Source of the DNA: Escherichia phage BYEP01
Length of the DNA stretch: 64,000 bases
Direction: 5' to 3' (one strand)
Sequence record: OR757453.1
Shown: in pieces, positions 1 through 64,000 of the stretch
How the letters are laid out: each line of letters begins with the position of its first letter
How positions within the stretch are numbered: position 1 is the first letter of the stretch
The notes under the pieces: model-generated
Seen by the model: the letters and a program-made list of their open reading frames with translations, nothing else
Databases searched by the model: none
What the model was told of the DNA's origin: nothing
Program-made: the position numbers and the translations under genes

Positions 1-3000
1 TGGTAAAGCACCGATATCAGATGGTTGAGGAGGGTTACCTCCATCAAATACCTGAACAAAACTCGACCAAGAGTTTTTGGTTTTCTGCCATGTACGTGTC
101 CAACGGGTTGTACGTGCTTCTGGAGTTGTTGGATAAGTAATCCAATCTTGGTAAAGCGAATCAAGTGTGTTACCAAACTGAGTCAGTGTACCAGGAGATT
201 TAACTTCTTCGCCACGTTCTAAGTATGGAAGCCCAGTCACTTCATTAGTTTTTTCAACCATTTTAAAATAACCCGGGAACTGGTTATAAGTGGCCGAATC
301 GTTAATATCAATTGACCAGAATCCTACAGTATCAGATGTTGGTGCACGGGTATATAAATCAGATGTTTTATTACCCTGAGAACGAATTCTCGAGTTAACA
401 GTTAAGCCACCTGAGTTTATAGTAACACCTTTGGCAACGATTAAGCCTTCACCAATCGTTACTTGACCAGATGCATTGTTAATAGCTAAAGGACGTAATC
501 CATTAAATCCGCCAGTCTGATCACCAGATGTAGTGAGCATAAAATATGTGCTCACGCCATCATTCCTGATAAAGAATCCATAATTACCATTTATTGCTCT
601 AAAGGCATTTGCTGATTTACTGGTGAATTCGCCATTAGCAGTAACTGAACGACCGAATGTTGCAACGCCATTCACATTCATCAAACCGGAAGCATTAATA
701 TTTATTGGCATTACAGTACCATTAATGCTAAACGCTATATTCCCGTCTTTATTACGTTGAGAATAAAAGTGATAAGATGTTTCATCACCAACTTCAAATA
801 CAGTAGAACGTGCTGTATCTGATCCGCCACCAAACTGATTTCCCCAAACTTTGATAGCCATCGTCTGCGCTGGGTTAGTTCCAGTCTGAGGTCCTTTCTC
901 AAAAATCAGACGAGTTGCCGTTCCAGTATTAGAAATAGTTAATGTACTATTTGCCGAAACTGATCCACCAAACGTAGCAGTACTAAATGATACAAGAGGG
1001 GCACTCAGATTCATTTGTTGGGTTAAGGTTAGTGAACCATTAACCGTCTGTGCAATATCCCTACGAATGAACTGAGATGAATCTAGACCATCCAATAAAT
1101 TTGTATCAGCAGCTTTTGCTTTTAACGGCAAATAATTTGCTAATACACGGTTTAATTCATATGGTGATACCGCATAGCTATTTTTCTCATATGATTCTAA
1201 TGGCTGTGTTGAACCTACCGTATCATTACCAACGAATGTAATTGAACCAGATGAAGTTTTAACAAAACCTCTTATCGCAGTAGTAGCTGCCCAGGTAGGT
1301 TCACTCTGCACAATCCATTTTAAATTTTTTGGAGATACAGCAGTATTTGCTGACGTTCCAGTCACAGTTTCAGACTGAGTTGCAACTTTAATAACACCTT
1401 CTTGTGCTTCAGTAGATTTAGTACCTAAAAGCTTTTTAGGAGTTATTAAAACATTATCTAATTTTCCTGCAGCAGCTTCAACTTGTGTAGCTACGCGAAG
1501 TGTACCACGCTGTGTCTCATTTGCTTCAAGAATATTAAGTGTATAATGGTCCCAGAGAGTTCCTGATTCAACTAATCCAGATAGAGCAACAACAGAAGTA
1601 CGATCAGTACTATTAAATCTGGTTTTAATTTTTAATGGTGTAGAGATACGAGTATCGTCGACGCCTGCGTCGAATTCAACTTGTGTAGCAATTTCAGCTA
1701 TACCGCTTAAACTTTCAGTTGCTTTACGGTCATTTAAAGTTTTAGGAGTGACTGCACGAGTATAATCAGTTCCTGTATTAACTTCACTTTGCGTAGCAAT
1801 TTCAATTAAACCAATTCTTCCATCAGTTGATGTCTTTTTATGTAACGTTTCTGGCGTTACAACAGCATTTGCCCATCCTTGCTGACTTTGTCCAGCAATT
1901 ACTTCACTTTCAACTGCTAAAATTACTGCACCTTGCTGTGTTGGAGTAGCTTTATACTGATCCAAAGCTTTAGGTGAAACAACTAAATTATTAGTGTTTT
2001 TATTATAAACATTCGTACCATTTAATTCACGGCTAGAAGCTGGAGTAGCACCTGCAGTAGATACAAAAGTTACAATACCAGATAATGATTCAGAACCTTG
2101 ACGAGCTTGAAGCTTTTTAGGAGTGATGATTGTAGTATCATCAGTACCTGCGTTAGTTTCTTGCTGCGTCGCAATTTCAGCAACACCTCTGCGAGTTTCT
2201 GTAGCAGTTCTTTCATTCAGCTTTTTAGGAGTAATGATAAGATCATCAGCAAAAGAGAATGTGGTGTTCTGATTCACTTGAGCAGTAGTTGCTATTCTTG
2301 CAATACCTCTACGAGTTTCAGTAGCAGTACGATTAGCTAACGTTTCTGGAGTAATTGCTAATTCTTTTTGTGGAGAATTTTCTAAATCGACATTAGCTTG
2401 AGCTTGTGTAGCTAAAGCAATTACGCCTAATCTCGCTCTAGTAGAATCATTTAAAGAATCAACTCTTTCTACGGTTGGAACGTTTTGCTGTACTACCCAG
2501 TATTTTCCGTCAGAATCTTCTATATAAGCAAGCTCTAAAACTGGAACATAATTAGTTTCACCGTTAAAAACTAATTCTTGAACAGTTACCCATTCAGCTT
2601 CAGGTGGATATTCTGAACGTTTTGGGAATTGCAGCAATTGAACTGAAGAAGCAATTTTATCTTCACCGGCAGCTTTGATTTTAACTGTTTGTCCTTTTCT
2701 CATGTAATTCATGGAAATTTTAACAGTATCACCAACAGAAATATTAGTTGGAAGCTTAAGCTCAATTGTCTGAGCTGTTCCGTTATTCGCACCAAATACC
2801 ATAACTTCTTCATTTGGACGAATATTTGAATTAGTTGTTATAATACGTAAACGTGCTTTATTATCCCCGTCAAACAATCTCCACAATTTTTCATTATCAT
2901 CAAACATCAAGAAACCGTCAATCGTTGTACGGCCTTCAATGGAATGAGTTCCAACTTCTTGTATTGAAGTCGTTTCATCGTATGTAGTAACAATTGTATG

Positions 3001-3756
3001 ATAAAGCGGATTTAGTTTATCTAAATCGACGAAATTAATAATATCGCCATGATTAGCAAATCTTGGAAGTTTAACATTAATTGGTGCAGCAGAAGTAAAT
3101 CTACGCACGATAAAATCGTTGGATTGCGCTTGATAAGTATTCGCTGGTGTTACAACTACAGCTTCTCTACTATAATCAGCAACATACATTTGCCACAGAC
3201 GATTACTAAAAATTAAAACTATCTGCGATTTTGGATGAGTCATTAGTACTGAACGTACTTGCTCGCCTCTAAAGTTTACAATACTTTGCACTGGAGCTAC
3301 AATTAAAACTTGGTTAACTCCAGGTTTTCCTCCAATATCTTGGAGAATGATAGTATCACCATCAATTGGGGTAGATGGCAAAGTAAATGTAATATCATTA
3401 CCAGCTGCAGTGTTAACCGAAATAGCTTCACCAGATTTTAATTGATATGAACCAGATGAAACTGTAATCCAGTTAGCATCAGTACGCAATGCTCTCCAGC
3501 GTCCGCTATTAAAAGCTCCTGCCGGTTTTGGAATATCATTTATAGCAGCCCAAAAGCGGTTATCATAAATGATTACAAAATCTTTTAAATATCCACGAGT
3601 TGGATCATATTGTTGAACTGTGTTTTCTTGAATTAAGTAATCAACGTTAACACCGTCAGTTCCTACGGTACGATCAGCTAAAGCTACGTTGATTATTTTA
3701 TCGCCACCTGCGTCCAGACCATCTTCTGCTCTGAACTTTCTTTTAATCTCGGCCAT
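1..3756 (-). CDS. 34: long tail fiber proximal subunit gp34, partial (C-terminal ~40 codons lie beyond window start)
   Basis: Minus-strand frame open from window edge to ATG at 3756 (rc of cat 3754-3756); translated N-terminus MAEIKRKFRAEDGLDAGGDKIINVALADRTVGTDGVNVDYLIQ recognised as T4 gp34; missing from ORF track only because no in-window stop. Confidence 0.9.
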   Translation of the reverse strand, partial: MAEIKRKFRAEDGLDAGGDKIINVALADRTVGTDGVNVDYLIQENTVQQYDPTRGYLKDFVIIYDNRFWAAINDIPKPAGAFNSGRWRALRTDANWITVSSGSYQLKSGEAISVNTAAGNDITFTLPSTPIDGDTIILQDIGGKPGVNQVLIVAPVQSIVNFRGEQVRSVLMTHPKSQIVLIFSNRLWQMYVADYSREAVVVTPANTYQAQSNDFIVRRFTSAAPINVKLPRFANHGDIINFVDLDKLNPLYHTIVTTYDETTSIQEVGTHSIEGRTTIDGFLMFDDNEKLWRLFDGDNKARLRIITTNSNIRPNEEVMVFGANNGTAQTIELKLPTNISVGDTVKISMNYMRKGQTVKIKAAGEDKIASSVQLLQFPKRSEYPPEAEWVTVQELVFNGETNYVPVLELAYIEDSDGKYWVVQQNVPTVERVDSLNDSTRARLGVIALATQAQANVDLENSPQKELAITPETLANRTATETRRGIARIATTAQVNQNTTFSFADDLIITPKKLNERTATETRRGVAEIATQQETNAGTDDTTIITPKKLQARQGSESLSGIVTFVSTAGATPASSRELNGTNVYNKNTNNLVVSPKALDQYKATPTQQGAVILAVESEVIAGQSQQGWANAVVTPETLHKKTSTDGRIGLIEIATQSEVNTGTDYTRAVTPKTLNDRKATESLSGIAEIATQVEFDAGVDDTRISTPLKIKTRFNSTDRTSVVALSGLVESGTLWDHYTLNILEANETQRGTLRVATQVEAAAGKLDNVLITPKKLLGTKSTEAQEGVIKVATQSETVTGTSANTAVSPKNLKWIVQSEPTWAATTAIRGFVKTSSGSITFVGNDTVGSTQPLESYEKNSYAVSPYELNRVLANYLPLKAKAADTNLLDGLDSSQFIRRDIAQTVNGSLTLTQQMNLSAPLVSFSTATFGGSVSANSTLTISNTGTATRLIFEKGPQTGTNPAQTMAIKVWGNQFGGGSDTARSTVFEVGDETSYHFYSQRNKDGNIAFSINGTVMPININASGLMNVNGVATFGRSVTANGEFTSKSANAFRAINGNYGFFIRNDGVSTYFMLTTSGDQTGGFNGLRPLAINNASGQVTIGEGLIVAKGVTINSGGLTVNSRIRSQGNKTSDLYTRAPTSDTVGFWSIDINDSATYNQFPGYFKMVEKTNEVTGLPYLERGEEVKSPGTLTQFGNTLDSLYQDWITYPTTPEARTTRWTRTWQKTKNSWSSFVQVFDGGNPPQPSDIGALP

Positions 3757-3790
3757 TCTCCCGGGCTCCTATTGTGTTTTCAATAATAAG

Positions 3791-3798
3791 TATTTATA
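3791..3798 (-). promoter_or_regulatory. T4-type late promoter (TATAAATA) upstream of gene 34
   Basis: Plus-strand tatttata = minus-strand TATAAATA about 35 nt upstream of gene 34 ATG. Confidence 0.6.
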
Positions 3799-3801
3799 CT
3801 T

Positions 3802-3829
3802 GTTTACTTTAAGATTTGGATGGTATAAT
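3802..3829 (+). promoter_or_regulatory. early sigma70-type promoter-like element upstream of rnh
   Basis: GTTTAC (3802-3807), 16-nt spacer, TATAAT (3824-3829), 30 nt upstream of rnh ATG. Confidence 0.45.
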
Positions 3830-3858
3830 AGAAATCTCACTAATTGAACGAGGTTCAT

Positions 3859-4776
3859 ATGGATTTAGAAATGATGCTGGATGAAGATTACAAAGAAGGA
3901 ATCTGCTTAATTGACTTTAGTCAAATTGCGCTTTCAACTGCTCTGGTAAACTTCCCAGATAAAGAAAAAATTAATTTATCAATGGTTCGTCATTTGATAT
4001 TGAACTCAATTAAGTTTAATGTCAAAAAAGCAAAAACTCTTGGATACACTAAGATTGTATTGTGTATTGATAACGCGAAATCTGGATACTGGCGTCGTGA
4101 TTTCGCTTATTATTATAAGAAAAACCGTGGAAAAGCACGAGAAGAATCTACTTGGGACTGGGAAGGTTATTTTGAATCCAGTCATAAAGTTATAGATGAA
4201 TTGAAAGCTTATATGCCATACATTGTTATGGATATTGATAAGTATGAAGCAGATGACCATATTGCCGTGCTTGTTAAAAAGTTCTCCTTAGAAGGACATA
4301 AAATTTTAATCATTTCATCGGATGGTGACTTTACTCAACTTCACAAATATCCAAATGTTAAGCAATGGTCACCGATGCACAAGAAATGGGTTAAAATTAA
4401 AAGCGGTTCTGCTGAAATTGACTGTATGACTAAAATCCTTAAAGGCGACAAAAAGGATAACGTTGCTTCAGTTAAAGTACGATCTGACTTTTGGTTTACC
4501 AGAGTTGAAGGTGAACGAACTCCTTCAATGAAAACCTCTATTGTTGAAGCTATTGCTAATGACCGCGAGCAAGCTAAGGTGCTTCTCACTGAATCTGAAT
4601 ATAATCGATATAAAGAAAATTTAGTTCTAATTGATTTTGATTATATTCCTGATAATATTGCTTCAAACATTGTGAATTACTATAATTCATATAAATTACC
4701 ACCGCGTGGCAAAATTTATTCATATTTTGTAAAAGCGGGTCTTTCTAAATTAACTAATAGCATTAACGAATTTTGA
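3859..4776 (+). CDS. rnh: RNase H / 5'-3' exonuclease (305 aa)
   Basis: ORF-track 3844..4776 begins at TTG; internal ATG at 3859 gives MDLEMMLDEDYKEGICLIDFSQ..., recognised as T4 RNase H. Confidence 0.95.
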   Translation: MDLEMMLDEDYKEGICLIDFSQIALSTALVNFPDKEKINLSMVRHLILNSIKFNVKKAKTLGYTKIVLCIDNAKSGYWRRDFAYYYKKNRGKAREESTWDWEGYFESSHKVIDELKAYMPYIVMDIDKYEADDHIAVLVKKFSLEGHKILIISSDGDFTQLHKYPNVKQWSPMHKKWVKIKSGSAEIDCMTKILKGDKKDNVASVKVRSDFWFTRVEGERTPSMKTSIVEAIANDREQAKVLLTESEYNRYKENLVLIDFDYIPDNIASNIVNYYNSYKLPPRGKIYSYFVKAGLSKLTNSINEF

Positions 4777-4784
4777 GGTGAATA

Positions 4785-5054
4785 ATGGCTAAAAAAGAAA
4801 TGGTTGAATTTGATGAAGCTATCCACGGCGAAGATTTAGCTAAATTTATTAAAGAAGCATCTGACCATAAACTGAAAATTTCTGGTTATAATGAATTGAT
4901 TAAAGATATTCGAATTCGTGCCAAAGATGAACTTGGTGTTGATGGCAAGATGTTTAATCGTTTGTTAGCTTTGTATCATAAAGATAACCGTGATGTGTTT
5001 GAAGCTGAAACTGAAGAGGTAGTTGAACTTTATGACACAGTTTTCTCTAAATGA
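4785..5054 (+). CDS. dsbA: dsDNA-binding protein DsbA (89 aa)
   Basis: MAKKEMVEFDEAIHGEDLAKFIKEASDHKLK... recognised as T4 DsbA; RBS GAGGTG upstream. Confidence 0.9.
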   Translation: MAKKEMVEFDEAIHGEDLAKFIKEASDHKLKISGYNELIKDIRIRAKDELGVDGKMFNRLLALYHKDNRDVFEAETEEVVELYDTVFSK

Positions 5055-5370
5055 TATTCGTCCGGTCGATGAGACCGGTCTTTCAGAAAAAGAACTTTCA
5101 ATTAAGAAAGAAAAGGATGAAATAGCAAAACTTCTTGACCGCCAAGAAAATGGATTTATTATTGAAAAAATGGTAGAAGAGTTTGGAATGAGTTATCTTG
5201 AAGCTACAACAGCATTCTTAGAAGAAAATTCTATTCCTGAAACTCAATTTGCTAAATTTATTCCTTCAGGTATAATTGAAAAAATTCAGTCAGAAGCTAT
5301 TGACGAAAATCTTTTACGTCCTTCTGTTGTTCGTTGTGAAAAAACTAATACATTAGATTTTCTACTATGA
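5032..5370 (+). CDS. 33: late transcription accessory protein gp33 (112 aa)
   Basis: Track ORF 5023..5370 starts at TTG; ATG at 5032 gives MTQFSLNDIRPVDETGLSEKEL..., recognised as T4 gp33; overlaps dsbA 3' end. Confidence 0.9.
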   Translation: MTQFSLNDIRPVDETGLSEKELSIKKEKDEIAKLLDRQENGFIIEKMVEEFGMSYLEATTAFLEENSIPETQFAKFIPSGIIEKIQSEAIDENLLRPSVVRCEKTNTLDFLL

Positions 5371-6020
5371 TTAAACTCCGCATGCCTGCTGGTGGTGAAA
5401 GATACATTGATGGTAAATCAGTTTATAAATTATACTTAATGATAAAACAACATATGAATGGAAAGTATGATGTAATTAAGTATAATTGGTGCATGCGGGT
5501 GTCTGATGCCGCTTATCAAAAGCGAAGGGATAAGTATTTTTTCCAGAAGTTATCAGAAAAATATAAATTAAAGGAACTTGCTTTAATCTTTATAAGCAAT
5601 CTTGTTGCTAACCAAGATGCTTGGATTGGTGACATCTCTGACGCTGATGCACTTGTGTTTTATCGTGAATATATCGGACGCTTAAAGCAAATTAAATTTA
5701 AGTTTGAAGAAGATATTCGCAACATTTATTATTTTAGTAAAAAAGTTGAAGTTTCTGCTTTTAAAGAAATTTTTGAATATAATCCAAAAGTTCAATCAAG
5801 TTATATTTTTAAACTACTTCAATCGAATATAATTTCGTTTGAGACGTTTATCTTGCTTGATTCGTTTTTAAATATAATTGATAAACATGATGAACAGACT
5901 GATAATTTAGTCTGGAATAATTATTCTATAAAGTTAAAAGCTTATAGAAAAATTTTAAATATTGATTCACAGAAAGCTAAAAGTGTTTTTATTGAAACTG
6001 TGAAATCTTGTAAGTACTAA
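5367..6020 (+). CDS. 59: helicase loader gp59 (217 aa)
   Basis: MIKLRMPAGGERYIDGKSVYKLYLMIKQHMNGKYDVIKYNW... recognised as T4 gp59; ATGA overlap with gene 33 stop. Confidence 0.95.
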   Translation: MIKLRMPAGGERYIDGKSVYKLYLMIKQHMNGKYDVIKYNWCMRVSDAAYQKRRDKYFFQKLSEKYKLKELALIFISNLVANQDAWIGDISDADALVFYREYIGRLKQIKFKFEEDIRNIYYFSKKVEVSAFKEIFEYNPKVQSSYIFKLLQSNIISFETFILLDSFLNIIDKHDEQTDNLVWNNYSIKLKAYRKILNIDSQKAKSVFIETVKSCKY

Positions 6021-6045
6021 TTGCTTATTATAAATAGATTATAAT
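6021..6045 (+). promoter_or_regulatory. gene 32 promoter cluster: MotA-box-like TTGCTTA, late TATAAATA (6029-6036), -10 TATAAT (6040-6045)
   Basis: Motifs read directly about 75-100 nt upstream of gene 32 ATG. Confidence 0.45.
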
Positions 6046-6119
6046 TATCTCACTGACCAGCTATGAGGTCATACATCGTCATAGCACCAACTGTTAATTA
6101 AATTAAAAAGGAAATAAAA

Positions 6120-7265
6120 ATGTTTAAACGTAAATCTACTGCTGAACTCGCTGCACAAATGGCTAAACTGGCTGGAAATAAAGGTGGTTTTTCTTCTGAA
6201 GATAAAGGCGAGTGGAAACTGAAACTCGATAATGCGGGTAACGGTCAAGCAGTAATTCGTTTTCTTCCGTCTAAAAATGATGAACAAGCACCATTCGCAC
6301 TTCTTGTAAATCACGGTTTCAAGAAAAATGGTAAATGGTATATTGAAACATGCTCATCTACCTACGGTGATTACGATTCTTGCCCAGTATGTCAGTACAT
6401 CAGTAAAAATGATTTGTATAACACTGACAATAAAGAGTACGGTCTTGTTAAACGTAAAACTTCTTACTGGGCTAACATTCTTGTAGTAAAAGACCCAGCT
6501 GCTCCAGAAAATGAAGGTAAAGTATTTAAATACCGTTTCGGTAAGAAAATCTGGGATAAAATCAATGCAATGATTGCAGTTGATGTTGAAATGGGTGAAA
6601 CTCCGGTTGATGTAACTTGTCCGTGGGAAGGTGCTAACTTTGTACTGAAAGTTAAACAGGTTTCTGGATTTAGTAACTACGATGAATCTAAATTCCTGAA
6701 TCAATCTGCGATTCCAAACATTGACGATAAATCTTTCCAGAAAGAACTGTTCGAACAAATGGTTGACCTTTCTGAAATGACTTCTAAAGATAAATTCAAA
6801 TCATTTGAAGAACTGAGCACTAAATTCGGTCAAGTCATGGGAACTGCTGTGATGGGCGGTGCCGCTGCAACTGCTGCTAAGAAAGCTGATAAAGTTGCTG
6901 ATGATTTGGATGCATTCAATGTTGATGACTTCAAAACAAAAACTGAAGATGATTTTATGAGCTCAAGCTCTGGCAGTTCATCTAGTGCTGATGACACGGA
7001 CCTGGCAATACTGCTGATAGTTAAAGAGGAAAATAATATGGCTAAAGTTGATATTGACATCGTTGATTTTGAATATATTGAAGAAATTATTCGTAATCGT
7101 TATCCTGAACTTAGTATCACAAGCGTGCAAGATTCTAAGTTTTGGAGTATTCAAATCGTTATTGAAGGTCCTCTTGAAGACCTCACCCGTTTTATGGCTA
7201 ATGAATATTGTGATGGCATGGATTCTGAAGACGCAGAATTTTACATGGGACTGATTGAACAATAA
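6120..7265 (+). CDS. 32: ssDNA-binding protein gp32; frame as sequenced has no stop at the expected end and runs into the next ORF (381 codons)
   Basis: [23 protein letters not shown]...SSADDTDL recognised as T4 gp32; expected acidic tail DDLLNDL-stop replaced by [11 protein letters not shown] then in-frame ATG at 7038. Confidence 0.85.
7038..7265 (+). CDS. hypothetical protein (75 aa, frd.3-position ORF) with own RBS, in frame with gene 32
   Basis: AAAGAGG (7023-7029) then ATG 7038; [25 protein letters not shown]... Confidence 0.5.
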
Positions 7266-7271
7266 TTATCA

Positions 7272-7289
7272 AGGGGCTATTAAGCCCCT
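7272..7289 (+). terminator. GC hairpin (AGGGGC-tattaa-GCCCCT), possible terminator or RNA stability element
   Basis: Perfect 6-bp inverted repeat read in sequence; no clean U-tract. Confidence 0.3.
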
Positions 7290-7310
7290 ATTAAAATGAG
7301 GAAAATCAAA

Positions 7311-7697
7311 ATGGAAATCGGCAAAAAATATGAGTTAAATCCACACCGTATTAAATCTTTCATTGATATTAGTTCATCAAATGCTAGTATGGTCGGCATC
7401 ATTCAAGAAAATGGTGGTTGGTTTGAAGTTAAATCAATATCAAGTTTAGATGGCTTTGATTATGTAACCGAAATCATTTGTGCTAACGGTGAAATCTATA
7501 ATGATGATGGTATGGGTGATGATTATTTTGAACTTAGTGAAGAAGAGTTTTATTGTTTCCGCGAATATAAAGAACCGACTTCTGAAGAGGATGAAGTTAA
7601 AGACAAGGTTTCTGGCGTAACAAAAATTCACTGCATTGTTGACGAAAACAATGTAGATGAAATCATTGAACTTTTGCGAAAAACTTTTAAGGCCTAA
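7311..7697 (+). CDS. hypothetical protein (128 aa; between 32 and frd)
   Basis: Track ORF 7296..7697; GAGG RBS precedes internal ATG at 7311 (MEIGKKYELNPHRIK...). Confidence 0.6.
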   Translation: MEIGKKYELNPHRIKSFIDISSSNASMVGIIQENGGWFEVKSISSLDGFDYVTEIICANGEIYNDDGMGDDYFELSEEEFYCFREYKEPTSEEDEVKDKVSGVTKIHCIVDENNVDEIIELLRKTFKA

Positions 7698-7698
7698 T

Positions 7699-7959
7699 AT
7701 GACTAAAGATGATTTCCTGGATGCGGTAGAAAAAGCTAGTGAGAAATTTGAAGTGATGGGTGTACGGGTCCATAAAGACAGAAATTACGGGCTCGATATT
7801 CAAACGTATTCGTTATGGCTTGTGGGTGAACACAGTCTTGTAACCAGTTTAGTTATGGGTGTCGATACCTATCCTCTATTGGTTAAGTTCAGAAGTATGG
7901 AAAAGGCTACTAAAGAAATGATTAAGCTTGGTAAGTGGCTCGATAAAATTCAAAAATAA
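7699..7959 (+). CDS. hypothetical protein (86 aa; between 32 and frd)
   Basis: Track ORF 7657..7959; non-overlapping ATG at 7699 (MTKDDFLDAVEKASEKF...) preceded by AAGG. Confidence 0.55.
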   Translation: MTKDDFLDAVEKASEKFEVMGVRVHKDRNYGLDIQTYSLWLVGEHSLVTSLVMGVDTYPLLVKFRSMEKATKEMIKLGKWLDKIQK

Positions 7960-7961
7960 TT

Positions 7962-7996
7962 GTTTACAACAGGCTATGGTAGTGATACTATAGCCT
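7962..7996 (+). promoter_or_regulatory. early-promoter-like element GTTTAC...TACTAT with 7-bp inverted repeat (AGGCTAT/ATAGCCT) around the -10 region
   Basis: GTTTAC 7962-7967; inverted repeat 7971-7977 / 7990-7996. Confidence 0.4.
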
Positions 7997-8016
7997 TATC
8001 AACTAAGGAGAATAAA

Positions 8017-8259
8017 ATGAGATTACAACGTCAGAGCATTAAAGATTCAGAAGTTAGAGGTAAATGGTATTTTAATATCATCGGTAAAGATTCTGAACTT
8101 GTTGAAAAAGCTGAACATCTTTTACGTGGTATGGGATGGGAAGATGAATGTGATGGATGCCCTCTTTATGAGGATGGAGAAAGCGCAGGATTCTGGATTT
8201 ACCATTCTGACGTTGAACAGTTTAAAGCTGATTGGAAAATTGTGAAAAGGTCTGTTTAA
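8017..8259 (+). CDS. hypothetical protein (80 aa; between 32 and frd)
   Basis: Track ORF 7960..8259 starts at TTG inside the promoter; AAGGAG RBS then ATG 8017 (MRLQRQSIKDSEVRGKWYFN...). Confidence 0.65.
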   Translation: MRLQRQSIKDSEVRGKWYFNIIGKDSELVEKAEHLLRGMGWEDECDGCPLYEDGESAGFWIYHSDVEQFKADWKIVKRSV

Positions 8260-8269
8260 GGAAAATAAT

Positions 8270-9298
<1,029 letters not shown>

Positions 9299-9299
<1 letters not shown>

Positions 9300-9847
9300 T
9301 GAAACAATACCAATTTTTAATTAAAGATATCCTGGAAAATGGCTATGAAACTGATGATCGAACAGGCACAGGAACAATTGCTCTGTTCGGTACTAAATTA
9401 CGCTGGGATTTAACTAAAGGTTTTCCTGCAGTAACGACTAAGAAGCTCGCCTGGAAAGCTTGTATTGCTGAGCTCCTTTGGTTTTTATCAGGAAGTACTA
9501 ACGTAAATGATTTACGATTAATTCAGCATAATTCATTAATTCAAGGTAAAACAGTCTGGGATGAAAATTACGAAAACCAAGCAAAAGATTTAGGATATCA
9601 TAGTGGTGAACTTGGTCCAATTTATGGAAAACAATGGCGTGATTTTGGTGGTGTAGATCAAATTGTAGAAGTTATTGATCGTATTAAAAAACTACCAAAT
9701 GATAGGCGTCAAATCGTTTCAGCATGGAATCCAGCTGAACTTAAATATATGGCATTACCGCCCTGTCATATGTTCTATCAGTTTAATGTGCGTAATGGTT
9801 ATCTTGACCTTCAGTGGTATCAACGATCAGTAGATGTTTTCTTGGGT
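9299..9847 (+). CDS. td: thymidylate synthase, exon 1 (183 codons)
   Basis: Track ORF 9287..9850 starts at TTG; ATG 9299 gives MKQYQFLIKDILENGYETDDRTGTGTIALFG...QRSVDVFLG, recognised as T4 Td exon 1; TAA at 9848-9850 is the first intron triplet. Confidence 0.93.
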
Positions 9848-10110
9848 TAATTGAGGCCTGAGTATAAGGTGACTTATACTTGTAATCTATCTAAACGGGG
9901 GACCTCTCTAGTAGACAATCCCGTGCTAAATGTGTAGGACTTTGGTTCTACCTAAATGCCTAACGACTATCCCTTTAGGGAGTAGGGTCAAGTGACTCGA
10001 AACGATAGACATCTTGCTTCATCAAGATGGAGATATAGTCTGATCTGTATGGTGACATGCAGCTGGATATAATTCCGGGATAAGATTAACGACCTTATCT
10101 GAACATAATG
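9848..10110 (+). ncRNA. group I self-splicing intron in td, ORF-less (263 nt; no I-TevI reading frame)
   Basis: Starts TAATTGAGGCCTGAGTATAAGGTGAC..., ends ...GAACATAATG; contains GGGTCAAGTGACTCGAAACGATAGAC and GAGATATAGTCTG core elements recalled from the T4 td intron; flanking exons join into one TS frame. Confidence 0.85.
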
Positions 10111-10422
10111 CTTCCATTTAATATTGCATCATATGCTGCATTAGTTCATATTGTAGCTAAGATGTGTAATCTTATTCCAGGAGATTTGATATTTTCTGGC
10201 GGTAATACTCATATCTATATGAATCACGTAGAACAATGTAAAGAAATTTTGCGTCGTGAACCTAAAGAGCTTTGTGAACTGGTAATAGGCGGATTGCCTT
10301 ATAAATTCCGCTATCTTTCTACTAAAGAACAATTGGAATATGTTCTTAAACTCAGGCCTAAAGATTTCGTTCTTAAAGGTTACGAATCACACCCTCCTAT
10401 TAAAGGAAAAATGGCGGTGTAA
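10111..10422 (+). CDS. td: thymidylate synthase, exon 2 (103 codons)
   Basis: LPFNIASYAALVHIVAKMCNLIPGDLIFSGGNTHIYMNHVEQCKEILRREPKEL... continues Td; the track ATG at 10108 is the last three intron nt. Confidence 0.93.
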   Translation, partial: LPFNIASYAALVHIVAKMCNLIPGDLIFSGGNTHIYMNHVEQCKEILRREPKELCELVIGGLPYKFRYLSTKEQLEYVLKLRPKDFVLKGYESHPPIKGKMAV

Positions 10423-10445
10423 TTAATTATTAATTGTGAGGATAT

Positions 10446-10709
10446 ATGATTTTACGATTTAAGGATACTTCTGGCGTCGTTCTTTTTACACTTCCTAATC
10501 CAAGTGAGTTAGAAGTTCCAGGACCAGAACAGCCTATTATTATTTATGGCAAAAAATATTATACTCATAAAATGACTCGTGAGTATTTTGATAATAAAAT
10601 TTCCACAGTTAAAACTTCTTCTGATTGTTATTATGATATTACTGTTTTAACGGAAAAACAATATGACGAACTATTACCGCGCGGGCCGTCTATGCCGGGT
10701 AGTGAATAA
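10446..10709 (+). CDS. hypothetical protein (87 aa; nrdA.2-position ORF between td and nrdA)
   Basis: GTGAGG RBS then ATG; [39 protein letters not shown]... Confidence 0.55.
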
Positions 10710-10989
10710 ATATAAATCCGACTTTGATGTTAATATTCACCGTGGTACATTTTGGGGAAATTACGTCGGTAAAGATGCTGGCAGCCGGGAGGCTGCCATT
10801 GAATTATTCAAAAAAGATTTTATACGTCGAATTAAATCCGGAGAAATAACTAAAGCACATTTAGAGCCTTTACGTGGAATGAGGCTAGGATGCACATGTA
10901 AACCAAAGCCGTGTCATGGTGATATAATAGCTCATATAGTTAACCGATTGTTTAAAGACGATTTTCAAGTTGAGGACTTATGCAATTAA
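10663..10989 (+). CDS. hypothetical protein (108 aa; nrdA.1-position) with DUF4326-like CxC...CHGD motif
   Basis: ...[26 protein letters not shown]...[19 protein letters not shown]; overlaps previous ORF by 47 nt and nrdA start by 10 nt. Confidence 0.6.
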
Positions 10990-12413
10990 TTAATGTTATC
11001 AAAAGTAGTGGTGTTTCTCAGAGCTTTGACCCACAAAAAATTATTAAAGTTTTATCTTGGGCAGCTGAAGGAACATCTGTAGATCCTTATGAATTATATG
11101 AAAATATTAAATCATATCTCCGTGATGGAATGACCACTGATGACATTCAGACTATTGTCATTAAGGCTGCTGCGAATTCTATTTCGGTTGAAGAGCCTGA
11201 TTATCAATATGTAGCTGCACGCTGTTTAATGTTTGCTCTTCGTAAGCATGTTTACGGGCAATATGAACCACGTTCATTTATTGACCATATTTCTTACTGC
11301 GTAAATGAAGGTAAATATGACCCTGAATTGTTGTCAAAATATTCAGCAGAAGAAATTACATTTTTAGAATCAAAAATTAAGCACGAGCGGGATATGGAAT
11401 TTACTTATTCCGGGGCGATGCAATTAAAAGAAAAATATCTAGTTAAAGATAAAACCACTGGTCAAATTTATGAAACTCCACAGTTTGCATTTATGGCTAT
11501 TGGAATGGCACTGCATCAAGATGAACCTGTTGATAGATTAAAACATGTCATTCGTTTTTATGAAGCAGTATCTACTCGACAGATTTCATTGCCAACTCCT
11601 ATTATGGCTGGTTGTCGTACTCCAACTCGACAGTTTAGTTCATGCGTTGTTATTGAAGCAGGTGATTCGCTGAAGTCTATCAATAAGGCTTCTGCTTCAA
11701 TTGTTGAGTATATTTCTAAACGAGCTGGAATTGGCATTAACGTTGGTATGATTCGTGCCGAAGGTTCTAAGATTAGCACAGGTGAAGTGCGTCATACTGG
11801 TGTTATTCCTTTTTGGAAACATTTTCAGACTGCAGTTAAATCATGCTCACAGGGTGGAATTCGTGGCGGCGCTGCTACTGCTTATTATCCTATTTGGCAT
11901 TTGGAAGTTGAAAATCTTCTCGTTTTGAAAAATAACAAAGGCGTAGAAGAAAACCGTATTCGTCATATGGATTATGGCGTCCAGCTGAATGATTTGATGA
12001 TGGAACGTTTTGGAAAGAACGACTACATTACTTTGTTCAGTCCACATGAAATGGGTGGTGAGCTTTATTATTCTTATTTTAAAGACCAAGACCGTTTCCG
12101 TGAATTATATGAAGCCGCAGAAAAAGACCCTAATATTCGTAAAAAGCGTATTAAAGCCCGTGAACTGTTTGAATTGCTCATGACTGAACGATCAGGAACA
12201 GCAAGGATTTATGTACAGTTCATAGATAATACGAATAACTATACTCCGTTTATTCGTGAAAAGGCACCTATTCGTCAGAGCAACTTGTGTTGTGAAATTG
12301 CTATTCCAACAAATGATGTGAATAGTCAACAAACCCGTTTAATCAAAATTAAGAAGTCGGATGTAGCTAAGTTTTATGAAGCTAATCCTGGCGGTATAAT
12401 TCAAAGCAAATAA
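10980..12413 (+). CDS. nrdA: ribonucleotide reductase large subunit NrdA, N-terminal fragment (477 aa; about 449 NrdA residues plus 28-aa unrelated tail)
   Basis: [31 protein letters not shown]...RQSNLCCEIAIPTNDVNS then QQTRLIKIKKSDVAKFYEANPGGIIQSK-stop; class I RNR alpha homology up to the NLCxEI active-site motif. Confidence 0.9.
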   Translation: MQLINVIKSSGVSQSFDPQKIIKVLSWAAEGTSVDPYELYENIKSYLRDGMTTDDIQTIVIKAAANSISVEEPDYQYVAARCLMFALRKHVYGQYEPRSFIDHISYCVNEGKYDPELLSKYSAEEITFLESKIKHERDMEFTYSGAMQLKEKYLVKDKTTGQIYETPQFAFMAIGMALHQDEPVDRLKHVIRFYEAVSTRQISLPTPIMAGCRTPTRQFSSCVVIEAGDSLKSINKASASIVEYISKRAGIGINVGMIRAEGSKISTGEVRHTGVIPFWKHFQTAVKSCSQGGIRGGAATAYYPIWHLEVENLLVLKNNKGVEENRIRHMDYGVQLNDLMMERFGKNDYITLFSPHEMGGELYYSYFKDQDRFRELYEAAEKDPNIRKKRIKARELFELLMTERSGTARIYVQFIDNTNNYTPFIREKAPIRQSNLCCEIAIPTNDVNSQQTRLIKIKKSDVAKFYEANPGGIIQSK

Positions 12414-12461
12414 AGTACACAGACCGTTAATAATAAATAATCCATAACAAGAGGAAAAGTT

Positions 12462-13172
12462 ATGGATTATTCTAAAATTTACAATAACCTTATTTCTAAA
12501 GCTAAGAATAGAAAATTAGATTGCTATACCGAATCACACCATATTATACCTCTGTGTATTGGCGGTTCTGATACAAAAGAAAACCTGGTAGATTTGACAC
12601 CAGAAGAGCATTACATAGCTCATCAATTATTAGTAAAGATATATCCAGATAATCATAAATTGATATTTGCCGCTAATATGATGTGTGTTTATTCTGAAGA
12701 TAATATTGAACGAAAGAACACCAATAAACGTCATGGGTGGCTTAGAAGAAAATTGGCTATTTCTGTATCTGAAAATAATAAAGGCAAACCGGCTTGGAAC
12801 AAAGGTATTCCTATGTCTCCAGAAGTTAAATCTCGACTTCAAACATCTTGGGTGTTTACATTTCCGGATGGTCATGAGGAAATTCATCGAGGTCTTAACG
12901 AATTTTGTAAAGAGCATAATTTAAATGCATCTGCGATGTCAGCCGTTTGTAAAGGTAAACGGGCGCATCACAAAGGATTTAAGTGTAAGAAATTGGATAA
13001 GATTTCAGAGCTTGATAATTTAGTTTTCGTCAGTAAACCTCATCCAAAGGGATTAAAACCCCATAACTTAATTGCTGTAAAAATAAACGGTATAGAATAT
13101 CAATCAATACATCGAGCATCTAAAGCTTTAGGAATTACTAGAAAAAAGGTAGAAGAATTAAATGAATATTGA
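12462..13172 (+). CDS. HNH homing endonuclease (Mob-like, 236 aa) inserted within nrdA
   Basis: GAGGA RBS then ATG; MDYSKIYNNLISKAKNRKLDCYTESHHIIPLCIGGSDTKENLVDLTPEEHYIAHQLL = HNH motif; paralogous to ORFs 39813..40505 and 58945..59757. Confidence 0.85.
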   Translation: MDYSKIYNNLISKAKNRKLDCYTESHHIIPLCIGGSDTKENLVDLTPEEHYIAHQLLVKIYPDNHKLIFAANMMCVYSEDNIERKNTNKRHGWLRRKLAISVSENNKGKPAWNKGIPMSPEVKSRLQTSWVFTFPDGHEEIHRGLNEFCKEHNLNASAMSAVCKGKRAHHKGFKCKKLDKISELDNLVFVSKPHPKGLKPHNLIAVKINGIEYQSIHRASKALGITRKKVEELNEY

Positions 13173-14151
13173 TTATGAATTTGTAGATGAATTTTACGAA
13201 GATGATGAGTATACTACAATAGAAGTTATTGAAAACAGGGGAGAAGTGGGGCTTTGTACCCTTAGCGCATTTGTGTTGGATAACTTCGATTGGCAAGACC
13301 AAGACAAAATTAATGAATTAGCAGAAGTTCAAGTTCGTGCTCTTGATAATCTTTTGGACTACCAAGGATATCCAGTTCCTGAAGCAGAAAAAGCTAAAAA
13401 GCGTCGAAACCTTGGCGTAGGTGTTACTAACTATGCAGCTTGGCTGGCAAGTAACTTTGCTTCTTATGAAGATGCTAACGATTTAACACATGAACTATTT
13501 GAGAGATTGCAGTATGGACTCATTAAAGCATCCATTAAGCTCGCCAAAGAAAAAGGACCTTGCGAATATTATTCAGACACTCGTTGGTCTCGAGGCGAAT
13601 TACCTATCGACTGGTACAATAAAAAGATTGACCAAATCGCAGCTCCAAAATACGTTTGTGATTGGGACGAACTTCGATCTGAACTCAAACAGCATGGAAT
13701 TCGAAATTCTACTTTATCCGCGTTGATGCCGTGTGAATCATCCAGTCAGGTATCTAACAGTACAAACGGTATCGAGCCTCCACGTGGACCAGTCTCTGTT
13801 AAAGAATCAAAAGAGGGTTCCTTTAATCAAGTCGTGCCCAATATTGAGCATAACATAGACCTCTATGATTATACGTGGAAATTAGCTAAGAAAGGTAATA
13901 AACCTTATCTTACGCAGGTAGCTATTATGCTGAAATGGGTATGTCAATCAGCTTCAGCGAATACATATTATGACCCGCAGATTTTTCCAAAAGGAAAGGT
14001 TCCAATGTCTGTAATGATTGATGACATGCTATACGGATGGTATTATGGCATTAAAAACTTCTATTATCATAATACCCGTGATGGTTCTGGTACTGATGAT
14101 TATGAAATAGAAACTCCCAAAGCTGAAGATTGTTCATCCTGTAAATTATGA
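13162..14151 (+). CDS. nrdA: ribonucleotide reductase large subunit NrdA, C-terminal fragment (329 aa; 26-aa novel leader then NrdA from GEVGLCTLSAF)
   Basis: MNIDYEFVDEFYEDDEYTTIEVIENR-GEVGLCTLSAFVLDNFDW...NSTLSALMPCESSSQVSNSTNGIEPPRG...YYHNTRDGSG...CSSCKL matches class I RNR alpha C-terminal half; ATG lies within last codons of the HNH ORF. Confidence 0.9.
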   Translation: MNIDYEFVDEFYEDDEYTTIEVIENRGEVGLCTLSAFVLDNFDWQDQDKINELAEVQVRALDNLLDYQGYPVPEAEKAKKRRNLGVGVTNYAAWLASNFASYEDANDLTHELFERLQYGLIKASIKLAKEKGPCEYYSDTRWSRGELPIDWYNKKIDQIAAPKYVCDWDELRSELKQHGIRNSTLSALMPCESSSQVSNSTNGIEPPRGPVSVKESKEGSFNQVVPNIEHNIDLYDYTWKLAKKGNKPYLTQVAIMLKWVCQSASANTYYDPQIFPKGKVPMSVMIDDMLYGWYYGIKNFYYHNTRDGSGTDDYEIETPKAEDCSSCKL

Positions 14152-14202
14152 TATAATTTGACTCATGGACGAGTCACCAACTATTAACTAAGTGGAAAAT
14201 TT

Positions 14203-14878
14203 ATGAGCACAGTTTTTAATACAAATCCAGTTGATGTTTTAACAGAACCTATGTTCTTCGGTTCAGGTCTTGGAATTGCACGTTATGATATTCAACGACA
14301 TAAGGTATTTGAAGAACTTATTGAACGTTCGCTCTCGTTTTTCTGGCGGCCTGAAGAAGTAAACTTAATGATGGATGCTGCACAATTTAACAAGCTCCCA
14401 GAACACCAAAAATCTATATTTATCAATAACTTAAAATACCAGTCATTGTTAGACTCCATCCAGGGGCGTGCACCATCTGCGGTACTTATGCCATTGCTTT
14501 CAGATCCAAGCCTTGATACATGGGTAGCAACATGGACTTTTAGCGAAACTATTCACAGTCGTTCATATACCCATATCATGCGTAACTTGTTCAATGACCC
14601 TGCTAAGGTATTTGATGAGATTGTACTAGATGAAGCTATCATGAAACGTGCTGAATCTATCGGTCGCTATTATGATGATGTTCTGACTAAAACCCGTGAA
14701 TGGGAAAATGCTAAAGAATTTACAGAACTAGCTAAAGAATCTCCTGATGCTGTTTTTCGTTTAAATCGAGCTATTAAACAAGAAGCCGAAGCTAAACGTG
14801 CTTTAATGAAATCTCTTTACCTCTGTTTGCACGTTATTAATGCCTTAGAAGCTATTCGTTTTTATGTATCTTTTGCGT
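14203..14878 (+). CDS. nrdB: ribonucleotide reductase small subunit NrdB, exon 1
   Basis: MSTVFNTNPVDVLTEPMFFGSGLGIARYDIQRHKVFEELIERSLSFFWRPEEV...ALEAIRFYVSFA; frame interrupted by TAA at 14878-14880 at the intron boundary. Confidence 0.9.
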
Positions 14879-15182
14879 AAAATGCGCCTTTAAACGGTAA
14901 CGTTTATCGAAAACTCCTTTAATTGCTGGAAAGTCCTTTATAGGAAAACTAGCAGCCAAGGTTTTGCTTGCACCTTTAATTAGCATAATATAAATGATTA
15001 TACTTTTAAGAGGATGCACAATTGCAAAGCAAGGTTCAACGACTAGTCTTCGGACGTAGGGTCAAGCGACTCGAAATGGGGAGAATCCCTCTGGGATTGT
15101 GATATAGTCTGGTCTGCATAGTAATATGTAGCAGTTCATAAGAGAACGGGTTGAGAATTAGCGAGCTCAATCGAACATAACG
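14879..15182 (+). ncRNA. group I self-splicing intron in nrdB, ORF-less (about 304 nt; no I-TevIII remnant)
   Basis: Contains AGGGTCAAGCGACTCGAAA and GATATAGTCTG core elements shared with the td intron; ends in G; t(14878)+gt(15183-15184) reconstitutes a Cys codon giving FYVSFA-C-TFNFHKNMEIMEGNAK; exact boundaries inferred. Confidence 0.75.
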
Positions 15183-15685
15183 GTACCTTTAACTTCCATA
15201 AGAACATGGAAATCATGGAAGGTAATGCCAAGATTATGAAGTTCATTGCACGTGATGAGCAGCTTCACCTTAAAGGCACCCAATATATTATTCGTCAACT
15301 TCAATCCGGTACTGATGGCGATGAATGGGTTAAAATTGCTCAAGAGTGTGAACAAGAAGCAGTTGATATTTTCATGGAAGTTAACCGCCAAGAAAAAGAC
15401 TGGGCAGTTCATTTATTTAAAGATGGCGATGTTCCTGGATTAAATACAAATAGCATGTGGAGCTTTATTGATTACTTAACTGTATCTCGTATGAAACAGT
15501 GCGGTCTTCCATGCCCAATTACCGATGCTCCGGTTAAACATCCGTATCCTTGGATTCGTGAATACCTTAATTCTGATAATGTTCAATCCGCGCCACAAGA
15601 AGTAGAACTGTCATCTTACCTTGTTGCACAGATTGATAATGATGTTGATGATAAAGTTATGATGAGTTTTAAAAAATACTTTTAA
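15183..15685 (+). CDS. nrdB: ribonucleotide reductase small subunit NrdB, exon 2
   Basis: ...TFNFHKNMEIMEGNAKIMKFIARDEQLHLKGTQYII...SAPQEVELSSYLVAQIDNDVDDKVMMSFKKYF; RNR beta C-terminal half. Confidence 0.9.
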
Positions 15686-15690
15686 GGAGT

Positions 15691-15712
15691 GGGCCGCAAG
15701 GCCCATTTTATT
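15691..15712 (+). terminator. hairpin GGGCC-gcaa-GGCCC followed by ATTTTATT; terminator after nrdB, and/or structure placing the denA SD near its ATG
   Basis: Inverted repeat and U-rich tail read in sequence; lies between AAGGAG (15684-15689) and denA ATG (15713). Confidence 0.5.
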
Positions 15713-17300
<1,588 letters not shown>

Positions 17301-17303
17301 GCT

Positions 17304-17358
17304 GTTTACAAGTCCCTCATGTTGTGTTACAGTAGTCTTACTGACATAACATGAGGAC
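17304..17358 (+). promoter_or_regulatory. about 55-bp promoter-like plus hairpin element upstream of alc (copy 1 of 2)
   Basis: GTTTAC 17304-17309; arms GTCCCTCATGTT (17312-17323) / AACATGAGGAC (17348-17358); right arm contains the alc SD GAGGA; near-identical copy at 30896-30950. Confidence 0.5.
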
Positions 17359-17364
17359 TTTATG

Positions 17365-17868
17365 ATGGATTTACAGCTTATTACTACTGAAATGGTCGTT
17401 GAAGCATACGGTGATACTACAGATGGGATTTTTGTATTTAAAGGAAATCGTCGAGTTGGATATATCACCGATCTTAAGAAAGATTTAGCTAAGCAAGTCA
17501 AGCGGAAAACGACCATTAAAGAATATCGAAATCGTCGTCTTGAGCAAGCCCGTGATATGCTTCCTGATGCAGTTGAGGAGATGAAAGTCTTTTTAGAAAA
17601 TCAGCTTGCGAAATATGATTGTGATGTGTTCATTAATCAGACTCAACCTAATGTTCATATCAATAATTGTAAATGCTACATCATCGTTAATCCTTTGACG
17701 GGAAAACATCGTCTTGGAATCAGTAATCCAAATCGTAGCGCATCGGATATGGCAGAAGATGTTGAGGCATGCTTTAAAATTTCTAAATCTCCTGCTGAAC
17801 ATCATATTTTAATTAACGGTCTTTCTCAAGACGATATTATAGAGGTTATTAAAACTTTATGCAATTAA
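17365..17868 (+). CDS. alc: Alc (host transcription unfolding/termination protein, 167 aa)
   Basis: MDLQLITTEMVVEAYGDTTDGIFVFKGNRRVGYITDLKKDLAKQ... recognised as T4 Alc; second ATG chosen for SD spacing. Confidence 0.9.
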   Translation: MDLQLITTEMVVEAYGDTTDGIFVFKGNRRVGYITDLKKDLAKQVKRKTTIKEYRNRRLEQARDMLPDAVEEMKVFLENQLAKYDCDVFINQTQPNVHINNCKCYIIVNPLTGKHRLGISNPNRSASDMAEDVEACFKISKSPAEHHILINGLSQDDIIEVIKTLCN

Positions 17869-18212
17869 GTAATACGACAGCAGGCTTGCTATTAATTGTA
17901 ATTGCATTGGGCGGAACTTCTTTAATTTTAAAAAATAAAATTGAAAGATTAGAAACGTCTGTTGTAGAAATTACAAAAACGGCCAATGAAAACGCTTTAG
18001 CATTAAATAATTTGCGAATTCAGTATAATTATATTGATGCGATGAATAATAAAAATCGTGAGGCAATTGCTGCTATTGAGCGTGAAAATGAAAAACTGCG
18101 CAAAGACGCAAAGAAGGCGGATGTGGTGGCTCATAAGCCAGGATTGGTTGAAAAACAAATCAACAACTCCTTCAACAAGTTCGCAGAAGACATCCAGGAC
18201 CTTTCTAAATGA
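17859..18212 (+). CDS. pseT.3: i-spanin-like inner-membrane protein (117 aa; N-terminal TM helix, coiled-coil)
   Basis: MQLSNTTAGLLLIVIALGGTSLILKNKIERLETSVVEITK...; position after alc; T4 PseT.3 i-spanin assignment from recall. Confidence 0.6.
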   Translation: MQLSNTTAGLLLIVIALGGTSLILKNKIERLETSVVEITKTANENALALNNLRIQYNYIDAMNNKNREAIAAIERENEKLRKDAKKADVVAHKPGLVEKQINNSFNKFAEDIQDLSK

Positions 18213-18508
18213 TTAGACTATCAGCAGTAATATTATCTATTGGTCTTCTAGTTGGTTGTTCGACAAAGCCTCTAGAAGTAAAGAAAGAAACAGTTCATCC
18301 TAATTGGCCTGTACAAATAAAGTCATATGATGAAGCTAAACTATCTTGGCAAGTTAAAGTTATTGATGGTAAAGCTTGGGTTGGTATGCCATTTGAAGAT
18401 TCCCAGGAATTTCGTATTTGGCTTAATGATGTAAAACGATATGTACATGATCAGAAAACTATGATATGTTATTATCGCCAAGAGTTAAAAGAGGATAAAT
18501 GCAAATGA
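18209..18508 (+). CDS. pseT.2: o-spanin-like outer-membrane lipoprotein (99 aa; lipobox LVGC)
   Basis: MIRLSAVILSIGLLVGCSTKPLEVKKE...; signal peptide plus Cys; ATGA overlap with upstream ORF. Confidence 0.6.
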   Translation: MIRLSAVILSIGLLVGCSTKPLEVKKETVHPNWPVQIKSYDEAKLSWQVKVIDGKAWVGMPFEDSQEFRIWLNDVKRYVHDQKTMICYYRQELKEDKCK

Positions 18509-18731
18509 TTTCATGGCATCAATTTGAACATCTCAAAGGATTGATTTATGAATCCGAGATGGCTGCAATGATTTATGGACGCCAGATTCAACGATTAGAA
18601 TCTTTACCTCCAACCAATGATGTTTTATTAGCTCAATCACGTGCTAATCTTAAAAATGAATATCAAAATAAGTGGGGTAAAGCATCTAAAGACCTGCATG
18701 ATTATATTCAATCATTAGTTGAGAAAAATAA

Positions 18732-18735
<4 letters not shown>
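18499..18735 (+). CDS. hypothetical protein (78 aa)
   Basis: GAGGATAA-ATG; overlaps neighbours at both ends. Confidence 0.55.
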
Positions 18736-19947
<1,212 letters not shown>

Positions 19948-19948
<1 letters not shown>

Positions 19949-20145
19949 TGGCTTTACATCATGAAACTTGGGCTATTATTATTGTAAATAGTGGTTTAGT
20001 TGGTACTAGTAATGGGCAATTTTGTGTATTCACTAGTGAAATCAGAGCTTGGGAGGAATGCCTTAAATTAAGAGAAAAGAATCCTGATGTTGAACTAACA
20101 GTAAAGAAAACTAAACTGCCTTTACCATGGAAAACTTATGAATAA
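19948..20145 (+). CDS. hypothetical protein (65 aa; cd.5-position)
   Basis: TAATG overlap with pseT stop. Confidence 0.5.
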
Positions 20146-20338
20146 CATAGAAAAGATTTATCAACTTTGCGATAAAATTGAAAAAGAAAAGAAATATCTA
20201 TTTTGTTTATGGCCTATTGTTGATGGAAGAATAGACTTAGATATTCTTGATTATGAAACAGAAGACATAGTAGATGGTTCAACTTTTGATAATGCGTTGG
20301 ATGTTATTAATTGGCTTGAAGAAAATTATGTGGGGTGA
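20138..20338 (+). CDS. hypothetical protein (66 aa; cd.4-position)
   Basis: Track ORF; overlapping start/stop with neighbours. Confidence 0.5.
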   Translation: MNNIEKIYQLCDKIEKEKKYLFCLWPIVDGRIDLDILDYETEDIVDGSTFDNALDVINWLEENYVG

Positions 20339-20340
20339 AT

Positions 20341-20616
20341 ATGTTTCCGACTTATTCTAAAATCGTAGAAGTAGTGTTTAGTCAAATTATCGCTAATAAT
20401 ATGTTTGAAAAGCTTGATAACGCAGCCGAGCTTCGAATTCATGCTCAAGTGACTCATGTATTGAACACTTTGCTTCCAGACCAGGTGGATTCTATTGCAA
20501 TTACGCTGTATCCGGGTTCCGCGCATATCATTGTCGTATTTGGTCTTGATGCTGAGCTAGTCATCAAAGGCGATATTCGCTTTGAATCACAGACATCAGA
20601 ATTCAAAGCAATTTAA
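20341..20616 (+). CDS. hypothetical protein (91 aa; cd.3-position)
   Basis: Track ORF 20335 starts at GTG; ATG at 20341 (MFPTYSKIVEVVFSQ...). Confidence 0.5.
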   Translation: MFPTYSKIVEVVFSQIIANNMFEKLDNAAELRIHAQVTHVLNTLLPDQVDSIAITLYPGSAHIIVVFGLDAELVIKGDIRFESQTSEFKAI

Positions 20617-20618
20617 TG

Positions 20619-20657
20619 GTTTACTTTATGGTAGAGTTGTGATATTATAGCTCTACC
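20619..20657 (+). promoter_or_regulatory. early-promoter-like element GTTTAC...TATTAT with 7-bp inverted repeat (GGTAGAG/CTCTACC) around the -10 region
   Basis: GTTTAC 20619-20624; inverted repeat 20630-20636 / 20651-20657. Confidence 0.45.
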
Positions 20658-20678
20658 AAAACAAATGAGGAAAACAAA

Positions 20679-20914
20679 ATGCTAAGTGAAAACCAATTAC
20701 TGTTAAAGAATTCCAAGAAAAAGTTAAACTATTTGCTCAGGAATTGGTAAATAAGGTTTCTGAACGATTTCCAGAAACATCGGTTCGTGTTATTACCGAA
20801 ACTCCTCGTTCAGTATTAGTAATTGTGAATCCAGGTGATGGTGACCAAATAACACATCTCAAATTGGATTTTGATGGATTAGTTGAAGCACAAAGGGTGT
20901 ATGGCGTACTATGA
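20679..20914 (+). pseudogene. small ORF (cd.2-position) disrupted by an apparent 1-nt frameshift in an A-run
   Basis: GAGG RBS then ATG 20679: frame 0 reads MLSENQLLLKNSKKKLNYLLRNW-stop; from about 20690 the -1 frame is open to 20914 (KPITVKEFQEKVKLFAQELVNKVSERFPETSVRVITETPRSVLVIVNPGDGDQITHLKLDFDGLVEAQRVYGVL); one extra A in gaaaacc would give a single 77-codon ORF. Confidence 0.55.
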
Positions 20915-21249
20915 TGAATTTAACTGATATAATTGATAATTGTCTTGAAAATGATACTGGCGATCATAGAGCGCTTGATTCTGAAACAGCACAGTTCATT
21001 AGAATAACTTTAATGAATGATACTCTAGTGAATAGTATTCATCCTTCTGTGTATGATGCTATTATTGTGACGAAGTATCCAGTTGAGCTTCACAAAAAGA
21101 TGGTTGGTGCAATTTTTATTGATAAGAAAAACCGCTTTAAAGATGGGCAGAATATAATTAGTTCTGTTATTAAAAGTATAACTAAACTTCGTCACGAAAT
21201 TTATCGTGTTGAAACTGCTAAATCTGCTTATCTGGTGATTATGAAATGA
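20911..21249 (+). CDS. hypothetical protein (112 aa; cd.1-position)
   Basis: Track ORF; start overlaps preceding stop. Confidence 0.55.
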   Translation: MMNLTDIIDNCLENDTGDHRALDSETAQFIRITLMNDTLVNSIHPSVYDAIIVTKYPVELHKKMVGAIFIDKKNRFKDGQNIISSVIKSITKLRHEIYRVETAKSAYLVIMK

Positions 21250-21827
21250 AAGCGAGTACAGTACTTCAAATTGCATATTTAGTATCACAAGAATCCAAAT
21301 GTTGCTCCTGGAAGGTAGGAGCAGTAATTGAAAAGAATGGACGTATTATTTCTACCGGATATAATGGTTCACCTGCAGGTGGTGTGAACTGCTGTGATTA
21401 TGCTGCTGAGCAAGGTTGGTTGCTGAATAAGCCTAAACATACTATCATTCAAGGTCATAAGCCTGAATGTGTATCGTTTGGTTCAACTGATCGTTTTGTT
21501 TTGGCGAAAGAACACCGTAGTGCTCACTCTGAATGGTCGTCTAAAAATGAAATTCATGCTGAACTAAATGCGATTTTGTTTGCTGCGCGAAATGGTTCTT
21601 CAATTGAAGGTGCTACTATGTATGTAACACTTTCTCCTTGCCCAGATTGTGCAAAAGCGATAGCTCAATCTGGAATTAAAAAGTTGGTTTATTGCGAAAC
21701 ATACGATAAAAATAAACCTGGCTGGGATGATATTCTGCGAAATGCGGGTATTGAAGTGTTTAATGTTCCTAAGAAAAACTTGAATAAGTTAAACTGGGAA
21801 AATATCAACGAATTCTGTGGTGAATAA
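21246..21827 (+). CDS. cd: dCMP deaminase (193 aa)
   Basis: ...HAELNAILFAARNGSSIEGATMYVTLSPCPDCAKAIAQSGIKKLVY = cytidine/dCMP deaminase zinc motif, recognised as T4 Cd. Confidence 0.93.
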   Translation: MKASTVLQIAYLVSQESKCCSWKVGAVIEKNGRIISTGYNGSPAGGVNCCDYAAEQGWLLNKPKHTIIQGHKPECVSFGSTDRFVLAKEHRSAHSEWSSKNEIHAELNAILFAARNGSSIEGATMYVTLSPCPDCAKAIAQSGIKKLVYCETYDKNKPGWDDILRNAGIEVFNVPKKNLNKLNWENINEFCGE

Positions 21828-22063
21828 TGAAATTTCGTTTGGTACAGCTCACAGCAATTAGTTCTTATTCCAACGAGAATATTTCATTTGCTGTAGAGTA
21901 TAAGAAGTATTTTTTCTCTAAATGGAAGCAGTATTATAAGTCAAACTGGGTTTGTATTGATAGACCGCATAGTTGGAAATCTGATTTAGAAAAATGCCAA
22001 AAATTGCTTTCCACTCTTAAAGAACGTGGAACAACCCATATTAAAACTGTGATAGGTAAATAA
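21827..22063 (+). CDS. hypothetical protein (78 aa; 31.2-position)
   Basis: Track ORF; ATGA overlap with cd. Confidence 0.5.
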   Translation: MKFRLVQLTAISSYSNENISFAVEYKKYFFSKWKQYYKSNWVCIDRPHSWKSDLEKCQKLLSTLKERGTTHIKTVIGK

Positions 22064-22372
22064 ATGAAACTGACGACTGAACAAAAAGTAGCAATTCGTG
22101 AAATTTTGAAAACTAAATTGTCCATGGGTATTTCAAACGTGGTTTTTGAAAAGTCTGATGGTACTATTCGTACCATGAAAGGCACTCGTGATGCAGACTT
22201 TATGCCAACCATGCAAACTGGTAAATTGACTGAATCTACTCGGAAAGAATCTACTGATATGATTCCAGTATTTGATGTTGAGCTTGGTGCATGGCGAGGT
22301 TTTTCTATTGACAAATTGATTTCCGTTAATGGTATGAAAGTTGAGCATTTGCTTCAATTTATTGGTAAATAA
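22064..22372 (+). CDS. hypothetical protein (102 aa; 31.1-position)
   Basis: Track ORF. Confidence 0.5.
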   Translation: MKLTTEQKVAIREILKTKLSMGISNVVFEKSDGTIRTMKGTRDADFMPTMQTGKLTESTRKESTDMIPVFDVELGAWRGFSIDKLISVNGMKVEHLLQFIGK

Positions 22373-22428
22373 ATGCTTTAAGAATTATTTGTTATTATTA
22401 ATTTATCTGTTAACAAAAAGGAAAAACG

Positions 22429-22764
22429 ATGTCTGAAGTACAACAGCTACCAATTCGTGCTGTCGGTGAATATGTTATTTTAGTTTCTGAACCTGCACAA
22501 GCCGGTGATGAAGAAGTTACAGAATCAGGACTTATTATCGGTAAACGCGTTCAAGGTGAAGTTCCTGAACTGTGTGTAATTCACTCTGTCGGTCCTGATG
22601 TTCCTGAAGGTTTTTGTGAAGTTGGTGATTTGACTTCTCTTCCAGTTGGTCAAATTCGAAATGTTCCGCATCCTTTTGTAGCTCTGGGTCTTAAGCAGCC
22701 AAAAGAAATTAAACAAAAATTTGTTACCTGTCACTATAAAGCTATTCCGTGTCTTTATAAGTGA
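22429..22764 (+). CDS. 31: co-chaperonin gp31 (GroES analogue, 111 aa)
   Basis: [61 protein letters not shown]... recognised as T4 gp31. Confidence 0.93.
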
Positions 22765-22911
22765 TATAAATAATAATATGAATTGGGTGTCGGAATAATA
22801 AGTTAACCGAACAATTCTATGTGGTAGTCTACAACTGAGAGATCTGTCGAAAGAAGATGAAATTCAGAAGAACGTGACTACCGAGTTTTAATCTCTAACG
22901 AGAATTTTTAA

Positions 22912-23160
22912 ATGATTAAACAATTACAACACGCTCTTGAACTGCAACGAAACGCATGGAATAATGGTCACGAAAACTATGGCGCATCTATTGATGTTGA
23001 AGCCGAAGCTCTTGAAATCCTGCGTTATTTCAAACATCTGAATCCTGCTCAAACTGCATTAGCTGCTGAGCTTCAGGAAAAAGATGAACTTAAATATGCT
23101 AAGCCTTTGGCTTCTGCTGCACGAAAAGCAGTTCGTCACTTTGTGGTAACACTGAAGTAA
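22912..23160 (+). CDS. rIII: lysis inhibition accessory protein rIII (82 aa)
   Basis: MIKQLQHALELQRNAWNNGHENYGASIDVEAEALEILRYF... recognised as T4 rIII. Confidence 0.9.
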   Translation: MIKQLQHALELQRNAWNNGHENYGASIDVEAEALEILRYFKHLNPAQTALAAELQEKDELKYAKPLASAARKAVRHFVVTLK

Positions 23161-23405
23161 TTTACTGGAGATTCACTGCCTTAGTGTGAGCTAAAATCGA
23201 GGAGCCGTCGAACTGTCTGATTAATGATTTGCGAATCATTATAGTTTTAAGACCCCGGCAGTTTTACGGTGTACCTCTTGAATGTGAATGATGACGGGTT
23301 TATGGTTATCCTGGTCGTTAAATATCCAAAAACCTATGTTCCCCTTGAGGGCTTGCGCAGGCAATGCCAATAAGTCCTGCATTTTCATTTAAAAGAGAAT
23401 TTATA

Positions 23406-23582
23406 ATGGCAAAACAAGCTAAAGCAAAGAAAGCAGTTGAAAAGAAAGTTGGTGATTCTAAACGCGCTGGCTACAAGCGTGGGTCGAACTCTCGTATCAA
23501 TCAAACTGTTGAGAAGATCATGCGCCGAGCACGTGCGGTTCTTCGAGATGATGCTTCTCGTTTTGGTAAGCAGAAAGCATAA
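23406..23582 (+). CDS. hypothetical small basic protein (58 aa; 30.9-position)
   Basis: AAAAGAG RBS then ATG 23406 (MAKQAKAKKAVEKKVGDSKRAGYKRGSNSRINQ...); followed by terminator. Confidence 0.55.
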   Translation: MAKQAKAKKAVEKKVGDSKRAGYKRGSNSRINQTVEKIMRRARAVLRDDASRFGKQKA

Positions 23583-23587
23583 GTTAA

Positions 23588-23611
23588 GGACTCCCGAAGG
23601 AGTCCTTTTTT
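23588..23611 (+). terminator. rho-independent terminator (GGACTCC-cgaa-GGAGTCC then TTTTTT)
   Basis: Perfect 7-bp stem, GNRA-like loop, T6 tract. Confidence 0.8.
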
Positions 23612-23635
23612 ATTTTCCAAAGATTGCACAAAGTT

Positions 23636-23686
23636 GTTTACAGTATGGTTCCTTTGTGATAGTATTATCTTACACAAACAAAGGAG
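23636..23686 (+). promoter_or_regulatory. early-promoter-like element GTTTAC...TATTAT with imperfect inverted repeat whose right arm covers the SD AAGGAG
   Basis: GTTTAC 23636-23641; TCCTTTG (23650-23656) pairs with CAAAGGA (23679-23685). Confidence 0.4.
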
Positions 23687-23692
23687 AATAAA

Positions 23693-24025
23693 ATGAAAAC
23701 GATTAATCTGAACGCCACAGTTAAAACTAAATGCTTCAATGGTAAATATGATGAAACTATGTGGTTCTTAATGGCAGTTGAAGGTGATATTATTGAAGTA
23801 GAAACAACAGAAGGTATGGGAACAGATTTCACCTTTACAATTCAAGTTCATAATTTCTTTACTGGTTGGATTTATGAATTGAATACAGTAATCGTTGGAA
23901 AAATTGAACAAAATGAATTAGGCGAATGGTATTATGTTACAGCTCGCCAACGTGCCGAACGCTTAATTAAGAAGATGAAAAAAGTTGGTAAACTTGACAT
24001 GCAGCATTGGAAAGTAGTAAAATAA
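23693..24025 (+). CDS. hypothetical protein (110 aa; 30.8-position)
   Basis: AAGGAG RBS; MKTINLNATVKTKCFNGKYDETMWFLMAVEGD... Confidence 0.6.
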   Translation: MKTINLNATVKTKCFNGKYDETMWFLMAVEGDIIEVETTEGMGTDFTFTIQVHNFFTGWIYELNTVIVGKIEQNELGEWYYVTARQRAERLIKKMKKVGKLDMQHWKVVK

Positions 24026-24027
24026 TT

Positions 24028-24067
24028 GTTTACTTTGGTACAGGATATGATATTATATACCTGTACC
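24028..24067 (+). promoter_or_regulatory. early-promoter-like element GTTTAC...TATTAT with perfect 8-bp inverted repeat (GGTACAGG/CCTGTACC) around the -10 region
   Basis: GTTTAC 24028-24033; inverted repeat 24037-24044 / 24060-24067; loop contains TATTAT. Confidence 0.45.
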
Positions 24068-24092
24068 GTAATTAAACATCTTGGAGAATAAA

Positions 24093-24458
24093 ATGAACTA
24101 CATTAACTTTGAACGTAAATATGTTTCTAATGGTATTGCAGGTTCTATTGATACTATTTGCCTTTGGAAACATCAAAACGGATCAGTATGCGAAATCGAT
24201 CAGTATATGACTCCTAACTACGTTTATATGCGATTTGAAAATGGCATCACGGTTTCAATCACGATGGAAGGTTCCAACTTCAAAATCGCTCTGGATGATG
24301 ATTTCCGTCAACGCGATTTAGGGACTCATCCTTGCTGGAATGGTGCTAATCGTAAACTCTTAGTTAAAACTTGGATTCGTCATATTCTGAGTAACAGAGC
24401 TAAACCTGAGCATCTTGAAGCAATCTTTGATGTAGTTCTTAACGAATTTGATATTTAA
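24093..24458 (+). CDS. hypothetical protein (121 aa; 30.7-position)
   Basis: Track ORF 24081 starts at TTG; GGAG RBS then ATG 24093 (MNYINFERKYVSNGIAG...). Confidence 0.6.
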   Translation: MNYINFERKYVSNGIAGSIDTICLWKHQNGSVCEIDQYMTPNYVYMRFENGITVSITMEGSNFKIALDDDFRQRDLGTHPCWNGANRKLLVKTWIRHILSNRAKPEHLEAIFDVVLNEFDI

Positions 24459-24468
24459 AATAAAAATG

Positions 24469-24484
24469 AGGGGCTTCGGCCCCT
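24469..24484 (+). other. intercistronic GC hairpin AGGGGC-ttcg-GCCCCT (no U-tract)
   Basis: Perfect 6-bp stem with UUCG loop between two ORFs. Confidence 0.4.
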
Positions 24485-24499
24485 ATTGAGGAAAATATT

Positions 24500-24787
24500 A
24501 TGTTTATGACTACTTATTTTGATACCCGCAAAAATTTCTGTGAAGTTGTTTTCTCTAAGGCGCCTAAAGACCTTCCTGCACATTTGCAACCTACTAGCGA
24601 ATCGATTAAAAACTACGTTGATGTGGTTTGTCCTTTAGAGTTTCGTACTGTAAATGGGCGCGATACTTTAGCTATCACTAAACTCAATCGTGAAATTGAC
24701 ATTGACCCTTCAATTGCGCGCGAAATTAATATCTCTGATATTGGTGGCGGTAATGTTAAATCGCACGGTTTTCAGATGAGGTTCTAA
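24500..24787 (+). CDS. hypothetical protein (95 aa; 30.6-position)
   Basis: TGAGGA RBS then ATG. Confidence 0.55.
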   Translation: MFMTTYFDTRKNFCEVVFSKAPKDLPAHLQPTSESIKNYVDVVCPLEFRTVNGRDTLAITKLNREIDIDPSIAREINISDIGGGNVKSHGFQMRF

Positions 24788-24984
24788 TGAAATTCTTTTT
24801 AGGTCAAACTGTTGAATTAAAGGGAGTTGGTATACCTGGATTAATTTCTAAGGTTCTACCTCCATTTAAATGGAGTGGTATTCAAATAAAAGAGGCTTAT
24901 ATTGTTTCCTGGGTAGATGGAAATGAAGACCTTCGTATGGGTGATGAATTATCTCCTATCTACGGATTAAAGGAATTAGTATGA
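24787..24984 (+). CDS. hypothetical protein (65 aa; 30.5-position)
   Basis: TAATG overlap with upstream ORF. Confidence 0.5.
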   Translation: MKFFLGQTVELKGVGIPGLISKVLPPFKWSGIQIKEAYIVSWVDGNEDLRMGDELSPIYGLKELV

Positions 24985-25187
24985 ATATAATTAATAAGAT
25001 TTTTGGAATTCAGTACATTAAGGTCACATATAAAGTAACAGATAAAAATCCATATACTGATGAACATGAAGAACCACGAGTTGAGTCTATTATATTAGAA
25101 AAGGACCCTAACTGGCCAGTTGAATTTCGTCTTCCTTGCTATGGTCATTGGGCTGATGTTGAAATTATAAGCATTGAAAATGTCTGA
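24981..25187 (+). CDS. hypothetical protein (68 aa; 30.4-position)
   Basis: AAGGAATTAGT-ATG; overlaps neighbours. Confidence 0.5.
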   Translation: MNIINKIFGIQYIKVTYKVTDKNPYTDEHEEPRVESIILEKDPNWPVEFRLPCYGHWADVEIISIENV

Positions 25188-25638
25188 GTTAGAGATTAGA
25201 AGCAATTTTAGGTGGCCATCATGTGCATTAAGTAATTTCGCCCAATGGCCTTTCGTTATGGATGGTATTCAATTTGGAGGTCTTGAAGGATTCCTCCAAG
25301 GATGCAAGGTGAAAAACGTTGAACAACAACGTCGTATATTTGGGTTATCTGGGCTTGCCGCTCAACAAGCTGGAAGGTCTTATGCTAGAGCTCAGGACCG
25401 TGGGACCCTCTTCTGGCTTGGAGTTCCGTTTTCAAGATACTCCCCGGCGTGGAAAGAATTATACACAAATGCATATTTTGAAGCAGCGTTCCAAAACAAG
25501 GGTTTTCGCGATGCATTACAAGCCTCGAAAGGAAAAGTTTTGAAGCACAGCATGGCTAGTGGTCTAACAAAAGATGATACAATACTAACCGAAGCTGAAT
25601 TTATTGATGTGTTAAACCTATTAAGAGACTCTCTATGA
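25180..25638 (+). CDS. NADAR/YbiA-like (DUF1768) protein (152 aa; 30.3-position)
   Basis: Track ORF 25174 starts at TTG; ATG 25180; ...ALSNFAQWPFVMDGIQFGGLEGFLQGCK... resembles NADAR domain (recall). Confidence 0.55.
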   Translation: MSELEIRSNFRWPSCALSNFAQWPFVMDGIQFGGLEGFLQGCKVKNVEQQRRIFGLSGLAAQQAGRSYARAQDRGTLFWLGVPFSRYSPAWKELYTNAYFEAAFQNKGFRDALQASKGKVLKHSMASGLTKDDTILTEAEFIDVLNLLRDSL

Positions 25639-26522
25639 AGCCTACTATTTTAACTGATATTGATGGAGTATGTTTAAGCTGGCAATCAGGCCTTCCTTAT
25701 TTTGCTCAGAAATATAATCTTCCGTTAGAACATATTTTAAAAATGATCCAAGATGAGAAATTTATTTCTCCAGGTAAACTCTTTAATTGTGATGAAGAAC
25801 TTGGCGTCAAGTTAATTGAAAAATACAATCGTTCAGATTTTATTCGTTACTTGTCTCCGTATAAAGATGCCCTGTGTGTAATTAACAAATTAAAAGAAGA
25901 TTATAATTTTGTAGCTGTTACAGCATTGGGTGATTCTATTGACGCTCTGTTGAATCGTCAATTTAATTTGAATGCTCTTTTTCCTGGTGCCTTCTCAGAA
26001 GTAATGATGTGTGGCCATGATTCTTCAAAAGAAGAGTTGTTTAAAAAGGCAAAAGAGAAATATAACGTAATTTGTTATATTGACGATCTCGCTCACCACT
26101 GTGACCACGCGAGTGAAATATTAAATGTTCCGGTTTATTGGATGGCTCGAGGAGAGCGTGACAATATTCCAAAAACTGCGCAGCGAGTTTATACATGGAA
26201 TGATGTAGAAAATAAGCTTTTTTCACCAAAGGAAAATAAAGAAAGTTTTGATAGTGAAAAAGCTATAAAAGATGTAATTGAGAAGATGGTTAAAAACGAT
26301 TCTTTTCGTTGGAACACTACCTGGAGAACTCCTGGATTTAATCCGTATAATCCATATTATACACATCCATATAATCCATATTATACACATCCATATAATC
26401 CATATTATACACACCCGTATCATATGAATCCATTCCATACGTGGAGTTATACCAAGCCTGGCGATGCAGGGTATTTTAATAGATTTACTAGTGGTGATAA
26501 TATTTTCCAAGGAGCATTCTAA
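25635..26522 (+). CDS. HAD-like phosphatase/nucleotidase-family protein with C-terminal NPYYTHPY repeats (295 aa; 30.2-position)
   Basis: N-terminal ILTDIDGV motif; C-terminal ...GFNPYNPYYTHPYNPYYTHPYNPYYTHPYHMNPF... Confidence 0.55.
   Translation: MKPTILTDIDGVCLSWQSGLPYFAQKYNLPLEHILKMIQDEKFISPGKLFNCDEELGVKLIEKYNRSDFIRYLSPYKDALCVINKLKEDYNFVAVTALGDSIDALLNRQFNLNALFPGAFSEVMMCGHDSSKEELFKKAKEKYNVICYIDDLAHHCDHASEILNVPVYWMARGERDNIPKTAQRVYTWNDVENKLFSPKENKESFDSEKAIKDVIEKMVKNDSFRWNTTWRTPGFNPYNPYYTHPYNPYYTHPYNPYYTHPYHMNPFHTWSYTKPGDAGYFNRFTSGDNIFQGAF
26344..26415 (+). repeat. 24-bp perfect tandem repeat x3 (CCATATAATCCATATTATACACAT) inside the 30.2-position CDS
   Basis: Three head-to-tail copies read directly; in-frame. 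Confidence 0.85.
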
Positions 26523-26788
26523 TGTTTGTCGTTCACACTATTTATGAAAATGAAGGTAATACTACACGTGATTACGGTCACGTAAATCAATTTTTTAGAT
26601 GCAATCCAGAATTCCGAGCTCAAAAAGACGAACGAATTTTTAAAAAATGTGTAGAGCAAGGTTTCATTTACGTCAAGCACTGGATGCAAGGAAATAAAGT
26701 TAGAACTACATATCATAAGTCTTTGCCTGAGCTTAATGATGAATTGATTTATAATAGAGCTGTAAACCAAACTCTGAAGGATGAATAA
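26522..26788 (+). CDS. hypothetical protein (88 aa; 30.1-position)
   Basis: Track ORF; TAATG overlaps at both ends. Confidence 0.5.
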   Translation: MFVVHTIYENEGNTTRDYGHVNQFFRCNPEFRAQKDERIFKKCVEQGFIYVKHWMQGNKVRTTYHKSLPELNDELIYNRAVNQTLKDE

Positions 26789-28251
26789 TGATTCTTAAAA
26801 TTCTGAATGAAATAGCATCTATTGGTTCAACTAAGCAGAAGCAAGCAATTCTTGAAAAGAATAAAGATAATGAATTGCTTAAACGAGTATATCGTCTGAC
26901 TTATTCTCGTGGGTTGCAGTATTATATCAAGAAATGGCCTAAACCTGGTATTGCTACCCAGAGTTTTGGAATGCTGACCATTATCGATATGCTTGACTTC
27001 ATTGAATTCACGTTAGCTACTCGGAAATTGACTGGAAATGCTGCAATTGAGGAATTGACTGGATATATCACCGATGGTAAAAAGGATGATGTTGAAGTTT
27101 TGCGTCGAGTTATGATGCGAGACCTTGAATGCGGTGCTTCAGTATCTATTGCAAACAAAGTTTGGCCAGGTTTAATTCCTGAACAACCTCAAATGCTGGC
27201 AAGTTCTTATGATGAAAAAGGCATTAGTAAGAATATCAAGTTTCCAGCTTTTGCACAGTTAAAAGCAGATGGAGCTCGGTGTTTTGCTGAAGTCCGAGGT
27301 GATGAATTAGATGATGTTCGTCTTTTATCACGAGCTGGTAATGAATATCTAGGATTAGATCTTCTTAAGGAAGAATTAATCAAAATGACTGCTGAAGCCC
27401 GCCAGATTCATCCAGAAGGTGTGTTAATTGATGGCGAATTGGTATACCATGAGCAAGTTAAAAAGGAACCAGAAGGACTAGATTTTCTTTTTGATGCTTA
27501 TCCTGAAATTAGTAAAGCTAAAGAATTCGCCGAAGTAGCGGAATCTCGTACTACTTCTAATGGAATCGCCAATAAATCCTTAAAAGGAACCATTTCTGAA
27601 AAAGAAGCTCAATGTATGAAGTTTCAGGTCTGGGATTATGTCCCGTTGGTAGAAATATACGGTCTTCCGGCGTTTCGTTTAAAATATGATGTACGTTTTT
27701 CTAAACTAGAACAAATGACATCAGGATATGATAAAGTAATTTTAATTGAAAACCAGGTAGTAAATAACCTAGATGAAGCTAAGGTAATTTATAAAAAGTA
27801 TATTGACCAAGGTCTTGAAGGTATTATTCTCAAAAATATCGATGGATTATGGGAAAATGCTCGTTCAAAAAATCTCTATAAATTTAAAGAAGTAATTGAT
27901 GTTGATTTAAAAATTGTAGGAATTTATCCTCACCGTAAAGACCCTACTAAAGCAGGTGGATTTATTCTTGAGTCAGAGTGTGGAAAAATTAAGGTAAATG
28001 CTGGTTCAGGCTTAAAAGATAAAGCCGGTGTAAAATCGCATGAACTTGACCGTACTCGCATTATGGAAAACCAAAATTATTATATTGGAAAAATTCTAGA
28101 GTGCGAATGCAATGGTTGGTTAAAATCTGATGGCCGCACTGATTACGTTAAATTATTTCTTCCGATTGCGATTCGTTTACGTGAAGATAAAACTAAAGCT
28201 AATACGTTCGAAGATGTATTTGGCGATTTTCATGAGGTAACTGGTCTATGA
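26788..28251 (+). CDS. 30: ATP-dependent DNA ligase gp30 (487 aa)
   Basis: MILKILNEIASIGSTKQKQAILEKNKDNELLKRVYRLTYSRGLQYYIKKW...AQLKADGARCFAEV (KxDG adenylation motif), recognised as T4 DNA ligase. Confidence 0.96.
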   Translation: MILKILNEIASIGSTKQKQAILEKNKDNELLKRVYRLTYSRGLQYYIKKWPKPGIATQSFGMLTIIDMLDFIEFTLATRKLTGNAAIEELTGYITDGKKDDVEVLRRVMMRDLECGASVSIANKVWPGLIPEQPQMLASSYDEKGISKNIKFPAFAQLKADGARCFAEVRGDELDDVRLLSRAGNEYLGLDLLKEELIKMTAEARQIHPEGVLIDGELVYHEQVKKEPEGLDFLFDAYPEISKAKEFAEVAESRTTSNGIANKSLKGTISEKEAQCMKFQVWDYVPLVEIYGLPAFRLKYDVRFSKLEQMTSGYDKVILIENQVVNNLDEAKVIYKKYIDQGLEGIILKNIDGLWENARSKNLYKFKEVIDVDLKIVGIYPHRKDPTKAGGFILESECGKIKVNAGSGLKDKAGVKSHELDRTRIMENQNYYIGKILECECNGWLKSDGRTDYVKLFLPIAIRLREDKTKANTFEDVFGDFHEVTGL

Positions 28252-28436
28252 AAGCTTACTTAGAAACAATTGTCGTGGCTCAAAAAGAAGGTGGAGATGT
28301 TTCTACTTCTGTATCACAAGTCATTCTCGAATTTGTAGATGCATACGCTTATAATAAATTTACAGAAACATTTGATGCTTATGAAAAAGGTCCAAAGTTT
28401 GAAATATATCGTACTCTCTTACCTATAGATTATTAA
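28248..28436 (+). CDS. hypothetical protein (62 aa)
   Basis: ATGA overlap with gene 30 stop; followed by terminator. Confidence 0.5.
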   Translation: MKAYLETIVVAQKEGGDVSTSVSQVILEFVDAYAYNKFTETFDAYEKGPKFEIYRTLLPIDY

Positions 28437-28458
28437 AGGCCTTCGGGCCTTTAATTTT
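28435..28458 (+). terminator. rho-independent terminator (AAAGGCC-ttcg-GGCCTTT then AATTTTAT)
   Basis: 7-bp stem with UUCG loop and U-rich tail. Confidence 0.7.
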
Positions 28459-28465
28459 ATAAATA
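28458..28465 (+). promoter_or_regulatory. T4-type late promoter TATAAATA upstream of alt
   Basis: Exact TATAAATA 24 nt upstream of alt ATG. Confidence 0.6.
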
Positions 28466-28488
28466 GAATAAACACTAGAGAGGATATG

Positions 28489-30537
28489 ATGGAACTAATT
28501 ACAGAATTATTTGACGAAGATACTACTCTTCCGATTACAAACTTAAATCCAAAGAAGAAAATACCACAAATTTTTTCAGTTCATGTTGATGACGCAATTG
28601 AACAACCAGGCTTTCGTTTATGTACCTATACATCTGGAGGTGATACTAATCGTGATTTAAAGATGGGCGATAAAATGATGCACATTGTTCCTTTTACATT
28701 AACTGCTAAAGGTTCAATTGCTAAATTGAAAGGTCTTGGTCCAAGCCCAATTAATTATATCAATTCAGTTTTTACTGTTGCAATGCAAACAATGCGTCAG
28801 TATAAAATTGATGCCTGCATGCTTCGTATTCTTAAGTCTAAAACCGCTGGTCAAGCTCGACAAATTCAAGTTATTGCTGATAGACTTATCCGTAGTCGTT
28901 CAGGTGGCAGATACGTCCTTCTTAAGGAACTCTGGGATTATGATAAAAAGTATGCATATATTCTTATACATCGCAAAAATGTATCACTAGAAGACATTCC
29001 AGGAGTTCCGGAAATTAGTACCGAGCTCTTTACTAAAGTTGAATCGAAGGTCGGTGATGTTTATATCAATAAAGATACTGGAGCTCAAGTAACTAAAAAT
29101 GAGGCAATTGCAGCATCTATTGCGCAAGAAAACGATAAACGTTCTGACCAAGCTGTAATCGTTAAAGTTAAAATTTCCCGTAGAGCAATTGCACAAAGTC
29201 AGTCATTGGAATCTTCTAGATTTGAAACACCGATGTTTCAAAAATTTGAGGCTTCAGCGGCAGAATTAAATAAACCAGCGGACGCGCCTTTAATTTCTGA
29301 TTCTAATGAATTAACGGTAATTTCTACTTCAGGATTTGCACTAGAGAATGCTCTTAATAGTGTTACAGCTGGGATGGCATTCAGAGAAGCTTCTATAATT
29401 CCTGAAGATAAAGAATCTGATGTTAATGCAGAAATAAAAAATAAAGCTTTAGAAAGATTACGAAAAGAATCTATTACTTCAATAAAAACTTTAGAAACTA
29501 TTGCTTCTATCGTCGATGATACTTTAGAAAAATATAAAGGTGCTTGGTTTGAAAGAAATATTAACAGACATTCGCATTTAAACCAAGATGCTGCAAATGA
29601 GTTAGTACAAAATTCTTGGAATGCAATAAAAACAAAGATTATTCGAAGAGAATTACGTGGATATGCTCTTACCGCTGGATGGTCATTACATCCTATAGTC
29701 GAAAATAAAGATTCATCTAAATACACACCAGCGCAAAAACGCGGAATTCGTGAATATGTAGGTTCAGGATATGTAGACATAAATAATGCTCTTTTGGGAT
29801 TATATAATCCAGATGAGCGTACAAGTATTTTAACAGCACCTGAAATAGAACAAGCCATTGATAATTTAGATTCAGCCTTTAAAAATGGTGAACGATTACC
29901 AAAAGGTATTACTTTGTATCGTTCACAACGAATGTTACCTTCAATATATGAAGCAATGGTAAAAAATCGAGTTTTTTATTTTAGAAACTTTGTGTCAACA
30001 TCATTATATCCAAATATTTTTGGTACTTGGATGACTGATTCATCTATAGGTGTTTTACCAGACGAAAAGCGTCTAAGTGTTTCTATTGATAAAACTGATG
30101 AAGGGCTTGTTAATTCTAGCGATAATTTAGTCGGAATTGGATGGGTTATTACTGGGGCTGATAAGGTCAATGTTGTTTTACCCGGTGGAAGTTTAGCGCC
30201 TTCAAATGAAATGGAAGTCATTTTGCCACGTGGATTAATGGTCAAAGTTAATAAAATAACCGATGCATCTTACAACGATGGAACAGTTAGAACTAACAAC
30301 AAGCTTATTCAAGCTGAAGTTATGACTACAGAAGAACTCACCGAATCGGTAATTTATGACGGTGACCGTTTAATGGAAACTGGTGAATTGGTTACAATGA
30401 CAGGTGATATAGAAGATAGAGTTGACTTTGCATCATTTGTTTCATCAAATGTTAAACAGAAAGTAGAATCATCTCTTGGAATTATTGCGTCTTGCATAGA
30501 TATTGCAAACATGCCTTACAAGTTCGTTCAAGGATAA
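28489..30537 (+). CDS. alt: Alt ADP-ribosyltransferase (682 aa)
   Basis: MELITELFDEDTTLPITNLNPKKKIPQIFSVHVDDAIEQPGFRLCTYTSGGDTNRDLKMGDKMMHIVPF... recognised as T4 Alt. Confidence 0.95.
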   Translation: MELITELFDEDTTLPITNLNPKKKIPQIFSVHVDDAIEQPGFRLCTYTSGGDTNRDLKMGDKMMHIVPFTLTAKGSIAKLKGLGPSPINYINSVFTVAMQTMRQYKIDACMLRILKSKTAGQARQIQVIADRLIRSRSGGRYVLLKELWDYDKKYAYILIHRKNVSLEDIPGVPEISTELFTKVESKVGDVYINKDTGAQVTKNEAIAASIAQENDKRSDQAVIVKVKISRRAIAQSQSLESSRFETPMFQKFEASAAELNKPADAPLISDSNELTVISTSGFALENALNSVTAGMAFREASIIPEDKESDVNAEIKNKALERLRKESITSIKTLETIASIVDDTLEKYKGAWFERNINRHSHLNQDAANELVQNSWNAIKTKIIRRELRGYALTAGWSLHPIVENKDSSKYTPAQKRGIREYVGSGYVDINNALLGLYNPDERTSILTAPEIEQAIDNLDSAFKNGERLPKGITLYRSQRMLPSIYEAMVKNRVFYFRNFVSTSLYPNIFGTWMTDSSIGVLPDEKRLSVSIDKTDEGLVNSSDNLVGIGWVITGADKVNVVLPGGSLAPSNEMEVILPRGLMVKVNKITDASYNDGTVRTNNKLIQAEVMTTEELTESVIYDGDRLMETGELVTMTGDIEDRVDFASFVSSNVKQKVESSLGIIASCIDIANMPYKFVQG

Positions 30538-30540
30538 ATC

Positions 30541-30926
30541 ATGGAACTTATTACATAATTATTTGACGGCGCTTCGGCGCCGGTTGTTAACTTAAATCCT
30601 AAGCATAAAATACCACAAATTTTTGCTATTCAAGCCGGCGAAGAAAGCGTGCTTCCTGGATTTAGATTTTGTACATACACCTCTGGCGGTGATACAGATA
30701 AAACGTTAAACCAGGCGACAAAATGATGCATATCGTAATGATAGGTGTTAATGAGAAACTATCATTAGTTAAGCTTAAAAACTTGGGTGGAAATCCAATT
30801 GGTGTCATTAATGCTGTTTTTGATACTGCTCTTCAAACAATGAAACAGTATAAAATCGACGCATGCCTATTACGCGTACTAAAAAGTTCAAAATGTAGTT
30901 TACAAGTCCCTCGTGTTGTGTTATAG
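30541..30926 (+). pseudogene. decayed alt paralogue (N-terminal about 125 codons; premature TAA at codon 6 and a frameshift)
   Basis: MELIT-stop-LFDGASAPVVNLNPKHKIPQIFAIQAGEESVLPGFRFCTYTSGGDTDKTLNQATK then frameshift then MMHIVMIGVNEKLSLVKLKNLGGNPIGVINAVFDTALQTMKQYKIDACLLRVLKS; aligns to Alt residues about 1-125; contains GC hairpin GGCGC-ttcg-GCGCC. Confidence 0.75.
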
Positions 30927-30950
30927 TAGTCTTACTGACATAACATGAGG
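30896..30950 (+). promoter_or_regulatory. about 55-bp promoter-like plus hairpin element (copy 2 of 2; partner at 17304-17358)
   Basis: GTTTACAAGTCCCTCGTGTTGTGTTATAGTAGTCTTACTGACATAACATGAGGA; 52/54 identical to copy 1; right arm contains SD of the downstream ORF. Confidence 0.5.
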
Positions 30951-30958
30951 AACACAAA

Positions 30959-31249
30959 ATGAAATCTTCTTTACGCTTTTTAGGTCAAGAACTTGTAGTT
31001 GAAGGCGTTATTCCTGCTGATAATGCTTTTAATGAAGCAGTTTATGATGAATTTATCAAAATTTTCGGAACAGATAAAAAGTTTGGAATTTTTCCTTCTG
31101 AAAATTTTTCAAAGCCAGAACAGACTGAAAGTATTTTTCAGGGTGTAGTAACAGGTAAATTTGAGTCAGAAGCTCCGGTAAAAATTGAAGTTTATATTGA
31201 AGACAGTTTAGTTGCTTCAGTTGCTGCTTTCATTTCATTCCGTAAATAA
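30959..31249 (+). CDS. hypothetical protein (96 aa; downstream of alt)
   Basis: TGAGGA RBS then ATG; MKSSLRFLGQELVVEGVIPADNAFNEAVYDEF... Confidence 0.6.
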   Translation: MKSSLRFLGQELVVEGVIPADNAFNEAVYDEFIKIFGTDKKFGIFPSENFSKPEQTESIFQGVVTGKFESEAPVKIEVYIEDSLVASVAAFISFRK

Positions 31250-31255
31250 AAATAT

Positions 31256-31273
31256 GGGGACCGAAAGGTCCCC
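31256..31273. terminator. bidirectional terminator hairpin (GGGGACC-gaaa-GGTCCCC) between convergent genes
   Basis: Perfect 7-bp stem with GAAA loop; U-rich flanks on both strands. Confidence 0.7.
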
Positions 31274-31321
31274 GTTGTTATATTGCTCCTAATATTTTAC
31301 TCTGCGAATTGACAATCCCTG

Positions 31322-32245
31322 TCATAGTATACTAATATTTGAAATGCTTCCTGAGGTTCCTCCTAGTCTACTAAGTCGTGAAAGCGAATTAGATAGTCCA
31401 GTAACACCTCCACTATTTCCGAGAACGCTTTGAATACCATTTATAGCAGCAGATTCAAGCCATTCAAGCGCAGCTTGCCTATCAACTGCTCCAGCCTGCA
31501 TCACTCTGTACGCAAAAGTAACATCAAATGTAGTTATTTGGTTATCTCCATCATATGATAGCTCAGGAGCGCTCACTGATATTGGAATGCATCCGGTGAA
31601 CATCACCGCAGTATGAGGCAATCCATTGCGAGAATGAAGATTAACCTGAATATCTGCCTCGACATCTTGTGGCAAAGCACGTAATCCAGTTACTGGGTCT
31701 TGAACGGAGTTAACCCAGTCTTGCATTGCACGATAGTTACAAGCTTCTGAATCCATTCTAAATGAAATAACCAAAGGGTCTAATTCTCTCCCAGTTATAC
31801 GAATATTAGGAGAATTATAGTTCCAGTCAGTTTCATAGGATAATCTATTCTCTGGCATTTTTACAGAATATATCATCAATCCAGATGAGTTATATGCCAT
31901 GTTAAAGAAGTCAATTAAATATGTACCAACCGTAAATGAGCCTAATAAACTTTGAACTGTGCGTTGACTCATGGCACCAATAAGATATTTACTGACTCCT
32001 GATTTTCTTATTAGTTTTTGTGTGCCAGCTGTAATTAGCGTGGTAATTCCCTGATTAATATCACCTTGAGTTAATCCTAACCAATTTGAATTTAGGCCCA
32101 AGTTATTATAAGAAAAGTTGCTAATTGAACTTATCAACGAAGAGCTTTTAGTTGATGGAGTTGTCGCAAAAACGCAGCTAAACATATTATTACGTTGGAA
32201 ATCTGCGTTTATTGCTTGATTATTAAATTCCTCTAAAGAATACAT
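31322..32245 (-). CDS. 54: baseplate tail tube initiator gp54
   Basis: MYSLEEFNNQAINADFQRNNMFSCVFATTPSTKSS... recognised as T4 gp54 (307 aa here). Confidence 0.9.
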   Translation of the reverse strand: MYSLEEFNNQAINADFQRNNMFSCVFATTPSTKSSSLISSISNFSYNNLGLNSNWLGLTQGDINQGITTLITAGTQKLIRKSGVSKYLIGAMSQRTVQSLLGSFTVGTYLIDFFNMAYNSSGLMIYSVKMPENRLSYETDWNYNSPNIRITGRELDPLVISFRMDSEACNYRAMQDWVNSVQDPVTGLRALPQDVEADIQVNLHSRNGLPHTAVMFTGCIPISVSAPELSYDGDNQITTFDVTFAYRVMQAGAVDRQAALEWLESAAINGIQSVLGNSGGVTGLSNSLSRLSRLGGTSGSISNISIL

Positions 32246-33339
32246 TAAAAAGTCCCCGCATATAAAGAAGCACGGTTTAACGTGATAATTTCTCTCATAG
32301 TAATCTCGAGAGTAAATGTACTAGGGAGGTTTGGAGCAATAGCTAATCCGTTAAAGTTACCATTAGGTGTTTTATCAAATCTAATGCTCTGTATTTGGCA
32401 TGGACCAAATATTTCCGTTTTTCCATCAAACTTAGATGTTGCACCAAAGTTTTTCACCATCCAAACTGTCGGGTTTGAAACTACTAGAACGTTCGTTAAA
32501 CTTGCTGTCATTTTCTCAAATAGTGTTTTATTTTTAGCCGCGTCTTCCGGAGATAAAGGTTCAATTAACGTAGAACGATACCAATCATCCAAATACCCCT
32601 TTATTTCAGCAGCGTATTGAGATTTACCTGTTTCGCCATAAGAAAAATAGTTAAAATATTGATAGATATTAATAATAGCCATTAAATCTTCTGTTGAACG
32701 TGGAGTCAAATCCCATGTAAACACTTTAGTTCTATTCTCAGCACCACCATACATACTTCTGGCTGTTGTATAAATCTGTTCATTATTATCAGCCATTATA
32801 CCTTGCGTTATACTTTCCAGTGCCCCAAACACTGCAGTTGAAGCAATATTACTTAGCACACCAGTAGCAGTACCTCCGCCTCTGCTGATAAGACTTTCTT
32901 GAACATCATTAAATCTATGTGATGATGTATCAACGTCAGATTTAGATCTTGGCAAAAGAATATTTGCCACAGGAGCTTTACTTATTGTTCCTGAATTATT
33001 ATTTGATATTAATCCATTTGATAGTTTTGATACTGTACTACTAATAGTGTTTCTAGCTGTACTTAAAATACTCGAAGATGAAGAAGAGTAGTTAGATCTC
33101 ATCGATCTAAGACTTCCAGAATCCCTAGATGACATATTGTATGCAGTAAATAATAATCCATTCTTATATAGATCTGTTACCTGGAAGTCCCCTGTAGTGT
33201 CATTACCACTAGCACGCCCAGTTGGAAACTGGGCAGTGTATGTTTTAGTTGCTACTTCTGATTTAGTACTCTGTCCGGCTGAAATTTTCTCACCGGACTT
33301 TTTAATTAAATCAGCAGTTATTTCTTTAACAATTGCCAT
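32245..33339 (-). CDS. 48: baseplate tail tube cap gp48 (364 aa)
   Basis: MAIVKEITADLIKKSGEKISAGQSTKSEVATKTYTAQFPTGRASGNDTTGDF... recognised as T4 gp48. Confidence 0.92.
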   Translation of the reverse strand: MAIVKEITADLIKKSGEKISAGQSTKSEVATKTYTAQFPTGRASGNDTTGDFQVTDLYKNGLLFTAYNMSSRDSGSLRSMRSNYSSSSSSILSTARNTISSTVSKLSNGLISNNNSGTISKAPVANILLPRSKSDVDTSSHRFNDVQESLISRGGGTATGVLSNIASTAVFGALESITQGIMADNNEQIYTTARSMYGGAENRTKVFTWDLTPRSTEDLMAIINIYQYFNYFSYGETGKSQYAAEIKGYLDDWYRSTLIEPLSPEDAAKNKTLFEKMTASLTNVLVVSNPTVWMVKNFGATSKFDGKTEIFGPCQIQSIRFDKTPNGNFNGLAIAPNLPSTFTLEITMREIITLNRASLYAGTF

Positions 33340-33347
33340 ATTATTCC

Positions 33348-35120
33348 TTAATTAACTCCAGTCGCATCAAATACACCAGGAGCAGTCGTGCTCGTTACGG
33401 GTGTCATATTATGAACGACAGTATTTTTCTTAACAACATTATTAGTATTATTGATCGAAGGAGATGCTTGTTGAACAGGAGCTTGCTGTGCTTTGTTCTT
33501 TTCAATAACCTGGACCTGTTTCGCTTCTGGTGATTTAGCGGAAGTTTCAGGTTTGGCATTAGGCTGATTTTTCTTGAGCTCTTGATAAGTAGCATCAATT
33601 TTAGAAAATCTAGCAGCAAGTTCTTTTTTAACTGCCGGTGAATTATTTAAATCAGGGTCATCCATCCGTTTTTTAAGGTCTTCATAGGCAGCTTCAACTG
33701 ATTTAACCGTTGAGTCTTTACTCATATCAGCTGAATCAGCGTATTTTTCAAAACGAATCATCGCAGCACGCGCTTCATTAGCCTTCATTAAAGCATTTTT
33801 TCTTTCTTCAGGTGAAAGTTGCTTTAATTTTTCTTCTTCTGCTGCGCGTTCTTCGTCGGTAGTTAGTGCTTCTTTATTATCAACGCCACGAATCCAGTTA
33901 GATGCACGAGTTTTCCAATTAGCAATTTTATCTAATCCTTTTGCTATCGGACCAAGGTCTCCGTTCATTCGTTTATCTTGATAATTTGCAACTTTTTCCT
34001 GGTCTTCTTTATTGAGAGATGCTCCAGTAGAATTTTGGAAATTTTCTAGTGCTCTTCCTTCTACTTCATCAGCGGTATCCTTCATACCAGGAATAACTCG
34101 AAGAATTGCAGCAGATAATTTAGCCATTCCAAGCTGAATAAGTTCTCCTAAATTATAAAGAACCTTTCCAAGCCCTTCTACAATAGCTACCGTCAAACCA
34201 CCCCAATCTCCCTCTTCCCAGAATTTTTTAATTTCATCAATAGAACTAAAGATGCTCTGTAATAAAGGACCCCATGTTCCGGTTTCGCTAGAGAATTTAG
34301 TAAAGTTGCCACTAAATAAATCCCAGGCTTTTGAAAATTTATCTGACCAGTATTTAAAGTGAATCATCAAAAGGTCTATTCCAACAACAACAGCCAATAT
34401 CATTGCAGTCATTTTAGCAGCTTCAATAGCAGCACTGACGGTGTACTTAAATAGCATGCTTGATATTTTATCAGTAATTGAAATGGATTTTTTAAATCCA
34501 AAATCAACTGTCTTTGTTAATTTATCTAAAGCTTGAGATAATTTTAAGTTAAATGCGTCTTTTTTCTGTTTTTCTTCTGGCGATTCTTGTTTAGGTTCGA
34601 CTGGCTGAGGGGTAGGGAAAAAATCAGCATCAGGATCATTATTAACTGCTTCAGGAGCCGGTAATAAAGGACCCACAGATTCAGCTGTATCGTCCTCAAC
34701 AACTTTAACAGGAATAGCGCTTTCAACCGTGGCTAAACTAGTTCCTGTCTGTTGAATTCCAGCTGTCTGAATTTTTTGCTCTAGTAAACTTGTTAATTTA
34801 TCTAATTTACTTCCGAGTGATTCGCCGATTTCTTTATTAATATTATTGCCAATTTCGACAGTTTCAGCAATTAACTCAGAACCGGCAGTAGTATCACTCA
34901 CTGCGCTTTCTACGTTATCAATTGCTCCAATTATTTCATTCGATTTTTCTTCGACAGTTTGAGCTATTAATTCAGAAGCAGCTTGAGCATCATCCAATTT
35001 CGTAGATATATCGTTAAGTCCAGATAAAGTGTTAGAAGCGGATTTAGCCGCTTCCTGTGTTGGTTTATTATCTGAAATAACTTTTCTACGCATCGTTTGC
35101 ATTTCTTGTGGCTTTTTCAT
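33348..35120 (-). CDS. 29: baseplate hub / tail length determinator gp29 (590 aa)
   Basis: [59 protein letters not shown]... recognised as T4 gp29. Confidence 0.92.
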   Translation of the reverse strand: MKKPQEMQTMRRKVISDNKPTQEAAKSASNTLSGLNDISTKLDDAQAASELIAQTVEEKSNEIIGAIDNVESAVSDTTAGSELIAETVEIGNNINKEIGESLGSKLDKLTSLLEQKIQTAGIQQTGTSLATVESAIPVKVVEDDTAESVGPLLPAPEAVNNDPDADFFPTPQPVEPKQESPEEKQKKDAFNLKLSQALDKLTKTVDFGFKKSISITDKISSMLFKYTVSAAIEAAKMTAMILAVVVGIDLLMIHFKYWSDKFSKAWDLFSGNFTKFSSETGTWGPLLQSIFSSIDEIKKFWEEGDWGGLTVAIVEGLGKVLYNLGELIQLGMAKLSAAILRVIPGMKDTADEVEGRALENFQNSTGASLNKEDQEKVANYQDKRMNGDLGPIAKGLDKIANWKTRASNWIRGVDNKEALTTDEERAAEEEKLKQLSPEERKNALMKANEARAAMIRFEKYADSADMSKDSTVKSVEAAYEDLKKRMDDPDLNNSPAVKKELAARFSKIDATYQELKKNQPNAKPETSAKSPEAKQVQVIEKNKAQQAPVQQASPSINNTNNVVKKNTVVHNMTPVTSTTAPGVFDATGVN

Positions 35121-35650
35121 TCAAATAATCCAATAATATTGCCAATTCCAGTTATTGGACCATTAGGGCCAGGAATTGCTAAAGTTGTAAAAATGTCATT
35201 TGCCCATTTTAAAACGAATGCTGGCATCTCAAGAAAATTAATTTCTTTAACTTCATCATTGACCTTAAGCAAGCATTTGGATAACATATCGCTCACCGTT
35301 AAAAATTGTTCAAATTTTCCAGGAGGTCTAAAATAAAATGTATTTCCTTGGTATTGAAATTCTAATCTTTGGCATACATAAACATCATTAATGTCATAAG
35401 TATAACCATCTATTTCTTTACGAGATTTAATCTTTCCATTAAATTCCAATAAATGAATAGAAACGAAATCAACTTCTGCCGGTGATAAATTCGGACAAAT
35501 AGAATCAATAAGAAGTTTTAAATTTTCATCAGGACCTTTAACATCCTTTAAAATGTTATAATGTTTAAGACCCATTTTAGGAATAGAAACTTCTTTATTG
35601 CTTATTGGAAGAACTACTTTCTTCAGTGGTAGTATCAGATTTAAATTCAT
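35117..35650 (-). CDS. 28: baseplate hub distal subunit gp28 (177 aa)
   Basis: [42 protein letters not shown]... recognised as T4 gp28. Confidence 0.9.
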
Positions 35651-36770
35651 TTTTAACCTTAACTGGGTCTATTGTTTCCAGTTTCGTTGCATTAGTGAAC
35701 ATATATAGATGAGTTACTGAATTATTATTGGATAATTCATGGATAACTTCATCAACGTAAAATTCTGTTTTAAATTGGTTTTTACTATCATTAAAAATAA
35801 TTTTAACGCCAGGAGTCAAGTTAAAATTACCGACAGTAGAACATTTAGCATAACCGTCATATTGTGCCATAGTTTGAAGACGAATAGCTTCTTCATATCC
35901 ATTCCTATAAGTCATTTCAGAATAAGCACCTGACCTTGACACTACAATAGAGTTTTCGCCCTTTCCTGTAGTAATCATTGGCAATGAAGAATCTAAAAAT
36001 GAATGAGCATAGATAGTAGCATTTTTCATTGGGTCACGTTTGTGAGGATTCGATTTAGTCAACCAAACAAAATCATATGCTAATGGATATTTTAATTCTT
36101 GGATGAATTGACCTATTAAAGATGGCTCGCCGACAATCATTGGATATGGTTCTTGATTTATCATCATATCATAGTCCATCATGTTAACTCCCATGATGTC
36201 TTGCCATACAAATACAAATTTGTCGCTTCCTACAGCTAGACCAACTTCTCTTACATATGACAAATAGTTTTCAAATGTGCTAGTCCATGGAATATCAGGA
36301 ACATAAGCATTTATAGCATTTATCGCTGGAGTTAATAATGTACGGTCTTGATAAATGACGCCAAGCATTTCTTTTATAGATTCACCTGCATCAGGGAAAA
36401 ATGGTCTACCAAATTTAAGATTTTCTATAGAATGAATAGTTCCCAATTCAATAGCAATGATGTTATCGCCTTTTGAATCGACTGACACGGAAAAATGCTT
36501 ACATCCATAAATTCGTGTTTTAACATTATTAATATCATTTGCATTAGCTACAGAAATCTGAATTATTTCATTTCCATCCATTTTTGTATGGATGTTTTTA
36601 GAATCATAAAACTGCAGCATTCCTTCATTTCGGCCATAAAGAGAATCCCGCATAGTTAATGTGGTAATAGTAGCAGCTAATTCAACAAATCTATTATTAC
36701 TCCAAGCGTCGTAGCTATCAAACAATTTAACGCTGAGATTTGGATATCCTGGGCGTTGCAACATACTCAT
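35595..36770 (-). CDS. 27: baseplate hub subunit gp27 (391 aa)
   Basis: [56 protein letters not shown]... recognised as T4 gp27. Confidence 0.93.
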
Positions 36771-37519
36771 TATTGTTTATCCTTCTCAATCAGTTTTAAT
36801 ACGAATCCGCGCTCAGCAGGAATCATTTTCATTATTGAATTTAAGCTATAATTACTTTTTACGAGTGTGTGATTAATTTGATAAAAAGTAAATATCTCAT
36901 CTGGGTTAACTAATAGCTTAAACACATCTACTATATCAGTGTATTTTTTAATGTACTTATTACAGCATGACATATGTAGAGTTAAATTAATAGGATTCAT
37001 TGCATCGAGAATTTTTTCTAATGTTTCTATCTCGATGGCGTCAACGAGTTCTATTTGACTGGACTCGCTAATTTCCTTCCAATCATACCAAGTTTCATCT
37101 ACTTGAACAGAATGAATATTTTCAGTAATCATCTTTGCTTTATTTTCATAAAACTCAGAAGGAAACTTTAATTTAATTTTAACATTAGCTACATCAAAAA
37201 CAGGTTCCTTTAATTCTTTTTGATATATTTCAAATGGAACTGTCTTTTCTTTTTTACATTTTGGACATACGAATGTGACTGGTACTTTTGTTTTACCTAT
37301 CGACCCTACAAATACCTGCAAAAATATAAATGGTTGCCAAGTCTTCGGATAGTCTCCAAAATAATCATCAATTAAATCAGTAATTATTTCTTTTTGTTCT
37401 TGTGGTGACCGATGTTCTATATCGTTTCGAACTAACAAAAAATCTCGATAATCTTCTACCGTAAATGGTTTAAAACGATGAACACCATCTGGTAATTTAC
37501 AACGAATAATGTTTGCCAT
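36770..37519 (-). CDS. 51: baseplate hub assembly catalyst gp51 (249 aa)
   Basis: [44 protein letters not shown]... recognised as T4 gp51. Confidence 0.92.
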
Positions 37520-37536
37520 AGATGCTCCTTTTATTC

Positions 37537-37548
37537 TATTTATAAATA
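37537..37548. promoter_or_regulatory. overlapping divergent late promoters in palindrome TATTTATAAATA (gene 51 on minus, gene 26 on plus)
   Basis: tatttata 37537-37544 (minus-strand TATAAATA) and tataaata 37541-37548 in the 50-bp divergent intergenic region. Confidence 0.6.
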
Positions 37549-37569
37549 TGATAAATAAAGGAGCTAAAT

Positions 37570-38196
37570 ATGTATGAATACAAATTTGATGTGAGAGTTG
37601 GTTCTAAAATAATCAATTGTCGCGCATTCACGCTTAAAGAATATCTAGAACTTATTACTGCCAAAAATAATGGTTCTGTAGAAGTAATTGTTAAAAAGCT
37701 AATCAAAGACTGCACAAATGCAAAAGATTTAAACCGCCAAGAATCAGAACTATTATTGATTCATTTATGGGCACATTCTCTCGGCGAAGTTAATCACGAA
37801 AACTCCTGGAAGTGCACCTGTGGAACTGAAATACCAACCCATATAAATCTATTACATACACAAATAGATGCACCAGAAGACCTCTGGTATACACTGGGTG
37901 ACATTAAAATTAAATTCCGATACCCTAAAATTTTTGATGATAAAAACATAGCCCACATGATAGTATCATGTATAGAAACAATTCATGCTAACGGTGAAAG
38001 CATTCCAATTGAAGACTTGAATGAAAAAGAGTTGGAAGATTTATATTCTATCATCACAGAGTCAGATATTGTAGCTATAAAAGATATGCTTTTAAAGCCT
38101 ACTGTTTATTTGGCTGTTCCAATTAAATGTCCAGAGTGTGGAAAATCTCACGCTCATGTAATAAGAGGACTCAAAGAATTCTTTGAGCTATTGTAA
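37570..38196 (+). CDS. 26: baseplate hub subunit gp26 (208 aa)
   Basis: [48 protein letters not shown]... recognised as T4 gp26. Confidence 0.92.
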
Positions 38197-38594
38197 TGGC
38201 AAATATTAATAAGCTTTATTCTGACATTGACCCAGAAATGAAAATGGATTGGGACAAAGACGTTTCCAGATCTCTTGGATTAAGGTCAATTAAAAATAGT
38301 CTTTTAGGAATTATTACAACCAGGAAAGGGTCAAGGCCATTTGACCCAGAATTTGGATGCGATTTATCTGATCAGCTTTTTGAGAATATGACTCCTCTTA
38401 CTGCTGATACTGTTGAGCGTAACATTGAAAGCGCAGTAAGAAACTACGAGCCACGTATTGATAAATTAGCAGTTAATGTAATACCAGTTTATGATGATTA
38501 TACTCTGATAGTAGAAATACGCTTTTCGGTCATCGATAACCCTGATGATATTGAGCAGATAAAACTACAACTGGCTTCCAGTAACAGAGTATAA
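38196..38594 (+). CDS. 25: baseplate wedge subunit gp25 (132 aa)
   Basis: [65 protein letters not shown]... recognised as T4 gp25. Confidence 0.93.
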   Translation: MANINKLYSDIDPEMKMDWDKDVSRSLGLRSIKNSLLGIITTRKGSRPFDPEFGCDLSDQLFENMTPLTADTVERNIESAVRNYEPRIDKLAVNVIPVYDDYTLIVEIRFSVIDNPDDIEQIKLQLASSNRV

Positions 38595-38620
38595 TGCTTC
38601 ACGTATAAACGTGGTATAAT
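38593..38620 (+). promoter_or_regulatory. middle-promoter-like element upstream of uvsY (MotA box AATGCTTCA plus -10 TATAAT)
   Basis: TGCTTC 38595-38600; TATAAT 38615-38620; 13-nt spacing. Confidence 0.5.
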
Positions 38621-38660
38621 GAATCTAAGTCCATCCAATAACAATTGAATAGAGAACAAT

Positions 38661-39074
38661 ATGAAATTAGAAGATCTTCAAGAAGAATTGAAGAAAGATG
38701 TGTTTATAGATTCGACTAAATTACAGTATGAAGCAGCTAATAATGTGATGTTATATAGTAAATGGCTCAATAAGCATTCAAGTATTAAAAAGGAAATGCT
38801 TAGAATTGACGCACAGAAAAAAGTTGCTCTTAAAGCTAAATTAGACTACTACTCGGGACGAGGAGATGGTGATGAATTTAGTATGGATCGTTATGAGAAA
38901 TCAGAAATGAAGACAGTTCTATCAGCTGATAAGGATGTTTTAAAAGTTGATACTTCATTGCAATATTGGGGAATTTTATTGGATTTCTGTAGCGGAGCTC
39001 TTGATGCTATTAAATCACGCGGATTTGCTATTAAGCATATTCAAGACATGCGAGCATTTGAGGCTGGAAAATAA
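38661..39074 (+). CDS. uvsY: recombination mediator UvsY (137 aa)
   Basis: MKLEDLQEELKKDVFIDSTKLQYEAANNVMLYSKWLNKHSSIKKEMLRIDAQKK... recognised as T4 UvsY. Confidence 0.95.
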   Translation: MKLEDLQEELKKDVFIDSTKLQYEAANNVMLYSKWLNKHSSIKKEMLRIDAQKKVALKAKLDYYSGRGDGDEFSMDRYEKSEMKTVLSADKDVLKVDTSLQYWGILLDFCSGALDAIKSRGFAIKHIQDMRAFEAGK

Positions 39075-39298
39075 TGAAATATAGCATTGATGATGCTTTT
39101 AATTATGAAGAAGAATTTGAAACGGAAATTCAATTCTTAATGAAAAAGTATAATCTCAAGCGTCAGGATATTCGTATCCTGGCCGACCATCCATGCGGTG
39201 AAGATGTACTTTATATTAAAGGAAAATTTGCCGGATATCTTGATGAATATTTTTATTCTAAAGATATGGGCATTGATATGCATATGAGAGTTATATAA
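39074..39298 (+). CDS. hypothetical protein (74 aa; uvsY.-1-position)
   Basis: ATGA-type overlap with uvsY stop; MKYSIDDAFNYEEEFETEIQFLMKKYNLKRQDIRILADHPCGEDV... Confidence 0.6.
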   Translation: MKYSIDDAFNYEEEFETEIQFLMKKYNLKRQDIRILADHPCGEDVLYIKGKFAGYLDEYFYSKDMGIDMHMRVI

Positions 39299-39332
39299 AT
39301 AGATATATATATATAATTTAGAGGAGACAATC

Positions 39333-39500
39333 ATGTCAGATAAGATTTGTGTTGTCTGTAAAACTCCAATCGATTCTGCATTGGTTGTTGAAACAGACAA
39401 AGGTCCTGTACATCCTGGGCCTTGCTATAATTACATTAAAGAACTACCGGTTTCAGAAAGTTCGGAAGAACAATTAAATGAAACACAACTTTTGCTATAG
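39333..39500 (+). CDS. hypothetical small Cys-rich protein (55 aa; uvsY.-2-position; below ORF-track cutoff)
   Basis: GAGGAG RBS (39321-39326) then ATG 39333; MSDKICVVCKTPIDSALVVETDKGPVHPGPCYNY...; stop TAG 39498-39500. Confidence 0.55.
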   Translation: MSDKICVVCKTPIDSALVVETDKGPVHPGPCYNYIKELPVSESSEEQLNETQLLL

Positions 39501-39523
39501 TGTGACCTTTAGTCTATAGTTTT

Positions 39524-39555
39524 GGCCCTTCCTTTTTTGGTTGGGCCTTTTTTAA
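39524..39555 (+). terminator. hairpin GGCCC...GGGCC followed by TTTTTT (terminator of the 25-uvsY transcription unit)
   Basis: Inverted repeat 39524-39528 / 39543-39547, then T6. Confidence 0.55.
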
Positions 39556-39556
39556 T

Positions 39557-39787
39557 TTAAAAGCTTTCTTCTACTTCATCGTCTGAATCTTCTAATTCAG
39601 CTCTTTTTCCTGCCAAAGCATCTCTGACAGAGATGTCATCAGTATCTTTTAATTCAGTTTCTTTAACTCTTTTCTTGTAATAAGCTTCAAGTTCTTCTAG
39701 ACCTTCTAATGTTTGACAAGAGGCAATTTTACCCATAAATTCATCAATAGAAGCTTCATAAAGAAATTGTTTAAATTCTAGTAACAT
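39557..39787 (-). CDS. uvsW.1: UvsW.1 (76 aa)
   Basis: Track ORF 39557..39799 starts at TTG; GGAG RBS then ATG 39787: MLLEFKQFLYEASIDEFMGKIASCQTLEGLEELEAYYKKRVKETELKD..., recognised as T4 UvsW.1. Confidence 0.85.
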   Translation of the reverse strand: MLLEFKQFLYEASIDEFMGKIASCQTLEGLEELEAYYKKRVKETELKDTDDISVRDALAGKRAELEDSDDEVEESF

Positions 39788-39812
39788 CTTTTTCTCCAAA
39801 GGGCCGGAGCCC

Positions 39813-40505
39813 TTATAAATTAACTGTTTTTCTAAGTATTCTTAGTTTGTACATTGATAATCCAGTAGCTTTAGAAGCATCTTTCATGCATTTATACTTA
39901 ACACCATTTACTTCTATAGGTTTAGCAGCTGGGTTATTAGCTCCTGAATTATCTGGCATGTTATCTTTAATTTTCTGAATAGATTTAGCGGAATGTTTCC
40001 TTCCATACATGCCATTATTTTTACCTGATTGATTGATAGAATGCAATCTTTTAGCTTCTTCAGTCCATTTTGTTGGGTTCATTCTTTTAGTTTTACTAAT
40101 TTTACTTCCCCACGTAATTGGACGATTTTTCATGAGTTTTGACATATATTGTTTATGTTCTTCCGTATGGTGTTTTCCGTAAAATGGATTACCTTCACCT
40201 GATTGAAGTTTTGCCATTTTACGACGTTCCCAGGCGTAAGATTTATTAACGTGTCTTTCATGAGTATTTGAATTCATTCCCATACATATAACGGCTTTAA
40301 TTATACCGTAATGGTTTGGATGAATTTTAGCTAAAAGTTTATGAGCTATAAAATGCTCTTCAGCTGTTAGTTCTACCAAATTACACTTATCATCTGTACC
40401 ACCCATACATCTAGGAATTATATGATGAGTTTCAGTGTATCCATTAAGGCGAGCCCGATTCTGGGCTCTATTAATTAAATTATCATATATTAATTTATAA
40501 TTCAA
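39813..40505 (-). CDS. HNH homing endonuclease (Mob-like, 230 aa) between uvsW and uvsW.1; apparent TTG start
   Basis: MNYKLIYDNLINRAQNRARLNGYTETHHIIPRCMGGTDDKCNLVELTAEEHFIAHKLL (HNH motif); start codon TTG (rc of 40503-40505) overlaps uvsW stop; AAGAGG RBS 7 nt upstream. Confidence 0.8.
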   Translation of the reverse strand: MNYKLIYDNLINRAQNRARLNGYTETHHIIPRCMGGTDDKCNLVELTAEEHFIAHKLLAKIHPNHYGIIKAVICMGMNSNTHERHVNKSYAWERRKMAKLQSGEGNPFYGKHHTEEHKQYMSKLMKNRPITWGSKISKTKRMNPTKWTEEAKRLHSINQSGKNNGMYGRKHSAKSIQKIKDNMPDNSGANNPAAKPIEVNGVKYKCMKDASKATGLSMYKLRILRKTVNL

Positions 40506-42013
40506 AGTTTAACCTCTTTCATCACATAATTAAACTTCTCATCAGCATAACGCTGAATACGATCAAGTCCATGTTTTAAAAGATAGTTTAAATGCGAGTA
40601 TTTTTTAGAAGATGTTTTTGATTTAGAAACTACGCCCGCGTCATCTATGAGATCCCAGACTGTTGCGATTGTTTTAGAACCATGCTTACGTAATACGCGA
40701 CCTATTGTTTGCAATACAATAATTTTAGATTTAACACCGTGTGCTAAAACAACATGATGCAGATTTTTAACTGAAATACCAGTAGAAAATACACCATAAC
40801 TCGCTACTATAATTATTCCTTTACCATTTTCAGCTAAGGTTTTCATTACGTTGCGGGTTTCGGTATCAACTTCCCCTGATACGTAATAAACTTTATCGTA
40901 TTCATTTTTAATTAAATCGAAAATAGCTTTACCGTGCGATACGTGTTTAAACATGACAAAAGCGTTTTCATCTTTTTGTGCAAGTTTAATAGCTAATTTA
41001 GCGATCCATTTATTTCTTTTACTGAGCCCAGTAATAATTTTTATTTCTTCTTGGTAAGTTTTTCCCTTTAATTTAGTAGTGAACTCATCAGGATAGCGAA
41101 GAAAAATACTATTAATTTTTAACTCAGTTACTTGTCCATCTTCCATTAATTTAGAAGTCGTTACTGGCTTAAATATTTCACCAAACATTCCAACATACTG
41201 CATGATATTGGCTTTGCCATCACGTAATGAACCGGACAAACCGAATTTGAACATGCAGTTATTTAAACCTGATATGATAGATGAAATACTTTTTCCTGTA
41301 GCAAGATGGCATTCATCATTCATCATCATTCCAAACTGTGAGAACCATTCTTTCGGTTGTTTAACTACAGTTTGCCATGTACCAACGACGACTGGTGCAT
41401 CATTTTTATATTTATCATCTTTTGATGCTCCGCCGCCAATTTTCTTTATCATTGCATGACTGAATAAACGATAGTCAACAAAGTCATCAGCCATCTGAGT
41501 TGTCAGAGCAGTTGTTGGAACAATGATAAGAATTTTACCTTCATAATTTTCCAAATAATATCGCGCAAGCAAAGCTTGGATTAACGATTTACCAGCGGAT
41601 GTTGGAAGATTAAGAATTCTACGACGATTAACTAATCCTTCGAACACTGCATCTTTTTGATACCAGTGCGGTTCAATTCTTTTATTTCCTGAATAGATTT
41701 CTAATTTAGAAAGCCATTCATCAAAATCTTTTCTTGATAATTCTTCTTTTTCGTTAATCTGCGGGTCAATCCAGGCTTTATAGCCAAAATTATCACAGAA
41801 CTTTTTAATTTGCCCGACTAAGCCGAATGGAAGAAGACGATTATAATCTAAAAGACGGATTCGTCCATCCCAGTGGCCATATCTGTATTTCGGATTAAAA
41901 CGATACCCATCAGCTTCAAAGCTAAAGAAATCACGGAGTTCATGAAATGTACTTTCTTCACAATCAATTCTCACGTGACTAAAATCATAAAAATGTACTT
42001 TAATGTCAGTCAT
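40502..42013 (-). CDS. uvsW: UvsW RNA-DNA and DNA helicase (503 aa)
   Basis: MTDIKVHFYDFSHVRIDCEESTFHELRDFFSFEADGYRFNPKYRYGHWDGRIRLL...PTSAGKS (Walker A)...DECH; recognised as T4 UvsW. Confidence 0.95.
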   Translation of the reverse strand: MTDIKVHFYDFSHVRIDCEESTFHELRDFFSFEADGYRFNPKYRYGHWDGRIRLLDYNRLLPFGLVGQIKKFCDNFGYKAWIDPQINEKEELSRKDFDEWLSKLEIYSGNKRIEPHWYQKDAVFEGLVNRRRILNLPTSAGKSLIQALLARYYLENYEGKILIIVPTTALTTQMADDFVDYRLFSHAMIKKIGGGASKDDKYKNDAPVVVGTWQTVVKQPKEWFSQFGMMMNDECHLATGKSISSIISGLNNCMFKFGLSGSLRDGKANIMQYVGMFGEIFKPVTTSKLMEDGQVTELKINSIFLRYPDEFTTKLKGKTYQEEIKIITGLSKRNKWIAKLAIKLAQKDENAFVMFKHVSHGKAIFDLIKNEYDKVYYVSGEVDTETRNVMKTLAENGKGIIIVASYGVFSTGISVKNLHHVVLAHGVKSKIIVLQTIGRVLRKHGSKTIATVWDLIDDAGVVSKSKTSSKKYSHLNYLLKHGLDRIQRYADEKFNYVMKEVKL

Positions 42014-42063
42014 GTCTAAATACCATGTAATAAATATATCTATATTTATACTGAGGAAATATT

Positions 42064-42744
42064 ATGATAGATAAAGATTATATTGCAGAGCTGAAGGCTC
42101 TTGATGATAATAAAGAAGCTAAAGCTAAATTAGCTGAATACGCTGAACAGTTTGGTATAAAGGTCAAAAAGAATAAATCTTTTGATAATATCGTTGCTGA
42201 TATTGAAGAAGCCCTCCAGAAGCTCGCTAGTGAACCTATGCCAGAGACTGATGGGTTATCTATTAAAGACTTAATTGATGCTGCTGATGCCGCAGACGGA
42301 TTAAAATATGACGATGAAGAAGTCAATCCAGAGGCAGCACTTCTGATTGATTCTCCGGTTAAATCTGACATTAAAATTGAAGTAGTAGAAATGGATAAAA
42401 TTCCTGAAAATACCGATGTTTTGATTGAAGATACTCCTTTTGTTGAAGAAAAATTCGAGCAGGCTGTAGCTGAGATTATTGAATCTGAAAAGCCGTCTGT
42501 ATTTACTCTTCCGGAAAACTTTAGTCCGAATCTTCAGCTGATTGGAAAAAATCCAGGATTCTGCACTGTTCCTTGGTGGATTTATCAATGGATAGCTGAA
42601 ACTCCGGATTGGAAATCTCACCCAACTAGTTTTGAACACGCGTCGGCACATCAAACTTTATTTAGCTTAATTTATTACATTAATCGCGACGGATCAGTTC
42701 TAATTCGTGAAACACGCAACTCTTCTTTCGTAACATTAAAATAA
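42064..42744 (+). CDS. inh: Inh, inhibitor of prohead protease (226 aa)
   Basis: MIDKDYIAELKALDDNKEAKAKLAEYAEQFGIKVKKNKSFDNIVADIEEALQ... recognised as T4 Inh. Confidence 0.85.
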   Translation: MIDKDYIAELKALDDNKEAKAKLAEYAEQFGIKVKKNKSFDNIVADIEEALQKLASEPMPETDGLSIKDLIDAADAADGLKYDDEEVNPEAALLIDSPVKSDIKIEVVEMDKIPENTDVLIEDTPFVEEKFEQAVAEIIESEKPSVFTLPENFSPNLQLIGKNPGFCTVPWWIYQWIAETPDWKSHPTSFEHASAHQTLFSLIYYINRDGSVLIRETRNSSFVTLK

Positions 42745-42753
42745 GGATAACTT

Positions 42754-43605
42754 ATGGCTTTTACAGTTGATATAACTCCTAAAACACCTACTGGAGTTAT
42801 AGATCAGACTCAGCAGTTTACTGCTACACCCAGTGGTGAAACTGGAGGTGGAACTATTACCTATGCTTGGACTGTAGACGATGTTCCACAAGATGGAGCT
42901 GAAGCAACTTTTAGTTATGTACTAAAAGGACCTGCCGGTCAAAAGACTATTAAAGTAGTTGCAACAAATACACTTTCTGAAGGAGGCCCGGAAACGGCTG
43001 AAGCGACAACAACTATCACAGTTCAAAATAAGACACAGACAACTACCTTAGCTGTAACTCCTGATAGTCCTGCTGCTGGAGTGATTGGAACTCCTGTTGA
43101 ATTTACTGCTGCTTTAGCTTCTCAACCATCAGGCGCATCTGCTACGTATCAATGGTATGTAGATGATTCACAAGTTGGTGGAGAAACTAACTCTACATTT
43201 AACTATACTCCAACTACAAGTGGAGTAAAAAGAATTAAATGCGTAGCCCAAGTAACAGCAACGGATTACGACGAAAAAACAGTTACTTCTAATGAAGTAT
43301 CACTGACTGTGAATGATAAAGTTGCTCCGGAACCAGAAGGTGAATTACCTTATGTTCATCCTCTTCCACATCGCACTTCAGCTTATATCTGGTGCGGTTG
43401 GTGGGTTATGGATGAAATCCAAAAAATGACTGAAGAAGGTAAAGATTGGAAAACTGAAGATCCAGATAGTAAGTACTACTTGCATCGTTACACTCTTCAG
43501 AAGATGATGAAAGACTATCCAGAAGTTGATGTCCAAGAATCGCGTAATGGATACATCATTCATAAAACTGCTTTAGAAACTGGTATCATCTATACCTATC
43601 CATAA
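42754..43605 (+). CDS. hoc: Hoc outer capsid protein, short form (283 aa; two Ig-like domains plus capsid-binding domain)
   Basis: MAFTVDITPKTPTGVIDQTQQFTATPSGETGGGTITYAWTVDDVPQDGAEATFSYVLKG...KVAPEPEGELPYVHPLPHRTSAYIWCGWWVMDEIQK...GIIYTYP recognised as Hoc; about 93 aa shorter than T4 Hoc (376 aa, recalled). Confidence 0.88.
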   Translation: MAFTVDITPKTPTGVIDQTQQFTATPSGETGGGTITYAWTVDDVPQDGAEATFSYVLKGPAGQKTIKVVATNTLSEGGPETAEATTTITVQNKTQTTTLAVTPDSPAAGVIGTPVEFTAALASQPSGASATYQWYVDDSQVGGETNSTFNYTPTTSGVKRIKCVAQVTATDYDEKTVTSNEVSLTVNDKVAPEPEGELPYVHPLPHRTSAYIWCGWWVMDEIQKMTEEGKDWKTEDPDSKYYLHRYTLQKMMKDYPEVDVQESRNGYIIHKTALETGIIYTYP

Positions 43606-43610
43606 TCATA

Positions 43611-43636
43611 AGGGGCTTCGGCCCCTTTCTTCATTT
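43611..43636 (+). terminator. rho-independent terminator (AGGGGC-ttcg-GCCCCT then TTCTTCATTTT)
   Basis: Perfect 6-bp stem, UUCG loop, U-rich tail after hoc. Confidence 0.7.
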
Positions 43637-43694
43637 TGAAAGCACACAAAACACAATCAGAAAATGATGTATATAATGGCACCAACTCGATAAC

Positions 43695-43910
43695 ATGAGA
43701 TTGATTATGAGAACTGAGGTTGTGGTGTTTACTCTTCATGAGTCTGGAAAGTCATTCATTGAAATTGCTCGTGAATTAAACTTACAGGCAAAAGAAGTGG
43801 CTGTATTATGGGCTCGAGCTATGACTGCTAAGAATAAATTTGAAACTCGAGAAAAAGTTGTCTATAGAAAAAGACATATCAATAAAAAGGTGAAAAATGG
43901 AACAGTATGA
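43695..43910 (+). CDS. hypothetical protein (71 aa; 24.3-position), possible helix-turn-helix
   Basis: MRLIMRTEVVVFTLHESGKSFIEIARELNLQAKEVAVLWARAM...; start could be ATG 43707; no strong SD. Confidence 0.45.
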   Translation: MRLIMRTEVVVFTLHESGKSFIEIARELNLQAKEVAVLWARAMTAKNKFETREKVVYRKRHINKKVKNGTV

Positions 43911-44175
43911 TCTTTATGAAAATGAATCTTTTGCTAATCAATTACGCGAAAAAGCACTTAAAAGTAAACAGTTTAAACTAGAGTGTTTTATTAAAGATTT
44001 TTCGGAACTTGCTAATAAAGCAGCTGAACAAGGTAAAACACATTTTAATTATTATTGTATTGCTCGTGATAAATTGATTACTGAAGAAATTGGTGATTGG
44101 CTGAGAAAAGAAGGATTTAGCTTTAAAGTCAATAGTGATCAGCGTGATGGTGATTGGTTAGAAATTACATTTTGA
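43897..44175 (+). CDS. hypothetical protein (92 aa; 24.2-position)
   Basis: AAAAGG RBS then ATG; MEQYDLYENESFANQLREKALKSKQFKLECF... Confidence 0.55.
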   Translation: MEQYDLYENESFANQLREKALKSKQFKLECFIKDFSELANKAAEQGKTHFNYYCIARDKLITEEIGDWLRKEGFSFKVNSDQRDGDWLEITF

Positions 44176-44184
44176 GGATTAATT

Positions 44185-44565
44185 ATGTTTAAAAAGTATA
44201 GCAGTCTTGAAAATCATTACAATTCTAAATTCATTGAAAAACTTTACAGTTTAGGATTGACTGGCGGCGAATGGGTAGCTCGTGAAAAGATTCATGGCAC
44301 AAATTTCTTACTGATTATTGAACACGATAAAGCAACTTGTGCTAAACGTACTGGACCGATTCTTCCTGCTGAAGATTTCTTTGGGTACGAAATTATTCTA
44401 AAGAATTACGCTGATTCCATTAAAGCAGTACAAGATATTTTGGAAGAAACTTCTCGTGAAGGTATTACTCTAACTCAAGCGGATAATCCTTCTTTGATTA
44501 AAAAGGAATTAGTTAAAATGGTACAAGATGTACTTCGTCCGGCTTGGATTGAATTGGTAAGTTAA
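44185..44565 (+). CDS. rnlB: RNA ligase 2 (Rnl2) remnant: N-terminal about 82 aa fused in frame to C-terminal about 44 aa (126 aa)
   Basis: [41 protein letters not shown]...KAVQDI|[41 protein letters not shown]; both termini match recalled T4 Rnl2 (334 aa); most of the nucleotidyltransferase domain missing. Confidence 0.7.
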
Positions 44566-44571
44566 ATAAAA

Positions 44572-44598
44572 AGGGACCTTTCGGTCCCTTTGTTTTAT
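44572..44598. terminator. bidirectional terminator hairpin (AGGGACC-tttc-GGTCCCT) between convergent rnlB and gene 24
   Basis: Perfect 7-bp stem; U-rich tails on both strands. Confidence 0.65.
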
Positions 44599-45878
44599 TC
44601 ATCAACGATAATTTTTGGTAATTTAACACCTAATAAAACAGACAAATCTGAACGACCCGCCATTTTATCCATGTCTCCACCATCAATTATTCTTGCTTCT
44701 TTTTCATCTTTTGCTACAGTGTAAGGATTTGCTGATAAAGCATATCTAACTAATAAACCGATAGACGGTTGTAAGCTTTCTGGATCAACTACAACTTTAA
44801 ATGCACCTACATGTTCAGGGTCATCTAAGTCGAGACCTTCTGTATACGGAGCATAGAAAATTGATCCGACAATTTCTTTTTCGCCAATATTTTCTACCAC
44901 ACCTACGATTACATAATCTAATGGGCTGTTAGTATCGCAATAAAGCGGTAAACCATTAGCTAGGAACCCGTAGGCATTTTGTGAAAGATATTTGTCATCT
45001 TCTGGTTTATGTTTTAACCAACCTGATGCAGCAAGAATCGCAGCGGCACGAGCTGAAGCAACACAGAACGTTGCTGTATAAGTTGATTCTTTCTGGATAT
45101 GTGAAACCATTTCACATACCATTCGGTATAATGAACGACCAGCTTCAGGTGCAGATGCATAACTCAAATCAATGAATCCAGTGTCAGTAATTCCTGTAAC
45201 TTTATAGCGTTTTGACACTGTAATCAAAGACTGTAGAATATCTTTATTGATTTCATCCGCCATTTCAGTTGCAAGCAAATCTTCCAAGAAATTAGGAGCA
45301 TCGAATCCATTTGCTTCTAAATCTTGCGCTAATTCAACCGTGATGCCAGTTTTAAGTTTACGAGATTTAACTGCGGTTTGCCATTTATTAATCTGGAATC
45401 TAGCATCAGCAATTTCGCTATCAGAGCTTTCAAATTTGCTCGTTGACGCAGCGTCAGAAAATAGACGAACCTTTAAAAGAACAATTGCAATCTGAAGAGC
45501 TAGTTCTAAATCGCTTTCTTCAATGGTAGCAAATGGTGTATCTTCTAATACTTTATAAACGATATTATTATATTTGAATAAATCGCCTTTATTGAGAGTT
45601 AATTTAGACTCTTCTGTTAATTCTGTGATTTGTTCTCGGTCTACATACCCAGCTTCGCCAGCGTAAGTAGCACCAGTTTTAAATGTAAATTCGTTATCTG
45701 GGTTAAGGTATTTGATACCGTAAAAAGCAGCAACAGGTTGATTAGTTCTTTGCGTTGCTACAATGTCAGAATATATTAATTTAGTGGTAGCGCGAGTCAA
45801 AGCAACGAGATTTGGGCGACCGATTGAGTTGCTATTCGTTGTGGTTGATTCGCGCAGAAGTTCGTTGATTTTAGCCAT
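44595..45878 (-). CDS. 24: capsid vertex protein gp24 (427 aa)
   Basis: MAKINELLRESTTTNSNSIGRPNLVALTRATTKLIYSDIVATQRTNQPVAAFYGIKYLNPDNEF... recognised as T4 gp24. Confidence 0.95.
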   Translation of the reverse strand: MAKINELLRESTTTNSNSIGRPNLVALTRATTKLIYSDIVATQRTNQPVAAFYGIKYLNPDNEFTFKTGATYAGEAGYVDREQITELTEESKLTLNKGDLFKYNNIVYKVLEDTPFATIEESDLELALQIAIVLLKVRLFSDAASTSKFESSDSEIADARFQINKWQTAVKSRKLKTGITVELAQDLEANGFDAPNFLEDLLATEMADEINKDILQSLITVSKRYKVTGITDTGFIDLSYASAPEAGRSLYRMVCEMVSHIQKESTYTATFCVASARAAAILAASGWLKHKPEDDKYLSQNAYGFLANGLPLYCDTNSPLDYVIVGVVENIGEKEIVGSIFYAPYTEGLDLDDPEHVGAFKVVVDPESLQPSIGLLVRYALSANPYTVAKDEKEARIIDGGDMDKMAGRSDLSVLLGVKLPKIIVDE

Positions 45879-45905
45879 TGCGCTTTCCTTTTGGTTTATA
45901 TGATT

Positions 45906-45913
45906 TATTTATA
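45906..45913 (-). promoter_or_regulatory. late promoter TATAAATA for gene 24
   Basis: Plus-strand tatttata 28 nt upstream of gene 24 ATG on minus strand. Confidence 0.6.
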
Positions 45914-45929
45914 CCATAAAAACAACTAA

Positions 45930-45947
45930 AGGGACCCGAAGGTCCCT
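45930..45947 (-). terminator. hairpin AGGGACC-cgaa-GGTCCCT just downstream of gene 23 (terminator/attenuator)
   Basis: Perfect 7-bp stem with GNRA loop between gene 23 stop and gene 24 promoter. Confidence 0.6.
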
Positions 45948-45961
45948 TAAATCGTCAAAGA

Positions 45962-47527
45962 TTAGATACCTTTAACATATACACGGCGGAAGTAAGCGTT
46001 TTTACCAAGGCTATTCAGAATAGAAGGCATACCGCTCTGGATGCGAGAAGCCGGAGCCTGAGCAGCGGATTCTGCAAATGGGTTGATACCGATACCGTAA
46101 CGAGTTTTGAATCCCATTACTGGTTGGAAGTTCTTCGGATCGGAACCACGCAGCGGAGTCAGAGCTACATATGGAGCATAGTAAATACCAGCATCCATTT
46201 CGTTCGGACCTTTATAACCTACAGTGAAATAATCCTGTTTAGCATACTGGTCGATATATACACGGTATTTACCACCCAGAACACCAGCAAATACTGACTT
46301 GGTAGTATCAGTGTTAAAGCCGGTAGCCAGACCCTGTGCAGCATAAGAAATGCCAGTATCAACTGAAGCCAGAACGTTAACTACGTTACGGGAAGCGATA
46401 ATGAAGTTACCTTCACCACGACCAGTCTGACGAGCAATTTCAACTGCTTCTTTGTCAATCTGGAACAACAGAGCTTTAAAGGATTCACCCGCCCAGCGAG
46501 CACCACGAATATCAATCGGATCCTGGAAGTCAAATACACCAGCTTTAGAACCCGGAGTCAGGGTCATACCAGATTTACCAACCTGAGCGGAGTAGTTAAT
46601 CCAATCAACAACTTCACGGTTGATTTCCAGCATGATTTCGGTAGCCAGAATACCAGACAGTTCAGCATCAGCATCCATACCGTGAACAGCGCGGAGGTCT
46701 TGTGCTAATTCGATAGAGTAAGCAGCTTTCAGCTGACGAGATTTAGCTTCGATAACTTGTTTATCGATACGGAAGCCCATTTCATTCCATGGATTATCGG
46801 TAGAACCATTGAAACTTTCCTGAAGTTCAGCGATAGAAGTAGCCATACCTTCAGCGATTTCTACCAATGCACCAGCTTCCATTTGTTTCTTAATTTCAGC
46901 ATCTAATTTAGCTGCATCAGTTGCGCTTGCACTAATTGTTACTTGAGCAGAAGCTTGCAGATACACAGTACCAGTGTCCTGGAAGAAGTGAGTATAGATA
47001 TCACCTGCTGTGGTTTGTGTGCTAGCAGCCAGAGCTGTGAATTTCTTAGCAGCACCCTGACCAGAGAACATTGCATCTGGACCATACATTGGGTGGAATG
47101 CTTCTTTAGCACCAGAAGCGACCGGGTCTTTACCGTATACTGCACGCAGTGCGAATACCTGGCCAGTCGGGCTGTTCATCGGCTGAACACCGCAAATATC
47201 GAAAGCAATCAGGTTAGGAATAGCACGACGTACCATACCCATAACAGCTGGGCCAATCTGAGTTACTGCGCCAGAAGTCTGACCTGCAGCGATGTTGGTA
47301 GCATTGTAACCGTGGTCACCACCGATTTCAGCTTCTGTTAAGAAAGAACCGAACGCCTGAGCAATTTTTTCGTCTTTGTACTCTGGAGCTGTCTGGAAAT
47401 CTTTTTCCTGGTTTTCAAAGATTTTAGCGATAATCGCTTGTTTGCTATTAGCAATTTCCGGTAAACCTTCACCTTCCAGTAATGGCTTCCATTTGTTCAA
47501 AAGTTCAGCTTTAGTTTTGATAGTCAT
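45962..47527 (-). CDS. 23: major capsid protein gp23 (521 aa)
   Basis: MTIKTKAELLNKWKPLLEGEGLPEIANSKQAIIAKIFENQEKDFQTAPEYKDEKIAQAFGSFLTEAEIGGDHGYNATNIAAGQTSGAVTQIGPAVMGMVRR... recognised as T4 gp23. Confidence 0.97.
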   Translation of the reverse strand: MTIKTKAELLNKWKPLLEGEGLPEIANSKQAIIAKIFENQEKDFQTAPEYKDEKIAQAFGSFLTEAEIGGDHGYNATNIAAGQTSGAVTQIGPAVMGMVRRAIPNLIAFDICGVQPMNSPTGQVFALRAVYGKDPVASGAKEAFHPMYGPDAMFSGQGAAKKFTALAASTQTTAGDIYTHFFQDTGTVYLQASAQVTISASATDAAKLDAEIKKQMEAGALVEIAEGMATSIAELQESFNGSTDNPWNEMGFRIDKQVIEAKSRQLKAAYSIELAQDLRAVHGMDADAELSGILATEIMLEINREVVDWINYSAQVGKSGMTLTPGSKAGVFDFQDPIDIRGARWAGESFKALLFQIDKEAVEIARQTGRGEGNFIIASRNVVNVLASVDTGISYAAQGLATGFNTDTTKSVFAGVLGGKYRVYIDQYAKQDYFTVGYKGPNEMDAGIYYAPYVALTPLRGSDPKNFQPVMGFKTRYGIGINPFAESAAQAPASRIQSGMPSILNSLGKNAYFRRVYVKGI

Positions 47528-47545
47528 TTGTGTTAACCTTTAAAA

Positions 47546-48355
47546 TTAGAAACGAGATGCGACTTTCGCATATACACTTACAATATCTTCTGCACCAGGT
47601 GCAGTTTTATCTTCTACAGCTTCAGTGACGAAATTCAGTCCGGCTGCTTCAGTATCAGGAGTATTTATACCCTCAGTAATAGTGCTTTCATCTTTATTAG
47701 ACTTCTTCACCATTTCTACGATGGCACTCAATTTACTTGAGAATGCATCTGAATAATCCATACCTTCGACCAGAGCAGAGACTTTTTCTTTTTGAGACTC
47801 AGTCAGATCTTTAGTACTTTCGCTCAATGCCACTTCACGCTGCACATAATTGATATATGCGTCACGCTTATTGAGTTCTTCGAACAGACGAGCTGATTCT
47901 TCTTTATGTTCTTGCAGCTCTTCTTCCATTTCAGCTACAACATCAACTGATTCTTCTGGAACAACAACGTTGTGTTCAACAAAGAGCTCTTTTAATCCAC
48001 CAAGCATGGATTCAAACAGTTCGGCTTTGATGCCTTTATCAACTGCTAATTTATTTTCAGCGAGCCATTCTTTCGCAAGATGGTCAATGAATTTAGAAGC
48101 TTGCTCAGCGATTTTCTTCTCAGCTTTTTCTTCGGCTTCTTCTTTATTTTTTTCTACTTCTTCTTCTGCTTTTTCAGCAATTTTGGCGATATGAGATTCA
48201 GCTAATTTAACGGCGTGCTGCTTGACGGTAGCTTCGAATACAGTGCCGAAAGTTTCTTTTGCTTCCGGAGAAATATTAACTGATTCGAAAATACTATCAA
48301 GAGCAACGGAAGCATCAATTTTTTGCGCTTCAGCAATCAGTTGTTCTTTAAGCAT
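47546..48355 (-). CDS. 22: prohead core scaffold protein gp22 (269 aa)
   Basis: MLKEQLIAEAQKIDASVALDSIFESVNISPEAKETFGTVFEATVKQHAVKLAESH... recognised as T4 gp22. Confidence 0.93.
   Translation of the reverse strand: MLKEQLIAEAQKIDASVALDSIFESVNISPEAKETFGTVFEATVKQHAVKLAESHIAKIAEKAEEEVEKNKEEAEEKAEKKIAEQASKFIDHLAKEWLAENKLAVDKGIKAELFESMLGGLKELFVEHNVVVPEESVDVVAEMEEELQEHKEESARLFEELNKRDAYINYVQREVALSESTKDLTESQKEKVSALVEGMDYSDAFSSKLSAIVEMVKKSNKDESTITEGINTPDTEAAGLNFVTEAVEDKTAPGAEDIVSVYAKVASRF
47662..47669 (-). promoter_or_regulatory. late promoter TATAAATA inside gene 22 3' region (candidate promoter for gene 23)
   Basis: Plus-strand tatttata about 135 nt upstream of gene 23 ATG. Confidence 0.45.
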
Positions 48356-48382
48356 TTTGTAGTCCTGTTGTTTAGATAATAA

Positions 48383-48390
48383 TATTTATA
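48383..48390 (-). promoter_or_regulatory. late promoter TATAAATA upstream of gene 22
   Basis: Plus-strand tatttata about 28 nt upstream of gene 22 ATG; overlaps gene 21 stop. Confidence 0.55.
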
Positions 48391-49024
48391 ACGCTTTTTT
48401 CATGGCCTCTGCGAGAGCCATATAGGCGTCATCGGCACTTGTATCGGCTTCCGCCGTCTGTGATTCTGTAATTTCCTTAGGAGTTACCCATGCATCTGGA
48501 GCACTTGGACCCCATACCGCATCAACACCTACAGTTAATTTGAATCCTTCGTTTACGATACGATAACCTTTATTTGTGTCAGTCAATGAACCTAATCCAC
48601 GAGAAGAAACTCCTGGAATCCATCCGGCACGAATATTAGCTGCTAATTTATCTCCAGGACCGTGGTCACCTTCAATAACACGAGCTCGTCCGTATACGTC
48701 ATTTCCTTTCCACCACATATCTTCTATAATGATAGCGGCTTGCATCGGGTCAACATTAGCGCGTGGAGGATGATTTAATTCTCCGAGAGCTTGTTTAGTT
48801 AAAACTTGCTCATTGATATAGTCTTTTACCGCTTTTTCTAATATGCGTTTTGGATAAAGACGTTTATTTCTATTGACGACTTCCGCTTGCATGAATATTC
48901 CTTCGATGTATAAACCAGGTTTTAAACCTAGGTCTTTTCCATCGTGAGATTCAAGCATTGGCACACCATCAATAATTTCGCCAGGTTGACCCCAAGTTTC
49001 AATTAGTAATTGGGGTTCATTCAT
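48386..49024 (-). CDS. 21: prohead core protease gp21 (212 aa)
   Basis: [66 protein letters not shown]... recognised as T4 gp21. Confidence 0.95.
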   Translation of the reverse strand: MNEPQLLIETWGQPGEIIDGVPMLESHDGKDLGLKPGLYIEGIFMQAEVVNRNKRLYPKRILEKAVKDYINEQVLTKQALGELNHPPRANVDPMQAAIIIEDMWWKGNDVYGRARVIEGDHGPGDKLAANIRAGWIPGVSSRGLGSLTDTNKGYRIVNEGFKLTVGVDAVWGPSAPDAWVTPKEITESQTAEADTSADDAYMALAEAMKKAL

Positions 49025-49449
49025 TAGCTTAATCCTAATGCTTTACGGCGTTTAAGAGCTTTTTTACGCTTACGCTGAGCACGAGATTGACCTGCTGGAT
49101 TGGCAATCTTCGTTTTGGTAGCTTTGCGAGCAATTTGTCTACGTTTTGCTTTAGACAGCCCAGTGGTTTGAAATGCATTACGTTCGCGTGTTTTGCGATC
49201 TTTAGTACGTGTAATTTCACCACGAGCTGAAACGTGCTTAACAATGAATTCATTTAACGGCATGTTTTCATTAATAGAAGCTAATGCAACTGCTAAATCA
49301 GTTTCATCATCAAGCATATTCTCGACAATTGTATTTATATCGTCTTTATTTAAAGCAGAAGACAATTCGTCAAAGCGACCCTGTGCTTCAGGAATAAGTG
49401 CTTCGACATTCTCGAGAACTAATTCATGAGTTTCAGGGATCAGAAGCAT
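49024..49449 (-). CDS. 68: prohead core protein gp68 (141 aa)
   Basis: [49 protein letters not shown]... position and sequence match T4 gp68. Confidence 0.85.
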
Positions 49450-49696
49450 TATTCATCATCCTCGTCTTCGTCAGAGTCTTTGTCTTTTTTGTCGTCTTTA
49501 TCATCGCTATCTTCGTCATCATCCTCGTCTTCATCATCCTCATCATCAGGTTCTTCACCTTCGATTAAGAAATTACGAGCGATAGCGATTTTTTCTTCTT
49601 TAATTAAATCAATCGTTCTTGCAGCCATGGCTTCAGCAAAGAATTTACGAGCGGCTACGAGGTCGTTTGATTTAATAGCTTCAATTAAACCTTCCA

Positions 49697-49697
<1 letters not shown>
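49449..49697 (-). CDS. 67: prohead core protein gp67 (acidic, 82 aa)
   Basis: [61 protein letters not shown]...; position between 68 and 20. Confidence 0.85.
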
Positions 49698-51322
<1,625 letters not shown>

Positions 51323-51333
51323 TTAAGCAGGAT

Positions 51334-51347
51334 GGGGATTTCTCCCC
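51334..51347 (-). terminator. hairpin GGGGA-tttc-TCCCC just downstream of gene 19
   Basis: 5-bp GC stem between gene 19 stop and gene 20 promoter. Confidence 0.4.
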
Positions 51348-51354
51348 ATTCATT

Positions 51355-51846
51355 TTATTCCCAATAATCGAGAGCAAGAGTTACTTCAAATGTTTGGATT
51401 TCATTGTTTGAATCCCAATCTAATTGAAGTTCACCCACGTTAGTAGGCCACAGGCCTTTAATTTCGACTTCTTTTGTTACAGTTTTAGCGTCACGAGCAT
51501 ATTGGCGTACAATAGCACTCTTTTTATACTCTGCTGGTTTTCCACCAGTAATTTCGTTTCCTTGCCCAGCAGCAATGCTTTGCCAGTCAACAAACTTCTG
51601 GCGTGCATCATGCGCCTCATCATTCATTACTGTAATAGTCCAGTCATCGAATGTACGATCGCCTGCTACGTTAATTTTACGGTTCATAAATCCGACTGGA
51701 ATTTTTTCTACAATACCAGCTGGTAAAGCAGTGGCTTTACATTGAAACGTAAAATTTTGTCCAAGATAAGAAATTTCTACTTGGAATAAGTTAGGTCGAG
51801 CAAAATCACCAGATTCAAACGCTCGTGTTACATCATCTACAAACAT
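51355..51846 (-). CDS. 19: tail tube protein gp19 (163 aa)
   Basis: MFVDDVTRAFESGDFARPNLFQVEISYLGQNFTFQCKATALPAGIVEKIPVGFMNRKINVAGDRTFDDW... recognised as T4 gp19. Confidence 0.96.
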   Translation of the reverse strand: MFVDDVTRAFESGDFARPNLFQVEISYLGQNFTFQCKATALPAGIVEKIPVGFMNRKINVAGDRTFDDWTITVMNDEAHDARQKFVDWQSIAAGQGNEITGGKPAEYKKSAIVRQYARDAKTVTKEVEIKGLWPTNVGELQLDWDSNNEIQTFEVTLALDYWE

Positions 51847-51860
51847 ATTAGCCTCTGTAG

Positions 51861-51868
51861 TATTTATA
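51861..51868 (-). promoter_or_regulatory. late promoter TATAAATA upstream of gene 19 (second copy at 51920-51927)
   Basis: Plus-strand tatttata 15 nt upstream of gene 19 ATG; another tatttata at 51920-51927. Confidence 0.55.
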
Positions 51869-51928
51869 TCCCTATGTTTAACCTAGGGCATATAGAATTA
51901 AAGAATTAAGGATATAGTGTATTTATAT

Positions 51929-51946
51929 GGCCTGCCGAAACAGGCC
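51929..51946 (-). terminator. hairpin GGCCTG-ccgaaa-CAGGCC downstream of gene 18
   Basis: Perfect 6-bp stem between gene 18 stop and gene 19 promoters. Confidence 0.55.
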
Positions 51947-51962
51947 TTTAGAATGCACTGTA

Positions 51963-53942
51963 TTAACCTGCAAGACCAGTTAACTCATCGAAATCTGCAC
52001 CAGTAGCAGTTGCGACGAAATTAAGTTGGATATAATTTATACTGCGCGCCGGTTGGATGTAGAATGTTGCAACAAACTCATTTCTATCAATTACTGACGG
52101 AGTGTTATTTGTTGTATCGCAAACTACACGATATTCATAAATTCCACCGAGAGCTTTAATTCCCTGTAAGTACTGGGCAGTTTCTGTGCGGAATGATGAA
52201 CGGGTAAACGCGTTGTTTAATTCGAACAAACGATATTTTGAACTACGTCCGATATTCGTTTTCAACATATTAAACAGACGACGAACGTTAATACGATCAA
52301 ATGGAGAAGGAACAGAAGTAGCTGTTTTATCACCATACAATACGTAACCATCACCACCTGTACCGGTTACCGGGTTGATAGCTTCTTGGTATAAACGGTC
52401 GCGCTGCGCCTGGCGAGTTTCAATAGCAAGTTTAATAACGTTAAGAATCTGGCCACGATTATAACCAGCTGGAGACATCCAAGTCTGAGAAACGTTATCG
52501 GTTCTCGCGCATAAACCAGCAATATCAGCTGCTAATGGAACCCAACGATTCACATCATTATATTTGTCATACTGATACTTGTAGTTACCATCGATTGCTG
52601 CATAGGTTGAACTGATATTAAAGTTGTTATCAGTGTATGAACCTGCTGCAGTTCTCCAATTGACTAAGTTATCAACAGCACGAGTTACAGGAATTCCAAC
52701 TACAGTTTCACGCGGTGGTGAGCATAATACTAAGCAATCTTGGCGAGCATCACCAATTGAAACGACGTGTTTTTGGACAGTAGATGCTGTTTCTAAAGAT
52801 TCGCCAGCGCAAGAACCCGCAATAAACAACTGAACGTCAACAGATTCACGGTCAGCAAAGAAGTCCCAAGCTTCCATCAAATCTCCTGCTGTTACTTCAG
52901 CATTTGATGATAATCCGCCAGACAGAGTTAAAATTCCAGAGAAGCCTTCTGGCCAGTTTTGTGCAGTTGCGAAAATATATTCTGAACCACCTTTTGCGAA
53001 AAAGTCATCAATATAGATGTTACTATCGTAAATATCTTTTTCACCACGCTTTGTTGAAAGAACAACGCTTTGAACAATAGCATCATTGCGACGAACTATA
53101 ATAGCATATTGTGAATCAGTTTGTGGTCCATATCCAAACACTGCTTTTGCAGTAGATGCGCGTGTGCCACCGCCTGGATAAATTGGAAGTAATGCAGAAG
53201 CACCTTTTGCGTAGTCAGCTTTAGATACGATTTCAATTTCAATTTTATCGCCCAACTCGCCTGGATAAAGAGCTACTACTCCTGGAATTCCATATTTTTC
53301 GAGATTTGCTTGAAATTCAACCGCTGTCATAGCAGCTTCGGCATTTTCAATTTCAGCTAATAAAATACCAGAATCAGTAATAATTTTTCCAAGAGTTATT
53401 ACTGCAGCTAAACCAGAGGAAGACGAAGAAATTTCCGCGGTCCAGTTAGAACCTAATGCTGGATATTCACCAACTTCTTTCGCTTTAGCGATAATTTTTG
53501 CGGTAGGAATATTAATTTTCTTAATTTTTCCATCAGCATCTACTTCGGTAATTTTACCTTCCGTTTCAATGTCTTCTGAAACATACTTAACTGTGATTTT
53601 ATCTCCAACCGCGTAGTTACTACCTGGGGTAGAAATAGTGTATTCAATATTACCGGCAATCGGAGACGAGTTTTTAGCGGTATCTCTATCGACAGCACGC
53701 ACAACTCGCAAATCATTTCCGTATTGTAAGAAATTCATTGCAGACATAAAATAGTCAGCAGTTTCAGCTGTAGGTTGACCAAAAGTATTAACTAAATCTA
53801 CTTCATTTGTAACCTGTTTAATTTGAAAAGCAGGACCCCACTGGAATTTACCGGCCAAAGCTGCTGTACCAGTAGAGTTATTAACCACGGTGCTTTGAAC
53901 CGTAGTTTCTTTGAGCTCAATGCCCGGAGATAATAAAGTCAT
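51963..53942 (-). CDS. 18: contractile tail sheath protein gp18 (659 aa)
   Basis: MTLLSPGIELKETTVQSTVVNNSTGTAALAGKFQWGPAFQIKQVTNEVDLVNTFGQPTAETADYFMSAMNFLQYGNDLRVVR... recognised as T4 gp18. Confidence 0.97.
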   Translation of the reverse strand: MTLLSPGIELKETTVQSTVVNNSTGTAALAGKFQWGPAFQIKQVTNEVDLVNTFGQPTAETADYFMSAMNFLQYGNDLRVVRAVDRDTAKNSSPIAGNIEYTISTPGSNYAVGDKITVKYVSEDIETEGKITEVDADGKIKKINIPTAKIIAKAKEVGEYPALGSNWTAEISSSSSGLAAVITLGKIITDSGILLAEIENAEAAMTAVEFQANLEKYGIPGVVALYPGELGDKIEIEIVSKADYAKGASALLPIYPGGGTRASTAKAVFGYGPQTDSQYAIIVRRNDAIVQSVVLSTKRGEKDIYDSNIYIDDFFAKGGSEYIFATAQNWPEGFSGILTLSGGLSSNAEVTAGDLMEAWDFFADRESVDVQLFIAGSCAGESLETASTVQKHVVSIGDARQDCLVLCSPPRETVVGIPVTRAVDNLVNWRTAAGSYTDNNFNISSTYAAIDGNYKYQYDKYNDVNRWVPLAADIAGLCARTDNVSQTWMSPAGYNRGQILNVIKLAIETRQAQRDRLYQEAINPVTGTGGDGYVLYGDKTATSVPSPFDRINVRRLFNMLKTNIGRSSKYRLFELNNAFTRSSFRTETAQYLQGIKALGGIYEYRVVCDTTNNTPSVIDRNEFVATFYIQPARSINYIQLNFVATATGADFDELTGLAG

Positions 53943-53970
53943 TTTTAATCCTCTTTAATATGCTTTAATA

Positions 53971-58131
<4,161 letters not shown>

Positions 58132-58172
58132 GATTTCTCCTAATCTGGGTTTTAATTAGTTTATAATATTTA

Positions 58173-60683
<2,511 letters not shown>

Positions 60684-60696
60684 TTAAAAATCCTTT

Positions 60697-60712
60697 GGGG
60701 CCTTGCGGCCCC
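60697..60712 (-). terminator. hairpin GGGGCC-ttgc-GGCCCC between wac and gene 13
   Basis: Perfect 6-bp GC stem just downstream of wac stop. Confidence 0.5.
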
Positions 60713-60715
60713 ATG

Positions 60716-62179
60716 TTATGCTGGTGATAAAAAGGTAGAAAGTAATACCCATTCGCCGTCTTTACGAACGTAAGCTTGACCATCTTTCGGAGCTTCAGGA
60801 ATATAACCTGCTTCTTGTAGAGCTTGAACATCACCTTGCAGAGAAGATATACTGCCTTTGGCTGTATTCACTTCTTGTGTAACTGATGCAATGTTGGTTT
60901 CGTTAGTTTTTATTGAGTTGGTTAATCCACGTTCTTCGACAGTTGAACCGTTTGGATTAGTTCCATTTACTAAAGTATTTAACGCTACAACTTGCCCTTT
61001 AATTCCTGTGCTGTTATTACCAATCTCTACTTGTAGGTTTTGAACATCGTTATTCAAGTTTGAAACAGAAGTTTCAATTGTAGAAACTCGGCTTAAAAGA
61101 GACCCAGGAGGAGAAGGTTGTCCACCGCTAGAATCAGTTCCAACAATTTGGTTTAACCATGAAACATTCGCTCTTAAACCAGATGAAGTGTTTTCACCGA
61201 CGATTCCATTTAGAGCTTCGATTGAAGTTGTGTTATCTTTGATTTGGCCTTTAATACTCGAAGGAATATCATCTGAACCAATAGAAGTTTCAATAGCAGT
61301 TAAACGCTGTTTAATACCTCCACTTTGATTTAGCTCTAAATTAATAGATACAATATTATCAGTGTTTGTATTAACATTCGTGATAATCGAATTATTTTCT
61401 GGATATCCTATTGATGTCTTAATAGCACTAATGTCAGACTCAACTGTTGTCTGTTTAGTGTCAATTTCATTTAAGCGACTGTAAACGGTTTGTGAAAATG
61501 ATGGTGGTTTAGGTCCAAGTTCTTCGCGAAGATTACCAACTTCAATAGTTAAAGAACCTACATCAGATTCAATAAATTTTGTTTCTAATTCGCTTAAACG
61601 TATTCCCTGTGAAGTAATGACATCAGTATTATTAATAATGCGATGCTTCATTCCTGTGCTAGGATTTCCTACAACAGGAAGACCATTAATATCTTGGCCT
61701 GTATATTGTCCAAGTTCACGCTTTATCCACAGTAAATCATTTCTGATCGTTCTGTATACAGAGTTGGCCTCGGAGTTAAATGGACCAATATCAGCAAGAA
61801 TACTGTCAACCGTGCTATTAGTTCCATTTAATATTTCTGTATGTTCACTGGTTAACGTTTTAAGGTCAGAAATATCTTTTTTATTGATACTTATTTGTGT
61901 CAAAGCTTCAATATCACCAGATACATCTAAGATACCCTGAATTGTTTTAATATCACTATTTGCGGTTTCTAAAGATGTTTTGAGTATTCCGATGTTTTTA
62001 TCGAGAACTTCAACATTTCTTAGTACAGAAACCGTAGGTCTATTCATTGAGCCTTCACTTCCATATTGTGTATCAGCTCCTAATATTTCTTCGCCGTTTT
62101 TAATCCAGGAAATGCGGCTCTGGCCCTCTGCAGGAGGGCCGTCAACGAATGGTAAGTCATTCAGTACAATATCTGTCAT
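60716..62179 (-). CDS. wac: fibritin (whisker antigen control, 487 aa)
   Basis: [85 protein letters not shown]...[30 protein letters not shown] (foldon) recognised as T4 fibritin. Confidence 0.96.
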
Positions 62180-63759
62180 TCTTTTACCTTAATTATGTAG
62201 TTTAAAGAAATGTTCCATGGGCGTGTTTCATTTCCAATTAATTCAGGACGATTTAATGTGTATTTGGAATTTCGTTGTGATTCTGGGTCAATTTCATATC
62301 CGTCATTGGTGAAGTATGAACGGTTATCCCAGTCAAGTCCTTTACGTGTACCAACAAAATTTGATCTACGAGTATTACCGAATGCCCCGGCATCATCCTG
62401 CTCACCAAATCCGCCAGCGTGTTTATGATAAGACATCTGCTGTTTTTGTACTTCACCAACATATCCACCGGTACAGCCTACACCTAATCTAGGCTTACCA
62501 AATTGGTCATTACCGTTAACATTTGGATTTGTTAAGTGAGAGCCACGACCGGAGCCACGAACAAAAAGACCACGCATATCAGGTAATCCAGGATTTGATG
62601 AGCTTCCGCCGTATCTTGTTCCAATTCTAGAAGCATATAATGGACAATCTGATGCTGAAACAGTTCCGCCATGGCAGAAGCGCCAAGCATCACTAGGAAG
62701 GCTATCAGCCGCCCACATCATAATAGCTCCGACAGGAATAGTTCTATCTATTTCATTCTGCGTTACGACACGCTTACCCTGAATATAACCACCGGTCATG
62801 TTAACTGTTCCGGTAATATTTGCTCCGCCTGAAGCTATTGTGAGCGTATTATTAATGCGAAGTGTTCCATTAATCGTTTGACCACCTCTTTGATGGATAA
62901 CGTCAGCATTCCAAGCTAGTGCTGATGAAGCATCACCTCCACTCTGTGAGCCGGCGGTTGTAGTTAATTTAACTACGCCTCTCATTGACGTTGTAGAACC
63001 ACGACCATTAAGAGTTGCGCCAGTAACCGCAACAGAAGCATTATTTGAGTTAACTTCTGATTGCGTTCCTAATTTAATTACGCCTTTATATTCTTCAGTA
63101 GCAGTAGAATTCATGAACGTATAAGGAGAAATTGCATAGCCTTCTCTTAAAGTTCCTTGACGAACTTGAGCTACTGTCGCTAATTGAACAACACCTTGGG
63201 CCGATTCGGTAGCTGTGGATTCAGAAGGAGCGATTTGCGCAATTAGTTTAATAGCTAACTGCTGCGTTTTTAATGGAGTCATTGCAGTAGTATCATCTGC
63301 GCCAGCTAATGCTTGCGGTAGAGATGAAATTTTAATAACTCCATTCTTTGATTCAGTTGAAACTCGTGTTTCAAAGGCATTATTAAGGGCAACAGTAAAT
63401 TTAGCAGGAGTTATAGAAGATTCATTATTAACTCCAGCAATTGCTTCATCATTGGTTGAATATCTTGTTAATCCGTAAACAGTTTCAGTTGCGTTTGGAT
63501 AAGATAATCTTGTTGCCAACGTTGCTGGTGTAACTGCTTTGGTATTATCAGTTCCATCGATAACTTCCTGTTCAGTGGCAAGAAATAAAATTCCTTTTGT
63601 TGTTGATGATGCATCAGGAACTCCATTTACACCAGCAGGAGAAATGGCTGCTATAGCAGCCTGAACATCAGTAATCTCTGCTGGAAAATTTGTGCCAGTT
63701 GGATCAAATTTTACATAGCGAGATTCATTAGAAACGTGTTGGTATGTATTATTACTCAT
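62176..63759 (-). CDS. 12: short tail fiber protein gp12 (527 aa)
   Basis: [88 protein letters not shown]... recognised as T4 gp12. Confidence 0.96.
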
Positions 63760-64000
63760 GCTGTTCTCTCAAAATGATAAAGTACTATTGGAGTTTGCTG
63801 ATTATCTAAAGTTACAGTTTGTGCACCAAGCAAATTCCATGTGCCATATCCAGGCTTAGATTCGGAAATAATTTCTTGGGAAATAGTTATTCCATACGTA
63901 GAATATGTGCTTAATACATGTTTTTGATTATCTAAATAAGTAACTTCTAATTTACTACCATCGGTTGGATGGTCTTTATATGAATTGATAGCAGTAAATG
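63756..64000 (-). CDS. 11: baseplate wedge / short tail fiber attachment protein gp11, partial (N-terminus beyond window end)
   Basis: Minus-strand frame open from window end to TGA (rc of 63756-63758) overlapping gene 12 ATG (ATGA); C-terminus ...[31 protein letters not shown]; position upstream of 12 as in T4. Confidence 0.75.

Follow-up and report, generated by a model that had tools for sequence, protein, structure and literature searches.

The 358-nt stretch that directly follows alt in the DNA studied here is very probably a pseudogene without coding function, the stump of a once full-length second alt-like ADP-ribosyltransferase gene, as judged from comparison with related genomes. The window, by which we mean the whole 64,000-nucleotide stretch that was analyzed, comes from a T4-like phage of the genus Tequatrovirus. 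The feature is already known: it is the annotated alt.-1/alt.-2 locus of T4, here one step further decayed. What the comparison adds is a mechanism, exact coordinates, and a picture of the locus across the phage population; the significance for the window itself is small. The coordinates of the features discussed in the following are collected in Table 1.

Table 1. Features of the alt to alt.-3 region, in window coordinates unless another locus is named.
Feature	Position	Strand	Remarks
DNA ligase (gp30)	26788-28251		
alt.1, 62-aa ORF	28248-28436		between ligase gene and alt
alt, intact Alt ADP-ribosyltransferase gene	28486-30537	+	683 aa from first ATG
AAGGA ribosome-binding site of the former second alt gene	30530-30534	+	inside last alt codons
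Probable remnant of second alt-like gene, whole	30541-30898	+	358 nt; blastn versus RB14, junction read
T4 alt.-1 equivalent	30541-30726	+	closed at codon 6 by TAA; phrog_23015
Nonsense codon TAA	30556-30558	+	GAA (Glu6) in T4 and all intact copies
C(UUCG)G hairpin CGGCGC-TTCG-GCGCCG	30567-30582	+	6-bp all-GC stem, 30 nt past alt stop
A4 run, one-base deletion site	30700-30703	+	A5 in intact genes
T4 alt.-2 equivalent, 67 codons	30723-30926	+	starts MMHIVMIGV; phrog_15247, E 8.8e-50
Deletion junction, single copy of 9-bp CTAAAAAGT	30879-30887	+	compared with RB14, T6, T2
Last 11 nt of former gene, TCAAAATGTAG	30888-30898	+	TAG stop at 30896-30898
Early-type promoter and stem-loop	30898-30951	+	TTTACA, 17 nt, TATAGT; scan 10/12 matches
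alt.-3 (DUF5498), next intact gene	30959-31249	+	Pfam PF17602, E 1.4e-64; T4 annotation
Intact second alt-like gene	RB14 locus 4501-6558		same in T6 and T2 loci

A megablast search with positions 30400-31300 returned 502 phage records, all Tequatrovirus-like, the best of them at 99.4% identity and T4 isolates at 98.0%. Over positions 28491-31330, the window and T4 are 97.5% identical at the nucleotide level (2,840 nt aligned, 2 gaps) and collinear, and the feature lies between alt and alt.-3 in both; the orientation of the window is opposite to that of the T4 reference record. Beyond alt.-3, gp54 and gp48 are encoded on the minus strand. The product of the intact alt gene matches the Pfam family ADPrib_exo_Tox (E 8.6e-35), and a search of the PDB with Alt gave only distant CdtA-type ART domains, the N-terminal part being without a match. 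The T4 gene is annotated from the second ATG, which is position 28489 in the window.

The alt gene itself is a mosaic. The window allele, of 683 aa, is of the T4 type, whereas alt of T2, T6, and RB14 encodes 697 aa; over the 5′ 900 nt their identity is 95%, over the 3′ part it is about 79% with gaps, and no blastn alignment to the T2, T6, and RB14 loci was obtained for the ~420 nt in the center (29296-29715). In F26 and Lutter, a 2,094-nt alt allele is paired with the remnant. Elsewhere in the neighborhood, the alt.1 ORF matches Pfam PF24647, “Phage blade protein” (E 2.4e-29), and is followed by a UUCG hairpin with a 10-bp stem that is annotated as a terminator in several relatives. At 26341-26423, which is several hundred bases 5′ of the DNA ligase gene, there are three overlapping copies of a 35-nt unit, ATCCATATAATCCATATTATACACATCCATATAAT, with 24-nt spacing and 89-100% identity. 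Diverged direct repeats of 32-42 nt (64-76% identical) occur at 1714-2358 and again at 63094-63306, and these may be repeated coding modules.

The ribosome-binding site, the ATG at 30541, and the TAA at codon 6 of the remnant, all of which the original prediction had pointed out, are read directly in the sequence, and the AAGGA context is identical in RB14, T2, and T6, which carry the intact gene. When the Alt protein of the window was used as a tblastn query against the whole 64-kb window, the region gave two HSPs in different frames with a combined E of 2.6e-34, the first aligning Alt residues 1-63 with positions 30538-30723 (56% identity) and the second aligning residues 57-118 with positions 30702-30887 (61% identity). 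The proposed paralogy to the N terminus of Alt is thus confirmed for approximately the first 118 codons of alt, and the alignment with alt that had been suggested as a check bears out the homology at both the protein and the DNA level, where it runs from the ATG onward. In terms of the former gene, the remnant consists of the first 348 nt minus one base, plus the last 11 nt including the ancestral TAG.

In terms of the T4 annotation, the same stretch holds the equivalents of alt.-1 and alt.-2, which overlap by an ATGA at 30723-30726. The alt.-2 ORF starts at the ancestral Met62, preceded only by a weak AGG, keeps the ancestral frame up to the deletion junction, and then continues out of frame past the old stop codon, so that its 3′ end runs into the alt.-3 promoter; the predicted peptide includes MMHIVMIGVNEK. 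The remnant covers positions 2-120 of the 674 positions of phrog_802 (the Alt family), and the PHROGs collection contains one family each for alt.-1 and alt.-2, both of unknown function and both mapping to the first 120 Alt-family positions. Neither the repaired 128-aa form nor the 67-aa ORF matched any Pfam family, the Alt-like ADP-ribosyltransferase family with its ART catalytic domain (PF03496) included, and the reading frame that an Alt-like enzyme would need is broken by the TAA at codon 6 and by the frameshift at the A4 run. A known RNA family was also considered as a reading of the remnant and rejected; an Rfam scan of 30300-31400 with E up to 1 yielded only two sub-threshold chance matches, both outside the feature.

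The nature of the remnant becomes apparent from RB14, T6, and T2. In these phages, an intact gene of 2,058 nt (685 aa) begins 3 nt past the stop codon of alt, and alt.-3 comes next. The encoded protein is 41% identical to the Alt of the window; the two are colinear over their whole length, starting at Met1 and ending with the C-terminal residues, and the N-terminal part is more similar. The protein matches Pfam ADPrib_exo_Tox, and in the alignment its arginine (YR), S-T-S, and E-x-E motifs of the ART domain coincide with those of Alt. Positions 30541-30887 of the window are 95-96% identical to the first 348 nt of this gene, and between the window and the phages with the intact gene there is no difference in the last 11 nt or in the promoter that follows. 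In a blastn search with positions 30541-30897, most relatives matched query positions 1-347 only, inside a gene annotated as an Alt-like ADP-ribosyltransferase, and tblastn with the 685-aa protein found about 402 records at an amino acid identity of at least 90%, with full-length matches among those listed. The original prediction had described a tandem alt paralogue caught in decay and had proposed looking for intact paralogues in related genomes; their presence at this position in T2, T6, and RB14 therefore proves that inference. The feature thus has what defines a unitary pseudogene in the first place, namely that close relatives carry the orthologue in intact form at this position. We know of no experimental work on the intact second Alt-like ADP-ribosyltransferase. 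The literature found mentions it only in passing as a paralogue, with no function given. Two paralogous Alt-like proteins have been noted in a Tequatrovirus (PMC13600099).

How the gene was shortened can be read from the junction. Intact genes contain two copies of CTAAAAAGT, 1,699 bp apart, the first located in codons 114-116 and the second 11 nt ahead of the stop codon, whereas the window contains one copy. In blastn, window positions 30541-30887 correspond to 4501-4848 of the RB14 locus and window positions 30879-31330 correspond to 6539-6990, the two alignments overlapping by 9 nt in the window. Because CTAAAAAGT is found twice in intact genes and once in the window, and because the last 11 nt have been retained, the stump equals the full gene minus 1,699 bp; the deleted segment contains the whole catalytic domain. 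A query spanning the junction was covered to at least 80% in 90 of 499 records, and among the listed records without the junction the match begins at the repeat. All 18 other remnants that were read carry the same junction, with one A fewer in the junction A run in the case of F25. Hence, the stump is found in about one-fifth of Tequatrovirus records and the intact gene in about four-fifths. Two haplotype groups can be distinguished among the remnants, each resembling different intact alleles, which might indicate that the deletion happened repeatedly rather than once, but recombination would explain the pattern equally well.

These observations bear on the view, also taken in the original prediction, that the sequence started out as a partial duplicate. 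In its strict form, only the first ~350 nt of alt were copied, and the long genes of T2 and T6 are the product of a later insertion. Existing descriptions favor this view: a note in the T4 RefSeq record traces alt.-1 and alt.-2 to an old duplication of the beginning of alt that acquired a stop codon and a new start, the T6 record speaks of an “apparent insertion in alt.-2,” and Nolan et al. 2006 (PMC1524935) give “T4 ORFs alt.-1 alt.-2” as an example of adjacent genes that are paralogous duplications. We nevertheless consider a genuinely partial duplication highly improbable. The long form is colinear with Alt throughout, including the ART domain and the C-terminal end, which an insertion could achieve only by chance, and the remnant retains the last 11 nt and the stop codon of the long gene. 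Moreover, the long form has two copies of the 9-bp repeat and the short form has one, which is the hallmark of a deletion, and the long form is both the majority state and under strong purifying selection. The sequence is better described as a full-length gene that was shortened by a 1,699-bp deletion between 9-bp repeats.

The right-hand boundary of the remnant deserves a comment, since the remnant had been described as truncated at a repeated promoter and hairpin element. That element is real, but the breakpoint is not located there; it lies in the junction, 11 nt upstream. The old TAG stop codon abuts the −35 hexamer of the alt.-3 promoter, and RB14, T2, and T6 have this promoter cassette in unaltered form behind the intact gene, meaning that it bounds the pseudogene and is no part of it. 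A second copy of the cassette (54 nt, 96% identical) is found at 17304-17357. Both copies consist of GTTTACA, 17 nt, and TATAGT or TACAGT, with the −10 region and the leader forming a long stem-loop; the predicted folding energies are −23 and −26 kcal/mol with z-scores of −4.4 and −5.0, the first value of each pair belonging to the cassette at 30898-30951. The stem-loop pairs with the downstream Shine-Dalgarno sequence GAGGA, which at 30898-30951 is that of alt.-3. The cassette at 17304-17357 precedes a 168-aa ORF that lies 3′ of a gene 63-like RNA ligase and is probably alc. Promoter-early/stem-loop (PeSL) cassettes flanking lost modules have been described (Arbiol et al. 2010; Comeau et al. 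2014; PMC4122927), and a PeSL-mediated deletion was considered as an explanation for the junction. It was rejected: such an event has both breakpoints in cassettes, and here the left breakpoint is in coding sequence without a cassette, the right one precedes the promoter element by 11 nt, and the two ends are joined at a microhomology of 9 bp.

In addition to the deletion, the remnant carries two small lesions, whose distribution was surveyed in the window, in 18 further remnants taken from phage records or IMG/VR contigs, and in five intact copies. The scan of IMG/VR gave nine loci, four of which were informative; the other five are alt genes of other phages that do not have the hairpin, one of them near-identical to T4-type alt and four more distant. 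The first lesion, the loss of one A from an A5 run, is shared by about 12 remnants including T4 and the window. It had been predicted as a single frameshift near 30715; the frameshift is there, but its actual site is the A run at 30700-30703. Through this loss, ...AAA ATG ATG... becomes ...A AAA TGA, with the TGA located at 30724-30726, and this single-base event therefore suffices to produce an alt.-1 stop codon that overlaps the Met62 “start” of alt.-2; no separate events are needed. The second lesion is the nonsense codon at position 6. A 40-mer around this TAA is 100% identical in 44 phage records, and ACG-C40 is identical to the window over all 357 nt compared.

All combinations of the two lesions occur. 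FL23 has neither and retains an intact 128-aa ORF; five phages (AV119, FL12, EC128, PTE-Eco15, and fPS-2) have the TAA only; six remnants (T4, e11/2, Pu-Krd-SF5, F25, and two IMG/VR contigs) have the frameshift only; and the window and about six relatives, among them ACG-C40, F26, Lutter, HY03, and T-01, have both. Recombination or recurrent slippage must therefore have been at work, which blurs the order of the two point lesions. In HY03, a 7-nt duplication has additionally truncated alt.-2, and F25 shows an additional 1-nt deletion. With both lesions present, translation of the first ORF of the window cannot go past residue five. A link between alt.-1 and alt.-2 by programmed frameshifting or transcriptional slippage was considered and rejected: GAT AAA ACG is not a heptamer of the X XXY YYZ type, an A4 run is too short for slippage, and in the window codon 6 is already a stop codon.

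Since one of the lesions sits in a homopolymer run, the stop and the frameshift could in principle be read errors in an intact gene, and the original prediction had named corrected reads that restore a continuous ORF as the result that would overturn it. There is next to no chance of such a sequencing or assembly artefact. The lesions are common to dozens of independent genomes, with the TAA found in 44 records, the junction in 90, and the A4 run in about 12 independently sequenced remnants including T4. Even if both point lesions were repaired, the product would still have only 128 aa and no catalytic domain.

Selective constraint was analyzed for the first 348 nt in the ancestral frame, with the frameshift repaired. 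The pN/pS ratio is 0.009 among intact sequences, of which only five were included, and 0.116 among remnants. Variants private to remnants comprise 11 nonsynonymous or nonsense and nine synonymous changes, as compared with zero and nine for variants private to intact genes (Fisher p = 0.005); some of the “private” synonymous variants are probably inherited polymorphisms, and the test has limited power, but its direction is clear. In agreement with these counts, the first 116 aa are at least 99% identical in 380 records, whereas remnants among the matches listed show 92-97%. Going by these substitution patterns, the intact gene is under strong purifying selection, and the constraint is relaxed in the remnants. 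Relaxed constraint together with multiple independent disabling lesions is what one would look for in a unitary pseudogene, the power of this part of the evidence being modest.

The substitution data also bear on the idea that the stump encodes functional small proteins, for example Alt.-2 or a 128-aa N-terminal domain that would modulate packaging or assembly by competing with Alt for the latter's position in the capsid. In its favor, 17 of the 18 other remnants that were read have an open alt.-2 frame, and the ATGA shared by the two ORFs is reminiscent of translational coupling. In addition, Alt-like proteins of T4-like phages begin with a conserved module of ~115 aa, and alt.-1 and alt.-2 have PHROGs families of their own. 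We consider a protein-level function improbable nonetheless. In the window, alt.-1 stops at codon 6, so that any coupling is lost and alt.-2 is left with its weak AGG, and in HY03 alt.-2 itself is truncated. Nonsynonymous changes build up in the remnants; there are fewer private ones in the alt.-2 part than in the alt.-1 part (3 versus 8), counts that are too small to show constraint. Furthermore, no stand-alone N-terminal family was seen outside the remnant lineage among the matches listed, the more distant of which are annotated Alt-like or ADP-ribosyltransferase genes or else stretches that are unannotated or labeled “hypothetical.”

The lack of a detected protein in T4 points in the same direction. 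Small proteins are easily missed by shotgun proteomics, and non-detection of Alt.-1 and Alt.-2 in T4 is therefore weak evidence. In a time-resolved transcriptome and proteome of T4, the alt.-1 and alt.-2 RNAs were classed as “middle” and no protein was detected (PMC9697503, Table S2), whereas alt.-3 was early at both the RNA and the protein level and alt was late (PMC9697503). This pattern would fit a trailer that is transcribed but untranslated, or unstably translated.

The GC-rich hairpin near the start of the remnant had been taken as standing in place of coding sequence. This is not the case, because in the intact genes of T2, T6, and RB14 the hairpin is in-frame coding sequence for GASAP (D-G-A-S-A-P-V). 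Other GC-rich C(UUCG)G hairpins on the plus strand of the window are located at 24469-24484, 28432-28455, and 43610-43627, all of them 0 to 11 nt after a stop codon, although the stem of the one at 28432 begins within the last codons of its ORF; these three look like gene-end RNA structures. Minus-strand GC-rich UUCG hairpins occur at 23586-23607 and 45929-45948.

The position of these three hairpins lends some appeal to the notion that the stump is a retained 3′ untranslated region in which the C(UUCG)G hairpin stabilizes or terminates the alt mRNA, a role that would be compatible with a protein pseudogene. The hairpin is invariant in 23 aligned sequences, and the centroid fold consists of the hairpin alone, at −12.8 kcal/mol. 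If true, such a role would explain why the first 350 nt are kept in every deletion-type genome seen. It appears rather unlikely, however. In phages with the intact gene, the hairpin lies inside the coding region, so that it cannot be a strong terminator there. The tail, GTTGTTAACT, contains no U-tract by the rule of the terminator scan, which did not flag the site, the 70-nt fold with its z-score of only −0.95 is not unusual for the local composition, and no Rfam family matched. Invariance of the hairpin means little when the overall identity of the sequences is 95-99%. The retention of the 5′ 348 nt in all 90 deletion-type records may still reflect a role at the RNA level or in spacing.

Taken together, the data are best accounted for by a pseudogene that arose in steps. 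The ancestral Tequatrovirus would have carried alt and, 3 nt further downstream, a diverged 685-aa paralogue. In the lineage of T4 and the window, 1,699 bp between the two copies of CTAAAAAGT would then have been lost, and with them the whole catalytic domain, likely by slippage or illegitimate recombination. The A5-to-A4 frameshift and the G-to-T change that created the stop at codon 6 would have followed later. What is left probably continues to be transcribed, forming a 3′ trailer on transcripts from alt and from further upstream, and yields no useful protein.

For T4, this means that the note on alt.-1 and alt.-2 would be better restated as a paralogue of the whole gene that first lost 1,699 bp by deletion between repeats and then a single base. 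T4 represents the minority state, and about four-fifths of sequenced Tequatroviruses keep a strongly conserved, predicted second Alt-type enzyme, which work on injected ADP-ribosyltransferases that is confined to T4 will miss. Annotation pipelines should mark alt.-1 and alt.-2 (PHROGs 23015 and 15247) as fragments of a pseudogene rather than as hypothetical proteins.

Several known systems can be compared with the locus. Tandem alt paralogues, some of them truncated, have been described as RB49ORF183c, 44RRORF188c, and 187c (PMC1524935); these belong to other genera and presumably reflect independent events. The two promoter/stem-loop cassettes of the window resemble the PeSL cassettes of T4-type phages. 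Closer at hand are the intact orthologues in RB14, RB32 (where the gene is called “alt.-2”), T2 (T2_202), and T6 (AXN58232), which share the ribosome-binding site, the start codon, and the hairpin codons with the window but differ in encoding a 685-aa protein with an ADPrib_exo_Tox domain that is under purifying selection, the window lacking 1,699 bp of this gene. Among the deletion-type relatives, fPS-2, AV119, EC128, FL12, and PTE-Eco15 have the same junction and the same TAA at codon 6; unlike the window, they have kept the A5 run and show no frameshift. One of these, gene g192c of Yersinia phage fPS-2, is already labeled in its record as [quoted passage not shown] The closest counterpart is the T4 pair alt.-1 (T4p199; 186 nt, 61 codons) and alt.-2 (T4p198; 204 nt), an orthologous locus with the same junction, the same A4 frameshift, the same ATGA overlap, and ~98% nucleotide identity. 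Substitutions are few, N53D being among those of the window and N17T being T4's own, and the main difference is the extra GAA-to-TAA change at codon 6, by which alt.-1 is closed in the window.

Follow-up and report, generated by a model that had tools for sequence, protein, structure and literature searches.

Several of the described systems closest to the gene discussed here belong to phage T4, in which mobA is the sole free-standing endonuclease gene predicted to have a non-AUG start, namely GUG. Along with this start, the T4 precedents include the UAAUGA coupling of mobE and the organization of such genes as promoter-less cassettes (PMC2988022). What is more, T4 mobE has a terminator hairpin in the 5' part of its coding sequence that halts approximately 30% of the transcripts, the regulation of mobE in phage Aeh1 is multi-layered and includes a hairpin sequestering the ribosome-binding site, and the enzymes I-HmuI and I-BasI serve as the model of the mechanism by which Mob-type enzymes nick a strand (PMC2988022).

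How does the locus studied here compare? In the window, by which we mean the whole analysed stretch of 64,000 nt from Escherichia phage BYEP01 (OR757453.1), a related gene lies at the junction of uvsW and uvsW.1, with the following layout.

39813..40505, minus strand: open reading frame of the homing endonuclease gene (HEG), 230 sense codons plus a TAA stop, coding for a Mob-type HNH endonuclease
HEG codons ~23-55: HNH motif
HEG codons ~94-122 and 160-175: two NUMOD3 motifs
HEG codons ~193-218: I-TevI-like helix-turn-helix, C-terminal
40502..42013, minus strand: uvsW helicase gene, 503 codons, the cistron upstream of the HEG
39557..39787, minus strand: uvsW.1, 76 codons from the ATG at 39787, the cistron downstream of the HEG
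39801..39812, minus strand: ancestral hairpin GGGC-UCCG-GCCC between the HEG stop and the Shine-Dalgarno sequence and ATG of uvsW.1

Our best explanation, which we hold as a whole with considerable confidence, is that we are dealing with a MobE-like HNH homing endonuclease gene, free-standing and without a promoter of its own, which resides in the extreme 3' end of uvsW. As judged from its sequence, it is an ordinary, well-supported and already annotated selfish element, whose cleavage activity is a prediction only.

An earlier note on this DNA had proposed an HNH frame of 230 codons between uvsW and uvsW.1, paralogous to inserts in nrdA and between genes 13 and 14, and had taken it for another Mob-like homing endonuclease; the frame and its paralogy were confirmed, and the identification is supported. 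The ORF is far beyond chance expectation, and its product matches the 'homing endonuclease' family phrog_655 with an E value of 4e-61 and NUMOD3 with one of 1e-13. In BLASTP comparisons, the protein shares 33% identity over 240 aa (E 4e-33) with the product of the nrdA-splitting ORF of the window (12462..13172) and 40% over 117 aa (E 6e-22) with that of the ORF between genes 13 and 14 (58945..59757), and all three ORFs fall into phrog_655 (E values 4e-61, 9e-59 and 2e-52). Its closest characterised relative is T4 MobE (52% identity over the HNH domain; 106 aa, E 4e-33, N-termini aligned at residue 1), and membership in the Mob family follows from homology across the N-terminal HNH domain together with a start of the form M-N-Y-x-K-I-Y. 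The patchy presence of the gene and the uvsW differences beside it, to be discussed below, point in the same direction. Taken alone, the Pfam HNH model scores 16.7 bits on the protein, under its gathering score of 21.4, and a PDB search with the single sequence returns the I-TevI DNA-binding domain (1I3J, E 0.006) as its sole match. A profile of the 14-member family reaches the HNH motif of McrA (6GHC, E 4e-5) and also matches Cas8f-HNH and a group II intron maturase; in the family alignment, H27, H28, N42, H51 and H55 are invariant, giving the HH...N...H arrangement of HNH nucleases. Neither the single sequence nor the family profile significantly matches I-HmuI or I-BasI in these PDB searches.

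The anatomy of the insert can be read from a comparison with HEG-less Tequatrovirus alleles.

39828..40516, minus strand: insert, 689 nt, with boundaries ambiguous by 1-2 A residues
40502..40516, minus strand: substitute uvsW tail at the 5' end of the insert, GAG GTT AAA CTT TGA (E V K L stop)
39813..39827, minus strand: native uvsW tail, ACA GTT AAT TTA TAA (T V N L stop)

Namely, the insertion point lies inside uvsW, four codons ahead of its original stop. At the end of uvsW, EVKL-TGA takes the place of TVNL-TAA and contains the AAGAGG and the TTG of the HEG; the native tail, its original frame kept, now makes up the last four codons and the stop of the HEG, whose frame exits through it before the uvsW hairpin follows. 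The description of the element as intergenic is imprecise: what is found at the uvsW/uvsW.1 junction is a 689-nt insert inside the last four uvsW codons, equipped with a replacement tail. Similarly, the hairpin said to separate the HEG from uvsW.1 does occupy that position, but it is not part of the insert, as HEG-less phages have it too, just behind the stop of uvsW. In keeping with a free-standing gene, uvsW remains a complete ORF that ends at a stop of its own, and uvsW.1 is not disrupted either. In Dhakavirus, the right tail copy is identical at 21/21 positions to the uvsW tail of the HEG-less JS98. New details are the position of the element within the last four uvsW codons, the recoded uvsW tail that carries the Shine-Dalgarno sequence and start of the HEG, and the ending on the native tail, stop and hairpin of uvsW. 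As a separate matter, we considered whether uvsW and uvsW.1 could be a single helicase split by an old HEG insertion and found no support for this: all 75 UvsW.1 homologues found (~75 aa, PF11637) stand alone, with 0 fused to a helicase, in a search that reaches close relatives only.

An alignment of the uvsW-uvsW.1 interval among relatives, which the earlier note had suggested as a check, finds the same insert in 48 GenBank Tequatrovirus records (T4/T6-like), T6 included, and its absence from ~450 related records with the same flanking genes, T4 among them, such that carriers make up ~10% of the sequenced Tequatrovirus phages. Most of the 48 annotate a 'homing endonuclease' with the same TTG coordinates, and the record of phage W143 annotates a shorter ORF from Met34. 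Orthologues occupy the uvsW/uvsW.1 junction in four other Tevenvirinae lineages, where they start with ATG (Klebsiella phage Roth78), GTG (NM4.3) or TTG (PSD2002 and DK-13), in each of the five lineages, including that of the window, within an xTGA overlap with the uvsW stop. The TTG is retained in three genera with proteins 58-59% identical to the window copy. HEG-less members, such as JS98 and 15882-3-4, exist in the orthologue-bearing genera as well, and sporadic presence and absence at one locus is what characterizes a homing endonuclease gene. In the BF15 copy, a 4-nt deletion shifts the frame and cuts the protein to 195 aa, a sign that decay of HEG copies does occur; the 9 other Tequatrovirus copies examined are all intact. 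Full-text literature searches returned no paper on the uvsW-junction element, and the UFV-AREG1 genome paper gives two flanking 'UvsW helicase' CDS and passes over the gene between them without comment. Labels such as 'uvsW-A/uvsW-B' or a duplicate 'DNA helicase' are names for the genes flanking a mobile element.

The sequence of uvsW itself changes beside the insert, and one block is of particular relevance.

40523..40589, minus strand: block of 9 fixed synonymous differences between HEG-carrying and HEG-less uvsW alleles of Tequatrovirus

Compared with T4, the window is 97.7% identical in uvsW.1, ~97% in mid-uvsW and 83% in the last 300 nt of uvsW. The last 90 nt hold 16 differences fixed between HEG-carrying and HEG-less alleles, 9 of them synonymous and in third positions. 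Such flanking divergence, in the manner of a co-conversion tract next to the insert, agrees with a homing gene, and the block at 40523..40589 is a candidate for the recognition or nicking region in HEG-less phages and for the immunity region in HEG-carrying ones. Mosaic HEG-less alleles are found in LH2 and OES_C. As for the origin of the HEG-linked uvsW tract, its last 21 nt are nearest to the left tail of the HEG-carrying Dhakavirus (86%), and the 54 nt further upstream are 72-81% identical to every lineage sampled; because this stretch is equally distant from all of them, no donor was identified among these lineages.

Let us now turn to the start of the gene.

40503..40505, minus strand: TTG initiation codon, its last two bases shared with the uvsW stop TGA (40502-40504) in CTTTGA
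40513..40518, minus strand: Shine-Dalgarno sequence AAGAGG, with a 7-nt spacer, TTAAACT, to the TTG, made from the recoded uvsW codons Lys-Glu-Val

The earlier note had seen the TTG as the only plausible start, overlapping the uvsW stop and preceded by AAGAGG at 7 nt, and the sequence confirms each of these points. Two codons ahead of the TTG, the HEG frame is closed by a TAA, which rules out any start further upstream, and the first ATG is codon 34 (40406-40404). That ATG had been thought to remove the HNH motif, which is true of His27-His28, but Asn42, His51 and His55 would remain. It had also been allowed that correcting a sequencing error might restore an ATG; the 32 nt over the Shine-Dalgarno sequence and the TTG are 100% identical in 48/48 independent phage records, and the TTG is therefore not a sequencing error. 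In the paralogues and in metagenomic relatives from IMG/VR, an ATG stands at the codon homologous to the TTG, followed by the same beginning, M-[ND]-Y-x-K. Between the window and T6 copies there are 18 synonymous and 5 non-synonymous substitutions (omega 0.06, dS 0.15), omega is 0.10 against the Klebsiella-phage orthologue, for which synonymous sites are saturated, and the GYTExHH motif, 5' of the first ATG, is conserved despite this saturation. In other words, purifying selection covers the 33 codons preceding the first ATG. These comparisons indicate that the TTG is a real, conserved initiation codon.

As for transcription, two matches deserve mention.

42043..42050, minus strand: T4 late-promoter consensus TATAAATA, ~30 nt upstream of uvsW
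40499-40492, minus strand: late-promoter-like TATAAATT, a 7/8 consensus match just inside the long ORF

The upstream TATAAATA is the only exact match on the minus strand between 39300 and 42300. Derr and Kreuzer are said to have found in 1990 that T4 uvsW is transcribed late. The internal TATAAATT was considered as a designed late promoter and set aside, being only a 7/8 match that is unconserved in orthologues. A scan for sigma-70 promoters and terminators gave matches at or under shuffle expectation.

Would our conclusions be different if the product began at Met34? It would then comprise 197 aa, lack the catalytic His-His and act as a nuclease-dead DNA-binding repressor or exclusion factor, the 33 codons being a leader. 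Precisely this ORF is the one annotated in W143, and TATAAATT, if active, would give transcripts without the TTG. We consider this very unlikely, as codons 2-33 vary within Tequatrovirus in the manner of coding sequence (synonymous changes at 7, 26 and 33, one non-synonymous at 22), MNYxK...GYTExHH is conserved between lineages in which synonymous sites are saturated, all homologues begin at the TTG-aligned codon, inspection reveals no Shine-Dalgarno sequence ahead of Met34, and TATAAATT is not kept in orthologues. For annotation, this means keeping the TTG start and rejecting the ATG-truncated call.

A different view would be that the gene is a decaying relic, in which an ancestral ATG has become TTG and translation is effectively off, and which persists because it is young or because its deletion would harm the expression of uvsW or uvsW.1. 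Homing endonuclease genes do often degenerate after fixation, T4 I-TevIII being an example, the BF15 copy is truncated, and the Roth78 orthologue does have an ATG. That said, an omega of ~0.06 at a dS of 0.15, and of 0.10 where dS is saturated, the retention of the TTG in three genera across only 58-59% protein identity, the intact ORF in the Tequatrovirus copies other than BF15 and the maintenance of a Shine-Dalgarno sequence at optimal spacing make a relic improbable. Finally, the overlap of the uvsW and HEG ORFs, the lack of an available ATG and the T4 precedent of odd decoding beside a mob gene (the gene 60 bypass at mobA) might bring to mind programmed frameshifting or stop-codon bypass, by which the N-terminal part would be reached from the uvsW frame as a UvsW-endonuclease fusion. 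To this we give next to no credence: with the HEG frame closed by a TAA two codons before the TTG, only one codon is left for shifting, a slippery heptamer is absent on inspection of the sequence, and orthologues have a plain ATG or GTG in place of the TTG.

Returning to translation from the TTG, the question is how strongly the gene would be expressed, and two predicted structures bear on it.

40511..40588, minus strand: predicted 78-nt RNA hairpin in the uvsW 3' coding region, pairing the Shine-Dalgarno sequence
40451..40468, minus strand: GC-rich hairpin GAGCCC-AGAAUC-GGGCUC, ORF nt +38..+55

In E. coli reporters, UUG initiates within 10-100% of AUG (bioRxiv 10.1101/063800). The TTG would plausibly act as a throttle on HEG expression. 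The TTG forms carry a good Shine-Dalgarno sequence at optimal spacing and the ATG and GTG orthologues carry none; for this reason, the net output may be similar across the three forms, the TTG perhaps being compensated, with no net throttle. By structure prediction, the Shine-Dalgarno sequence has a probability of being unpaired of 0.06-0.13 (z -2.8) in all Tequatrovirus copies, and of 0.44-0.77 in other lineages. We therefore dismissed the sequestering hairpin as a conserved regulator, since it is missing outside Tequatrovirus and is a lineage-specific prediction only; being confined to these copies, it may be incidental. The hairpin at 40451..40468 is the only one of <= -9 kcal/mol within the HEG, and its position matches the known intragenic terminator of T4 mobE. 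That said, a U-tract after it is absent, which makes mobE-like termination there doubtful. When the 5' hairpin was folded jointly in five orthologues with RNAalifold, 3/8 pairs had compensatory changes, but the copy of the window did not align in register and covariation counted slightly against the fold.

Given the late transcription of T4 uvsW together with the consensus match, we would propose that the HEG shares a transcript with uvsW, made from the late promoter ahead of the latter gene. Its translation would be weak and left to ribosomes that have come to the end of uvsW. Termination-reinitiation coupling would take place at CUUUGA, where start and stop overlap as in coupled cistrons (xTGA in all five lineages), helped by the Shine-Dalgarno sequence; the weak UUG, the predicted Shine-Dalgarno-sequestering structure and the mobE-like GC-rich hairpin at codons 13-19 might act as extra brakes. 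In a mixed infection, the enzyme would nick or cut HEG-less uvsW alleles at their 3' end, and repair by recombination with an HEG-carrying genome would then copy the element along with a short upstream tract. The HEG-carrying genomes themselves would be shielded by the synonymous changes clustered in the final 90 nt of their uvsW.

One can go further and picture the uvsW-junction element as a host-gene-rewriting cassette, with the HEG strictly slaved to uvsW translation and the expression of uvsW.1 dependent on that of the HEG, a form of addiction. The recoded tail would then serve at once as helicase C-terminus, Shine-Dalgarno sequence and overlapping near-cognate start, and the native tail as HEG C-terminus, with the uvsW-to-uvsW.1 junction preserved. 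We regard this joint reading as tentative and rather unlikely. If it were true, the cassette and the position-conserved hairpin seen at codons 12-21 in mob genes would constitute a general, conserved expression-limiting module and not a set of lineage-specific accidents.

The importance of the element is modest. It adds to the catalogue of T-even mobile elements an uncharacterised, widespread Mob-type endonuclease that presumably targets uvsW and that even the classic phage T6 carries. The series of ATG, GTG and TTG starts across five lineages, with an invariant xTGA overlap and with or without a Shine-Dalgarno sequence, amounts to a natural experiment bearing on how selfish nuclease genes set low, host-coupled expression. 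What is more, the replacement tail illustrates how an element can enter the end of a gene of an essential pathway and leave that gene undamaged.

How, then, does the HEG relate to the known systems in detail? Like the HEG, T4 mobE is a promoter-less cassette downstream of a host gene, its start overlaps the upstream stop (UAAUGA in mobE, CUUUGA in the HEG), and both have a GC-rich hairpin at coding nt +34..+55. They differ in site (nrdA/nrdB versus the uvsW 3' end), in start codon (AUG versus UUG) and in size, as MobE has 141 aa and the HEG protein 230 aa, with NUMOD3 and an I-TevI-like helix-turn-helix; moreover, the mobE hairpin has a U-tract and is a weak terminator, whereas that of the HEG has none, and the nuclease activity of the HEG protein is a predicted one. 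I-HmuI and I-BasI of Bacillus phages similarly combine an HNH domain, NUMOD-type linker motifs and a C-terminal helix-turn-helix but, unlike the HEG, are intron-encoded.

T4 SegE, at the inh/uvsW junction, also targets uvsW, the presumed target of the HEG, but it is a GIY-YIG enzyme, and its gene adjoins the other end of uvsW. The window lacks segE, and the first 150 nt of its uvsW are 72-75% identical to those of T4, which carries segE; this low identity at the 5' end mirrors the divergence at the 3' end beside the HNH element. T4 MobA, an HNH enzyme encoded at the gene 39/60 junction, shares with the HEG a non-AUG start and an overlap with the upstream ORF, with GUG and 23 nt in mobA as against UUG and 2 nt in the HEG. 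Bonocora et al. reportedly found in 2011 that mobA moves as a cassette with sequence preserving host gene function. The host-preserving sequence is a bypass element in mobA and a 15-nt replacement tail in the HEG. Finally, the two genes that split nrdA, namely Aeh1 mobE and the paralogue in the window, are likewise Mob genes placed in a host coding sequence with host function retained; in the case of the HEG, only the last four uvsW codons are displaced and re-supplied, and uvsW is not split into two polypeptides.

The open reading frame (ORF) between uvsW and uvsW.1 in this Tequatrovirus (T4/T6-like phage), hereafter HEG, carries the elements that the earlier note had described, namely the ORF itself, a TTG overlapping the uvsW stop, AAGAGG at 7 nt and a hairpin, and each is present in the sequence as follows.

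40502..42013, minus strand: uvsW (window ORF list, T4 map)
40518-40513, minus strand: Shine-Dalgarno AAGAGG, 7 nt 5' of the HEG TTG
40505-40503, minus strand: HEG start codon TTG
40504-40502, minus strand: uvsW stop codon TGA, overlapping the HEG TTG as CTTTGA
39813..40505, minus strand: HEG ORF, 230 sense codons (window ORF list)
39812-39801, minus strand: hairpin GGGC-UCCG-GCCC, 3' of the HEG stop
39557..39787, minus strand: uvsW.1 (window ORF list)

The three minus-strand genes are convergent with uvsY.-2, uvsY.-1, uvsY, 25 and 26 on the plus strand. The mechanical ORF list gives uvsW.1 a TTG start and 80 aa (39557..39799, minus strand), as does the annotation of T6 record AP018814; the ATG at 39787 (76 aa), with GGAG in front, is the conserved start, and each of the 75 UvsW.1 homologues found stands alone, at about 75 aa.

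Pfam recognises NUMOD3 twice in the HEG protein (E 1e-13), with HNH below threshold and the I-TevI DNA-binding domain weakly matched, and PHROGs assigns the protein (E 4e-61), together with both paralogues in the window, to phrog_655, 'homing endonuclease'. T4 MobE is 52% identical to it over 106 residues, starting from residue 1. What is more, all 14 members of a family alignment keep H27, H28, N42, H51 and H55, and the profile built from this alignment matches McrA (6GHC, E 4e-5) and other solved HNH nucleases at their HNH motif; the C-terminal 60 residues of the HEG product align with the DNA-binding domain of I-TevI (1I3J, E 0.006). Judged by these matches, the product belongs to the Mob-type HNH endonucleases and carries a modular tail for DNA binding; the earlier claim of a Mob-like HNH endonuclease is borne out by the phrog_655 match, the MobE identity and the invariant HNH residues. 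A BLASTP search against all window ORFs likewise recovered both paralogues that had been named, the nrdA and 13/14 inserts.

12462..13172, plus strand: HNH paralogue splitting nrdA, 33% identity to HEG, E 4e-33
58945..59757, minus strand: HNH paralogue between genes 13 and 14, 40% identity to HEG, E 6e-22
10980..12413, plus strand: nrdA-N, 477-aa ORF
13162..14151, plus strand: nrdA-C, 329-aa ORF

The nrdA region (10980..14151, plus strand), divided into two ORFs by its Mob-type HNH gene, is a 'gene in pieces' of the Aeh1 nrdA/mobE kind; the inserted gene has an ATG behind AAGAGG-N7, an arrangement as in the uvsW element, and 34 other phage records fully cover this 1-kb arrangement, annotated as two nrdA CDS and a homing endonuclease. 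The 13/14 paralogue, a third Mob-type HNH gene (270 aa), has an ATG overlapping the gene 13 stop (ATGA), a Cys/His-rich C-terminal region in place of NUMOD3 and helix-turn-helix, and a hairpin at nt +36..+57 (-9.0 kcal/mol), positioned as in the uvsW element and T4 mobE.

Is the TTG the true start? The residue aligned to it is ATG in both paralogues (MDYSKIY and MNYTKIY vs (TTG)NYKLIY), and the homologous codon is ATG in metagenomic IMG/VR relatives with the same N-terminus (L007-L014, L017). The stretch of 32 nt holding the Shine-Dalgarno and TTG shows 100% identity across 48 of 48 records, and therefore the TTG is not a sequencing error. Comparing this interval across relatives places the HEG gene at an identical uvsW|uvsW.1 junction in four further Tevenvirinae lineages, with its start overlapping the uvsW TGA in every one of them.

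Orthologues at the junction (host or genus; amino acid identity to the window copy; start codon; Shine-Dalgarno)
Roth78: Klebsiella phage, genus absent from record; 68%; ATG; none
NM4.3: Moonvirus; 66%; GTG; none
PSD2002: Dhakavirus; 59%; TTG; AAGAGG, 7 nt
DK-13: Gaprivervirus; 58%; TTG; AGGTGG

Which start codon HEG has is dictated by base three of the final sense codon of uvsW (TTA, TTG, CTT or ATT), a synonymous or conservative site for uvsW.

Would another reading of the 5' end serve? The first ATG is codon 34, 3' of the His27-His28 codons, and initiation there would yield a nuclease-dead protein. This is contradicted by the N-termini of homologues and by coding-type conservation of codons 2-33: of the changes observed in this stretch, those at codons 7, 26 and 33 are synonymous and one is non-synonymous; over the whole gene, 18 codons differ synonymously and 5 non-synonymously between the window and T6-type copies (omega 0.06); and the GYTExHH motif, 5' of the first ATG, is kept between window and Roth78 (omega 0.10, synonymous sites saturated). 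A TAA lies two codons 5' of the TTG, so that no start is possible farther upstream in this frame; the same TAA, and orthologues with plain ATG or GTG, contradict a UvsW-HEG fusion by frameshift. On this conservation, we conclude that the N-terminal 33 codons are translated and that TTG initiation is the sole route. Nor does HEG behave as a dead relic: one copy, in phage BF15, is indeed frameshifted, but omega of ~0.06-0.1 and retention of TTG across genera contradict that reading. The BF15 copy (L089, MW822007.1) has a 4-nt deletion leaving 195 aa and no helix-turn-helix module; the deletion marks either the beginning of the element's decay or a mistake in sequencing.

HEG-less Tequatrovirus alleles (LH2, OES_C-2, TB004) read ...GTA ATG AAA ACA GTT AAT TTA TAA GGGCTTCGGCCC TTTGGAG...ATG(uvsW.1). 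The left junction in the window is ...GTG ATG AAA | GAG GTT AAA CTT TGA and the right one ...CTT AGA AAA | ACA GTT AAT TTA TAA GGGCTCCGGCCC, so that a 689-nt insert (39828..40516) interrupts uvsW with four codons left to its native stop. The insert begins with a replacement uvsW tail, EVKL-stop in place of TVNL-stop, and this recoding yields both the AAGAGG and the TTG/TGA overlap; the HEG frame takes the native tail of uvsW, with its stop and hairpin, as its own end, with the original frame kept. The same design is found in other lineages. In particular, the last seven codons of the Dhakavirus HEG including the stop, ATGAAACAGGTGGATTTATGA, are identical (21/21) to the uvsW tail of HEG-less JS98; two tail codons are retained in Roth78 and none in NM4.3. 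The Gaprivervirus element lies between copies of a perfect 19-nt direct repeat. Homing alone is not known to generate target duplications. The T4 RefSeq (NC_000866; L004 2660-2700) still gives uvsW an ORF of 587 codons: it has TTAATAAGCTTCGGCCC against TTATAAGGGCTTCGGCCC in every other Tequatrovirus, a known error within the GC hairpin by which uvsW and uvsW.1 are joined.

By megablast, 48 phage records, including T6, PST, ACG-C40, HY03, UFV-AREG1 and Killian, span the whole 39500-40800 interval at 97-99.3% identity, and ~450 other Tequatrovirus records match the flanks only. Public records mostly label HEG 'homing endonuclease' ('mobD' in PST), with coordinates exactly from the TTG; one, W143, annotates an ATG-truncated version. 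Our literature search found no paper discussing the HEG at this junction. The gene is already annotated in public genomes, fits known principles and would be no surprise to a specialist.

Between T4 and the window, identity is 97.7% in uvsW.1 and ~97% in the middle of uvsW, but 83% in its last 300 nt, and the window-type 3' end (at least 95% identity) is confined exactly to the 48 HEG+ records. In the last 90 nt of uvsW, 10 HEG+ and 3 HEG- Tequatrovirus sequences show 16 fixed differences, nine being synonymous third-position changes (40523-40589) and seven falling within the last four codons and stop. LH2 (L085) and the OES_C phages (OES_C-2, L086) are HEG-less mosaics with the distal HEG+-type block without the proximal one: opposite 40590..40640, LH2 and OES_C-2 have the HEG+-type variable block VVSKSKTSSKKYS instead of VKPKSANTKKKYV, joined to a proximal 3' end of HEG-minus type. 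These recombinant alleles suggest past exchange, or HEG loss, at the locus. Flanking divergence of this kind is classic for free-standing endonucleases, and the recognition or nicking site likely lies within the last 100 bp of uvsW in alleles that lack HEG. At the other end of uvsW, the inh-uvsW interval holds segE in T4 and none in the window, and the first 150 nt are only 72-75% identical between the two (compared region 41860..42073), mirroring the 3'-end divergence, which fits a polymorphism in the SegE target or in immunity to SegE.

How would HEG be expressed? The only exact late-promoter consensus on the minus strand, TATAAATA (42050-42043), lies 5' of uvsW, so HEG looks to be a cassette with no promoter of its own, the description given to mobA, C, D and E (PMC2988022). 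A predicted 78-nt hairpin in the uvsW coding region pairs the Shine-Dalgarno in all Tequatrovirus copies (P unpaired 0.06-0.13; z -2.8), which would make initiation dependent on ribosomes translating uvsW; this structure is not predicted in other lineages, and we give it little weight for that reason. In E. coli, reporters starting with UUG initiate at levels within 10-100% of AUG, and the codon opens ~3% of genes (bioRxiv 10.1101/063800). The TTG forms have a good Shine-Dalgarno, whereas the ATG and GTG forms have none, and therefore TTG may be less an additional brake of its own than one of several interchangeable routes to a low output coupled to uvsW.

The sole hairpin of -9 kcal/mol or below in the HEG ORF is GC-rich, at nt +38..+55 (40451..40468, minus strand). 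Hairpins of differing sequence occur at +34..+64 in 4/4 orthologues, the 13/14 paralogue, three IMG/VR relatives (L011, L012, L014: nt +39..+64) and T4 mobE (L094: nt +34..+53); the positions include 2034-2052 in L088 and nt +25..+75 of the HEG in L095, L096 and L097. In a consensus fold of the five orthologues the window copy is out of register. Many mob-type genes carry a GC-rich 5' hairpin at codons ~12-21, its position conserved and its sequence variable, where the protein sequence is poorly conserved, and in AT-rich members it is usually the sole strong one in the ORF; it is missing from the nrdA paralogue, L007, L008, L010 and L017. Only in T4 mobE is it a known weak intragenic terminator, stopping ~30% of transcripts. 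No U-tract follows the window hairpin, which might act as a terminator, pause site or RNA stability element.

In its sequence and its distribution, HEG shows every hallmark of a Mob-type free-standing homing endonuclease gene; it is an uncharacterised, already annotated member of that known class. What is added here is the documented conservation of a start other than AUG, a coupling design built on xTGA that five lineages share, an architecture of replacement tail plus native tail, and the family-wide 5' hairpin. The xTGA overlap is an arrangement of the kind seen in T4 mobE, whose UAAUGA has been read as translational coupling limiting MobE, and mobA is predicted to use a GUG start (PMC2988022). 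HEG would work like T4 MobE and MobA.

Follow-up and report, generated by a model that had tools for sequence, protein, structure and literature searches.

Nanoparticle vaccines based on T4 rely on Hoc as their main display scaffold, and the protein is also the proposed mucus-adherence factor of the T-even phages. In phage T4, residues 281-376 of Hoc form the domain that binds the gp23* hexamers of the capsid, and three Ig-like domains precede this capsid-binding domain (PMC10385173). Homologues of Hoc with 1, 2 and 10 Ig-like domains have been reported, and the charge of the protein was linked to virion dispersion by Fokine et al. (both in PMC10385173). The hoc gene is dispensable in the laboratory (PMC3012670). 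According to the passage of PMC11853027 in which the mutation is cited, the residue affected by the mucin-adaptive D246N mutation of T4, D246, is located in domain 3 of its Hoc. A variant Hoc that "lacks Domain 3" has been described for phage PNJ-9 by Fu et al. (J Virol 2024; PMC11853027), who placed the domain boundary at N187|D188, with Domain 2 comprising N92-N187 and Domain 4 comprising D188-283. The same study established that PNJ-9 still adheres to intestinal mucus by means of this two-Ig Hoc, through domain 2, which binds MUC2 fucose via S183/L184/T185, and that an anti-Hoc antibody stops PNJ-9 from adhering to the mouse gut mucosa (PMC11853027).

This paper describes the hoc gene in a stretch of 64,000 nucleotides from Escherichia phage BYEP01 (sequence record OR757453.1), the whole of which is referred to as the window. 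The two-Ig architecture of the encoded Hoc is already known, as it was published for PNJ-9 (PMC11853027), and the additions made here, which are minor, consist of a census of the forms with two, three and four Ig-like domains, a junction analysis that points toward a single origin of the two-Ig form, and evidence for purifying selection. With a probability of roughly 0.88, the gene is a natural and functional hoc allele of a T4-like coliphage, from which Ig domain 3 was precisely removed by an in-frame deletion of 279 bp, leaving a product that would consist of domain 1, domain 2 and the capsid-binding domain.

The hoc gene of BYEP01 and the domain that is absent from its product

The hoc coding sequence occupies positions 42754..43605 on the + strand, starts with ATG, and comprises 283 codons without internal stops, followed by the stop codon, and the strand opposite to it is closed by many stops. 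The preliminary description of this DNA had given a Hoc ORF of 283 aa together with its sequence, and both are borne out by the intact reading frame. Besides its match to T4 Hoc, the product matches PHROG 1149 ('Hoc-like head decoration') with an E-value of 2e-105, and it is 100% identical to WPK17856.1, which was deposited as 'PKD domain protein' of Escherichia phage BYEP01. In the paper on BYEP01 (PMC12951479), Hoc, PKD and decoration are all unmentioned.

A phmmer search with the window Hoc against all PDB sequences retrieved T4 Hoc alone (5vf3_Z and four further entries; E = 7e-182), with a length of 376 aa. [quoted passage not shown] In the phmmer alignment, residues 1 to ~188 of the two proteins are colinear, residues ~189-283 of the window Hoc correspond to T4 residues ~282-376, and the identity across the 283 shared positions is 94%. 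The DNA alignment with T4 hoc contains a single clean gap of 279 bp (T4 nt 564-842) and no other indels, which makes the window Hoc exactly 93 aa shorter than its T4 counterpart, as against the approximate figure of 93 aa proposed beforehand. The segment of T4 Hoc that is absent from the window Hoc comprises the 93 residues 188-280 (KKTMNPQV...GNVTVT). Since the gap starts directly after SLTVN, the motif at the end of domain 2, and ends with the residue preceding T4 residue 281, i.e., the residue before the capsid-binding domain, its limits correspond to a clean removal of Ig domain 3. Judged by this alignment, the window Hoc is without exactly one of the Ig-like domains of T4 Hoc, namely domain 3, and has domain 1, domain 2 and the capsid-binding domain intact. 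It departs in this respect from the canonical three-Ig architecture of T4 (376 aa) in having two Ig-like domains; the loss of one such domain, as advanced in the preliminary description, is upheld by the alignment to T4, in which the domain counts of the two proteins are not equal.

The assignment of the individual domains draws on several lines of evidence. Ig-like domain 1 (aa 1-92; 42754..43029, + strand) aligns with T4 Hoc 1-92 and was modelled by AlphaFold2 as a beta-sandwich with a pLDDT of about 87-95, and Ig-like (PKD) domain 2 (aa 93-187; 43030..43314, + strand) is recognized by the Pfam PKD profile, by alignment to T4 domain 2, and in the AlphaFold2 model. The PKD match extends over aa 99-158 and scored 24 bits, relative to a gathering cutoff of 23.5 bits. 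Homology between the two N-terminal segments of ~93 aa is detectable (36% identity, E = 2e-9). AlphaFold2, for which an alignment of 30 sequences of close relatives was used as input, folded residues 1-92 and residues 94-187 into one beta-sandwich each, with pLDDT values of mostly 80-95, and Foldseek searches with this model gave tandem Ig/FnIII matches that span about 200 columns and include the Hoc of RB49 (3shs). The mutual identity, the PKD score, the predicted beta-sandwiches and the Foldseek matches all agree with the two Ig-like repeats of approximately 95 aa that had been read from the sequence before.

[quoted passage not shown] It was modelled with low confidence (pLDDT < 50 at residues 191-216 and 256-283) because the alignment was shallow, and its assignment makes use of the near-identity to T4 and of PHROG 1149/21694, leaving the AlphaFold2 model aside. 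The near-identity, which extends over T4 residues 282-376, is in line with the earlier claim that the capsid-binding domain is kept.

An alternative assignment, in which domain 2 is what is missing, or in which the second domain of the window Hoc is a hybrid of domains 2 and 3, finds a precedent in the related protein P0022, a 378-aa form that contains a duplicated domain 2 and a D2/D3 hybrid domain. However, the second domain of the window Hoc matches T4 domain 2 throughout, the DNA being ~90% identical over its whole length to codon 187, and its alignment to T4 domain 3 is weak. With the gap opening exactly past the SLTVN motif at the end of domain 2, this alternative is almost certainly wrong, and domain 3 is retained as the domain that is absent.

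Genomic surroundings, occurrence and maintenance of the short gene

In the window, hoc is located downstream of inh (inhibitor of prohead protease; 42064..42744, + strand; PHROG 1051, E = 4e-102), with uvsW (40502..42013, - strand) as the neighbour on the inh side, and on its 3' side come two small ORFs, a remnant of rnlB, and genes 24 and 23. This gene order, inh-hoc-24.3-24.2-rnlB-24-23, is syntenic with that of T4, with the upstream inh fixing the syntenic position of hoc, and the order inh-hoc is also encountered in phage KIT06. The best match to the 16-kb region around hoc among phage records is 97.7% identical. An SD-like AAGGA, read from the sequence at 42743..42747 (+ strand), lies 6 nt 5' of the hoc ATG and overlaps the inh stop codon, and it presumably functions in ribosome binding. 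A GC-rich hairpin that resembles an intrinsic terminator, AAGGGGC-TTCG-GCCCCTT followed by a T-run, is present just past the hoc stop (43610..43637, + strand), which is also the location of an annotated terminator in KAW1E185. The exact T4 late-promoter motif TATAAATA does not occur on the + strand between positions 41901 and 43700, a match at 7 of the 8 positions (AATAAATA) is found upstream of inh, and a sigma-70 scan around hoc gave scores no better than those of shuffled sequences.

Two neighbouring loci were also inspected. An HNH-type homing endonuclease ORF of 230 aa (39813..40505, - strand; PHROG 655, E = 4e-60) is located directly downstream of uvsW and overlaps the uvsW stop codon, and a segE-type homing endonuclease, which in T4 lies between inh and uvsW, is absent from window positions 42013..42064; such variation in the presence and absence of homing endonucleases is typical for T-even phages. 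The rnlB ORF (RNA ligase 2; 44185..44565, + strand) encodes 126 aa, compared with 334 aa in T4 and KIT06. Its residues 1-90 correspond to Rnl2 1-90 and its residues 82-126 to Rnl2 290-334, with the overlapping residues, VQDILEETS, forming a short direct repeat. The underlying deletion is in-frame and internal and amounts to 208 aa, and since most of the nucleotidyltransferase domain is lost, the RNA ligase 2 of the window is probably inactive. The rnlB junction, located at about 44428-44454, was found, contiguous and at high identity, in no other record among 50,697 phage records, and the deletion could be private to this phage or an assembly issue.

A 60-bp query centred on the hoc junction identified six junction-spanning records in 50,697 phage records, apart from the window's own phage. 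These are the Tequatrovirus phages EP01 (China) and KIT06 (Viet Nam), the latter with one base different, and the Mosigvirus phages PNJ-9 (China), AV112 and AV113 (both Denmark), and RPN187 (Thailand). The hoc gene measures 852 bp in all five records that were sequence-checked (EP01, PNJ-9, AV112, KIT06, and RPN187), the AV113 protein is the same as that of AV112 (two accessions, one sequence), and the cluster of AV112 has one more member, which stems from an independent Logan assembly. The two-Ig isolates were obtained from pig, poultry, duck-gut, and wastewater sources. T4-type hoc is present in about 678 phage records, and the two-Ig form accounts for about 1% of these. The short-form relatives are deposited under the names 'capsid and scaffold protein' or 'hypothetical protein', and since Hoc appears in none of these annotations, a keyword search would miss the variant.

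Within the same allele family, a four-Ig Hoc of 472 aa is found in 218 phage records; in phage BF15 (L009 479..1897), for example, domain 2 is tandemly duplicated and domain 3 is kept. As far as can be read from these alleles, the domain number of T4-type Hoc is polymorphic in both directions, and since the four-Ig form is common, a change in the number of Ig-like domains is in itself not unusual. The Mosigvirus genomes of PNJ-9, AV112 and RPN187 contain a T4-type (Tequatrovirus-like) hoc with the same domain 3 deletion, a pattern that implies exchange of the hoc cassette between Tequatrovirus and Mosigvirus.

The same records bear on the possibility that the short hoc is an artefact of assembly or sequencing, such as a repeat collapse, or a deletion acquired during laboratory passage in a non-essential gene. 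The dispensability of hoc in the laboratory (PMC3012670) is compatible with such an origin, as is the second in-frame deletion in the window, that in rnlB, which by its uniqueness among phage records indicates that the window phage or its assembly does carry private deletions. The hoc junction, however, recurs in six phages that originate from four countries and were isolated and sequenced independently of one another, as well as in the Logan assembly, and the hoc gene of PNJ-9 has been cloned, expressed and used experimentally. Moreover, the DNA of domains 2 and 3 is about 54% identical, with a longest common word of 10 bp, which makes homologous recombination between these segments unlikely and a repeat collapse during assembly implausible. 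On these grounds, an artefact or a passage-derived deletion is extremely improbable.

Among six short alleles, the pairwise dN/dS values lay at 0.11-0.33 over the entire gene, while the C-terminal domain gave 0.03-0.24 and the Ig domains 0.1-0.55. These values partly reflect divergence that recombination may have imported from long-form alleles; the whole-gene range indicates that the short hoc gene is maintained by purifying selection. The ranges for the separate domains also argue against the notion that the truncated protein is in decay and has lost its function, taking part in neither capsid decoration nor binding, a notion to which the non-essential nature of Hoc and the rarity of the variant (about 1% of the hoc-bearing phage records) would lend some weight. 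Furthermore, the reading frame is intact, the deletion is exact to the domain, almost every column of the capsid-binding domain is invariant across the 30 homologues, and the adhesion of PNJ-9 virions, which have the same architecture, is blocked by anti-Hoc antibody. A functionless remnant is therefore very unlikely, and a natural, functional allele is the reading that is preferred. The candidate readings of the window hoc as a repeat collapse, as a loss of domain 2, and as a pseudogene were rejected on the evidence given above.

The deletion junction and its origin

The deletion junction, located by DNA alignments at 43306..43320 (+ strand), reads ACT GTG AAT GAT AAA (T185 V186 N187 / D188 K189). 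The same five codons are found in EP01, PNJ-9, AV112 and RPN187, and the KIT06 junction reads ACT GTG ACT GAT AAA, with ACT in place of AAT. In the long forms, domain 2 ends with ACT GTT AAT AAG AAG, and in SH-1 and BF15 domain 3 ends with CAA GTG ACT GAT AAA. When ...ACTGT is joined to GACTGATAAA... at the shared GT, assuming an SH-1-like parent, the KIT06 junction is obtained exactly. Codon 186 is GTG, the codon of the domain 3 end, in all six short forms that were sequence-checked and GTT in all five long-form domain 2 ends examined. The part of the junction query that starts at the GTG of codon 186 finds matches in 55 long-form records.

These sequences suggest a route by which the two-Ig form may have arisen. 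A single illegitimate recombination, in which the 3' end of the domain 2 coding segment was joined at the GT microhomology to the equivalent 3' end of the domain 3 segment, would have produced the KIT06 junction, and a single C-to-A change (T187N) would have converted the latter into the junction of the window. That the endpoints are located at equivalent positions of the Ig fold, i.e., at the end of the last strand, would explain why the deletion is exact to the domain. Homologous recombination would then have spread the short architecture to other flanking alleles in both Tequatrovirus and Mosigvirus. One ancestral deletion is favoured over several by the presence of GTG at codon 186 in the short forms as opposed to GTT in the long forms, a comparison that involves one codon and five long-form comparators; under a single origin, the long-form domain 2 ends are expected to be without ACTGTGAATAAG.

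The alleles that flank the junction are mosaic. The domain 1 DNA of the window shares 98.9% identity with its counterpart in the three-Ig phage KAW1E185 and 83-94% with those of the other short forms, its domain 2 is nearest to KIT06 and SH-1 (about 92%), and its C-terminal domain is nearest to BF15 at the DNA level. Such flanks fit later recombination, which would explain how two genera came to carry the allele. They might also be taken to mean that the two-Ig form arose repeatedly, by independent deletions at a domain 2/domain 3 hot spot, and in particular the closer relationship of the window domain 1 to KAW1E185 than to the short forms could be read in this way. The two versions of the junction at codon 187 (AAT and ACT), the occurrence of the two-Ig architecture in two genera, and the other changes in domain number within the allele family (the 472-aa duplication and the 378-aa hybrid) point in the same direction. 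However, the two junctions are one base apart, the 60 bp at the junction are 92-95% identical among the short forms, all of which share the GTG that the examined long-form domain 2 ends lack, and T-even phages recombine often, so that mosaic flanks are to be expected in any case. Recurrent deletion is on balance unlikely, and a single ancestral deletion remains the favoured origin.

A broader proposition can be put forward tentatively, and is held with more doubt than confidence. It considers T4-type Hoc to display a natural fibre-length polymorphism, with two, three or four Ig-like domains, that is generated by domain-exact deletion and duplication; the two-Ig form would derive from one ancient microhomology deletion that was kept by selection and spread across genera by recombination, and both the length of the fibre and the position of domain 2 would be tuned to mucosal niches.

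Expected function and comparison with known Hoc proteins

By analogy with T4, the C-terminal domain of the window Hoc would dock at the centre of each gp23* hexamer, as a monomer and at about 155 copies per head. The fibre would fall short of the 180-angstrom fibre of T4 by about one Ig domain, at an estimated 135-140 angstroms, and a Hoc that is shorter by one Ig domain implies a different reach of the fibre as well as a different domain presenting the glycan-binding surface. In the two-Ig architecture, the last strand of domain 2 would adjoin the capsid-binding domain. Residues S183, L184 and T185 are present in domain 2 of the window Hoc, with a numbering that matches that of PMC11853027, and by analogy with PNJ-9 this last strand may confer weak adhesion to fucosylated mucin (MUC2). 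The window Hoc stays strongly acidic, with a computed pI of 4.57 (4.74 for T4 Hoc), and judged by its composition it keeps the charge property that has been tied to virion dispersion. BYEP01 is a phage under characterization for therapy, and the practical value of the present analysis lies mainly in annotation, in that 'PKD domain protein' should read Hoc, domain-3-less variant.

Among the known systems, the second Hoc of Serratia phage Muldoon (314 aa, two Ig-like domains) and the Hoc-like protein of Enterobacter phage PG7 (233 aa, one Ig-like domain) likewise have a Hoc-type C-terminal capsid-binding domain after fewer than three Ig-like domains (PMC10385173). In contrast to the window Hoc, these are distant sequences and second Hoc paralogues, and not deletion derivatives of the T4 allele. 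The four-Ig Hoc (472 aa; BF15 and 4E10) belongs to the same allele family and shares domain 1, domain 2 and the C-terminal domain with the window Hoc; it also represents an in-frame, domain-exact change in the number of Ig-like domains, located at the NKK/TQTT linker. The two differ in that the four-Ig form has domain 2 duplicated in tandem and still contains domain 3, and in that it is represented by 218 records, versus 6 for the two-Ig form. T4 Hoc (5vf3, 8t1x; PMC10385173) resembles the window Hoc in its sequence (94% over domain 1, domain 2 and the C-terminal domain) and its acidic character, and the two genes have their neighbours and the terminator in common. It differs by the presence of Ig domain 3 (188-280) and a computed mass of 40.4 kDa, against 30.9 kDa for the window Hoc, from which the D246 determinant of T4 is missing together with domain 3.

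The closest likeness is to the Hoc of PNJ-9 (PQ100635), which shares the length of 283 aa, the order of domain 1, domain 2 and capsid-binding domain, and the genomic position. The junction SLTVN187|D188KVA and its DNA are the same in both, NEVSLTVND is identical, N180-T185 are conserved, and the proteins are 87% identical without gaps (in comparison with the sequence of Table S1). The differences lie in the genome, which is that of a Mosigvirus in PNJ-9 and Tequatrovirus-like in the window, and in domain 1 and the middle of domain 2, which are other alleles (83.5% and 85.9% DNA identity, respectively). Residue 192 and the last residue are both Q in PNJ-9 and P in the window Hoc. Since the middle of domain 2 reads SPVSEATSATF in PNJ-9 and the T4-type SQVGGETNSTF in the window, the glycan specificity of the window Hoc could be different from that of PNJ-9. 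For the architecture as such, the experiments on PNJ-9 have already addressed the question of adhesion, and the window adds one member, BYEP01, to the phages that have it.
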